Below are positions 1 through 64,000 of a stretch of DNA of 64,000 nucleotides, in pieces. This DNA comes from Octopus vulgaris (Eukaryota), in assembly GCA_951406725.2 (NCBI GenBank), contig OX597818.1, forward strand, positions 107,012,001 to 107,076,000, read 5' to 3'. How positions within the stretch are numbered: position 1 is the first letter of the stretch; every line of letters starts with the position of its first letter. Made by a program: the position numbers and the translations under genes. The notes beneath the pieces are model-generated. The model saw nothing but the letters and a program-made list of their open reading frames with translations, was not told where the DNA came from and did not search any database.

Positions 1-995
1 ATTATTCAAAGCTTACATTCTTCTTTGTTTTCTCACAATCCTCTTTGAAAGCTACCACAGTTCTACTGATAACATGAGCCAACAATGCAGTCTCTATGTG
101 GTTATTTGTTCTGCTAGATATAACAGGCAAATTACCCTCAAATCAAATGTTACTAACATAAAAATGAATGACATGGGCAAAGTAGTCGCAGATAAAGAAA
201 ACTACAAGATGGCCCTGATCGTTAGTCTGTTCAATCATTTCTTCTCATTTAAACGTAAACGACAACATAAGAAAGATGAATTGTTAACAATATCATTAGC
301 TTTTATTGTTTCCATTTCTTGGGATTATTTTTTTATTCTTTCAGTCATTTCAACCATTTCATTCTTTCTGTTTCCTATTTTCTTTCTGCTTTCTCAATTC
401 CATCTTCTGCCATATCTTCAGCTATTGATATAACATTTAGCTTCTGGTTGTGGTCAGCTTTTCAATGTTGACAACTGTTGACATTTATTTTCTTGGCTTT
501 AGGTGGCTGCCAGCTTCTTAACATCACATTTGCTTCTTCCAACCACCAAACTTTCTCTCTGTTATGATGATTTATGCAAAAACTTTTGTTATAGAATTTT
601 TCAAAAATAAAGTGATTATTGTTATTACATGCGCACGTGCACACACACACACACACAATGGAAAATAGAAGTTGAAAATGCACTGAGAATAGTTAAAATA
701 TTTTATTGTTGTTGTTGTGGTTGAATCTGAACACCCCTGTGAATGGATGGTTCTAAGTTGTATAAGTATGCATGCATGCTGGAGATACATAAAAACAGTG
801 TGGTATGTACAGACGCCTGTAAAACAGTGGCAGAAATCATTTTGGAAGAGATATTGGAATTACGTGTTTGTGAATTGATAGTTGTTAAATGATTCTATCA
901 GAAGTCCACATCACAGTAAAACACCATAACAATAACGACAAGAATTCGAACTACACACAGGGGAAAATGTCAAAACCCCTCTCAATTTGTAAAAG

Positions 996-1400
996 TGGTG
1001 ACAAGGATTCTAATTTTACGCACTTCATAATAGTGAGACATTCAAAGTTCTTAGCATGGAAGAATTGGTAGCCTTCATGATACAGCAACAAGAACAATGG
1101 AAACAACAACAACAACAACAGCAAATTCAGCAGTTGTTAGAATTATTGCTGAGGTCAAAGAATATGTCAGGTTCGTTTTTAGTGGATGGAGGAGCTAATT
1201 CAATTGAGGAATTTGTCTATAATCCTGAAGAAGGGATTACGTTTTTGGCATACTATGGAAGGTATGAGGAAATATTTGAGGAAGAATGTAAAAGTTGGAC
1301 AAATGAAAAGAAGGCAACTCTTCTTTTACAAAAATTAGCACTGACAGAACACGAAAAAATACTGCAATTTCATCTTGCCAAGGAAACCACAAGAAATCTG
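996..1400 (+). mobile_element. Ty3/Gypsy LTR-retrotransposon gag relic with PBS-like site
   Basis: ORF 1056: ...IEEFVYNPEEGITFLAYYGRYEEIFEEECKSWTNEKKATLLLQKL..EHEK, then after a frameshift KYCNFILPRKPQEI, resembling invertebrate K02A2.6-like Gypsy gag. TGGTGACAAGGA (996-1007) resembles a CpG-decayed TGGCGACGAGGA primer-binding site. Cut off at ~1400 by a SINE 3' fragment. Confidence 0.7.
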
Positions 1401-1496
1401 AGAACCACATTAAAGGTACGCATGTCTGTGGAGTACTCAACCACTTGCACGCTAATTTCACAAGCTGGAACAATCATTGTCATAACAGATGGAGTG

Positions 1497-1535
<39 letters not shown>

Positions 1536-1544
1536 TGTGTATGT

Positions 1545-1975
1545 GTGCTTGGGAAGACCCGTCAGGCCAATTGCAATTGTAGTTGTGGCTGATGCGAGTC
1601 TTGCATATCTGGCGCTCATGCTGGAGGTATGTAAAAGGCACCTTTTGAACTTTGGGCCTCATGGAAGCGGTGACAAGTGATCGAGACTTTTGACAATATA
1701 CTGTGCTTCAGAAGACCTGTCAAGCCAAGTGAGATCTTAGTTGTGGTCAATACCAGTGTTTCATAAATGGTCCCCATACCAGCGGCATTTAAAAAGCACT
1801 CACTACAGACTTGGAGTGGTTGGCATTAGGAAGGGTATCCAGCCATAGAAAACCATGCCAAATCAGATTGGAACCTGGTGCAGCTCCCCAGCTTACCAGT
1901 TTTCAGTCAAACTGTCCAACCCATGCCAGCATGGAAAGCAGATGCTAAATGATAAGGATGATGATGATGATGATG

Positions 1976-1977
<2 letters not shown>
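1545..1977 (+). mobile_element. RTE-type LINE 3' end, (GAT)n tail
   Basis: GTGGTTGGCATTAGGAAGGG...CCAACCCATGCCAGCATGGAAA...(GAT)n; (TA)n on both sides. Confidence 0.75.
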
Positions 1978-2006
<29 letters not shown>

Positions 2007-2868
2007 TAAGTATCATCATTATGATCACTATCATGAAACATCCATTCTACATTCTCGTATGAGCTGGATGGCTCGACAGGATCAGACAAGTCAGAAGACT
2101 ACATCATGTAACAGAATATGTTTTGGCTTCTATAACTGGATGCCTTTCCAGATACTATGTGGTACATAACTATGAAGTGTGACTTGCAAGATAAAAATTC
2201 ACTTAAAGATCGAATTGTGTCTCTGATTAAAAAGCTTGATTTACTCTGCAAACCATATTCTATGAAGTTGTCAGAAATTGGTATTAAAAAACCCGATAGC
2301 AAATTTATTTTATCCAAGGAAAGATCTATTACTTACCTGCTTAGAACTAAGGCACACATCTGTGACTTAATCATAGCAGCAAAGGTTAGGATTTCTCTTT
2401 AGGGGTAGAAAAGACTTCAGCCATAAATTTGTAACATATCTCTGTAGGACTCGACAGTATTGCACACATATTGTAGATGCTACTTAAAACAACATTAAAA
2501 TTTCATCCCTCTGCTCCGCACCTCCACTCCATCTTCTATGGTTCATAAAAATGTCAGCTTCAACATCTTTGATCGTTCCTGGTGTTTTAGTGAGTCAGTC
2601 ACTTAGGAATTAATCATTGGCCAAAACAAAATGTCGTTTAATAAAATCATATACACCAAACTGTGTAGAGAGTATAGAAGATGCTTTTAATATATTTGTT
2701 GCATCATCTTCAAAGATGGATACGCTTCAATGAAAGCCGTCTTTGACTTCGTTTTCATGTTCTCAGTAGTAAAGCTGCAGTCAGATGTTATTGTCTCATT
2801 TTTCGTTTAGAGTGGTCATTATTTTGCCAACATGATGTTGATTTAATTGTAGGATAAATGTTTGCCAG

Positions 2869-2935
<67 letters not shown>

Positions 2936-3044
2936 GTCTGTATATCTATCTATCTATCTGTCTATCTGTCTCTCTATCTAATTATCTATCTATCTGTCTG
3001 TCTATCTACATCTATCTATCTATCCATCTATCTAGCTATCTGCC

Positions 3045-3081
<37 letters not shown>

Positions 3082-3129
3082 GCCTGCCTGCTTGCCTGTA
3101 TGTCTGTCTGTCTGTCTGTCTATCTATCC

Positions 3130-3187
<58 letters not shown>

Positions 3188-3260
3188 ATATCTATCTATC
3201 TATCTATCTACTTGTCTGTCTGTCTATCTACCTACCTATCTGTCTGGCTTCCTGTCTCTG
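2869..3260. repeat. compound (TCTA)n/(TCTG)n microsatellite
   Basis: Direct reading; source of the SIYL pseudo-ORFs. Confidence 0.95.
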
Positions 3261-3344
3261 TATATTTGTCTGTATACATATATTCATGCATATAACATAC
3301 ATAAGCGTATATGCATATATGTGTACATACATAAGTGTGTGTGT

Positions 3345-3382
<38 letters not shown>

Positions 3383-4257
3383 ATGTATTACAACCATCAT
3401 TCCCTGACAAGAATGACTTGTAGCAGTTACTCTAAATTCGCTCTTTGCTGAAAGTGCCAATGTAGTTGTGTGCCAACACAGACAACCTCCCAACTTCTTC
3501 AGGATATGGTGTCTGGAGAAAGTGAAGGCTGCACCAAAACTAGAATGGTTAGGAGCAAATTAAAATGAAGTGCATTGCTCAAGGGCACAATGTATTGCTT
3601 GGTGCAGCAATTGAACTCAGAAATTAATGATTATGAGTCCAACTTCAAAATTTGGGATAGTTAATTTCATTTCAGAGATGCATCATAACATAAAAAACTG
3701 CAAAAAACAAACAAACAAACAAACAAAGACTAAATGACTAAAAGATAACTGACTTCTTTTACTTAATATATAAAACAGGCAACACCACTTTAAACAATAT
3801 GTATACACACTCACACATGCATACGCACACATATGCATACATATATATGTATGCATTATGCATATATATATGCGTGTGTGTATGTGTGTGTTTGTAATTA
3901 TGTGTATACATATATGTGTTTACATTTTTAGTTAACTCACACTAAGGTTTTGCAATGTTTAAATTTCATTTCCTTTGATTTATGCTGTTTTGTGCATCAA
4001 ATGGATGTTGTTTAATGATAATTTTATAATCTATATTCAATTTAAATTTCATAATCTAATTTTAAAGAACCATACTTATCCCCCTAAAATAACATCATCA
4101 TTAATTATGTTAATAATATTACAAAATACAGCCCTCTGTATTATTTGCCATGCAGGCTGAGGTAAACAATATTATGTACCTTATTTCAATCACTGAATCA
4201 CTACTCTGCTACCTCTCCCAGGTTCCACGGCCAGTGTTTTTGGTATATGTCAAAGAT

Positions 4258-4661
4258 AGACAGTGGCTGTGTGGTAAGAAGCTTGCCCCAACCACATGGT
4301 TCTGGGTTCAGGCCCATTGCATGGCACCTTGGGCAAGTGTCTTCTACTATAGCCTCGGGCCAACCAAAGCCTTGTGAGTGAATTTGGTGGATGGAAACTG
4401 AAAGTAGCCAGTCGAATATATAAATATGTGTGTATGTGTGTGTCTGTATGTATTTGTGTGTCTGTGTTTGTCCCCCACCATCGCATGACAACCGATGTTG
4501 GTGTGTTTACGCACCCATAACTTAGCAGTTTGATAAAAGAGACTGATAGAATAAGTACTAACTTACAAAAAATAAGTCCTGGGATCGATTTGTTTGACTA
4601 AAGGTGGTGCTCCGGCATGGCCGCAGTCAAATAACTGAAACAAGTAAAAGAATAAAAGAGT
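4258..4661 (+). mobile_element. tRNA-derived SINE, family A
   Basis: Head TGGCTGTGTGGTAAG...GGTTCAGGCCC (A/B-box-like), internal (TG)n, tail ACTGAAACAAGTAAAAGA; matches 20256-20671. Confidence 0.85.
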
Positions 4662-6716
4662 GACGGCCTTGCCCAGCATAATTCTAGGCTGCCGTTTGGC
4701 AAGGCATAGCACCCATTTAGCCACCCTGCCAGGGATATGGTGAAAGTTATGGGACTACTGCATGGCAGATTGTGAAGTAAAGAGGCAGTGGAAGAATTCA
4801 GCTGCAGCAACAGTTCTTCTTTGATTGATACCAAGTGGAGGATTCCTAGAAAATCAGCAACCAGGATTACCAAGAGATTAACTGCAATGCATCCATAAGG
4901 GTGGCATCCACGGTTATGTAAATCAACAAATGAAAGATTCTTCATGACTTGAGCTCCCAATTCAAATATGAAGGATGGAATTGGGTGGTGACACAGAGTT
5001 ACAGGAATCTGTGTAAACAGCATGACTGGATGTTGGAAAAAAATTATTCAATCATACAGTTTTGGGAATTCCTCATATGATGAAGAATATATTAACCTTA
5101 TGCTGGATGTTTTGCACATTGTCAGTTTTAGATGGAATAAGCTGGACAAGGATTCTGTACATAGCTCTGATACAGATGCCATAATCAGAATTAGATTTTG
5201 GTTCAAGTAGCAACATGATAATCAGTGAATGGCTCAGAATTGCTCAGGTACCTTAGGAAGAGTTTACCTTTCTGCCACTGCCATATCAACTATTCCTTAT
5301 CTCCGTCTTTGTCATAAATATTTCCAGTGTCACTGTAAAAGCCACATATTTTGGTCATGAACACAGTCCAGTGCAGTCGAAAGAATATGTATTTCTGACA
5401 TCATGGTTGAATAGACATTTCTTTGACAATTTGGCTACAGATGTAGATATACTCATTATCATTATTTTATAATATGCCTATTGTCCAACCGAAACCAGTA
5501 TGGAAATGACGACGATGACGATGATGATGATGTTAATTGTACATGAATTTAAATATAAACACAAAACATGTCCAGTTCTCAATGTTGCTTCTATTGTGTT
5601 CAAGTGCTGTGTTAAATGTGTTCACAGATCAGTGCTTACTGTGTTCTCTGTACTTCTTTATGTGTTCACAGTTCAGCGTTAACTGTGTTCTCCTAGCTGT
5701 GTTCACTCTGCTCTCAGTGCTGTATTGGTCGTGTTTTCAGTCTTGTTTTTGTTATCTTTGATTCGTCTGAGTTTCTATTGTTGTCGAGAGATAAATATGA
5801 TTAACTATCGCAAGAATACTGGCACAAGTTGGCCTATTAATTCTGAATTCTGTGAAGTTATCTCAAGTTGTTTGAAAAGAAAAGAGAATTTGTTTTGGAA
5901 ATATCTGTAATAATGAATTCTTAGATTGGCTGAAGGCCATGAATTTGTATGGGTAGGTTGGAGTATTTATCTTATTGACCTGGGAAAAATAAAAGTTCAA
6001 CTTGACCTCGGCACGGTTTGAACTCAGATCATAAAGAGATGAAACTATAAATATTATAACATAATTAACCTTGCCCTCTAATACTCTTCTGCATTGTTAA
6101 TCTTTATCATTACACACCACATCTGCATGCACAAATATACACACCTACATTTATTTCTGGTTCCAACCAGGTCAATCCACCCAGTTGGGGTGAGAGAGAG
6201 AGAGAGAGAGCAGACAAACAGACACACACACACTCACACACACAAACACATGCATATAGACACACACACACATGCACACAAACACATGCATATATGCATA
6301 CGCACACACACACACGCATACATACAAGTTACTTTTGTTGAATTTTTCTATCTCATTATTGAAATGTAGAAATATGCTGTTGCCAATGCCTGAGCAGGAT
6401 ATGTAAACTTGAAACTATCTTGGAAACAGCTAAATCCATCCATGGAATTTACCCATGGAACGATATAACCAGTACAAGTCGTACAATGACCATCATGTTA
6501 TGCAGTATTCTTCCTGGTTGCCTACATTAGGAAATTATAAAACCTCATAGCTTTCTCCCCATAGAAACAGAAGTGTCATTTCCTTTTGACCATTCCAGAC
6601 CATGATGTGGTCAGTACTAAATGTTTGTTATGTTCTTCCTGTTGTTGATGCTGATCTTAGACATTTTCTTGCTGTTTCATCATATTATCTAGATCAGGTT
6701 TTCTAGGCTATTGTTG

Positions 6717-6739
6717 CCTAACCCTAACCCTAACCCTAA
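6717..6739 (-). repeat. short interstitial (TTAGGG)n tract
   Basis: CCTAACCCTAACCCTAACCCTAA, about 4 units. Confidence 0.7.
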
Positions 6740-7648
6740 TCTCATAGGCCTATCCTCAAAAGCTTCCTTACTGGAACTAATCCTGTCTTATTTCTTGGCA
6801 TGATGCTTCTAGAAGTTATGAGCACAAGCATAGCTTAGTGGTTTAGAGGATAACTTTACAGTCAAGAAATCCTAAGACCAATTTCAATGCATGGCATGTT
6901 GGGCAAGTGAAATTTCACCAAAGTCAGGGTTAATCTAAGGCATGAGAATAAAATTTAGTTGTAGAAGAAAACTGTATGAAAGCCCTTTGAATGGATTGAA
7001 TTATAATTGACAGGCTCAGCTGTAACACACGGGTGTGTCATACTGATGCTACATGAAACGTTTAGCCTTTAAACCAGTCCTATCCAGGTCAAATATTCTG
7101 TTTTGATCAATGTGTTGGTGCATCTAATGCAACATAGCTGGAGTTTAGAGAGACAACAGAGTAAAACAGTAGAATCGGTTAGGAAGAAGATGAACGGAAA
7201 TAAAATGAAGCAGGTTAAGATACAATAAAGTGAGGAAATGAAATGAAATAAGATAATGTGAAACCATACAGAATGCAATAAAGGTAGCAAAGACACGAAG
7301 AGACCAGGTTCAGCACTCTCACACCTACCCCACAATGTCCTTCAAAAAGAAACAGTTACATCCTTGAAATCTTGAAGCTAAGTCAATGTGGGAAAATAAG
7401 GGGTTAGGACATACCTGTCTGTAGAATGCTGAGATGTTTTCGCTCCTAAGTAAATCTGCCAATTTAATAACTGAATTCTCACCACTGAAATTGATAGAAA
7501 ATCGATTTATTGAATTGAAATCACAAGCAGCAATGTATTCTCCATTAGTTTCAGATGGTAGGGTGTATTAAGGTGGAGATTTAGGTCCTATTTTGAGCAG
7601 GGCAACCCCACCTGCATAGATTCTTCTGCATTTTTATTTTTACTAGTG

Positions 7649-7680
<32 letters not shown>

Positions 7681-7860
7681 GATGTTTAAAAGAAGAGACA
7701 CTGTATTTGGTTAGTGAGTTAATAGTTGTTACTTAGATAAAAAGCTTTGTTGTTGTTGTTGTTGTTGTTATTGCGATATCCAACACTTGACTGGTTTTTA
7801 CTACTTTGTGCTTAATTTGCTGGCTCCTTTGATGATGACTCCTTCATGAGTTTATAATAT

Positions 7861-8102
7861 CACCACCACCACCACCACCACCACCACCACCACCACCATC
7901 ATCATCATCATCGCCATCATCATCACCATCATCATTGCCATCACCACCACCACCATTATTGCCACCACTGATGCTGCCTCTGCTGCCGCCACCATCATCA
8001 TCCTCATCGTCGTTGTTGTCGTCATCTTCATCACCACCACCACTACCACTACCACCCTCATTGTCATCATGATCATTGCCATCATCATCACCATCCCCAC
8101 CA
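7861..8102. repeat. (CAC)n/(CAT)n low-complexity tract
   Basis: Direct reading. Confidence 0.9.
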
Positions 8103-8315
8103 CTCCAAAATTATGATGTGTATAATGATTCATCCAGTTCTGAAAATAGAATGTGTGTGTGCATGCGCGCACGTGTGTGTGTGTATGTGAGCGTGCATGT
8201 GCATGTGTGTATTTCTTGCATTCTGATAATGTTCGATGATAGTGGTGTTGTTCATTAATACATGCATTCAAATGCATAGACCTCATGCATACACACACAT
8301 GCATGAATATATGCA

Positions 8316-8375
<60 letters not shown>

Positions 8376-8412
8376 TATACATACATACATACATACATAC
8401 ATACACACATAC

Positions 8413-8443
<31 letters not shown>

Positions 8444-8685
8444 AAGGAGATGGTGACAGGCAAAACACCGAACCCATCAGGAAGCACAAATACTTAAAAT
8501 ATGTGTTAGAGTAGGATCTGGCCTGATCATACATATAATTGATCATATTGTCCATGAGGGAGTCATAGCCAACGATTGGTGTAGAAGCATTATAGTCAAC
8601 TGCTACAAAAGCAGAGGTGATGCCTTGGACAGCAATAATTACAGAGGCATCAAATTGCTGGACCAGGTGATGAAGGTGACAGACA

Positions 8686-8766
8686 GTCATAGCTTAATTA
8701 ATTAGGAAGAGAATTAGCATAGATGAGATGTAGTTTGGATTTGTGCCGGGTAGGAGCATGACTAAT
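8686..8766 (+). mobile_element. RTE-clade reverse transcriptase fragment
   Basis: Translates VIA*LIRKRISIDEM*FGFVPGRSMTN, matching the RT motif QFGFxPGRSTxDA. Confidence 0.7.
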
Positions 8767-9095
8767 TTGGCATGGCTTCTACACTTCGATGCCCTTCCTA
8801 ATACCAACAATTATGAGAATGGGTGCTTTTATGTGCCACCAGCATGGGTGCCATTTCAATGACACCGGTATCTGCCATGACTGCAATTTCTTTTTGCTTG
8901 ATGGATCTTCTTCTCAAACACAACAGAATGCCAAAGGCCTCAGTCATTTGTCATTAACCGTGAAGCCCAACACTCGAACAGTGCTTTTCACGTGCCAGCA
9001 GGATCGGCCACTTTGCCTCCATGAGGCCCAACACTTGAAAGGCAATTTTTACGTGTCCCCAGTGCCAGTTACCTGACACCAGCATCAGCCACGAC
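8767..9095 (-). mobile_element. RTE-type 3' UTR fragment in opposite orientation
   Basis: Reverse complement reads GTTGGTATTAGGAAGGGCATC... and contains CACGTAAAA/CACGTGAAAAGCAC modules. Confidence 0.65.
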
Positions 9096-10547
9096 TTGTG
9101 TCTGTATGTACATGAAACTTCCTTTGCAACCATGACAGTTTGGTTTGATGGAAACTGTGTGGAAGTCCATCATACACACACACGTACACACACACACACT
9201 TACACATATTCATTAGTGCATATGTGTATATTTGCGTTTGTCCTTAACCTCTGCTGGACAACTGGTGTTGATTTGATATTATTTCAGCTCAATACTTTTA
9301 TCTGAATTTAGCCAACCCCTTGCTATTTCAATTTTGAGTTGTTATATGCAGGTTGTTTCAACCCTGTTTAGAGATCTTTAAAAATCAGTATCGGTTAGAA
9401 TCTGTGAACAAACATCCTGTCAGTTCGGTTGTTGGGAATTAATTTGGGCAATTTGCATCCATTGTTTTGTTGCAGACAAGTCTCAAGGAAACAGAATGTG
9501 ACAAAGTTTGACCCCAAAAACCTTCCACGAGAGTCCAGTTGATGTGCAATAAGATATCAAAATTTGATTTATAGTTGTTATAGTTTTGTTCTGGTGTCTG
9601 TTTTTGCTGTTGAATGACTGCAGCATTGCCATATATCTTTGGGGCCAGTTGTCATGTTACATGAGAGTAGTTCTTCTATGTAAATCTAACGTTACTTCTG
9701 TTAAATGAGCAAAATCATTTGTGTACTTTGCCTTTGTCTGTTTTGAGCTGGGCATTTCCAGTCATTTCCTCACCTCACTAAATTTCTGAGCCAGTCCTAT
9801 TAATGTATCAGGTCCTTAGAATAATATCCAGGCTCAATATTAGATGTCCTGATCAAGGGGACATAATTCCTTCATTAAATTGTTTCTATGTTAATGGCAG
9901 AAACATCACTGAATAAATGTGATGCAGACCATTAGATGCTTAATGTGAATGTATTATAAAAACATATACGAATGATTTAAAATGAAAAGATATATTAATT
10001 TTTCTTTCTATTCTGTGTTAAGACTCACAGCTCAGGCATTTCCTTAGTAGTTACTTTCTTCTTGTCAATAATGGCACATTGATCTCAATTAACATGAATT
10101 TTACATATCGGCCCATGGGATTAAGTAATTACATTATATAAATTAGGGAAACTGTTGCACTACAGCTTACACCTAAACAGTAATCGTGACATATGTGCTA
10201 CTGAAATATTAACCGGTAATTCTAGAAGACTCACCACCTTCGCAAATCTAATTTTGAATTACATTCAAACAATCTCAACTAAGCTTGTATCGTTGTTGTC
10301 TCTCCCTCTTTGTCTCCTCTCCTTGACATTTCATTGCAATGATGGATGCTTGTGTTAAGCTGTAAATTCTCTATGAACTGAATCTGTACTCTGCTTTTGA
10401 TTCCCTTGTTGGAATCTTTTCCATTTTTTTTGCTAGCATTCTTTGGAAAAGAGAAAAAATGTTTATAAATTCCATTGATACGTACACACATCTTTTGGAA
10501 ACAAACATATGACACTGCATTCTCCCAACTCATGAAGAAGACACAAC

Positions 10548-11270
10548 TTGCAATCTCCAGCATCACCTCTTTTGGCAACCAAAGTTCTCTCTCCATGTGA
10601 AAGGAAGATTGTATGATGCATGTATATGAACAGAAATGCTACATGATAGGGAGATGTGGACCCTGAAAGCAGAAGACATGTGAAGGCTAGAGAGAAATGA
10701 AGCTAGCATACTGGATGGGCAATGTTAGTGTCCATGTTTGACAGATTGCTAATGTATTGGGGGGAAAAGTTGGGCTTAAGAGAAATTAGATGCAGTGTGC
10801 AAGAGAGAAAACTGGGCTGGTTTGATCAAATGATATGTATGGATGTAGAGAGCTGGATACAGAAGTGCTGATCACTTAAAGTGGATGGAAGTTGGGGAAG
10901 AGGAGGATCCAGGAAAACACGAGACAAAGTACTGAAGGCCGATCTCAAGACACTGAGCTTTATAAAGGAAATGATTGAGTACAAAGATATATGACACATT
11001 GCTGTACTCAAGAAGGGCCATCCTCCACTGCAGAATTGATGCTGGTGCTGATGTCACATAGAAAGCACTGCTGCTGGTGAGGCCACATAACATGCAGTAT
11101 ACTCTGGGAAATGGCTGGCATTAGGAAGGGCATCAAGCCATGGAAACAATGCCAGAATTGATAATGGGGCTTGGTGTGGCCCCTGACCTCACCAGCACCG
11201 GTCAAACTGTACAACCCATGCCAGCATGGAAAAACGGACGTTAACTGATGATGATGATGATGATGATGAT
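10548..11270 (+). mobile_element. 5'-truncated RTE-clade LINE (ORF C-terminus, 3' UTR and tail), decayed
   Basis: Degenerate translation LLATKVLSLHVKGRLYDAC...EMWTLKAEDM*RLERNEAS...GRGGSRKT, running into the family 3' UTR and (GAT)n tail. Confidence 0.8.
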
Positions 11271-13159
11271 AATTCACATATGCACCATCGCACAAATACA
11301 TTATGTTTTCTCCATCTTTTGCAGACAATTTCTCCTAAAACATAACACACTCTCAATATAATCATATATTTCCTCCTCCATTTTCTCATATCTTCTTCCT
11401 TTTCCTTCCCCTCTTTCTTTTAACCTCACTTCCTCCCATACTTCACATCCTTCATTTCTTTCTTTACTTTTCTTTCTACTTCTTTGTCCTTATTTCCTTC
11501 TTCTTTTCCCTTTTCTACTTTCACTTTCACTCTCCACTTCTCTCTCTTCATCTTTTCTCCATTCTCATTATTCTTTATGTTCCAGCCAAAATGCTATGAA
11601 CTGGTATTTACCCAGCATTTTGTGTGAAATATACTTTACAAAATATTTACTCAAATATGTTTACCAAAAGCAAATAGAAATATGAAATATGAGGAATAAT
11701 TTTGAAAAGTTTCTAAATTGATTTGTCAAACTCAACCAACAAGTATTTCTCTCCCTGATGGTTACATAGCAGCGCTATCCTTTGAAAAGATCTGCTGAAT
11801 GAACAAACATTAGTTATCACATAATAATTTTAAGCATTACCAAATCATTTAGCAAGTGTTGGTCATCTCAATCACAGCTTCAAACTCTATTTTTGCAACA
11901 TCCAAGAAATACAACCACTTCTTCCATCAAAAGACAAACATATTAGTTTGGATCTCAAATGTGATAAATGCTATGATCAGTAATGGAGAACACTGTGCAA
12001 ACCTTTGCAACCAGATACTTATTTTCTTCTGCTATTTATGCTAACTGAAATTTATCCAATCAAAATGTATTTTTCTCCAATGCATGTCTTAGCAATTTTT
12101 TATTGACTCTCAAACAGATGTTTTCTGTTTTCTCTATTTTTGTTTTTATGTTTGATTTTTTTTTTAAGGAATTATTTTAGCTTCATCTTAACAGCTTTAA
12201 TATAACTCATTTTTATTCCATCTTCGCCCATTTAGTTCTGTTCTCGATACCATTCTTCTGTTACTTTGTCACTGTTAACTGAAAGCTTTTGAGGAAACAG
12301 TGGTGATGGCAGGACAATTATATGACAGATTCCTTGAAGAAAAGAATTCTTGTTCAGTCACTAGTGACTTTAAAATAGTCGTCTACATTTGTTTTTTGCA
12401 ACAACAAGTACATAACAAAGATGTGATAACCATAACCATAACACCAATATGATACGAAATCAGGATTCACTGTACTTTATATAATAAATTGTAATTGATA
12501 TTCCACCATTTTTCTGATTATTATACCTGTCACACCACTAATCCAGGTAGTTCCATGGATATCTAAGACTTTATATAAGTCCTTATTTTACAACAGCAAA
12601 TAATAAAGTTGTAACAAGCAATATAGTTTAGTCAGGAGGAACTATCAGCACCTGATGACCTTTGCAGATCCTCTTACGTTGTCAAGTCGGATGGCATCTG
12701 ATCTTGACACAGCATCTCAGCCAGTTCATGCGTCTTCTTTAAAAAATAAGATACCTTGTGCTTTTCTGTTTTTTAAATATATACGTCATAAGATGGCAAA
12801 CTGTTGGTTCTTCTGAGCTGCTGCCAAAATTTTGATCAGCTGCATCACTAATGTCTGTTTGTTAAGCACAGCTGAGTAAGACTTTACAAAGCCATTTCTA
12901 GCAGAACCAACAACAACAACACCACCACCACCACCAGCGGTCATAGTCATAGCTGCTAAACAGTCACATCATCTCCTAGACATATCAGTTAAATCTCCCC
13001 AGAAAACAGGTACTTCTAGAAATAATATTCTGGAAAAAATATTCTTAGTCAGAATGTCTGCTGGAACGGAGCAGACAGTGCTTAAACAACAACAACAATA
13101 AGTGAGAGCAACTTTTCTCGCTTATGTCTTTTTTGTTTCCTAATATTTCTCTCACTTTC

Positions 13160-13740
13160 AGGCAGAGTGCTAGCAGAAACATTAGTACATCGGGCAAAAT
13201 GCTTAGCAGTATTTCATCTGTCTCTATGTTCTGAGTTCAAATTCCGCCGAGGTTGACTTTGCCTTTTTTCTGTTCGAGGTCGATAAATTAAGCACCAGTT
13301 GTGTACTGGGGTTGATCTAATTGACTGGCCCCCACCTCCCCCAAAATTTCAGGCCTTGTGCCTAGAGTAGAATAGAATAATGGTAAGTACGAAGGCGGTG
13401 AGCTGGCAGAAATGTTAGCATGCCGGGCGAAATGCTCAGCGGTATTTCGTCTGCGTTACGTTGTGAGTTCAAATTCCGCTGAGGTCGACTTTGCCTTCCA
13501 TCCTTTCGGGGTCGATAAATTAAGTACCAGTTACGCACTGGGGTCGATGTAATCGACTTAATCCGTTTGTCTGCCCTTGTTTGTCTCCTCTGTGTTTAGC
13601 CCCTTGTGGGTAGTAAAGAAATAGGTATTTTGTCTGTCTTTATGTTCTGAGTTCAAATTCCGCCGAGGTTGACTTTGCCTTTCATCATTTTGGAGTCGGT
13701 AAATTGAGTACCAGTTGCATACTGGGGTTGATCTATTGAA
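13160..13740 (+). mobile_element. tandem family B SINEs (monomer plus dimeric copy)
   Basis: Head GGCGGTGAGCTGGCAGAA; body GAGTTCAAATTCCGCCGAGGTCGACTTTGCC present three times. Confidence 0.85.
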
Positions 13741-13958
13741 AAACCAATCAAGAGGCCAGCAGTTCACATGCTAATGCTAATAAAATGTTGTGTCCAAAGC
13801 TAAGGGACTTAATTTTCTGCTGGTTCAGTCCATTTGGAGAAAATAAGTGTCACAAGGTGTTTTTACCTTGTGACACTGTAAGCAGCTGAAAGACTGCAAA
13901 ATTGACAAGGGATTCAATTAACTTGCAAGGTTGAGTACACATTATCTTGGAGATTTTA

Positions 13959-14357
13959 GGCAGTGAGCTGGTAGAATTGTTAGCACGCCGGCGAAATGCA
14001 TAGCGGTATTTCGTCTGCCGCTACGTTCTGAGTTCAAATTCCGCCAAGGTCGACTTTGCTTTTCATCCTTTTGGGGTCGATTAAATAAGTACCAGTTATG
14101 CACTGGGGTCGATATAATCGACTTAATCTGTTTGTCTGTCCTTGTTTGTCCTCTCTGTGTTTATCTCCTTGTGGGTAGTAAAGAAATAGGTATTTCATCT
14201 GTCTTTATGTTCTGAGTTCAAATGCTGCTGAGGTCGACTTTGCCTTTCATCTTTCTGGGGTCAATAAATTAAGTACCGGTTGCATTCTGAGGTTGATCTA
14301 ATCGACTGATCCCCTCCCCAAAAATTTCGGGCTATGTGCCTAGAGTAGAAAAGATTA
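13959..14357 (+). mobile_element. dimeric family B SINE
   Basis: Same architecture as 13394-13740, including the AAAGAAATAGGTATTT junction. Confidence 0.85.
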
Positions 14358-14364
14358 TCTTGCA

Positions 14365-14605
14365 TCTTTTACTTGTTTCAGTCATTTGACTATGGCCATG
14401 CTGGGACACCATCCTGGAGAATTTTTAATTGAATGAACTCCAGTATTTATATTCTTTAAAAATTGCTACTTATTCTATCAGTCTCTTTTGTTGAACTGCT
14501 AAGTAACAGGTGTGTAAACACATCAACACCAGTTTTTAAGTGGAGGAGGAGGAGGCACAAACGCAAACAGACACGCACACACACACACAAACACATTTAT
14601 ACATA

Positions 14606-14640
<35 letters not shown>

Positions 14641-14666
14641 ATATATATATACATGTGTATATATAT

Positions 14667-14703
<37 letters not shown>

Positions 14704-14958
14704 CACACATATATATATATATACACATATATATATACATATATATACATATATATATGTATATATGTATATATGTATATATATATATATATATACTACA
14801 CTCGCGGAGTGGTTGGCGTTAGGAAGGGCATCCAGCTGTAGAAACACTGCCAGATCAGACTGGAGCTTGGAGCAGCCCCTGGCTCCCCAGACCCCGGTCG
14901 AACCGTCCAACCCATGCTAGCATGGAAAACAGACGTTAAACGATGATGATGATGATGA

Positions 14959-15003
<45 letters not shown>

Positions 15004-15125
15004 ATGGACTTCTTCCAGTTTCTGTCTACCAAATCCACTCACAAGGCTTTGATCAACCCAAAGCTACAGTAGAGAACACTTGCCCAAGAGTCCATGCTGT
15101 GGAACTGAACCCATAACCATGAAGT
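14365..15125 (-). mobile_element. family A SINE interrupted by (TA)n expansion and a nested RTE 3' end
   Basis: 3' part 14365-14600 and 5' part 15000-15125 match family A in reverse. Confidence 0.8.
14796..14961 (+). mobile_element. RTE-type 3' end inserted in (TA)n
   Basis: CTACACTCGCGGAGTGGTTGGCGTTAGGAAGGG...AAACGATGATG; (TA)n on both sides. Confidence 0.85.
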
Positions 15126-16066
15126 AGGGAAAGGATCTCTTTCATTCTTGCATTCAGTCTTCTACCGTTTGCTTTGCTTTCTGCTGTTAATAGCAGAATG
15201 AAAGAAAGCAAACCTGGTCTTTGGCTCTGATCCTCAGCTTCATATCAATGACCGCACACTATACTCTTAGTCTGCATGAACCTAATCAAGCTCTGACCTC
15301 AAACTATTAAATGGACATTTCCCCTCACTCATTAGGGATTTTTACTATAATTCTGTGATATTCAAGGAAATTAGTTTTAACTCTTATTCAGTGCCAACAG
15401 TTATGATTAGAATACAAATGCCCAAAACAGCTGCATTTGCATGTTGTAAGGGAAAAGAATACAAAATGTCTCAAACAAGAATTTTAAAATTGGAAAATTC
15501 TGATAAGATACGTTCTTTTTTTTTTTTTGATTATTGGCTCTTAAAGCATTATTTTATTTATTCTTGCCTCATCAATATACTTCATTCATTTTTCTTCAAG
15601 CAGATTTATTGGAGCACATTTTGAAAACTTGATCCTTATCAGCTCATCAGGATAACATTTACCTTTGCAAGGTACGTCATTACTGTTAGAAATGTAAACA
15701 TCAAAATGATTTGAAATGCAAAAAGCGAAAAAACCTTTTGCAGAACCAATATCAATATGATTTCTTTTCCAAAATGTTGTGATATAATCTAATATATTTT
15801 TACAGTTTAATATTAAAATGAAAAAAAAAAATTGAAAAAAGTTTTTATTTTGATATCCAATCAACAGGTAAATATTAAATCTGCAAGTAACATTTGAACT
15901 TGCTTTTATATGATTCCCTACCTTGCAGAATTAGATTTTGGTTTTTTTTTTTTTATGGAATTGTTACTTTAAACAACAAACAGTTAATTCTTCAAACTTT
16001 TCAAGTAATTCTCTTGCTTTCTGCTTTGTTGAAATATTTTTTTTATAGTATTTTGTTTTCCTTCAG

Positions 16067-16502
16067 TTCATCTGAGCTGTCACTAAAAGCTGGTCCCTAC
16101 ATTCTTTCCCACGATTATGTGATCAATCACTGTGCCATGTATGCATGAACAGCTTACTTAGAACTTCCAGAAGCAGGCAGTTATCATACGCTCTGAGAAC
16201 ATGATTTTTGTGATGTCTTCTTTATATTACAACTGGCCTTCTCCATCAATATGTCCAAACAGTAGTTGTCTTCCTAACCACTTCAAATAGAGAAATAAGC
16301 AGATAAACAAATAGACAATACTGAAAATACATTAAATTCACATTATTCTTGCTAAAGTTATATACTTTCATGAAAACAGAAGCTTGTTTCTCAAATCTCA
16401 GGAATCATTGCAAAGTATATTACAAATGAACAACTACTTTCTAGTGCTCTCTTCATTATTAGAAATGTCACTCTATAAAAAGATTTATGTGGGCTGGAAT
16501 TG
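16067..16502 (+). other. candidate spliced exon, mostly non-coding
   Basis: Acceptor TTTTGTTTTCCTTCAG| and donor TG|GTAAGT bound 436 nt of non-repetitive sequence; no recognisable protein. Confidence 0.3.
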
Positions 16503-17204
16503 GTAAGTGTTTGATTTTTCTCCAATTTTATCATTCCTGTTACTTTTTTTCATTAAGTGAGGTTGTCAGCTTTGCTTAAAAAGTGTCTATCTAGTGGTTT
16601 ATCTTAGGAAACTGAGACATTCCGTTATTGTGATATTGTTGTCTAAGAAAACCATGTGAGAAATACAATCTTTTCTGATGAAAATACATCAATTTATACA
16701 GAGTAGTCAGAGTTAAAGTGGAGTAGAAAAATACTTTTGTGTAAAAGATAGATTCCTATAAAATATTCTAGTATAAAGTATAAAAGCAAGGAATGGATTT
16801 TAAAAGAATGGATTAGCTTTATCTAAATAAATTATTAAATGAAAAAAATCTATAATCACTGGTTCCTCCCTCCCTTCCCAATAAAAGAAAGATTCTTCGA
16901 AATCATGATGTAAATGCCATACATGATGATAGCTATCCACTCACGACCAAGGAAGACCATCACTGACCATTAAGAACATAGTGTACTCAGAAAAAAAAAT
17001 CATACTTTACATTACAAGCAGTACAGGTGGCTAACCAGCCCAGCTCTTGATAAACATTACACATGTTCCAGTATTGCAGACCAAGCTTCCCTCATTCATT
17101 ACACTGGTGCGGTACTTTTGAGCAGCTCTCTTGAATTCTGTATAAAAATCAGAAAAAAAACATACATATATACATACGTATGTACATACATGCATACATA
17201 CATG

Positions 17205-17541
17205 TGAAGGCAGATGGCTCAGTGGTTAGAGAGTCAAGCTTACGATCATGAGGTAGTGAGTTTGATTCCTGGACCGGGCTGTGTGTTGTGTTCTTGAGCA
17301 AGACACTTTATTTCACGTTGGTCCAGTTCACTCAGCAGGCAAAAATTAGTTGCGACATCACTGGTGCCAAGCTGTATCAGCCTTTGGCTTTCCCTTAGAT
17401 AACATCGGAGGCATGAGGAGGGAGGCTGGTATGCATGGGCGACTGCTGGTCTTCCATAAATAACCTTGCCTGGACTTGTGCCTCAGAGGGTAACTTTCTA
17501 GATGCAATGCCATAGTCACTCCTGACCAAAGGGGGTCTCTC
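17205..17541 (+). mobile_element. tRNA-derived SINE, family E
   Basis: TGGCTCAGTGGTTAGAG (A box), GAGTTTGATTCC (B box), central GTGTTCTTGAGCAAGACACTT; (CATA)n on both sides. Confidence 0.8.
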
Positions 17542-17674
17542 AACATACATACAAATGCACATTTACACATACAAACATACATACATATATACATACATAC
17601 ATGCATACATACATGCATACATACATGCATACATACATACATACATACATACATACATACATACATACATACAT

Positions 17675-18124
17675 AAGCACAACAGACCTGATATAATGAT
17701 TTGGGGGAGAGAAAAGAGAAACTGTGTACAGTTGTGGAAATCAGTTGCTCAGTAGATCTTAATATAACGCTAAAGACCAGTAAAAAAGACAATACCTGCT
17801 CTGAATTATTGAGAAATCTGCAGTTACTCTATCCAGAATATATGTTCAGATTTATACCTGTAATTAATGGGGCACTGGGACATGTAACACACTGCCTAAA
17901 TAAAAATCTTGAGAAATTAGGCTTCTCAAATCCGGAAAGAAGAAAGCTGATTCAAAGACTAGCCATCACTGGCACTATAAAAATCTGTGAAACTTTCCAG
18001 AAGCTTATCATTTAAGTGTATATGAGCATGTCTAGATATGAAAGTATATGCATGAGAAAGCATACATAAAACATACAAATGTGCACATGCATGTATACAT
18101 ACATACATACATACATACTTACAT
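17675..18124 (+). mobile_element. R4/Dong-like non-LTR retrotransposon 3' end (RLE endonuclease)
   Basis: KHNRPDIMIW...TVVEISC...KTSKKDN...FIPVINGALG, a PD-(D/E)xK RLE signature; stop at 18015, short 3' UTR, then (CATA)n. Confidence 0.85.
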
Positions 18125-19078
18125 AAATGTTGTTATATGGTTGTGAAAAGAAGGAAGACTATAAACCAGACGAGTAACATCTCCATCAATGACTCGATTG
18201 TTTCCCCTGGATCTGATGAGGAATGTTACAGGTATCTTGGGGTGGATGAAAACATATCTTACAATGGCACCTGCAACAGAACATGTTTCACTAAAGAATA
18301 TTACAGCTGGATAAAGAAAATTTGAACCTCAGAACTCTCTGCATTCAATAAAACAGCAGCCCACAACGTGTTTTGGCAGTGCCAATACTCATACCAACAT
18401 TTGGGTTGTTTGATTGGACGCTTGATGAGATCTGAGCCATTGATGTGAAAACCCAGAAGATACTCACAAACACATAATTTCCACATCAACAGTGACGGAG
18501 ACCACTTCTACCTAAAATGAAAACAAAGCAGTAGAGGCTTAACATCGATCAAAAATGCCTTTGAATGTCACATCATATCCATTCGGCAACATCTTTTAAT
18601 CACCAAGTGTCGAAGAGCATCCCTTGACCGAGTTTGCATACATGAGGCTAATTACATCATAAGACTTGGAAGGCAGCTCCATGAGTAGCACTCTTTGTCT
18701 GATAACCTAGAATACATGCCCAAAGAAGTTGCACGACTCTACCGCAACGTATCATCAGATGAAAGGATGAGCATACACGAGCAGAAGACTATGCCTGGAT
18801 GCGTTAATAGAAAGCTCCGTGATGATAGTAACATCGATCATGAAAGCAGTTTATCATTACTACCTTCCACTTCAAAATGTATGTTTTTGCAATCCAGGAA
18901 CAGGAAATCTCAACCGAGTACCCGATGCACGAAAGGGATAGAGATGCAGGAAAAGCAGTAAAATGTGACAACCGATTCAAACTTTGTGGAGTTCACACTG
19001 AAGATATCACCCTTATCATAAGCAGTTGTCTGAAAATGTAATCACAGTATTATCTACCGGTGAGACATGATTTTGTTT
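18125..19078 (+). mobile_element. R4/Dong-like RT C-terminus and CCHC knuckle, pseudogenised
   Basis: KCCY...YRYLGVDENISY...KEYY...SELSAFNK...FAIQEQEIST...RFKLCGVHTEDITLIISSC...RHD, with stops and frameshifts. Confidence 0.85.
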
Positions 19079-19795
19079 CATTAGTAAAGTGTTGTACCTT
19101 GTACCAAGAAGTATTTGAATCAATTGGAACTCCTGCTCTTTCACTTCTTGTGGAATGGACAAATTCCACTAGTCAGATAATCCACCTGCTTTTAGCAACT
19201 GCACCAAAGTGGCCTTGGTATGCTGACATGAAGGCTGTTTAGGTATGCATTGAATCTGATGCATCTGCATAAATATCTTGACCATTGTGATACTGACAGT
19301 GAAAGTGAAAGTAAAGGTGGTTTAGTGGAGAGTCCTTTGTACAACACATCGTTCCGCAGTTTGTCTCCATAACTAAATTGCAATTATGGATCAAGAGCGG
19401 GCAGAGATTAGATGTTTATCATCTTGAATGTTATCAGGCATTCAGGAATCTTGACCAACTTGGCAATATAGTCTGTAGAGAAATGATGCTTATGTTCTAA
19501 AGAAAGTTAAAGGAGGGTATGAAAGATGATAACTTGGGAACAACTCTAGGTTTCATTGAAGAAAGTCGGAGTTGCTACTTCTGCAGAATCTTAAAAGTTC
19601 CCATAAGAAGCTACTCTTAAAAATAAACAACTGCCAAAACTCATTGGCATAACAAACTTATTGTTGGACATATTGTCTTTAAGACAAATCTCAAAGAATT
19701 GCCAGTGGTTATACTTGTGCAGGATTTGCACAAGACAATAAAACAGTTCTGCACTCACCGTGCCTGTGTATTGTAGACTTGTTGATTTATATATA

Positions 19796-20026
19796 TTTCT
19801 TTACTACCCACAAGGGGCTAAACACAGAGGGGACAAACAAGGACAGACAAATGGATTAAGTCGATTTTACATCGACCCCAGTGCGTAGCTGGTACTTAAT
19901 TTATCGACCCCGAAAGGATGAAAGGCAAAGTTGACCTTGGCGGAATTTGAACTCAGAACGTAATGGCAGACAAAATACGGCTACGCATGTCGCCCGGCGT
20001 GTTAACGTTTCTGCCAGCTCACCGCC
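19796..20026 (-). mobile_element. family B SINE monomer
   Basis: Reverse complement of the 13394-13622 unit; TA-rich flanks. Confidence 0.88.
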
Positions 20027-20255
20027 TTTTTGATATATATAAAGTAGTGTCTGTCATGTATAAGTCAGACAAAGCTTTCAGTTGAGTCTAATGGCTAAAA
20101 TCGCCATGTGACCTTCCTTTAGTAGAGAAGGGTTGCTAGCCTTTCTCTTTGATGGCTGACACAGGTGCTTTTGAAATGTTTGATGAAGAAATTTTCCTTC
20201 CCCGTTAAGCTCTCTTCAACATTTTCAAGTACCACTTAAAGAGTAACATGAACAG

Positions 20256-20671
20256 GCGCAGGAGTGGCTGTGTGGTAAGTAGCTTGCTAACCAACCACAC
20301 GGTTCTGGGTTCAGTCCCACTGCGTGGCATCTTGGGCAAGTGTCTTCTGCTATAGCCCCGGGCCGACCAATGCCTTGTGAGTGGATTTGGTAGACGGAAA
20401 CAGAAAGAAGCCTGTCGTATATATGTATATGTATATATATAAGTGTGTGTGTATGTGTTTGTGTGTCTGTGTTTGTCCCCCTAGTATTGCTTGACAACCG
20501 ATGCTGGTGTGTTTAATTTCCTGTAACTTAGCGGTTCGGCAAAAGAAACCGATAGAATAAGTACTGGGCTTACAAAGAATAAGTCCTGGGGTCGAATTGC
20601 TCGACTAAAGGCGGTGCTCCAGCATGGCCGCAGTCAAATGACTGAAACAAGTAAAAGAGTAAAAGAGTAAA
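20256..20671 (+). mobile_element. full-length family A SINE, young-looking
   Basis: GGCGCAGGAGTGGCTGTGTGGTAAG...GGTTCAGTCCC; CpGs retained; (GTAAAAGA)n tail. Confidence 0.9.
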
Positions 20672-20978
20672 GTGAGTGAGAATCCCTTTCAAATGTGTTT
20701 CACAAAACACAGGCAAAATTGCTAGAGTTGAGTGAATCAACAAAATGTCATTAAAGGGGAATAAAGAAACTGAGTAATTTGGAACTTTGAGGGTCGTTTT
20801 TACTCCAATAACCATTCAAGATCTTCCCAATGTTGGGAAAGATTATTTTGTTGATATTTTATTATTGATCTTTCATGTATACTTCACCATATTCCCTCGA
20901 TGTCAGTCCCCCTTTATCTTATATTTTATACTCATATTATTCTCAGCATGCTGGCTGGGGCCTTCTGGTCAACACAAC

Positions 20979-21009
<31 letters not shown>

Positions 21010-21462
21010 TATTATAGCTATTTTTGTGACATTGTTATTTCACTTGTTTTTGTTATTACAACAATAATTTTATTTTTATTTGAATTATTTTGCCATTGTC
21101 AATTATTAATAATAATAATAATTATTATTATTGTCGTCGTATTTGTTGTTGTTGCTATTATCATCATCATTATTATTGTTGTTGTTGTTGTTATTTAGTA
21201 ATTTTCAATTTGTTTTTATTTTTGTGTTGTTCTTATCTTCCAGTAGGGAGAATAAAAGGGTAAAATAGATAATAGTTTAAGTATCTTCCACACGTACATC
21301 TTCTTTGCTTATCAACAATTTGATCTGTTGATAAAGAATTATATTTTAAAAACTGTTATCTTTCCAGCTTCATAAACTACTTCCTAGTTTAAACAAAAAT
21401 AAGAATAAAAAAAATAAAAATAAAATAAAATAAGCATAAACATCATCACCATCACCAATACT

Positions 21463-21494
<32 letters not shown>

Positions 21495-21624
21495 CAGTAT
21501 CAGCAGCAGCAGTCAATAACGTTCATAGCAGCATCAGCAAAAAAGTTACACTCATTCTTCTTATCGTTAGCATTCCCCTACCCTGCCCAGAAAACACCCA
21601 TCTGAAATACATACATAAATATAC

Positions 21625-21693
<69 letters not shown>

Positions 21694-21834
21694 GCACACA
21701 TGCAGACATATAACACATACACACATATGTTTGCATGTATATATATACATATATATATATAGACAAATAACAACTAATATTAGGTTAGATATTAGTTAAA
21801 TGAATCAAACATGTTTTTTTACTTTCTTCATACA

Positions 21835-22017
21835 TTTATGTACACACACACACATACATACATACATACATACATACATACATACATACATACATGTATA
21901 TGCACACACACAGATGCGTAAATGTGTGTATGTGTAGGTGTATGTGCATATATATATATATATATGTATGTATGTATGTTTATTTATATATATACATATC
22001 CATACACACACACACAC

Positions 22018-22053
<36 letters not shown>

Positions 22054-22308
22054 ACATATCATGTGCATGTGAGTGTGCACATGTTTACCTTCTGCTAGAA
22101 ATATAATTGTAATATATGCATAATATGCAAACTTTGGTCTTTCATACAATTGGGAAAATGTTCATATTTCTTGCTGGCAGTAAATATTTTTTTATATTTT
22201 CCTTTTCTTCTCATATAATCAGGTTTGTATGTATGTGTGTGTGCAGTATATATATATATATATATATATCTATATATATATATATATATATATGCATATA
22301 TATGTATA

Positions 22309-22341
<33 letters not shown>

Positions 22342-22404
22342 GCATATATATGTATATATATGTATATATATATATGTATATATATGTATATATGTGTATA
22401 TATA

Positions 22405-22447
<43 letters not shown>

Positions 22448-22690
22448 GTATATATATGTATATATATATATGTATATATATGTATATATATGTATATATA
22501 TGTATATATTTATGTATATATATATATATATGCTTGTATAAGAATATATACATACATAGCCACATATATATACATGTATATATATATATACATACAAATA
22601 TATATATATATATATACACACACATGCTCGCACGCACACTCACACACGCTCGCACTCACACACACATGCGCGCGTGCGCGCACATGCAAG
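21835..22690. repeat. long compound (TA)n/(TACA)n/(CA)n microsatellite region
   Basis: Direct reading. Confidence 0.9.
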
Positions 22691-22879
22691 TAATCATGGT
22701 AGTCTTTTCTCTACAGTGTCATTCACTTTCTATATTCAGGTCTGTATTTCTCAATACATTTGTAAATGTCTTTGCATTCTCTATGCATTTGTCAGGTGGT
22801 GCATGTATATTATGCATACACATATAACTATATGCTCATATAAACACACTCACACGCATACATAACCCCACCCCTGACG

Positions 22880-22916
<37 letters not shown>

Positions 22917-23227
22917 AACACATGCGTAGAGTTGAAGTTAGTGTTTTTAAGATCAAAATGCAAATCGTCAAGTAATATTTACTGGCAAAATCGTTGATAC
23001 AGAGAGGGTGGTGTGTCAATATTTTAACAGACAGAAATTCATATTCTGGCTTTACCACAAACAACAGCCAGTCACACAACGGAATATAAGAGCCCGAAGG
23101 GGTCATAAAGAAGAAGGTTTTGGAAGTAGATGATGAAGTTCTAGAGAACGGCAATGGATGCTGGCAGGGCAACTTTGGTATGAAAGAGGTTGTAGGTTTC
23201 TCTCTTATAATATATACATATATATAT

Positions 23228-23590
23228 CGAAATCGAATTGAACCAGCCAGGATCCCTGGTCTGGTGGTACGTAAAAAGCACTATCCGACTCGTGGCCGAT
23301 GCCAGCGCCGCCTCGACTGGCCTCCGTGCCGGTGGCACGTAAAATACACCAATCCGACTGTGGTCGTTGCCAGCCTCGCCTGGCACCTGTGCAGGTGGCA
23401 CGTAAAAAGCACCCACTACACTCACGGAGTGGTTGGCGTTAGGAAGGACATCCAGCTGTAGAAACATTGCCAGATAAGACTGGAGCCTGGTGCAGCCTTC
23501 TGACTTCCCAGATCCCCGGTCGAACCGTCCAACCCATGCTAGCATGGAGAACGAACGTTAAACGATGATGATGATGATGATGATGATGAT
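23228..23590 (+). mobile_element. RTE-type 3' end with repeated GGTGGCACGTAAAA modules
   Basis: Three module copies, family 3' end, (GAT)n tail, TA flanks. Confidence 0.85.
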
Positions 23591-24112
23591 ATATATGTGT
23601 GTGTGTGTTTGTGTGTGTGTGCCTATTTAAAACTCACTCATGCACACATACATATATCTCAACATGTACACATATATAGATAGATAGATAAATAAATACA
23701 TACATACAGACATATATACATACACACACGTACATACATATATACTTACATACATATATACACACGCATACATACGCGCACACATATTAACATACACACA
23801 CATAGATGCATACATACATACACACATATACACATACATACATAAATACATACATACACACATACACACATACATAGATGCATACACACATATGAACATA
23901 CACACATGCTTACATATATACATACATACACACATACATAGATGCATACACATATATGAATATACACACATGCTTACATATATACATACACACATACATA
24001 AATCCATAAATGCATACATACAAACATACATACAAGCACACACATACACACACAAACACACAGACTCATACATACATAAATACATACTTACGTACATACA
24101 TACATGCATATG

Positions 24113-24887
24113 CAGTCATGACTGTGTGGTTAAGAAGTTTCTTTCTCACTCGCATGGTTCCGGGTTCAGTTCTGCACTGCGCACATTTGGCATTTGTCTT
24201 CTAGAGCAGTGCTATTCAAAGTGGTGGTCCACGCACCAGTGCTGGTCCACGCACCAGTGCTGGTCCACGCACCAGTGCTGGTCCACAAGCCATCAGTTTC
24301 TGGTACACTGCAAGTTTCCAGAGAAGAAGGAAACATTATAAAATGCTAATAAAATGCTTATGTAATATTGTATTACTTGTTTACAAAATAAATGTAAGAT
24401 TAAAAAAAATTGTCGACTTTTATTATATTCATTGTATATATTGTTTCTGGTATAAGAAATATTACTGGTCCTGGCACATTGGGAAAAAAAACAAAAAAAC
24501 TGTAGGTATGCCACTCAGATAATTTGAGAAGCACTGTTCTAGAGAACCCCTCAGCTGACCAAAGCCTTGATTGAAACTGAACAAAGGTATCACTCATATT
24601 TGCTTGTGTATATATGTATAAGTATGTGTATGTACCTGTGTGTGTGTTTGTTTTTGTCTTTTTGTCTTAACATTATATAATAGTTGTAAACAAGCATCAC
24701 CATCATACAAGCAGTGTCGTTCATTTCTAGTCTTCGGTGAAAACATGTCTGGTCAGGGGGAAATATGATCTTACTTGGAAAGAAGTAAGGGTTGGCAACA
24801 AGAAGTCCATCCAGCTCTGGAAAATCTCTCTCAATGAATTCTGTCTGAGCCATGTAAGCATGCAAAAGTGTATCTTAAAACAATAAA

Positions 24888-24915
<28 letters not shown>
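24113..24915 (+). mobile_element. SINE with family A-like head and RTE-like tail, host of a hAT MITE
   Basis: Head TGACTGTGTGGTTAAGAAG...GGGTTCAG; 3' GGGTTGGCAACAAGAAGTCCATCCAGCT...(GAT)n; body also seen at ~39430-39646. Confidence 0.6.
24207..24536. mobile_element. hAT (Charlie-like) MITE
   Basis: TIRs CAGTGCTATTCAAA / TTTGAGAAGCACTG; perfect 8-bp TSD TTCTAGAG at 24199-24206 and 24537-24544. Confidence 0.9.
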
Positions 24916-24919
<4 letters not shown>

Positions 24920-25182
24920 GCAAGCGTGCGTGCACACGTGTGCGTTCGTGTGTGTATATGTAGACACACATGGTCATGTAGTGTTTCTGAACTGCTTCTC
25001 CTTCGATATGATCCTGGATTTCCAAGTGTATATATTTACACAAGAATCTGTTGATACACTTAATGGCAAATTTTTGGTGGAGCACATACAAAAGTATATA
25101 TATATATATATAAATATGTCTACTTATGTGTATATGTGTGTGTGTGTGTGCATATGTATCTATATATATATAGATATATATA

Positions 25183-25218
<36 letters not shown>

Positions 25219-25586
25219 CATACACACCCATACAGACACATGCACACATACACACATACGCACACACACACAAACACACACACACATATATATATATATA
25301 TATTTGAAGCATTCCCTGCACGATTCATTGATTGTGTATATATTGAAACATGTTTTTCTTCTAAATATGGTGATATATATAATTTGATGCTCATAATATA
25401 CATTGTATTTTACAGAACAACATGTTGTTTTCCATTATTCTTATAAATGTGTGAGTATGTGTGTGTTTTGTGTGTGAGAATATACACGTGTGAATGTATG
25501 TATGCATGTATATAAACAAAGAATTCATATGCATGTGTGTATTTGTATATTTGTATGTGGAAAAATGGACATTAAATGATGATGAC

Positions 25587-25632
<46 letters not shown>

Positions 25633-28600
25633 GCTTCCAGCTTTTCAAAACAAACACCTACTCAATTAACAATGTTCTATTCTGTTGAGTTTCTCCACTG
25701 TTAAATGGATGGAGTTTTAGATAAAAGGACCATTTTCCTCTTTTCTCTTAAAACTCATATGACTACTTTGAGAAGAAAACCAAAAATTGCAGCAGAGAAT
25801 AAAATATTAATCTCACAGAGCTCACAGGCATCAACACTACATATTTTTGAAGGAAAAATTCTTGATTTGTAAATTCTGCTTTTCTCTCTTTCACCTGAAA
25901 TTATATATTACTTTCTTTTTGTTCCACTTCCATTTGTAATGTGTCAAAATTCTTGCTGCATTTCATCTGTGGAATCATCAGACAACATTAAACTATTTGC
26001 CTTATTTTGATTATTTTTACTTTTAGAAAAATATTTTTGGTGGAACTCTGCTCAAATATTGCAAGAAAAATATTATTACCATTCGTTAGCATAAAGTTTC
26101 GTTCAGAATTGAAAACTTGCTGGATTTGACTTTGCTTTTAATTAATCCAAATATCAAAAATTAGCTACCAGTAATATATGTTGGTAATTTTGACAATATC
26201 TTTTCCAAATACAAAAATTAACTTGGTGTGTGTGTATATATAAAGTCAATTTCCAAACATTTGGGGTTAATTTTTAGATCAAACTTGAATAAGTGAGAGG
26301 TGCAACTTGGATCGAACTTGAATATGAGATTTGGCGAAGTTATGAAAATGTTTAGGTTTGGTTTTAGGTCAACCCATAAAAAACACACTTCATGATTGAA
26401 GGGGCTCCAACCATAACCATCACATCTGTTTTATCGATCATGTGTCATGAAACAAATTATTCAATGCATCTTTTTGTTAGAGGAATTATTGTAGGGAGAT
26501 TTGGTAGCCTTTTCTATCCAAGAATGCAAAGGTTTCTTCATTGATTCAGGAGAATGCTTTCATATTTGTTGAATGTTTCTCAGTTTTTTTGTTTACAATA
26601 CGGTGCCTCTAACGTCAACATTTAACTCACCTAATTCTATAAAAATAGCAGGAAGCTATAAAGACCCACCAATGTAAATAATAGTGGAACTGCATATAAT
26701 GGTTTTGTATCACTGCATAAAAGCCAAGTAAACGTATTTGTGAGTAGAAGATAGTTATTTTGATAAGTCGTTCATTATCACACCTGTCTCTGTGCACTGA
26801 CCATCTTTTAACATAAATATCAATAATGTATACCATTAAAAATCAGATCCATATCCGATGGTGAAATATAACTAGAAAAACACAATTTCACCTTTATTAT
26901 TTAAAAGCAGGACTTAATCTCTTCTATTCAGATTATCTCAGCATGAGATAATCTGAATACCATTGTGTTTAATTTAATAAAAGTGCTCCAGGGATTCACT
27001 GAAAGGGGGAGAGAATGATGAATCCATTGGTAAAATAACCCTTATGACCAGGAATTCACAACAGAGAATGAGCTCAGTACAATTGCATGATGCTGCACAT
27101 GATGCTGCACAGGACATAAAAGGGATGTGTGAGGACCCTGTTGAAGGAATGGCAGTGCATTGCTTCACCAGATAAGATGCTGCAAAATCAAGCCCAAGAA
27201 TCAAATTACAGTGCCAAGGACATCCACAACTTGATTCAGATGAAAAATTGGTACAGGCTCTTCAGAGCAGACGTTGGTGGTGAGATGTTAACATAAAAAT
27301 GCAGTTCTACCTTTATTGGTAAAATGCAGAGTTTAATTTCTTCTGTTCAGATGATATCACCCTCATTTCCCTCCTACGCGAACACAATTATGTTTAAACT
27401 ACGTATTATAGCTTAGCTTCATTTGAGAGTCTTTGGGAAGCGAAAAGACAAATATGATAATATAATTGTTTTTGAAAGAAATCAAAGCATTAGATTTGTC
27501 TCTAGTAGAACTCTAGATTTGTCAATAACAATTCTAAATGTCTTGGAAAGTTTGTTAACTTGGATGCAAGCATAATGTTGAGTAAAATTTCAGTCTAGAC
27601 CAGAAGAAAGTCTTTTGGTCTCAGCAAAGTCTCTAATTTGGTTATAGTTTCTGTTTCTTCATTATTATTCAAGCCAAAGAGGATGAGGAAAAGTTCTCAT
27701 AGATCTTTGAATGGTTCCAGAATCATGCTGATTATGGGATTCATATGCATATTGAAGTTTTGCAAGATGATTGGAGGATAAATAAGGATAAGAAAGGAAG
27801 CTTTGAGCTGTTTAGAACTGAGAATTGGTGATTAAGACAGAATTCAACTGAAAAGAGGAGTGGCATCTGGGAGTTGTGGTTTGAATTGTTCACAGAGGAT
27901 CAAATATTATTTAAAAAGTGTAGAGGTGACAGGTTGGCCAATATGGCCCTTTTAGGGAGCTATAAGCTGCAGTGTGTTGAGGGGGCATACTTATCAGATA
28001 CAAATCAACAACTGTAGGATCCCTGATGTTAGAATCCAAGAAGTAATCCATTGGTAATCCAGGTGGAATGATGGTAATGCTTATCTATCAATTGGATGGA
28101 ACTTACTTTTGGATGTGGTCTCAAATATTTGCTGGTGCAAAAGCCATAACTTGCAAAATATGTGAGCTAAATTTTAACATGGAATGCATTTGAACCTTGT
28201 AGAGGTGGTGGTGGTGGTGGTGGTGGTGGTGATGATGATGTGGTATCAATAGCTGTTCAAAGCTGAAGTATTTACTAGTCCTAAATGTGGAAGTGTAGTG
28301 CCTTGCTTACTAGGTTTTTGTATATCATCTCTATGTGATTTCTATGAAAGGTCAGAAGAGAGTGTGTGTCCTAATATTTGTCATAGCACATAGGAGGGTT
28401 TTAGAATGAGTTAAGGCTTTTCTAAGCATATTTGCACTGAGGTAACTATTTTACTTTTGTTTACCTTATATAGTTTTGGAAAAAAGATCACAAATCTTAG
28501 GCTTCGTAGCTATCAAGTAATTAATAAGAAACCATACCAAGTATTTCTCTAGAATTTTGTGTAAATCTCACAGTATAATGCTGTTACTTTGTAGTAAAAA

Positions 28601-29351
28601 ATGCTAGCTTCTGCTGTGTTTTGATAATTGAAGGTCAAACTAATTCGTTATTCATCTGTGTTTCATGAATTAGTAACTCTTGCTAAAATTTTAATGAGTC
28701 GTCAGCAGGAGTTAAACCCTCGGTTTAGATTTTATAAATGGCCTTTCATGCAAGCTCTGAGGATTTTTACAGAAATGTAGAGGTTACAGGAGTGAAATGC
28801 AAACTTGTTATGAGGAAAAAAGAAAATTCTGCTGAAAATAACTTTTGCTTTTCATAATTTATAAAATAAATTTACGTATTGAGTATGAAGATAATGTACA
28901 CTGCAGATTCCTTGTACATCTTCTCAACGGTTAAAACTGTCATTCATGTTCCAAGTCTGTAGTAGATTCTTAATTTCCATTCTGTGTTACACATTGAGCC
29001 ATTATTGAGGGTTCCAATAGTGTATTATTAATAGTTAAGAAACCCTCATTCATTCCCTCTGCAGCACAACATGGATGACCCCAAGGGAGGGAAAAAGGGA
29101 AGAGAGAGGGGGGGAAAAGAGAGAGAGAAGGAAGAGGGGGGAGAGAGAGGGAAGGAAAAGTGAGAGCGAGGAGAATCAACTCCAGTGCTTTTACTGATTT
29201 TTCATTTGTTGATCCCAGAAAGATAAAAGACATGGTTGACCTCATCAGGATTTGAACTCAGAGCATAACCTGCCACAATAAATACTGCAAAGCATTCAAC
29301 CTGATACAAAAGCAATACTACCAGTTTGCTGCAGCTTTAGTATTACTTAGT

Positions 29352-29720
29352 GGAGGCACAATGGCCCAGTGGTTATGGCAGCAGACTCGCGGTCATGGGA
29401 TTGCAGTTTCGATTCCCAGACCGGGCGTTGTGAGTGTTTACTGAGCAAAAACACCTAAAGCTCCACGAGGCTTTGGCAGGGTGTGGTGGCGAACCCTGCT
29501 GTACTCTTTCCCCACAACTTTCTCTCACTCTTTCTTCCTGTTTCTGTTGTACCTCTATTTCAAAGGACCAGCCTTGTCACACTCTCTATGTCATGCTGAA
29601 TCTCCCCGAGAACTGCACATGTTTGTCGGGTGCTCAGCCATTTGCACATTAATTTCACGAGCAGGCTGTTCTATTGATTGGATCAACTGGAACCCTCATC
29701 ATCGGGACCAACAGAGTGCC
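29352..29720 (+). mobile_element. tRNA-derived SINE, family C
   Basis: GGAGGCACAATGGCCCAGTGGTT...GTTTCGATTCCC; matches 56166-56559. Confidence 0.88.
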
Positions 29721-30419
29721 AAGAAGTATTAATTAAATTCATCCCAAATCTAATTAATAGATCCTGCACAGACAGACTACTTCTTTACCTTATGCTTTTG
29801 CAACTTATTTCCATTTCCCTATGATTATAAACTTTAAATAATTCAAAGTTTTTAATATATAATACTCTAAAGAGTTGTCCTAATTCTCAATTTTATTCTG
29901 CTTCTAGAGGCTGTGTGCAGCAGAAACAGTGGAATACTGGGCAAACAAAAAATGCTTAACAGTATTTTGTTTGCCTTATGTTCTGAGTTCAAATTCTGTC
30001 AAGTTTGACTTTGCTATTCATCCTTTTGAAGTTGATAAAATAAGTACCATTTTGTGGTTGATATAACCAACCTATCTTCTCCCTGCAAACTTCTGGCCTT
30101 GTGCCATAATTTGAAACCAATATTGGTTATCAAAAATACATTGTGGTCTGTTGATTTGTTGCATGAAAAAATATTCAATTGTAATGTCTCCAACATACTC
30201 TGATGTATGTACATGCGTGCATACCCATGTGTGTGCGCACACATGCACACACTCACTTGTACGTATGTATGCATGCATGTATATTTGTGTGTGTGTGTAC
30301 ATATGTATGTGTGTTGTTGTCTCATATAATATTCTCTCTCTCTCTCTCTTTGTTTATACTGTCATTACAGCCCATATTTTCTTCTACCTGAATATAGGGT
30401 TGTTTCGAAGAGAGATAAT

Positions 30420-30800
30420 CAAGCAGCTATTTCTCCTTCCTGTTTTATATTCACATGGTTTATTTCCATATATAGGAAATTGTTCTGGACAGATTCCATT
30501 CCAATGTCATATGAATATGTTATTATCAGGTCAAAATGTTTCTTGGCTTTATAGATGTTGTTGCAATGAATTTTTAGGTCATAGGAAAGAAGCTGAGAGT
30601 AATATTGATTTTCATTGGATGAAAGTCAGTATATATATATTGGCCCACTATAATAGAGAGGTAAAATGGTTTACATCTAGAATGATCTGTGGCAGTGAGA
30701 GGGAGGCAATCCTTTTGAATATTTCTTTGAAGAATCTGATTGCATTGGTGACTTTTATTTTTTGAATTTAGTAGTTGCTGAGGAATTTGTCAATCTCAGA
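30420..30800 (-). mobile_element. highly decayed R4/Dong-like RT core fragment
   Basis: Minus strand gives remnants of GIFQGD (EIFK..DCL) and FFxDDLK...AKKHFDLIITYSYDIGME (cf. FSxDIGMxFGxDKC). Confidence 0.5.
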
Positions 30801-31568
30801 ACTTTGTGACAAGTGTTCTTGGAATTTTTATATGGTGCTTTTTGCAGTGGAATAATACTGTTACATACTCACAGTGCTTGTAAGTAGAACCTGCTTAATG
30901 TATAAACTTAATGTTCTACCTGCTTAATGTAACAGCCAAAGTTCTTTTAACTATCTCTGGAATGTGACCCACATATAAAAAGACATACATCTTAGTATAT
31001 AACAACAAATCTGGTGAAGTCCCTACCAGAATGACAATGAAATTATTAGGTTCAAACGGCTGTAACGTTTCTCTGATATTATTACGTCACAAGACATAGT
31101 TTTATATTTATAAATATGGTAGGGTGTCACGTTTTGCAACTGGATGAGTTGAAGAAATTTGACAGATTGAGATTGAGCAAAAAACTTACTCTGTAGAGAA
31201 AATATCCTCTCTTGAGATGTTAAAAAAAGAAATCCAAAAAACTAAAATCAATGAAGAAAACTTGAAAAGTTTTGATCAAAACCTTTAGGCAATGTAGATA
31301 GGTTGGAGAAGGTCTATCATTTTACTGTCAACTGGAGAAAGCAAAGAACATGTTTCAAGCTTGTTAGACCTCCTTAGCAAAGCATATTCTTCTTAGATAA
31401 CAAGATTTGAGTGATCAGTATGTGTGTGTGTGATCTAAATTATTAGGTATGCTAGGTAAGTGCTGTAACGCATTACTGGGGCTCCAGTAAAGCCGAGATG
31501 GTAGTTATAGAGCCATTGCAGATTTCCAGTGCAGCAGATATATAATTGCTAAACAGGATGTCACACAT

Positions 31569-31721
31569 TAAGGCAAGGCAAACATCTCAAGTCATACAAT
31601 ATCATTATAGGAAGCAATTCAAGATCTTACAGATCGGGGATTTCCCAGAGAACAGCTGTAAGATTTTAAATTTCTTCCTATAATAGTATTGTATTTGACT
31701 TGAGATGTTTGTCTTGCCTTA
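31569..31721. repeat. palindrome centred on a partial hammerhead (inverted PLE-like terminal repeat)
   Basis: Arms TAAGGCAAGGCAAACATCTCAAGTC...TCTTACAG and CTGTAAGA...GACTTGAGATGTTTGTCTTGCCTTA; centre CCCAGAGAACAGCTGTAAGA. Confidence 0.75.
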
Positions 31722-31745
31722 GCATTTAATGTCCTCATTAACAAA

Positions 31746-31800
<55 letters not shown>

Positions 31801-31835
31801 CATATATACGTACGTATATGTATATACTTATATCT

Positions 31836-31876
<41 letters not shown>

Positions 31877-33887
31877 CATATGTGGGCACAGGACATCACA
31901 AAACATGTACAACAAAAAATACGAAATACGAGTACATGGAATATGAACTATTTTTCGAACAATGAAAAATACAAATGGAAAACAAAACAAACAAGATAAA
32001 GAACGACCCTTCGTCAGTTGTTGGCTGTTTTTCTACTCTTGAATTTCGATCATTTAACAACAATATACGTTTTCGATAAAACAGTTGTTCCCATAAAGCA
32101 AATTAAATAAAATTTGGGATTTTGCAGAGGGTCAAAGCTGGTAATACAAACAGGACAGTGAAAACAAACAGGAAGGGCTGGTAAGCCTAAACGAGGTTGT
32201 AGTGGTGAACGTGTAAATCAAGCTTGGACAGGAGACAGACAGGAACATGTCTTCCTTGATCTAGCTACAATGGAGAGAAAGAAACACAAGTTATGAGAAG
32301 AAAGATGACCGATGGTCACGTGGGAGTTACGTGAGCAAAGGAGGAAGAGTGAAGGAGGGAGAGAGTGACAGACAGAGAGAGGAAAAATTGGAGATAGGAT
32401 AAGAGAGGAAAAACAGGAGAGGGAGAAGGAGAGGTAGAAGAATAAGAGAGAAAAATGAAAGAGTAATAGGGTATATATATTGAGTAGAGACATGATTAGT
32501 CGATAACCTGTCTCTAAATATGAGACAAGCAGCTACCAAACTGAAACACTCTGGTGGTACATTCCAGAGGAGGAGGAGGAGGAGGGAAGTTGGAGTAGGT
32601 AGGTAGTTAAAGCAACTGATATAACCACAGAGTGGACTGGTGTTTGTAAGGGTAGGGAGTAGGGACCTTTGGTTGCCCATACTTGATCATATGTTGGTGG
32701 GGAGAGGGGAGTTGAGGGAATTGATAGTTACTGGTAAGATAAATGGGTATGCATATATGTGTGTGTGTGTGTGTGTTTGTATTTGCATGCACACATGTTT
32801 GTTTATGTGGCTACACCCATTCCCGTGTCTGTATGTATATATGTATATGTGAGTGTGTATGCATGTATATGTGTGTGCGTATGCTTGTATATGTATTTCC
32901 CTCTAAGAAGTTTAAATGTTTCAAAACAACAAATTCTAATAGAATTAGTCTCTGGATGATACAGATAATCCAAATCAGAATGGATTTGGAATTTTGTGGC
33001 TAAGTGATAATACCAAAAGACTTGTTCTGCTTTAATTAGACATCATTAATGAGGAATATTCAACTGCTTGATTGTTTTAAACTCAATTAGAAAGAATTTC
33101 TATCCACCTGTTGCTTGAATAATCTCAGCTGATTGAAGTGTTTCCTCTCACAACATTACATATGTGCAAGGCACTGTTATATTTGTATTTCATAGGCAGA
33201 TTACTTCCCTGAAGTATTTCCCTCAACCAGAGAATTGTAGTTATATGAGCAAGAAAGATTGTAGAAGAAATGTACCACTTATCTGCTTGTTTGTCAGCGA
33301 TTATTATAGAAGATCAAGCACAATGCTAGAGAAGCTGGCTATGATACCTCTTTGCCTTTGTTATCTATCAGTTTTCTTTATTTTAAAATAACAGTTGCTT
33401 TCATACTGCAACTTGCAGATGGCCAGGTTGATTAGCTGCTTGCTTATTGTTCAGAGAGACGACAGTTTAAGCTTGTCAAGAGGACAGTAATTTGTCTTGG
33501 GTAGTATTACTTAATTATCACTGATCCAACCATTGGGTGACCTTAGATATGCTCAGTAAATATCAACAGTTGTTAAAATGAATTTGTGATTTGTAAGCTA
33601 AAGTAATTTCCTTGGGATCCTGGGAGAGGCGATTAGAAAACATTTACTTCTTTTAATCACCTTTTATCAAGAATAACATCCTCAGTGACCTCAAATAATA
33701 CAACAGTAATAGAATATGTCGTTAGCGTTTTGGCTTTCTTTTCAGACTCAGACAAACTTGTTAATCATTCTAATCTTTGATGGTTTTATCTTCCATAAAA
33801 TAATATTTTCAGATATGTTAGAATTGTTTAGTGACAACCAGGTTATAGATACATGGTAACAATTTTTTAGGTTTAATAGCGTCTTCT

Positions 33888-34270
33888 ATCTTTTACTTGT
33901 TTCAGTCATAAGAATGTGGCCATACAGGAGCACTGCCTTGAAGCATTTTTTAATCATGTGAATCGACCTCAGTACTTATCTTTTCTTTAAGTCGGTTACT
34001 TATTCTATCAGTTTCTTTTGTTGAACCACTAAATTATGGGGATGTAAACACACCAACAATGGTTGTTAAGCATTGATGAATGACAAACACACACACATAC
34101 ATTTATGTATTTATGACAGGCTTCTTTCTGTTTTCATCTATGAAATCCACTCACAAGGCTTTGGTCAGCCTGAGGGTACAGTAGAAGACACCCGAGGTGC
34201 CACATATTGAGACTGAACCTGAAACCATGTGATTGGGAAGCAAACTTCTTAATGGTGCAGCTATACCTGC
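33888..34270 (-). mobile_element. family A SINE
   Basis: TCTTTTACTTGTTTCAGTCA tail and head in reverse. Confidence 0.8.
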
Positions 34271-34279
34271 ACCTATATG

Positions 34280-34549
34280 CATGGACCCAAAAACAGGGGG
34301 TGCTGGGGGTGCACTTACATTCCCTAAAATTTTTGTGGCATACAAAATAAAAATGTTCACCCCTGCTTACTTTTCTCAGGTTTAGCAAGCGTAAGTAAAA
34401 AAGGTGATCAGTAAAAAGTACCTTGAATTAGGTTTCTTCTCAAAGAAAAAAGAACATAAATAAATAAATAAATAAAACATGAGCTTATTTCTAAAAATTT
34501 TGGGGCCTCGGTTTCCACTCACTCAGTAAATTTCATTTCTGAGTCAGTG
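34280..34549. mobile_element. old hAT-like MITE
   Basis: Imperfect TIRs CATGGACCCAAAAA vs CACTGACTCAGAAA (rc); imperfect 8-bp TSD CCTATATG/CCTGTAAG. Confidence 0.5.
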
Positions 34550-35069
34550 CCTGTAAGTAGACATTTTGAGATTTAATGGTGTGTCATTATTATTATTATA
34601 AAATACGTTTTTAAGAGGCTGTCATAACTTACTTCGGTTTCAAAATGCAATCACAGATCAAATCTTGATAAACAGACTCAACCACAAAACAATATTTATT
34701 GGTGAAGCTACCTTTGTAGAATTTTTATGGCTTAATGCTGTCGTGAATTTACTATTAGTTATGGTGCTTTGATCATTTTGTTTTTACATAATTGATTACT
34801 TTTCACCAACCTCAAATAATGAGTAATTTAATGAGCCAATGATGGAGTTTCTAACTTACTAAGAACGACCTGGTAAATCTCTTTCTGATCACACCATCTT
34901 TAGAAAGGAATGATGTATTGGACAAAATAATCATTGCTAGGCCAAAAAAAAACCCAACTAAAACAACAACAAAAAGAAGTAAACAAAACAAGATATTCAT
35001 GGCTTAAATATGTTTGATCATAGTTGTACCCAAGGCTAAACAACAAGGACAACACTTTGGTTAATGTGG

Positions 35070-35295
35070 AACTGTTTAGCATTTAAACTGCCCAAATGAG
35101 AGCAAAATATCTGAGCTGTTTTATGCTCAAACCTACCAGATCTGGCCTCTCACACCTATCCTACAATGTCATTCTGAAAATAAAGAATCATACCATTGAA
35201 ATCTCGAAACTATGAGATAATACATGATTAATTCGAAACTATGTGAATAAATAAGGATCACATTTGACAGAGGAATCTAGATGCTAAAGGGTTAA
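35070..35295. mobile_element. MITE with TTAACCCTTTAGCAT-type terminus
   Basis: Right end ATGCTAAAGGGTTAA, degenerate left end AACTGTTTAGCATT; related internal sequence at ~7060-7400. Confidence 0.55.
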
Positions 35296-35999
35296 ATACC
35301 TTATCTTTGTCTATTAACAATATATGCACCCATGGCTTTTGTGATGTAGTTTTAAATGCATAATACTATGGAGATTCGGTTGAAGAATAAATGTTTCTAG
35401 TGTTTGAGAAAGAATTGCTAAAGCATCTGGCAGAATGCTTTGCAATATTAAGTAAGGTGGTTTTATATTATGAGATAAAACCCTGCCAAAGAAAACTTCA
35501 TCTTATCCCTTCAGGAGTTGGAGAGATTAAAGTAGAAGTCAGGTTGTGAGGTTGATATAAAGTAGCAAATATCAACCCAAGGAATTTTACCAATTTTTGC
35601 CTGTCTCAGAGTTGCAATAAAGCTATGTCAGTGACCAGGTCACAGCTGTGTGACAAAAGGTTTGAGATATCCTCAAATAAATCTGAAGTTTTTTGAAACA
35701 GCTTTGTTTGTTATTAAGCAACTAAAATGACATATGATGTAATTGCTTCAGTTTGAACACACAATCTCAGATCAAGTAACTTGCTAGACAACAATGACTC
35801 TGAAATCAGAAACCCTTATTGTTTCAAAGTTAAAGCTAAGGCCCCATATCTGTGTGATTAAAAGGTTTACTTAAAAATCACTGATCTCTGGGTTGACTCC
35901 TTTGACACGAGTTTTCTGCTATGATTTCAACCAAACTATAGTCTTACGAATGAAATTGAGTAGACATCCATCAGATGAACTGTATATGTAAACTTGTTT

Positions 36000-36212
36000 T
36001 CAAATTTTGGCAAAAAACCAGTAATTTTAGAGGAGAGTATGTTGATTACATCGATGTCCAGTCCTCAGGTACTTATTTTATCACCTTCAAAAGAAAAACA
36101 GGCAAAGTTGACCTCAACTGAATTTGAACTCAGAATGTAAAGATGGACAAAACTAAAATGCCACTAAACATTTTTACCAGGCATGCTAACACTTCTGCCG
36201 GCTCAGCACCTT
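36000..36212 (-). mobile_element. decayed family B SINE
   Basis: GGCAAAGTTGACCTC...GAATTTGAACTCAGAA...CTGCCGGCTCAGCACC. Confidence 0.7.
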
Positions 36213-36376
36213 CAAGTTTGATCAGTAAATTTGAAGGTCAAACATTGTGACATTCTGAGGCACATTGATTGGACGTGAGGATTGTTAGAGGTTTAAATCT
36301 CTATGGAATGCCCTCTTTTGCTATAATCCAGTGATTAGGGTGACTTCATTCATCAAACAACTGGAAATCAAAAAAT

Positions 36377-36439
<63 letters not shown>

Positions 36440-36965
36440 TATTAAATTCTTCTAGAAACTCATCTGACATTTGTTAATACTATAAAGAGAATGATACTTC
36501 TACTTGCTTTATTAATGTTGTTCTCTGTTAAAATTGTCAATGATGTAATAGTTTTGAGTGGAAATAATTGCTTTTGTTATATAAAAGTCTTTTTTCCTTG
36601 CATTTATTGAAGAAAACAGTAAATAAAAATACCAAGAACGAAGAGACAGGTAATGGCTTGGAAAAAATATTCACTAAATATTGACAAACTGTCTCATAGT
36701 ACTGGGTGTCATGTGTGTTGTGTTTTTTCATGTGGATGTGTGTGTGTATGTGTGCGTGAGAGTATGTGTGCAAATATATATATATATACATACATGTGTG
36801 CATGTGTATGTGTTTTTGTAAGTATATTAAGCTATACATGTCTACCACTAAGATCATGCTCTACGCTTCTTAGTTTCTTGCTGAGGATGTACCAGTTACT
36901 CTCTCATACTCATATTGCAGGCATATACAATATATAATATTATATCCTATTATATAATATTATAT

Positions 36966-37009
<44 letters not shown>

Positions 37010-37664
37010 AACACACACACACATATAATATATATGCACATATATATATTTTATGTATATACATATATACATATATACATATATACACACACATGCACAC
37101 ATGTGCACACACACATGCATATGAAAGAAAACAAAGTATGAAAGGTTGTTTATAAGATGTTTAATTACATCACCTTACATACAATTCACTGGCATAAAAG
37201 GTGATTATTGGTTACATAGTGTAAATTTACAAATTACATAATCCACACTTGCTGCTAAACTGTCAGAAATGTGTAAGTTTACACACCACTCCCATACACA
37301 AATGGATACACCCACATTTTTTCAAGACATTTTTGATAGTCACTGAATGCTCAACATGCTAAGATAGAGCTACAACAATATAATTTGTAAGAATACACAT
37401 GCAAAATATATTAGGAGGTACAAATATTAATACCAAAGTAACATTTAAACTTTACCCCAGGTATATTATGTTTCAATTTCATTTTTCAATCCTTTTAATG
37501 AGGTGAAAAAATTTGGTTCCTATCACAGTCCTCTATAAACAGCTTTAGACTGTTCCATGTTTTTGGCGGAGAAGGTGTAAGGAGGTTATTATATGAACCA
37601 CTTTTGTCACTGGACTATTGAATCATGGAGGACAATCATATGTGTATATGTGTATGAATATATA

Positions 37665-37695
<31 letters not shown>

Positions 37696-37746
37696 GCTAA
37701 CATGGAAAACGGCCGTTAAACGATGATGATGATATACATACATACA

Positions 37747-37794
<48 letters not shown>

Positions 37795-37799
37795 CACAC

Positions 37800-37845
<46 letters not shown>

Positions 37846-38815
37846 GTATATATATAGTTAGATAGATAGATTGATTGATTGATAGATAGATACACATACA
37901 TGTGCACCTATACAGGTATGTGTATATATGATGCATATATATAAGAGAGAGAAAGAAAGAGAGGAAGAGGGGGAGAGAGAAAGAGAGAGCGAGAGAGAGT
38001 GACAGAGGAAGGGAGAGAGAAAGAGAGAGATGTATGTGTCATTGTGTTGTGTATGGAGTTTAGGTATTGTATATGTAAGTGGTTTGCAGCCAGAACAAAA
38101 TCGGAGACATTAATGTGTAGCAGTAGCTGAGACTCCTTCTTCCCCAAATGTCACTAATGACATCGTTAAGAAAGTATAAGAGGATAAAGCTCTTAATAAA
38201 ATGTACAGATGATCAGATGAGCTGCTGCTGCCGCTGTGATGGCCTTGTTTGTTTGAACTTCATTGATACTTACACCTGAGATCCAAAACTATTGGAAAAG
38301 ATAAAAATGTCTGTAACTCAATAAGACTGAGAAAAGATTTCTTTCAATGCCGAGACAGTGAATGTTTCATATTTCATTTTCATTTTTCCTTGTATTTGGA
38401 TTAAGTAAAACAAAGAAAAGATGATTCGTGAATTTCACTAATCTTCAGCATATTACAAAAACAAATTAAAATAGAATAAAAACAAATTATCAAAGAAAGC
38501 ATTGTGGAACGCAGATGGCAACATCCAAATCTGATTAGTTGGTTGTTGAGACTACTAACGGCTGTGTAGTTGAAGTCTGTACAGACAGGATTAAGAATTG
38601 TGATGAAGGCATCAGTGAGTATGTGAGTTCACATCACTGCTGTGTTATTTGGTGGTCATAGCATCCTGTGCTGCTGACAGAGTTGCTGCTGCTGCTGCTG
38701 CTGCTGTTGTTGTTGTTGTTGAGATGCAGGTCAGTTCTGGCCAAAAAAGAGATCATCGCATCTTTTTGTACAACAGGGACTGCATTGTACAGTCTCTTCT
38801 TTATTTATAATAAGA

Positions 38816-39140
38816 CATCATCATCATCATCATCATCATCATCATTTAACGTCCGTTTTCCATGCTGGCATGAGTTGGACGGTTCGACTGGGGTCTGGGA
38901 AACCAGGAGGCTGTACCAGGCTCCAATCTGATCTGGCATAGTTTCTACAGCTGGATGCCCTTCCTAACGCCAACCACTCAGTGAGTGTAGTGGGCGCTTT
39001 TTACGTGCCACCAGCACAGGGGCCAGATGATCTGGCATCGACTACGATTGGATGGTGCTTTTCATGTGCCACCTGCACGGAAGCCAGTCAAAGCAGCGCT
39101 GGCATCAGCTATGTTCAGATGGTGCTCTTCATGTCCCGAC
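38816..39140 (-). mobile_element. RTE-type 3' end
   Basis: (CAT)n TTTAACGTCCGTTTTCCATGCTGGCATG...CCCTTCCTAACGCCAACCAC. Confidence 0.85.
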
Positions 39141-41746
39141 TGCATTCTACAAACTAGTCAGTTGTGACAAGCAGTGTTTAGTTGGGGGTGGGGTGTCCAA
39201 AGTGCTGTTACAGGTATCTCCTTCAATCTGGAATAACAAAGATTGGCAGGTCAGCTTATTAGACGAATGATAATGATATACTACAATTACAATAATCTAG
39301 GACACAGTTATAACAGCGTCTTCTTAAAGGAAGCTCAAAACTTCTGGAATACACCTCACATATCTGTGCTTGTGTGTGTTTGTGCATGTGTGTGTGTGTG
39401 TGAGTGTGTGTGTTTGAGTGTACCCTTATCCTGACATTGTGTGATGATTGTAAACAAGTCTGTATGTGATGTTGCTTCTTTTCAGCCTTCCATGAGAAAC
39501 ATGTCTGATCATGGGAAAGTATTACCTGACTCTTACCTGGAAAACAGGTAAGAGTTAGTGACAGGAAAGGCATCCGACCTTAAAATATCTGCCTTAATGA
39601 ATTCTATGAAAGCTTAGAAAAGTGGATGTTAAATGATGAGGATGATGTGTGAGAACACTGGAACCAGTAAAAGTATTTAGTATTTCTTCTCAAGGACAGT
39701 CTTGATACCTTCTCTGTATAATCTCACAGTAAACAACATGTTTTAATCTCATAGAGGATTAGATTTAAAATTCACCCATCAATGTTTTATCTAAACAGTG
39801 AGAAAGCAATCATTTACCACAATTTATCACATTTACTTGCTAATCGCTTTACAGCTGCTAAAATACTTTTTACTGCAAGTTTAATGAATTTGTGTGAAAA
39901 GCTCAGATCTTACCATATTCCCGTTGCATAATAAACTGCAAAGTGAATTCAGAAAGAACAAGTGACATTAAAATTGGTGATTACACCATGATTTTTGCTA
40001 AACTTCTGGTTTTGGTAAGAAGTATTTGAAGGATAATATTTTGTAATTAGTTGAACATTGCAAAAAAGAAAAAAAAAGGAATAGAAAAAACTGTATATGT
40101 GTTAGAATATTTGAGAGAAAAAAGTCAATGTTTTATCAAATTTAAACAAATAATGTTGAGAAGTTTTGTTGTTTTCCATTGCTTTTCTCTACTGTTATGT
40201 TCTATTTGTAGATCCAGGAGGAAAAAAAAAACCCCAAATGATTCTTGGTTGTGCTTTCCTCTTATGATTCTGTTTGTTATGTCACTTGTTTATTTTCTAC
40301 CTTACCAAGATGAAGTTTTCTGTTCCTATTTCTTAAACAACTTTTATTGTACAAAGTTTTTCTCAGCTTTTATCATTTCATATTTTCTTTAGTAAGTTTT
40401 CATAAAAATTTTCGGATTCACAAGAGAAGAAAATGTTAGAAAGCAACTAAACTGATTAAACAGGCTGCATGAAACTGATATTTGCTGCTAAGCAGAGACA
40501 TTTTCTAGTTGAATGAACACCAAAGAACACCAGAAAATACCATTTCTAAGGCATTTCTAAGGAAAATGCATACATGTCCTTTCTGCCTGAAGACAGAAAC
40601 CTAAGAACTTTGTGCATGTCCATTGGAAAAATGATATGTTTGTTATTAGATATACTGAACCACATTCTGATTTCTCATTCCTTTACTTTGAACAAAATCT
40701 AAAGAATTAGGATAATAAGAAAATCATGAAGAAAGAAGAAGGGAAGAAGCAAACATGGTTGGAGATTGCTTTTCAATCAATTACATTGTAGAAAATGGAT
40801 CATAGCCTTCTACAATTCTTCTTTGTAATGTAGCAAGGTCACCATAATACCCCGAGGTTGCTGTCAGTGATAGCATGTAAGACATTTTCTAACTGTAAAG
40901 CATGGCCAAACTTGTGATAATAATGGATCTATTTTGATAGACAGCATGGAAATATTTTCTTTACATTACAGATACAAAATAGATTGTTTCTAAACCTTAG
41001 TAATTTGTAGTGAAGACTTACAGATGCTGTTTGACATCCATGTCTGCTAATCTTCATTATCTCTTTTTCTCTGTCACACACATGCACACACACACACACA
41101 GTCACACACACATACACACACACTGAGTCACACAATCACACACACACACAATGGACTAACTTCATTAGATTTTCAAAGATTATACCAGTTAAATATTGTT
41201 TAGTTAACATCTGATCTGTAACTTCCCACCATCTCTTTATTGTTAGTTGTACTGTACTTTCTGATTAAACATTTTCCTTATGCTGTACTTTAAAATAAAC
41301 TATTTTCCTTCTAATATATGTATTGACATTATTTTTGCACAATTACCAATGGTCTTCCTATTATTTGATGCTTTCTTTTGTTTTAATTCCACTATTCTTT
41401 GCTTTTATTCTACTTATTCTTCCTTTTTATCTCACTTATTTTTTGTTTTTATTCTACTTATTTTTTGTTTTTATTCCACATATTTTTTTGCTTTTATCTC
41501 ACTTATTTTCCCCTCTAATTTCCCACAGCCCTTTTTCCCAATGACACTTCTTACCACTTTACTTCCTCGTTTCTAATTCAATCACTTTGTATCTTATTAG
41601 ATCAGTAACATCCATCTTGTACAAGTGGCCCTTTAATTTACTCAATAATATAAAATAGATTTCAATTAATCATATAAAGAATAGAGTTTCTTTCGATAGC
41701 ATTGTCTTTTCAGTACAGCACTGCATCCAGTTCATACAACTAAAGC

Positions 41747-41816
41747 CAGGGCCAGCCTTAAGAGGTACAGGGCCCAACTGGGAACAATTGGTCCAATCAG
41801 CTTAAGGCAGGCCCTG
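41747..41816. mobile_element. 70-bp hAT mini-transposon
   Basis: 16-bp TIRs CAGGGCCAGCCTTAAG / CTTAAGGCAGGCCCTG (1 mismatch); perfect TSD ACTAAAGC at 41739-41746 and 41817-41824. Confidence 0.88.
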
Positions 41817-42084
41817 ACTAAAGCAGTTTTAAAGCTAATGAAAAGCAAAGCATTGACTCTCTCAACTAAAAGTGATTCCAACCATGACAGTAAATAGAAG
41901 TCTTTCTCTAAAAAAAAAAAAACAATATCAAGGAATCACTTCTTAAGGAGTTGTCATATCAAAAACCCTGTAGTCAATGTTATTCTCATTCCTAGATTTT
42001 TATATCTAAAGTCTGTGAATACTTATTTTATTATAATTCTAGGAAGAGGAATTCATATTTGCTGAATATATTTTCATAAGCATC

Positions 42085-42365
42085 ATCGTGCCAGTGACAC
42101 GTAAAAAGCACCATTCAAGCGTGGCTGGTGCCAGTACCACCTGACTGGCCCTCATGTCAGTGGCACATAAAAAGCACCCACAACACTTTCAGAGTGGTTG
42201 GCATTAGGAAGGGCATCAAGTTGCAGAAATATTGCCAGATCGGATTGGAGCCTGGTGCAGCCTCCTGGCTCGCCAGCCCTCTGTCAAACTGTCCAACCCA
42301 TGGCAGCATGGAAAGCGGACGTTAAACATCAATGATGACGACGATAAAGATGATGATGATGATGA
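42085..42365 (+). mobile_element. RTE-type 3' end
   Basis: Family 3' UTR and (GAT)n tail. Confidence 0.8.
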
Positions 42366-43232
42366 CTTTGTTCCAGGTTATAGTAAAAGAGTTTCTTAAA
42401 ATAATTCCTTATGTCGCTGGTTTGCCATTTCTATTCTTCTGGTTGTCATCAGGCTCAATCCAAACATTTTTTGATATCTTTTTAACTCTCAAAACTAGTT
42501 TTCTGATATTTTGAAATCCATATAATTTAAAGGCATTTGGAATACATCTTTAGAGAAAAAATGTTAATGATCCATAACTTGTTGATTTCTAATCTCTTTC
42601 TTTTGAGCCTGTGATATCCTAATTTCAAAATGATTTGAAATCTATATACCTCACTATTTCTGCTCTCTAATTCCTGATATCTTTACCTCATACATGAGCA
42701 CATTAATAATCCATAATTCTTTGAATATTTTTGATAGTTTTGCAGCATCTGAGATTAATAATTTGATGATATATTTCAAGTTTATATTTCTTTGCGATAT
42801 TTTTGGCTTGCAATTCGTTGTAGAGGCACATCTGTTAGGATACTTTTCACACAAAGTTTGTAAAATTGATAAAAAACTTTTAAAGTTAAATTATAAAAAC
42901 ACAATATTCAGAGAGAAATTGTTTGTTTACTAAAACATGTTTTTCCCCCACATGAAAATGGTCGGATTCTTCTTGAAAGAAACAATATTTATTTCATGTG
43001 AAGTTAAAAAAAAAAGGATTGCTATTTAAGTCTAAGAATCTCATAATTTATTGATAGCAGTTTTGAATAAATATTTAAGCTGAAAATTAGATTAAATTTC
43101 AGGAATATATTAAAGTGTAGGAGCATATGTTTGTGTGTGTATTAATACACGTATATATGTATATATGTGTGTGCATGTGTACTCACATGCGCGTGCATGT
43201 GTGTGTGTGTGTGTGTGTGTGTGAAGATAGAC

Positions 43233-43299
<67 letters not shown>

Positions 43300-43671
43300 A
43301 GTCAGTGGTGCATCAGAAAGTGTAATTATGCTCACAGTAATTCTATAGAATGAACAAAAAGTCAGCCGTTTAGAAGTGCAGATATTTAACACATTAAGTT
43401 GCAGCTCTAACTTCCAAACATTTTATTTCTCCAAGCTTCATCTCCCAGTCCTTGCATAATTCTCAGATGGGGAAGAAGCGTCGAAGAGAGAGCTCCTGCT
43501 CAGAGTTTAACAGTCTGCTTCAAATGTTGGTTGACATCCTGTTTGCCTTGCATTCAGTTTGGTGGTCTACAAATGTTCTATTAATTTTGGTATCTTCCTA
43601 TATATATACATGTGTACAACATGCCTCAACACACATACACCTATGCACAAGCATGCACATGTATGCATGTA

Positions 43672-43722
<51 letters not shown>

Positions 43723-44610
43723 GATTTTCCTGGGTTAAAAAAGTAGTAACATAGTCCTATGTATACAGATATATACATATATATATATAAAGCAAAAATT
43801 CCTCAGCTGCATAAAGACATGGAATTAAATTAAAACAGATGGGCACATTAGTATGTGTCCATCTGTTTTAATTTGATTAAATTCTATGACTTTATGCAGA
43901 TGAGGATTGCTCTGCATTTAAATTGATGAAATTTAATAGGAAATACACACAATAAATACCATATCTCCATACCCACAGTTTACACAGGTAGAGTAGAATA
44001 GTTAGTGGACTGTTAGGTAGATGAATGTATGTATGTGGGTGTGAGTGTGTGTGTATGCCATTTTTTAAAATCATTCTTATTTTTTGTTTTTTTTTGTTTT
44101 TGTTATATTTTTATATTTTTAATTATTTTTAAATATTTTTTTTCTGTATGTAAGCATTTAGATATGTAAATAAACAGATCAACATACAGACAGATAGGTA
44201 CATAGGTTACAAGAACAGACACATATGGAGACACGGATCCACACATATAAAGATGCACATCCATACATACAAACATGGTACATAGTTACATAACACACAT
44301 ACACACAGATATGCACACACAAGGAGACAGAGGTGCATACATATACAAACATATGCTCACACACACATACATAGAAAATACACAAACACGGACAGGTGAG
44401 CACATAAATATACAGGATATGTACATACAGATGCATACACATACATACATATGCATACACACACATATATACATACATACACATGCAAACACACACATAC
44501 ATACACACATACATACATGCATGTATAGGCACACATACACACACTGACCCACACACATGCACACAAACAAAGAAAAGGGAACGCAGTGTAAATAATGGAC
44601 AGAATCAAGA

Positions 44611-44647
44611 CTATTGAAAAGGTTGCAAGACGCAACGAAAATTTTAG
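44611..44647 (+). ncRNA. minimal hammerhead-like motif, U3-A8 core variant
   Basis: CTA-TTGAAAA-G-GTTGC-aagac-GCAAC-GAA-AATT-T-TAG. Confidence 0.5.
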
Positions 44648-44738
44648 AAAATAAAAATAAGAAATAAGTGGAAATTTTACCGGTGAGTGTGTTAAATAAT
44701 AAGGCACTAAAAGAGAATGACTCTCCCCAGACACAACA

Positions 44739-44774
<36 letters not shown>

Positions 44775-44776
<2 letters not shown>

Positions 44777-45044
44777 GTCTGGTACCTGTGTCGGTGGCAC
44801 ATAAAAAACACCATCCGAGCGTGGCCGTCTGCCAGCCTCGTCTGGCACCTGTGTCGGTGGCACATAAAATCACCCACTACACTCTCGGAGTGGTTGGCGT
44901 TAGGAAGGGCATCCAGCTGTAGAAACACTGCCACATCTGACTGGCCTGGTGCAGCCTTCGGGCTTCCCAGACCCCAGTTGAACCGTCCAACCCATGCTAG
45001 CATGGAAAGCGGACGTTAAACGATGATGATGATGATGATGATGA
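44775..45044 (+). mobile_element. RTE-type 3' end in (TA)n
   Basis: Two GTGTCGGTGGCACATAAAA modules, (GAT)n tail, TA flanks. Confidence 0.85.
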
Positions 45045-45123
45045 TATATATATAAAAAGGAAATGAAGAAAATGCTGACAAAATAATTTAAGTAAGAGAG
45101 AGTGTATTTAATTAGGTGAAAGT

Positions 45124-45163
45124 TCTTTTTACCGGTTGCGCATTTGTTATGCTTATCAAAAGA
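45124..45163 (-). ncRNA. minimal hammerhead-like motif, U3-A8 variant with a GCAA lesion
   Basis: Minus strand TCTT-TTGATAA-GCAT-aacaa-ATGC-GCA-ACCGGT-A-AAAAGA. Confidence 0.6.
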
Positions 45164-45241
45164 TATTTTTTTAAGAGAGATAGAGTTCCTTTCTGATAGA
45201 TTTTTTTCTCTTATCTGACTTTATGTTGGGTTTATATATAT

Positions 45242-45504
45242 AAACAATTGCGGTGTGGAAGGTGTTTATAAGCCATTTAAGAACTGTTAGATTCACTTCA
45301 ACATTTAAATTTAATTTGTCAAAATAATTTCGTTGCTTTGAGACCGCGACCTGCTCATTGACAAAATTCCATGCTGCATCTCTGTGCTGCAGCACGGAAT
45401 TTTGTCAAAGCAACGAAAATATTTTGACAAATTAAATTTAAATGCTGAAGTGAATCTAACAGTTCTTAAATGGCTTATAAACACTTTTCATGTTGCAATT
45501 GTTT
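45242..45504. repeat. ~260-bp palindrome (inverted PLE-like repeats)
   Basis: Arms AAACAATTGC...GTGTTTATAAGCCATTTAAGAACTGTTAGATTCACTTCA and its reverse complement; 9-nt loop at 45379-45387. Confidence 0.9.
45315..45365 (-). ncRNA. hammerhead-like motif with C8 core variant
   Basis: Minus strand TTTGTCA-ATGAGCA-G-GTCGC-ggtctcaaa-GCAAC-GAAA-TTAT-TT-TGACAAA; 7-bp stem I. Confidence 0.5.
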
Positions 45505-45753
45505 CTCTTCCAGTACACGATATCAGATCAGGTCACTTGCTATGCAAGTACATCTCCGTAATATATATATACACACACATATAAAATGGGATTCTTTCAG
45601 TTTCTGTCTACCAAATTCTCTCACAAGGTTTTGGTTGGCCTGTGGTTATCATAGAAGACACTTGTCCAAGGTGCCTTGCAATGGGACTGAACTCACAACC
45701 GTGTGGTTTGGAAGCAAACTTCTTACCACACAGTCATAAATATACATGTATTT

Positions 45754-45796
<43 letters not shown>

Positions 45797-46991
45797 TGTG
45801 TGTACATAACACAGATACATTGATATAGATATAGAAAGATTTACATATGAAAATTTTTCCATGTTTGAAAATATTTTTGAACTATGTTGATATTCAACAC
45901 CGAGACTGTTCCATTAGAAATGCTTTGCTGTTGCATAAAACATTCAGAATTAATTCTGTCCTGACGTTCTGTATATCTGATTATTACCATTACTACAGGG
46001 AATTAGTGAAAACTCACATTCAATGGAATAATTCTGTTGAGATATCAAGGATCTCAGGTTCTTCTAATGGCCTTTATAAAACGGAATCTAAGGGGAAAAA
46101 TGTATTAAGAATAAAAGAAAACTGTTTTTTATCAATTGGTTTTAATCATCCAAAAATGGTTATGTTATTTTTAGTTTTGTTGTTGTTGATTTTGTTGTTC
46201 TGACAGGCTTTTAAAACCTTTAAAATATGTACAGTATGTCTCATTAAGTTTCTATAGAGAGACAGATGAGTTATCAACATGAGATATCTGAATAGCCTCC
46301 TCAAGCAGATGCTGGATTAACTTGCACCTGGTAAGGTCATCAATACAACTTTTGCAAGTTTTTCAAAAAATTTTTTCTGATTTAAAAACAAAATTTGCAG
46401 ATTTCAATTAAGATTTTGTAAACAAGCCAGAATATAAATAAAAAAACATACAGCATAGATTCTCCCTCTCTTTCTCCTTCCACCCTCTTGGGTATTCATC
46501 GGATTTATAAAAGATTTAAGTATCTGGTGTTGATAAATATATAACTGGATTTGTCAGTATGTATTCTTCAAATGCTATTTTTCATTCTTCACTTTATTTA
46601 TAATCTTTCAAATTTCTTCAGGGTTTCTTGTGATGCTGTATTGAGGTGGAGCTTTTCTTTACGCCTGACTCATGTCTGGTATGTGTTTGTGTTGGTGTGC
46701 TTGTTGTTGCTGTTGCTATTGTTTAGCCTCAAGACAGCTCTTGTTTCACAGACCTTCGCTTAAAAGCATTCCAGCCATGACCCTTACATCTCATTTTTTT
46801 TCAAACTCATTCTTCTCTTTTTAAAGACGAAGCTTAATGCTATAAGGGAACTGTGGCTGCTATTTCTAGCAGACTGAATGCCCAAGGAGAAGTTCTGTGG
46901 TATATATATATATATATACATATTTACCACAGAACTATATATATAAATATATATAAACACACACACATATATACACATATATACATACATG

Positions 46992-47023
<32 letters not shown>

Positions 47024-47112
47024 ACTGAAATTTACAGAAAAACAAAAGACAAAGACAGGTGTATAAACAACAAACAGGTGTATTAGCTTGACGCTTGGGA
47101 AAGTGAGAAAGT

Positions 47113-47148
47113 CTTTTACGTTTTGAGCCTATGCTCTTCAACAGAAAG
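47113..47148 (-). ncRNA. degenerate minimal hammerhead motif
   Basis: Minus strand CTTT-CTGTTGA-A-GAGC-atag-GCTC-AAA-ACGT-A-AAAG. Confidence 0.55.
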
Positions 47149-47636
47149 GAATAAGAGGAAATAAACAGGGAGAGAATAAGAAAACTTGTGGAGTTATATA
47201 TACATATATACACACCCATACCCTGACAGTTTGCTGTGCTTGAGAAGACCTGTCAAGCTAAGTAAAAGCATGGTTGTCCTTGCACACAGGATTGTCCCTT
47301 ACATCCCGCTTCAGCTGAGCAATGTTAACCTCGCGGACCCGTGGGGTGCTGGGGCCATGGAAAAAGCACCTATGCTGGGGCCACATAAAAGAACCCACGC
47401 TGGTGCCACGTGAAAAGCACCCAGTGTCACTCTGTAAAGTGGTTGGTGTTAGGAAGGGCATCCAGCTGTGTAGACCATGCCAAAGCAAACAAGGGAGCCT
47501 AAGCAGCTCTTCAGGGGTCCAGCTCCAGTCAAACCCATTTCAGCACCATAAAGCAAATGTTAAAAGATAATGATGTTGATATATATATATATAGAGAGAG
47601 AGGGGGGAGGGAGGAAAGGAGAGAGAGAGAAAAGAG

Positions 47637-47859
47637 GAAAAAACACAGAACATTTGTTTTATAGGATTTAAGAGTATATTAGAGCCACAATAATAAAGAT
47701 ATTATATAATTTTGTACAAAATAAGGTCTTGTTCTTCCGACATGGTTCAATTATCTTGGAAGAACAAAACCGTATTTTGTACAAAATTATATAATCTCTT
47801 TATTATCATGGCTCTAATATACTCCTAAATTCTGTAAAACAAATGTTCTGTGTTTTTTC
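47637..47859. repeat. ~220-bp imperfect palindrome
   Basis: GAAAAAACACAGAACATTTGTTTTA... pairs with ...TAAAACAAATGTTCTGTGTTTTTTC; ~100-bp arms. Confidence 0.9.
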
Positions 47860-47917
47860 ATCTTTTATATATCTCTATTTATATCTACCACGTGTGTTTT
47901 CCCACTAAAGTATTTTC

Positions 47918-47947
<30 letters not shown>

Positions 47948-47955
<8 letters not shown>

Positions 47956-48257
47956 ATCATGTGATCGACCAGGCTATTCAGATGTTGCTACACATCGCTG
48001 GTCACAATGCACTTCGCATTGTTTTAGCCTTTAAATGACGCCACCCTGCTGGCTAAGTGAGCAGGTCAACAGAATAAAGATTGAGAGAAAGTTGTGGCAA
48101 AAGAGTACAGCAGGGTTTGTCACCACCCCCTGCTGGAGCTTCATGGAGCTTTAGGTGTTTTTACTCAATAAACACTCACAACACCTGGTCTGGGAATCGA
48201 AACCGTGATCCTATGACCGTGAGCCTGCTGCCCTAACCACTGGGCCATTGTGCCTCA
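47948..48257 (-). mobile_element. family C SINE, variant body
   Basis: Reverse of GAGGCACAATGGCCCAGTGGTTAGGG...GTTTCGATTCCC. Confidence 0.8.
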
Positions 48258-48586
48258 ACACACACACACACACACGCACACACTAATGCGCGCACACACA
48301 CACACACACATATAATTCACAGAAGAGATCCAGAGATTCTCTGTATAGAAGACATTTAGTAGTGCTCAAAAGATTCAAAATTAGACTGCAATATCTTTAC
48401 AGGGGATCATTTCACAAGCTAAAGTAAGGTTATGAGAGGGATCAAGTTGACTAGGTATAGAGTCAATTATGTGGATAAACAAATTAGATACATCAAATAT
48501 ACAAGATTTATTAAATTTATTAGTTTCTGCATGCATTACAAAATATCTACACATGTAAAACAAGAGAAAGCAAAACGCGGAGGTTT

Positions 48587-48734
48587 TCAGGTGATCAGTT
48601 TTTTAGTCTAAATCTATAGATATTTATATTAATAAGTCCAACTTACACAGAGTTCTCTGTCGTTTGTACTCTCTGTTAGTTGGACCTGTTAATATAAATA
48701 TCTATATTTTTAGACTAAAAAATTCATCACCTGA
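48587..48734. repeat. ~150-bp imperfect palindrome
   Basis: CAGGTGAT..TTTTTTAGTCTAAA..TAGATATTTATATTAA..GTCCAACT mirrored as AGTTGGAC..TTAATATAAATATCTA..TTTAGACTAAAAAA..ATCACCTG. Confidence 0.9.
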
Positions 48735-48956
48735 TAATTTTCACTCTTTGATTATTTTTGATTTTGCAACTATATATATATAGTATGTATTTATGTATGT
48801 ATACACATGCACACACATATTTTGTATTTCATACACAAACTAATATATTTAACATCTTTCATATATTTGATGTATCTAACTTGTTTATCTGCATAATTGC
48901 TTATATGGCAGACATTAAGTGATGATAATGATGATGATAATGATGATGACAACAAC

Positions 48957-49278
<322 letters not shown>

Positions 49279-49524
49279 AATTTAAGCAAATGTGAACTGA
49301 AGATAACATGCACAAATGCTGGTCTATCAAATGCTATACAACATAAATACTTGATTTATTGAAGTTATCTTTGTATCTAGAGGTTGTGTCATTATTACCA
49401 AATGAGACTAGCTGCATATCAGAAGGTGATACAATCTTCACAATGGAAATTACTCCAAAGCTATGATGTCATTAAGGAAATGGACAAAGAGGAATCCATA
49501 GATAAATCCAGTGAAAGTTCAAAT

Positions 49525-49610
49525 TCTTACGGCTGTTTCAAGAACATGTGGTATGAAATGGGCGAACCATTTCCATCCATCTTAGTTATCCACATTTCAT
49601 TCTTCAGAGA
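49525..49610 (-). ncRNA. type I hammerhead ribozyme motif with extended stem II
   Basis: Minus strand TCT-CTGAAGA-[ATGAA ATGTGG...GAAATGG ttcgc CCATTTC...CCACAT G TTCTT]-GAAAC-AGCC-GTA-AGA. Confidence 0.75.
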
Positions 49611-50036
49611 TGACTTAAGAGAATTTGAAAGATAAAAAAAAAAAAATCTTTATTTTATTTTTAAAATTTGAAATTTGAAGTGAAAGTAGGTGCTTTTCAA
49701 GTGAATAAAATGAAATAAATGCTGAATTTTAGTGTTTAAATAGACTGCAAAACGCTTAGCAGACATAAAATTTCATATGATGTCATGCAAGTATATTTAT
49801 GTTTTCAATTGTATCAACATATTTCTATATTCTGTATATTTCATGATGCATCCTGATGTTGAGAAATACACTGACAAAAGGAATTCTGGCTCCTATGATT
49901 TGCTATCTTTTTATTAATCTCTATATTTCATGTTGCTCTCTTAATTAGAGTGCTAATTTGTTGTTCTGTACAAGGAGTTAATCTCCTTTCTATCTGATCA
50001 TATATATATATGTGTGTGTATGTATATATATGTATG

Positions 50037-50079
<43 letters not shown>

Positions 50080-50145
50080 GCATATATATATGTGTATATA
50101 TATATGTATATGTGTATGTATATATGTATATATGCATATGTATAC

Positions 50146-50215
<70 letters not shown>

Positions 50216-50501
50216 ACATATGCATATATACATATATAGAGGCTAATGGGCAACAGCTCAAAAATAAAAACGAAATAACAAAACTAGAAATAAACAGCAG
50301 TAACTCCCATGCTGGCCTTCAATATATTTAAGTCCTTCAGCTTTTATATATGGTGTGTGTGTGTGCTCTTGCTCTCTCTCCTCTCTAAACTACCTCTACT
50401 GCCACCCATCACCTATTCTCCCCTTTATTTCATCTCCTACTTTTACCTTTGTCCACCTCTGCTATTGTTCATTTCATCACCCTCCTGACCTTACCATTGA
50501 C

Positions 50502-50536
<35 letters not shown>

Positions 50537-50608
50537 CATATGCATATATACATATATACATACACATATACATATATATATACACATTGATATTTTTAGA
50601 TCGGAAAT

Positions 50609-50652
50609 CCACCTGACGAATGTCATTTGAAGACATGAAACAATTGTAGTGG
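50609..50652 (+). ncRNA. minimal type I hammerhead ribozyme, canonical core
   Basis: CCAC-CTGACGA-ATGTC-atttgaa-GACAT-GAAAC-AATT-GTA-GTGG; all stems pair; predicted cleavage after A50648. Confidence 0.88.
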
Positions 50653-50905
50653 CGATTTATTTACTTTATATTAAAATTTTTTATGTATTGATTAAGTCTT
50701 TTCTTGTTTGATTTGCAAAATAGTGGTTTTGTCTCGAATTAATATTATATAATATTTTACTATAAAATTGGATTTATTCCTAAATCTGATTTTTTTCCCT
50801 ATAATTTTGGATTTATTCCCTAATATTTATTATTATATATATATATATATATATATGTATATGTGTGTATGTATGTGTGTGTATGTATATATATGTATGT
50901 ATATG

Positions 50906-50954
<49 letters not shown>

Positions 50955-50989
50955 ATATATGTATATGTATATATGTATATATATATATG

Positions 50990-51022
<33 letters not shown>

Positions 51023-51045
51023 GTGTGTATATATGTATGTATGTA

Positions 51046-51078
<33 letters not shown>

Positions 51079-51289
51079 GCTTGTATGTAGATGTATATAG
51101 ATACGTCTGTATAAGTAAGTATGAATGCATGATGGTTTGTTTGTGCCTTTGTTTAGATCTCATGCACTTCCAAGGAAGTTGGCCCTGTAAGCTGTATTGT
51201 TGTGATCAGTTCTCCTCTCAACAAATCATCTGCTCGCTTCACACCTTCAAAGCTGTGTGGAATAAAAGATCCATTACTGGAAGAATAAG

Positions 51290-51490
51290 TAAGGATATTA
51301 TTGTAATGAGTTGTTGCGTAAAAAAGAGCAGGCAGCATTGATGTGTTTATATGATACACGGAAAGGATGACTGCTGTATAAAGAAGTGCCAAGAACTCTG
51401 AGTCTGTGAAATATGTGAAAGGGAGAGACAAAGGAAGACTTGGAATAAAGTGGTGAAAGTTAACCTGAAGATGCTGCACCTCATAGAGGA
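51290..51490 (+). mobile_element. decayed RTE ORF C-terminal fragment
   Basis: ERQRKTWNKVVKVNLKMLHL, cf. GRPRKTW...V..DL. Confidence 0.6.
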
Positions 51491-52881
51491 AAGGGCAGGG
51501 GACCATTTTGGTTGGCAATAAGCTGAGCTACTAAAGCTTTACCCACTGCAAGATACACTAAAACTCAAGGATAATTTTTAGGGGCTACTCCTTCCCCCAT
51601 TTCCTCACCTATCTGCTATTGTTCATTTACCCTTTTTTGCCCTTCTTTTTTTCACTCATAGCCCTCCATCTGCCAACTCTCCACCGTCTGAGCTGATCAC
51701 ATCATCCTCATTAGTCTCCTCTACTTTTCAGCAGATTTATACAGAGGAGACTGCATTAAACTACAATCATCCCTCTCAGCCTTTAACTTCCCCACACTGT
51801 GCAACCAGCCAGCTCTTGCTCTCTCTCCTCTCTAAACTACCTCTACTGCCACCAATCACCTATTCTCCCCTTTATTTCATCTCCTACTTTTACCTTTGCC
51901 CACCTCTGCTATTGTTCATTTCATCACCCTCCTGACCTTACCATTAACCTCTTCTCTCACTACACATCATTCTCCTCCTGCCACTACTTCTACATATTCC
52001 TCCTCTTCTTCCCATCATACTTTTGTTCCCGCCATCCTCCCACCATTCTAGTTTTTTCCTTGTCATTTCCCTTCTTCCTCTCCAGATCTTCACCTGATCA
52101 CTCACCTGATCAAACATACACACTCTAGTCTATACCTACATTTTCACCTTTAAACACCAATTCCCAAACAGACATTTCTGCCTTTGTTTGTCTTTGTTGC
52201 TCCTTCTCCAGATTCACATTATATTATACTAGCCTTGCCCCACACCACTGTTAAGTGGTTGGCTAATGAGCAGATACACTGTGGAATTATGAGTTCCATC
52301 TTGTCCTGACCCATCAACGATTAGTCAACACCTCTAGTGCTGGTGCCATAAGAAAATGCATCTATCACACTCTGTAACGTGATTGGCATCAGGAAGGCCT
52401 TCAGCCGAAGAAAGCAAGCCAAATGACATGTGTGGGTCCTTTGTTTCAAGAGCAGTAGCTCCCGATGTGAGGTAACTCAGATGGCAATTACCTGAACAAC
52501 CCATGCCAGAACAGAAACCAGATGTAATATGAAAATATGTTGATGACAATGGTGACGATGATATAAATGTGTGTTGAGCTCTTGATAGATAGATAGATAG
52601 ATAGATAGATAAACATACACACACACACCATATATAAAAGCTGAAAGACTTAAATATATTGAAGGCCAGCATGGGAGTTACTGCTGTTTATTTCTAGTTT
52701 TGTTATTTCGTTTTTATTTTTGAGCTGTTGCCCAAACTGAAAACCTTGCAGCAAGCAGTTAGTGTCGCACAAGCTGTTTGGTTTATCCGGTGGTGGTTTG
52801 GAGGTGGGTGCAAAGGGTTACGGGAAGAACAGGAGCACAATCCAAAAGAGAAGCTCACTCTAAGTTATAGAGCAGTAGAGT

Positions 52882-52964
52882 AATTAGATAAAGATAGATA
52901 TGGCCTGTCTATAGGGTTACTCAGGGTAACCCCATAGACTGGCCATAACTATGGTTATCTAATT
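52882..52964. repeat. 83-bp hairpin
   Basis: AATTAGATAA..TATGGCC.GTCTAT.GGGTTAC tcagg GTAACCC.ATAGAC.GGCCATA..TTATCTAATT. Confidence 0.9.
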
Positions 52965-52994
52965 GTGTTTGTGTGTGTGTGTGTGTTTGTGTAT

Positions 52995-53265
52995 AAATTG
53001 ATGGAATGAAGCGGGTAAAATCCATGCCACATATATTTTTCCTAGCTAGGAAGTATTGATTATGCAATGAGGGTACTTCACCAGTAAGTCATCAGGCCGA
53101 CCATATCTTTATTAAAGGAAGGTCTTTTATATTAATGAAGTATCTCCTACTTGATGAGAAGCTTGTGGAGTACCTCTGATAAATGTGTAATTATTACTTC
53201 TGAAGATCTGTGCTTGCTAGGAAACAAATGTAGGCTGGATTTTACCTGCTCTGTTCCCTCAATTT
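52995..53265. repeat. old inverted pair of hammerhead-bearing repeats
   Basis: Minus arm CTGATGA...GCTAGGAAAAATATATGTGGCATGGATTTTACCCGC; plus arm TTGATGA...GCTAGGAAACAAATGTAGGCTGGATTTTACCTGC. Confidence 0.6.
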
Positions 53266-53634
53266 GAATATTTTAGCTGTAGAAACTCTGCCAGATCAAG
53301 ATTGGAGCCTGGTGCAGCCATCTGGTTCGCCAACCCTCAGTCAAAATCGTCCAACCCATGCTAGCATGGAAAGCGGATATTAAACGATGATGATGATGAT
53401 GATTCATAACAACCGAATATGTTCATTGATATGGAGAAAAAACCTACATCCTTTGATGTCAATAAACTTTTATTGGTCCCAAAAGTTGATTTTTATACCC
53501 ACCACAGACTGCTTGAAGCTGACTAACTTCCTACACCTGGATTCTTGGATCTTACAATTACATATTATATGTATGTGTATGTGTGTATGCATATATATTG
53601 ATATATATGTGTATATATATATATATATATATAC

Positions 53635-53681
<47 letters not shown>

Positions 53682-53682
53682 C

Positions 53683-53719
<37 letters not shown>

Positions 53720-54329
53720 CATATGTATGTGTATACATATAATGCATGTTTATGTGTGTGTGTATAAATGCACACACATGCACACATACACACTGCGCAC
53801 ACACACATTTTACACATTAATACATATAGACTTTAAGCTTTGCCTTCAGCTTTACAATTTGCCAGTCTGTGTTGTCCGTTCTGAAACTCATTTCCCAAAT
53901 GTGGTGCAGATGTGACAATATTAACATATTTATAATCTGACAGATTGTTTAAAATAAGAGTTGTCACTTGATAGTGACAGCCTCATGGTGAAGACAACTG
54001 CTCCTGGAAACACACACACACACACACACATACACACGCATACATGTGTGCATGCATAGAGATTGAAGTATGCACACACACAGACAATTGCACATATGTT
54101 CATATAGACTGAGAGACATGAAGTCGTAGCCAAGATGTTTACTTCATAGCCTGGGGTTCCTGGTTCAACCCCTGTGAGAACCATTTGGTGCAATAGTCTT
54201 TTTCTAACATAACCTAGTGTTGACCAGACCAGCACCTTGGGAGGAGAATATGAGAGACGGAAACTCTTTGGAAGCACACACACACACACATGCAGAGTAT
54301 ATGTGGATGTAGAAAGTATGTACAGATAC

Positions 54330-54332
54330 AAG

Positions 54333-54384
<52 letters not shown>

Positions 54385-54393
54385 GACAAAGAC

Positions 54394-54428
<35 letters not shown>

Positions 54429-54682
54429 CAGAGACAGAGAGACAGAGACAGAGAGAGACAGAGAAAAAGAGAGAAAGAGAGAGAGGGGGAGAAAGAGACA
54501 GAAAGAGAGAAAAAGACAGAGTGAGACAGAGAGAGAGAAAGAGAGAGAGAGAAAGAGACAGAAAGAGAGAGAAAGAGACAGAGACAGAGAGAAAGAGACA
54601 GAGAGAGAAAGTGAGAGAGAGAGAAAGAGAGAGAGAGAAGAGAAAGAGGGAGAGAGAGAGAGAAAGAAACAGAGAGAGAGAT
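54330..54682. repeat. (GA)n/(GAGACA)n polypurine tract
   Basis: Direct reading. Confidence 0.95.
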
Positions 54683-54964
54683 AAATAGCCTAAACATTTT
54701 ATGACAGAATATTCTAGTAAAGGGAGCAAAGGTGGTGAAGATTAGAAGAGAAATGAAATGTTGAAGGAAACGTGAAATAAAGTCAAGTGGAATCCCTGAT
54801 TTATACCAAAGTCAGTGTAACAGGAGACATTGACAATCCTTGATTTCCCTAGCAGCAGCAGCTTAGTAGGGTAAGGTAACGAGAAGAGAGTAATTGAGAG
54901 ATGAGCAAGAGTAGCTTCGGTCACTAGAGGGATACCATTGACCATGTATGCATGTATGTTGTCG

Positions 54965-55152
54965 TCATCATCATCAGCAGCAGTAGCAGCAGCACCATCG
55001 TTTAACATCCGTTTCCATGCTGGCATGGGTTGGACGGCTCGACGGGGGATCTGGGAAGCCAGGAGGCTGCACGAGGCTCCAATCTGATCTGGCAGAGTTT
55101 CTACACCTGGATGCCCTTCCTAACGCCAACCACTCCAAGAGCGTAGTGGGTG
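54965..55152 (-). mobile_element. RTE-type 3' end
   Basis: Family 3' end in reverse. Confidence 0.8.
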
Positions 55153-55208
55153 CTGTTAATACTTTGCAAGTCATTACAATTTGTCCATAACTCTTCCTCT
55201 TTAACTCG

Positions 55209-55240
55209 CTGAAGAAGAGCTTTGCTCAAAACATAAAACA
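55209..55240 (+). ncRNA. degenerate minimal hammerhead motif
   Basis: CTGAAGA-A-GAGC-ttt-GCTC-AAAACATA (GAAACGTA after two G>A changes at CpG); stem I not formed; related to 47113-47148. Confidence 0.45.
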
Positions 55241-56165
55241 ACCTTTCTTTCCCTCCTTGAGCATCTTATTAATACTTCTCATGTACCACGTCCTCACATT
55301 GTTGTTTTTCTCTTGTCTTTTTTCTTTGTTTTTTTTTTTGATTAATTATGTATATATGCATGTATGCATGTATGTATATACATATGTTTGTGTGTGTGCA
55401 TATATATGTTTATATGTATGTATGTGTGTATGCATGTATGTACGTATGTATATATGTATGTACATACGCATGTATGTATGCATATATGTACATAAGTATT
55501 TATGTATATATGTATGCATGTATATATGTGTGTATGTCTCTAAGTATGTACGCATGCTTGAATATATGTATATACACATATATACATCCCCAAATATATA
55601 TTCACATATTCCCTCATATACTCTTGTGATACTTCCTTAAATGCTAACATTTTAAAACCATAACTAGTGGCCTGGCATTTTCAACTGAAATCTTCAGCTT
55701 AATATGGAATATTTAAGTTTCTGGAAGACATGCTGCTAATAGGTATTAAGATCTCAGTCTATTCAGCAGAATGGACTTTCAATCGGATTCTGATGGAAAT
55801 TTTAATGGATATGGCTACATAACAGAAGTATACACACATCATACACACATACAGATGTACTGCATATATTACACATACATACACACTCTCAGACACACAG
55901 ATATATATAGAGATAAACAAAAAGAAAGAATTAAATGCAGACAAAATCAACAAAAGACATTCAAAGTGCAACCAATGAAATGGAGGTATAACTATAATTC
56001 ATTCCAAGTGCTGACAGTAAGCTAATTGGTCCAGTTGTTAGGACATGAGACGAAAATGTCTGACAGTATTTGGAATCCCACTGAGGTCAGCTTTGTCCTT
56101 AATTCTTTCAAAATTAGTAAAGAAAATCCAGGTCTGTACAGACTGAGTCTGTAGAGCATCAAATG

Positions 56166-56559
56166 GTGGAGGCGCAATGGCCCAGTGGTTAGGGCAGCGG
56201 TCTCGCGGTCGTAGGATCACGGTTTCGATTCCCAGACGTTGTGAGTATTTACTGAGCGAAAACACCTAAAAGCTCCACGAGGCTCCGGCAGGGGATGGTG
56301 GTGATCCCTGCTGTACTCTTTCACCACAACTTTCTCTCACTCTTACTTCCTGTTTCTGTTGCACCTGTATTTCAAAGGGCCGGCCTTGTCACTCTCTGTG
56401 TCATGTTGAATATCCCCGAGAACTACGTTAAGGGTACGTGGAGTACTCAGCCACTTACACGTTAATTTCACGAGCAGGCTGTTCCGTTGATCGGATCAAC
56501 CGGAACCCTCATCGTCGTAACCGACGGAGTGCTTCCAGTGCTTCCAGTGCTTCCAGTCC
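56166..56559 (+). mobile_element. full-length family C SINE with TSD
   Basis: tRNA-like head; (GTGCTTCCA)3 tail; 13-bp TSD AGAGCATCAAATG at 56153-56165 and 56560-56572. Confidence 0.92.
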
Positions 56560-57497
56560 AGAGCATCAAATGAGATGCTGTGTGGTATATAACCTGGTTT
56601 ATTTCATTTTGAGTTCAAATCTTGCCATGGCATTTTTGGTAGATGGACATAACCCCTCCTTTAGTGCAACCTTTATCAGCTGGTCCTTGAGTGACTCTAG
56701 AGGAAGTCAACTCAATTGGAAACATTTTGACAAGGATCTTCATTTTCTGGGTACATTCTTTCCTTTCTCAGTTGTCTTAAAGACCCTGAAAAGGAATATA
56801 GGTACTGCCTTCACAGTGAGCAGTACCCAGAGCAGTACTGCAACAGAGCATCTTGGACTAGGATTGGTGATGGTGCTGGTTCTGTTGGTGGTACTTATGA
56901 CGATGGAGAAAGTGGTAGGGCAGATAATGAAGGTGATGGTGATAGTGGATATGGTTGTGATAGCAACAGCAATAAATAGTAGGTGTTGGGTGGTGATTGT
57001 GGTTGTGGTTGTAGTGTTAGTAGTTTGTTATTATGGTATTGATGAAGGTGATGGCTGTGGTAAAGGTGATAACAGCATTAATTCTGGTTAATTGTATAAA
57101 CGTTGGTGAAGGTGGTGGCGAGGGTAAGTGTGGTAGTTTATGTAACAGTGGAGGTTGAAGAAAATCTGTTATGAATGTAACTTAATAAAGTAAATATAAT
57201 TTTAAAGATGGAAAATTGAAGCAGCAAAAGCAATCACTGCCATATTGTTTACTTGTCTTTCAATGTATTAACTTCTAAATGATATTTCTTGATGAATTTA
57301 ATGCATGCATGTAAGATATGCATATATATATATATCAAGAAAGAGACAGACAGATATATATACACACACACATATATATATATATATATGCATACACACA
57401 CACACACACATACATACCTTCATACATACATACATACACACAAACACACATATACATCCATATACATACATGTAATATAAATGCAGTGCTGTGTGTA

Positions 57498-57528
<31 letters not shown>

Positions 57529-59261
57529 CATCATCATCATCCAACTATGTCAACATCACTAAATTTCTGCCATTTTCTTATCTGCTAATCTCTGTTGACA
57601 GATACAGTCAATGAATTCAAAGTTTGCTACGTCAGCCTTCATCACTGCATACAGGGATCAACAATTTGGATCATAGCAATTTGAAGGAGTGATATGATTG
57701 CTCTGTATATACATGTATGTATATACAAAGACACATCATTGCTCTGACATAGATGCAGCTTCTTCAGCCAATCCACTCATTAACTGTAACTATATTGACT
57801 AGAAACAAGTTTTAATGCAAAAATAAAAAGTTTTTTAAAAACTAGGCACATTTTATCATAAATATATATATCTTAATTTCTTGTTGTAGCAGAGAGTTGT
57901 GCATTGTAGTCACATGACTGGTTTTAACCAATAAAATGAAAATATTTTGCTACTCTTTTGGTGTAAAATTCAAGTGTTCTGTGGCCCATTTTCAACTAAA
58001 AATAAATGAGAAAATTTTAATCAAATTAATATTGGCTTGTTGCCAGAGGAATTTGTAGCAAGCTGGAAGATAATCCACCGACACATAATTATGTTATCAT
58101 TTTACACATAGATACATACAACCATGCCAAACATTCTCTTTAAACAGACATTTTTGATTTACCTGTGAATTTCAAATAGTTGCAAACACAAAATATTCCT
58201 GAACACAAAATGGGTATTCTGTGCTTGCAATATTCTCTTGTTGCCATATTATTGCTCAGAAATACTGAACAAAATTTCCTTGCAGTGTTTTCACTTCTGT
58301 GATAGAACAATTTTCTCAAGCAAAACAAAGGCGAATAACAGTTATCATTTAGTTTTCATTCAATCTTAACTTAATCTTCATGTAATTTTTATTCCTATTT
58401 GTGCAATATTACTAAATGCTAAGCACTCAGATATTTTAATATTCTAATATTCTGATATTATTTCATCATTGCTACATGTCTAATATTCTTTCTCAATTTG
58501 ATTTGCATAGATCCAGATAAACAACTAATTTTGGTGTAATTAAACTGTTATTGTAGAAGATGTTATTTTGTGTCTTTTTCAAGTTGTATTTTAATTTTCA
58601 TTTTAGCATACCTTTAGGTTAATTTTCTTCACCAATTCTTATTTTCCTTTAGATTACAAAAAAGGAATAAAAAAACCCAACAAACCTGTCTGTGAACTGT
58701 TCCTTTCATCTCATTCTGCTGGTTCAAAATTGGTTACTAAATACAGCATGTTGAAATTTAAATACTCATTGCTGTGTTGCTAATTATATATCAAGGTAAT
58801 TTTATTTGATTGAAATTAAGATGTTTCATAAGAATCCCAGTGTAAAATTAACTTGTTAGCATTTTCCTAGATAAATATCTTTAGAAATTGCAAAAATTCA
58901 AAAGCAGTGTCAAAATTTCAAGGTTGGCTACCCACATTAACTTTTAATTCTAAGGATGGCTGCACACATTAATGTCTAATCTTAAGAATGGCTACCCATT
59001 TAAATTTTCAATGTCATCATGGAAAGAGAAATTTTACAAGCTAATTTCGATTTATTTTTCTGTTTTTTTATTGTGTGTATTTGGGTGTATGGAGCAGGAA
59101 TGTTTTGATTTTCATTCTCCTTATTTTTGGTTTAAATTCATTTTCAGGTTTTAAGAATATGTGCATGTGTGTGTGTATATATATATATATATGTATGTAT
59201 GTATATATATGTATATATATATATATGTATACATATATATATATATGTATATATATATATA

Positions 59262-59298
<37 letters not shown>

Positions 59299-59521
59299 AT
59301 ATATATATATATATATACATACATACATATATACATACATATATACATACATACACACATATATTATACAAACACATATATATGCATCTATCTATCTGTC
59401 TGTCTGTCTATCTATCTATCTATTTATATTTATATCTATATATAGCTATATATATAGGTATATAAAACATATATGTATATATATATGTATATATATATGT
59501 ATATATATATGTGTATATATA

Positions 59522-59565
<44 letters not shown>

Positions 59566-59763
59566 AAATTTAAACAATGAGGGTGATAAATTGAATATTA
59601 ATTTAATTAATATCAATTTAAAACCTGTAGCCTCACTTATAGAAAAATTCTGGAACTTCAGAAAAATTGTAATACAATATATAGACAGACAGATAGATAG
59701 ATGCATATATATGTGTGTGTATATATATGTGTGTATGCATGTATATATGTATGTATATATGTA

Positions 59764-59796
<33 letters not shown>

Positions 59797-59817
59797 GTAT
59801 GTATATATATATATATA

Positions 59818-60620
59818 CTAGCAGCATAGCCCGGCGTTGCCCGGGTATGTAAGAGCTCCTAGTAGGCAACGACTAATCCCAATCTAGTCCTTTCCCTCTA
59901 GGGAACGAAGGCGCATGTGTAGGTTGCAATGTCTTCTTTTCACTCCCAAATAACTATCAAACAGCTATCGATAATTCAACCCAACCAATTCCTACCAGGA
60001 AGAAATTACATTCGAGACTTTACCGCCACTTCTGCTAATAGCTGCTGCAGCCGCAAGTTATTCGAATACTTTTTTTGTTTACACTTTCTTTATAACTACC
60101 ACCCCAAACGTTTTACCTTAAATTTTTGACGTACCCTAAGGGTCCTCGGATGCTACTTGCAAACTCTTGGTTTATTATAAACCGCTTTTGTCGTGTGCAC
60201 CAAAAAACCTTTTCCATTCGTTTGTTCAGTTTGTTCACTTTTGACTTTTTCGTTGTTGTCACTCACATTGCTGCCCGCTTTTTTGCCGTTTTTGTACATT
60301 TTTATACATTTTGGTATACTTACCCCACGTGTTCCGAGATTTAAAAAGGTCGAGTTGCGTCCCCTAGACAGTCTGTAGAAAATGTGTTGCATATAAAAAG
60401 CTTAGATTCTCGACCCATGTCGAATTTATCGATTTTTTTTCAGAACTGGGGGAACTTTTCAAAATTTTCGGTGTGTTAGTTTTGAATTATGACATTGGGA
60501 TATGTGTGTGTCAAGTTTCATCAGAATTGGTTGAAAGCATTGGTCAGGGTGAGGGTACAACCTGACAGACACACAGACACACAGACAGACAAACTGCCGT
60601 TCATATATATATATATATAT
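59818..60620 (-). mobile_element. non-autonomous Helitron
   Basis: Minus-strand 3' end: hairpin CCCGGGCAACGCCGGG, then CTAG followed by T; 5' end (TA)n then (CTGT)n; inserted in (TA)n. Confidence 0.8.
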
Positions 60621-60949
60621 GTAAAGGACAGCCATTTCTAACAAATTTTTCAATTGATAATGATTATATTATATTATTTTAAAAAATGCAACTGAATGAG
60701 TGGCAGAAGCATTGAATATTTATGTTGCCATGGATTTAAATCCTTTTTTAAAAGATCATTTTAAATGTCCTTGATTGTAAGATTCACACATTCATCTGAA
60801 GAAAGCGATTTTTATAATGATATAATGCATTCATTTATCAAATAAAAAATTTGTTGGAAATGGCCATAACGTATTAACACCGATCCTTGTTATTTTTCAT
60901 TCACAAAACATGCCCCTCACGTGTTTTGAAGTGTATTATGGACTGTGAG

Positions 60950-61276
60950 GTGGCTGAGTTCCTTTTGAGTGTTGGGCCTCATGGAGGCACTGACCAAGAC
61001 CTTTGTTATTATGTCGTGCTTGAGAAGAAAACCATACCAAGCAGAACAAAACCACAGTTGTGGCAGATACCGGTGTCATGCAAATGGCTCCCATGCCAGT
61101 GGCATGTAAAAGCACCCATTACACTCTCAGAGTGGTTGGCATTAGGAAAGGCATTCAGCCATAGAAAACCATGTTAAATCAGGCTGGATCCTGACACAGC
61201 CTTCCAGCATGCCAGCCCAGTCAAAGCATCAAACCCATGCCAGCATGGACAAAGGACGTTAAATGATGATGATGAT
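60950..61276 (+). mobile_element. RTE-type 3' end
   Basis: Family 3' UTR and (GAT)n tail. Confidence 0.78.
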
Positions 61277-61451
61277 ATTTAATAAAATATACATGTCTGA
61301 ATAGCTCAAAAGTGTATTATATACTCAGGTGGGTTATCATTCTGCCAGTACATCTGTACCAAGCTTGGTCTTCACATAAAAATTGTTGTGTGTACATTTT
61401 ATTACAACCTAACTAGGTGCCTCAACTTTAAGTAACTTAGTCAACTAAATC

Positions 61452-61494
<43 letters not shown>

Positions 61495-61708
61495 AACATA
61501 TGAGAGGTATTGGTACCAAGAAGATCCAAGGTGGCAGGTAATGCTATGTAAGTGCTATGGAAGGATCATAGTTAAACTCTTGGTTTGATAATAATACAAG
61601 TGCGGAGTCTAATGCGGGTCTTGTATGAAAATGTATATGTTAAACAAAATGGGACAACAAATCCAAGGCTGTGTGGAATTTTCAGGACATTTATAAAGAG
61701 AAAGTTAG

Positions 61709-61754
61709 TCTTATAGCTGTATCTGGGATATTAGGGATGTCCCTTCATCAGAGA
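61709..61754 (-). ncRNA. degenerate type I hammerhead motif
   Basis: Minus strand TCT-CTGATGA-A-GGGACAT-cccta-ATATCCC-A-GATAC-AGCT-ATA-AGA; two lesions relative to GAAAC AGCT GTA. Confidence 0.65.
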
Positions 61755-61864
61755 TGATGTAAGATGGTTAAATAGAGGGAAATAATAGAGTTCAATAGAA
61801 GGGATGGAAATAAGAAGTATATAGGGAAACAAGAGAATAAAAGTAAAACAAAAAAATACAACTA

Positions 61865-61981
61865 GTATGTAATAGGGATCCACAGAGGACCCGCTTCATT
61901 TTGATGCATGATACATGTTCTTGTGTTGGTAATTATACCTGTCCTAAACAAAATGGCATCACTTTTTGACTCACCCTCGTA
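61865..61981. mobile_element. Tc1/mariner terminal fragment
   Basis: Ends ACTTTTTGACTCACCCTCGTA (rc TACGAGGGTGAGTCAAAAAGT), a mariner-type TIR with TA. Confidence 0.6.
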
Positions 61982-62714
61982 CTTTAAGGCTATGCATGTC
62001 TGTGGAATGCTCAGCCACTTGTATATTAATTTCATGGGTTGGCTTTTCTGCTGAACAGAGCAATTGGAACTGACAGAGTGCCAGTGTGACACTCTGGCAA
62101 CTCTGGTCTTGGTGCATTGTTATATCTTGTGTTCTATGTTTGTGCTGTATTATTTGAGATTGGTTATTTGGGATGGCCACTGTTAGAGATGTTGAAACTG
62201 GTTATTATTCTGCGTAGAATTTTATGCTTTTTTCATCGTTTAAATTGGATGCAAATATTTGAGAGTTTTCTGCTCTACTTTAGTTGATTTTCTGTTATTT
62301 CTTTGTTTCGTTGATGTTGCTTGACTTGTTTTAATTGCGTATGAATTTCACATAGAGTTACTAGTTTTTATCAAGTCGGCTATTACAGCTTTGTGTTAAG
62401 TTTGTATTAATATGTTATCTTATTGGATGTTTAGAAACTTCTACAATTATCTTATTGATTGTATATATTACAATATCTATGTTGGTGCTTGTTGTGTTGT
62501 TGAATTCTGTAAATATTGCTTGGTAAGTGTGTTTACATGGAAGCTTTTCATGTGTAAAAATGCTTTGATTTTTTGTTCGCAGAGATAAAATATTCTTTTA
62601 AAAAAGTAGTGTTGTACGAGGATGTGCTGTAAGTATTTTAGTTTCTTCATGATGATGTTGATGAGGAATGTATTAAGGTGTTGTCACTGAGTAACCTGGT
62701 GCGGTAACTGGTTG

Positions 62715-62862
62715 ATAGTGTGGCTGTGTGATTCTGGGTTCTGTCTTACTGCATGACAACTTGGACAAGTGTCTTCTACTATAGCCTTGGGCTGGTCAAA
62801 GCCTTGTGACAAGATTTGGGAGACGGAAACTGAAAGAAGCTGGTCATATACAAATATATATC

Positions 62863-62905
<43 letters not shown>

Positions 62906-63107
62906 TTGTCCACCACCATGTAACAACCAGTGTTGGTATATTTACATCCTTGTCACTTAGTAGTTTGGCAAAAGAGACTGACAGAATAAGTAACAAATTA
63001 AAAAAAGAATAAATGGTAGGGTGGATTTAATTGACTAAAAATTCAAGGTGCTGCCCCAGCATAGCCACAGTCTAAAGACTGAAACAAGTAAAAGATAAAA
63101 GATAAAA
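62715..63107 (+). mobile_element. family A SINE
   Basis: Head, (TG)n, tail ACTGAAACAAGTAAAAGATAAAAGA. Confidence 0.82.
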
Positions 63108-63579
63108 AACCAAACAAATTACATCGTCACTTCCAAACTCTTTCTCTTCTCTTCCTCTCATTTCCTCTTCATACATTGTTTCTCTCCTACTCCCCAACCC
63201 TGACTTGCTCACTGCATCATTGCTATCCCATAGTCCCCCACCCCCATCTATATAACCAAGTTTTCACCAGTCACTGCCTTCTCCACCCCCACTCCCTATT
63301 CACGCTTGCTTTGCAATACCCCGCCACTTATATTATGACCTCCATACCTTGATGGTATGCCCTGGCACTTGCCACCATCTCTCTCCTGTTCTCTCTTTTC
63401 CTCTTGCTCTTCCCTCTGGCTGGGTAATCATGTATCTCCTTTACTGCAGTACACCTGTTTCTGCCCTCATTCTTGATCACTCTCTCTCTCTGGCCAGGTA
63501 ACCATGTACCTCCTCTACAGCATGACATCTGCTTCTGTCTCTTTGTCACACTCCAATCTTTCATCATCTGACACAAAAT

Positions 63580-63925
63580 CACCTCCTCCAATGTTCCTTC
63601 TCCTCTTAAAAGTTCTTTGTCTTGCAAGGTACTTGGTAACTCTGTCAGTGCTGGTGCCATGTAAAAAAGCACTCAGTCCACATTGTGAAGTGGCTGGCAT
63701 TTGGAAGGGCATCCAGCTGTCTAAACCATGCCAAAACTCACCTCACCTGTGCTGGTGCCATGCAGAAAACACTCTGAGGGGTGGGTGTTAAGAAGGGCAT
63801 CCAGCTGTAAAAGCCCTGCCAAAACAGACAGAAGTCTGATACAGTCTTCTGCCTTGGCAGCTGCTATCAAACCGTCCAACACATGCCAGCATGGAAGGTA
63901 GATGTTAAATGATGATGATGATGAT
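63580..63925 (+). mobile_element. RTE-type 3' end with duplicated module
   Basis: GTGCTGGTGCCATG...GAAGGGCATCCAGCTGT present twice; (GAT)n tail. Confidence 0.75.
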
Positions 63926-64000
63926 TGACAGACAGATAGAGATACACACACACTCACACACTCACACACACACACATACACACACACACACACACACACA

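Follow-up and report, generated by a model that had tools for sequence, protein, structure and literature searches.

We consider it highly probable that three sequences in the 64,000-nucleotide stretch of Octopus vulgaris DNA analysed here (the window) are decayed 3′ ends (pseudo-LTR remnants) of three high-copy families inserted at (TA)n. One of the families can be traced to a Penelope-like element (PLE) and the other two are likely to be PLEs. All three contain a predicted hammerhead of minimal type I, which would cut as a dimer or when assisted by the protein of the element.

Three minimal hammerhead motifs

The cores named in the preliminary description all lie at the positions claimed for them (Table 1). 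A relaxed descriptor of the minimal hammerhead (N-U-G-A-N-N-A with or without one extra base, 4 or more pairs of stem II with G-C as the closing pair, G-(A/C)-A, a palindromic stretch running from A15.1 to U16.1, H17 and a stem I of at least 2 bp) gave exactly three matches on both strands of the 64 kb, and these are motifs 1, 2 and 3. Across 150 block-wise dinucleotide shuffles of the window it gave 4 matches in total, and none in any of the 150 when a 3-8 pair was required; the descriptor was composed after the motifs had been seen and permits GCAA and a 2-bp stem I, so that these counts somewhat understate chance. The three motifs are real and not chance occurrences.

At the Rfam gathering score the whole 64-kb window contains no match, hammerheads included, and none of the 46 matches that Rfam gives for 44400-45700 at E ≤ 10 is a hammerhead. 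Standard models therefore miss all three motifs, as had been predicted. A scan of metagenomes with the motif-3 pattern returned one locus (L001), which was rejected as chance because it is GC-rich and has neither stem II nor GAAA.

Motifs 1 and 3 contain U4, G5, A6, A9, G12, A13, A14, A15.1, U16.1 and H17, and stem II is closed by G10.1-C11.1 in all three motifs. As described previously, every core is followed by a paired stem II (5 bp in motif 1, 4 bp in motif 2, 4 pairs and one mismatch in motif 3), and the two motifs said to have an extra G and a UU site are motifs 1 and 3. The closing stem I ascribed to each was found in motif 1 (3 bp) and motif 3 (7 bp) but is overstated for motif 2, where only 2 bp are in register; helix I in published PLE hammerheads ranges from 2 to 7 bp. 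The palindromic stem III sequences are AAUU in motif 1, ACCGGU in motif 2 and AAUAUU in motif 3, where the sequence is that of the family majority and of the right arm of the inverted repeat.

In motif 1 the extra G (44621) precedes stem II (44622-44636) and GAA, and the predicted cut follows U17 at 44644. Motif 2 has no extra nucleotide and reads G12-C13-A14, with C13 at 45138 and A17 at 45130. Its conspicuous 6-bp helix consumes U3 and U4, and the hammerhead register leaves 2 bp at the junction; contig depth dips directly upstream of the motif, and the 2-bp stem I was read from the window copy. Two other readings of motif 2 were discarded: a rewired, non-circularly permuted hammerhead, considered by eye in view of the weak stem I, since all core parts stand in type I order, and a type III hammerhead, whose stem III would have only 2 bp. 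The window copy of motif 3 has GAA and a near-palindrome, with U17 at 45322, after which the cut is predicted.

Table 1. Features of the locus, with positions in the window
Feature	Position	Strand	Description
Family 1 3′ remnant	44590..44736	+	Left edge approximate; directly before (TA)n; putative PLE end
Motif 1, predicted minimal type I hammerhead fold	44611..44647	+	Core UUGAAAA 44614-44620, U3-A8
Abundant interspersed repeat, unrelated to the motif families	44775..45045	+	(GAT)n tail; inserted where a (TA)n run separates elements 1 and 2
Family 2 3′ remnant	45056..45231	-	Ends at (TA)n about 74 nt past the predicted cut; putative PLE end
Motif 2, predicted hammerhead	45128..45161	-	Core UUGAUAA 45159-45153, U3-A8; stem II 45152-45140
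Left arm, family 3 end	45242..45381	-	Short 3′ end, then (TA)5
Motif 3, decayed copy, predicted hammerhead	45315..45365	-	Core AUGAGCA 45358-45352; family majority G3-C8
Right arm, second family 3 end	45382..45562	+	Core lost by a 20-nt deletion; tail 45505-45560; then (TA)n
First 31 codons of a Penelope-like ORF	45470..45562	+	ATG at 45470; cut off at the element 3′ end

Three high-copy families at (TA)n

The window is AT-rich (26-41% GC), with abundant microsatellites and interspersed repeats, and the proteins that match the locus best are Octopus gene models. Family copies were sampled through Logan contigs of five public runs, placed on the window at 80% likeness, with 4 runs each for the regions 45062-45545 and 44572-44738; summed contig depth, as used below, is not copy number. 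Between 786 and 11,625 contigs per run were placed on 45062-45545 (4 runs) and between 7,170 and 19,152 on 44572-44738 (4 runs). The elements bearing motifs 1, 2 and 3 are all high-copy repeats.

Among the matches listed in a BLAST comparison of the region with the window, the three motifs' elements show no cross-match, and a 263-nt inverted repeat (45242-45504) is the sole long self-match of the region. These are three unrelated sequences of a common architecture, with different stems and palindromes. TA runs abut all four element ends, each 3′ end lying at (TA)n or an AT-rich target. With each motif in a different high-copy repeat that ends at (TA)n, the locus represents three separate insertions and not one device. 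Elements 1 (+) and 2 (-) converge from either side on a (TA)n run interrupted by a 270-nt repeat, which we take to be SINE-like and of which the window holds about ten more partial copies, often beside (TA)n. Taken by itself, the locus is unremarkable: repeat DNA in decay, made up of retroelement ends.

Elsewhere in the window, other repeat families occur at 4262-4661, 13156-14357 and 29350-29719, and a stop-free frame at 1014-1589, presumably a retroelement remnant, matches DUF7083 (E 2.5e-11, above cut-off). There are also four further long inverted repeats (31538-31752, 43800-43906, 47620-47876 and 48464-48899), most of them adjoining TA-rich runs. The relaxed descriptor finds no hammerhead in any of the four, which may represent further PLE families with ends in inverted arrangement.

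The core of motif 1 is the family majority, with no variant of at least 3% at 44614-44620 in 4 runs. Element 1 ends at 44736, beyond which the loose ends are unrelated, 92 nt past the predicted cut, and 11 of the 15 family 1 joints among those listed are strand inversions. Four of the five varying places in the family 1 ribozyme are CpG sites, and the variation within it is mostly CpG decay. Leaving these aside, one of 33 places varies in the ribozyme as against 12 of 87 in the 3′ flank (one-sided p=0.08); with CpG sites included the figures are 5 of 37 and 14 of 89 (p=0.49). This non-significant contrast, which lends no independent support, is expected for dead copies of few masters. True covariation would be visible only between families. 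The 3-8 complementarity expected of the family consensus was found, as U-A, U-A and G-C in the three family majorities. The U3-A8 pair noticed earlier in motifs 1 and 2 is also the majority core of both families in the public-run contigs.

Two further features of family 1 were observed. A second palindrome, ACCGGT, lies at 44679-44684 on the forward strand, 35 nt past the predicted cut; it is the stem III hexamer of motif 2, in a locally similar context. Family 1 also has variants at 44604 and 44646-44648 (in run X1, 12% insertion and 32% substitution at 44646-44648), and these, with the loose-end consensus, suggest a subfamily whose putative stem I extends by 3 pairs past a 4-5-nt bulge, like canonical type I.

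Family 2 depth declines towards 45231 and is still high at the 45062 edge. Position 13 of motif 2 is C, not A, with no variant of at least 8% in 4 runs. No family 2 substitution reaches 8% from 45098 to 45165 in the 4 runs, so that U3-A8 together with C13 is the family state.

Motif 3 in the window has an A-C mismatch at 3-8, which the preliminary description had read as G3-C8 with one later mutation. In the family majority, position 3 (45358) is G in 97-100% of summed depth in all 4 runs, and no variant is listed for C8. That reading is thus right, and the A3 of the window copy is a private mutation. The copy departs from its family at three more places: position 7 (45354), where A has 98-100% of depth, the stem II mismatch (45334), paired in 84-91%, and palindrome position 45327, restored in 98-100%. 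The majority form has an extra G, a 5-bp stem II, the AAUAUU palindrome, a UU site and a 7-bp stem I, within which a variant at 45319 (19-28% of depth) retains the pair as G-U.

One arm of the inverted repeat at 45242-45504, which the preliminary description did not mention, holds motif 3. The other is a fourth copy of the motif, on the forward strand, that lacks 20 nt including the whole core (alignment A1). Its tail of about 56 nt (45505-45560) is missing from the left arm, and contigs of other copies span arm and tail. The centre of the repeat is copy-specific, with a summed depth of about 1,700 vs 0.5-2 million in the arms (run X1).

Link of family 3 to a Penelope-like open reading frame

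The 31-residue frame in the right arm matches the start of the protein P0002 (E 5e-4 among 1.84 billion proteins) and is identical at 24 of 31 positions to residues 1-31 of P0003. P0002, P0003 and P0004 overlap; the link is a chain of partial gene models rather than one continuous locus. At E ≤ 1e-5, P0004 has 29 protein matches of 680-1222 aa, and these long relatives show DKSG, PPLYGLRKDHK, YxDD, mostly a CX2-5CxxC linker (23 of 29) and YxGE(T/S). The CxCX5C linker occurs in none of 33 proteins, and by that feature the relatives of family 3 are not of the Hydra clade. Pfam applied to 12 relatives gave RVT_1 and GIY-YIG in P0013 and RVT_1 in P0008, all below curated cut-offs. By these sequence matches, family 3 is tied to a predicted endonuclease-bearing PLE with a reverse transcriptase, a C-terminal GIY-YIG domain and a Neptune/Nematis-type linker, a layout described for such elements in PMC8557442. 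P0003 is an Octopus gene model in which the PLE N-terminus is fused to a methyltransferase domain; the fusion is probably a gene-model chimera.

In a tblastn comparison of 32 proteins with the window, the only match was at 45470-45562. No ORF link was found for families 1 and 2, which have no coding match in the window, and Pfam found no reverse transcriptase or GIY-YIG domain in 143 of its 251 stop-free frames of at least 70 aa, the other 108 having been dropped as low-complexity. Families 1 and 2 are likely to be PLE ends on purely architectural grounds: the type of hammerhead, how far it lies from a sharp 3′ end, the TA target and, in family 1, the inversion joints.

A homologue search with a 41-aa frame found none, and in the ESM Atlas P0002 had no usable match and P0004 matched only unnamed or DUF8422 clusters. 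With a PLE alignment (A3), none of 30 candidates in viral contigs was a relative, and one of 36 in genome contigs was (L002). This contig, filed in a Desulfobulbaceae MAG, holds a PLE reverse transcriptase-endonuclease ORF at 11-2310 and is most likely animal host contamination; it has no hammerhead and ends about 370 nt past the stop codon.

Comparison with known hammerheads

The minimal hammerheads of PLEs have no stable stem III and cleave weakly as dimers (PMC4209133). In the consulted parts of that paper they resemble the motifs described here in their type I order, short helix I, extra nucleotide after A9, G10.1-C11.1 pair, palindromic 15.2-16.2 for dimers and UU sites, and also in occurring mostly as solitary truncated copies and in opposite-strand pairs 100-700 bp apart. 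A PLE-linked Schistosoma motif in its Fig. S3 shares the UUGAAAA core, 3-bp helix I and UU site of motif 1. U3, and with it the U3-A8 covariation, appears in 3 of the 56 rows of that figure; G3 appears in none of the 56, and the GAAA column, as extracted, is without GCAA, whereas family 3 here has G3-C8 and family 2 has C13. Published PLE hammerheads (PMC4209133) thus already include examples of U3-A8, the extra nucleotide, a stem III that is palindromic and the UU site. A study of natural core variants likewise reports U3-A8 covariation in nature and a swap that is active in vitro (PMC3088659); its consulted text names U3-A8, A6C, insertions and U15.1-A16.1, but not G3-C8 or A13C.

The Hydra-clade PLE hammerheads, including Hydra-1_Obim (PMC8557442), are similar in their (TA)n targets, palindromic stem III, octopus host, and RWK-like and DK(S/T) motifs. 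They differ in that all 34 rows of the paper's File S2, as consulted, start with CUGA and none of the 34 has G3, and in the Hydra CxCX5C linker, which the relatives of family 3 do not have. The family 3 tail of about 56 nt is also longer than the 30-40 bp described there. A search of the consulted supplement of PMC8557442, where line breaks could hide some matches, for the ORF start and for short motifs from each family yielded no element sequence; the few matches were in unrelated contexts.

A parallel to the ends of family 3 in the consulted parts of the literature comes from Anolis (PMC11167929). There a PLE hammerhead overlaps the ORF start and cleaves only with the element's protein, reverse transcription begins from two sites, and insertions end 111-118 bp into the ORF. 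Cleavage of a C3G/G8C double mutant was partly restored; insertion in vitro did not depend on cleavage, and no RNA ends were seen at the cut site by RNA-seq. Like this Poseidon element (PAc), family 3 has its hammerhead at the ORF start, ends no further than ~120 nt into the ORF, a pair of 3′ ends that yields a tail, and an AT-rich target. Its ends lie some 35 and 92 nt past the ORF start and fit the Anolis geometry. PAc has a natural C3-G8 pair and its ATG in stem II (PMC11167929), whereas family 3 has the natural swap and an ATG 45 nt past the predicted cut. Family 3 also differs from PAc in its ~56-nt tail and in its related proteins, which have the CX2-5CxxC linker of Neptune/Nematis type.

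In a full-text literature search, G3-C8 appeared only as a laboratory variant or mutant and A13C did not appear; most subscription papers lay outside its scope, among them the key paper of Lunse, Weinberg and Breaker, which may already list G3-C8 or A13C. Going by its title, that paper reportedly concerns numerous small PLE-associated hammerhead variants that cleave as dimers. The consulted passages of PMC13725137, PMC10085705 and PMC7229834 contain neither G3-C8 nor A13C. Motif 1 falls within published PLE variation, and what may be new here is the natural G3-C8 of family 3, tied to a PLE ORF, and the combination of U3-A8 and C13 in family 2.

Proposed mechanism and alternative explanations

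In active master elements, the palindrome of stem III would hold two copies together. The active geometry would be retained, at a lower rate, by the swapped 3-8 pair, and the swap may have survived because the pair matters more than its identity. Cleavage would trim element RNA from tandem or host read-through transcripts, and the element protein would start reverse transcription less than 100 nt into the ORF, at a nick in AT-rich DNA, which would leave short 5′-truncated ends like those at the locus.

Folding predictions are of mixed bearing. With RNAcofold, the palindrome of motif 2 pairs between copies in the dimer (-19.1 vs -9.8 kcal/mol for two monomers), and G5-A8 is buried in a small competing hairpin in the predicted fold; the dimers predicted for motifs 1 and 3 fall short of a full hammerhead dimer. 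An RNA that spans both arms of the inverted repeat is predicted to form a hairpin of -156 kcal/mol. The copies at the locus are very likely dead, given that motif 3 has no 3-8 pair and would be buried in this hairpin and that its partner arm has no core.

Might the variant ribozymes have been inactive already in the masters? We regard it as possible, although doubtful, that the families are PLE ends in which the motifs, motif 2 above all, are relic folds or protein-binding or dimerising signals, with cleavage dispensable. Changes at A13 are strongly harmful to the hammerhead. Motif 2 has C13 together with a 2-bp stem I, and G3-C8 rescues activity only partly. Within the consulted parts of the reports, hammerhead mutants were without effect on Anolis PLE insertion in vitro (PMC11167929) and Naiad PLEs spread without canonical hammerheads (PMC8557442). 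Yet G3-C8 needs two individually inactivating changes (PMC11167929, as consulted), so that pure drift would rarely reach this compensatory pair, and family 3 retains the other core letters, both stems and the palindrome. An improbable reading takes families 1 and 2 not for ends of ORF-bearing PLEs but for retrozyme-like elements without autonomy, in which small circular RNA repeats depend on PLE enzymes for their movement. It would suit the missing ORF link and the family 1 subfamily with extended stem I suggested by the variants at 44646-44648 and the loose-end consensus, and retrozymes have been reported as PLE derivatives (bioRxiv 10.64898/2026.07.22.740005). The window, however, holds no tandem or direct-repeat copies, and the short helix I, the extra nucleotide and a 3′ end 74-92 nt past the cut fit the PLE minimal type better than they fit tandem repeats, in which helix I is canonical and has 6 bp.

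All descriptor matches of the 64 kb lie within 760 nt, and motifs 2 and 3 share a strand, as might be expected of a single locus-specific cassette that processes a host transcript. We give this very little credence: each motif is a copy of a separate high-copy family, and motif 3 has four departures from its family majority and is predicted to be locked in the -156 kcal/mol hairpin with the other arm. Being in unrelated families with incompatible stem III palindromes, the three motifs carry no function by their adjacency. In the consulted literature, PLEs tend to insert adjacent to earlier copies (PMC6765202), and they target (TA)n, leaving inverted 5′-truncated copies with a tail of 30-40 bp at one end (PMC8557442); the clustering is thus attributable to a shared insertion target. 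Least credible of all is a reading of the 263-nt palindrome as a MITE or a microRNA hairpin in which motif 3 is incidental. Its arms are long and inverted, and Rfam matches mir-1990 at 45349-45415 with an E of 4.6e-6, but at 35.3 bits against a gathering score of 63; the centre is copy-specific, the arm ends are unequal and one arm runs into the start of a PLE ORF. On account of this ORF link of the right arm, both the mir-1990 and the MITE readings were rejected.

Implications

In the hammerhead, G8 supplies the 2′-OH for catalysis, and it was mostly through engineered swaps that its pairing with C3 came to be established. A natural high-copy G3-C8 family is the evolutionary version of that experiment. 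It argues for selection on the active-site pair in PLE hammerheads, although cleavage looked dispensable for insertion in vitro, and so bears on the role of ribozymes for PLEs; the C13 family probes a second position supposed to be fixed. As descriptors and Rfam models miss all three motifs, hammerhead counts in PLE-rich genomes are underestimates.

We tentatively propose, well short of confidence, that a PLE family of Neptune/Nematis type fixed the swapped G3-C8 pair and that a second family spreads with U3-A8, A13C and a 2-bp helix I, both cleaving as dimers or with protein assistance. On that view, core changes that canonical hammerheads do not tolerate would be acceptable in those of PLEs, and many of the PLE families recorded as lacking a hammerhead may simply escape CUGANGA/GAAA descriptors.
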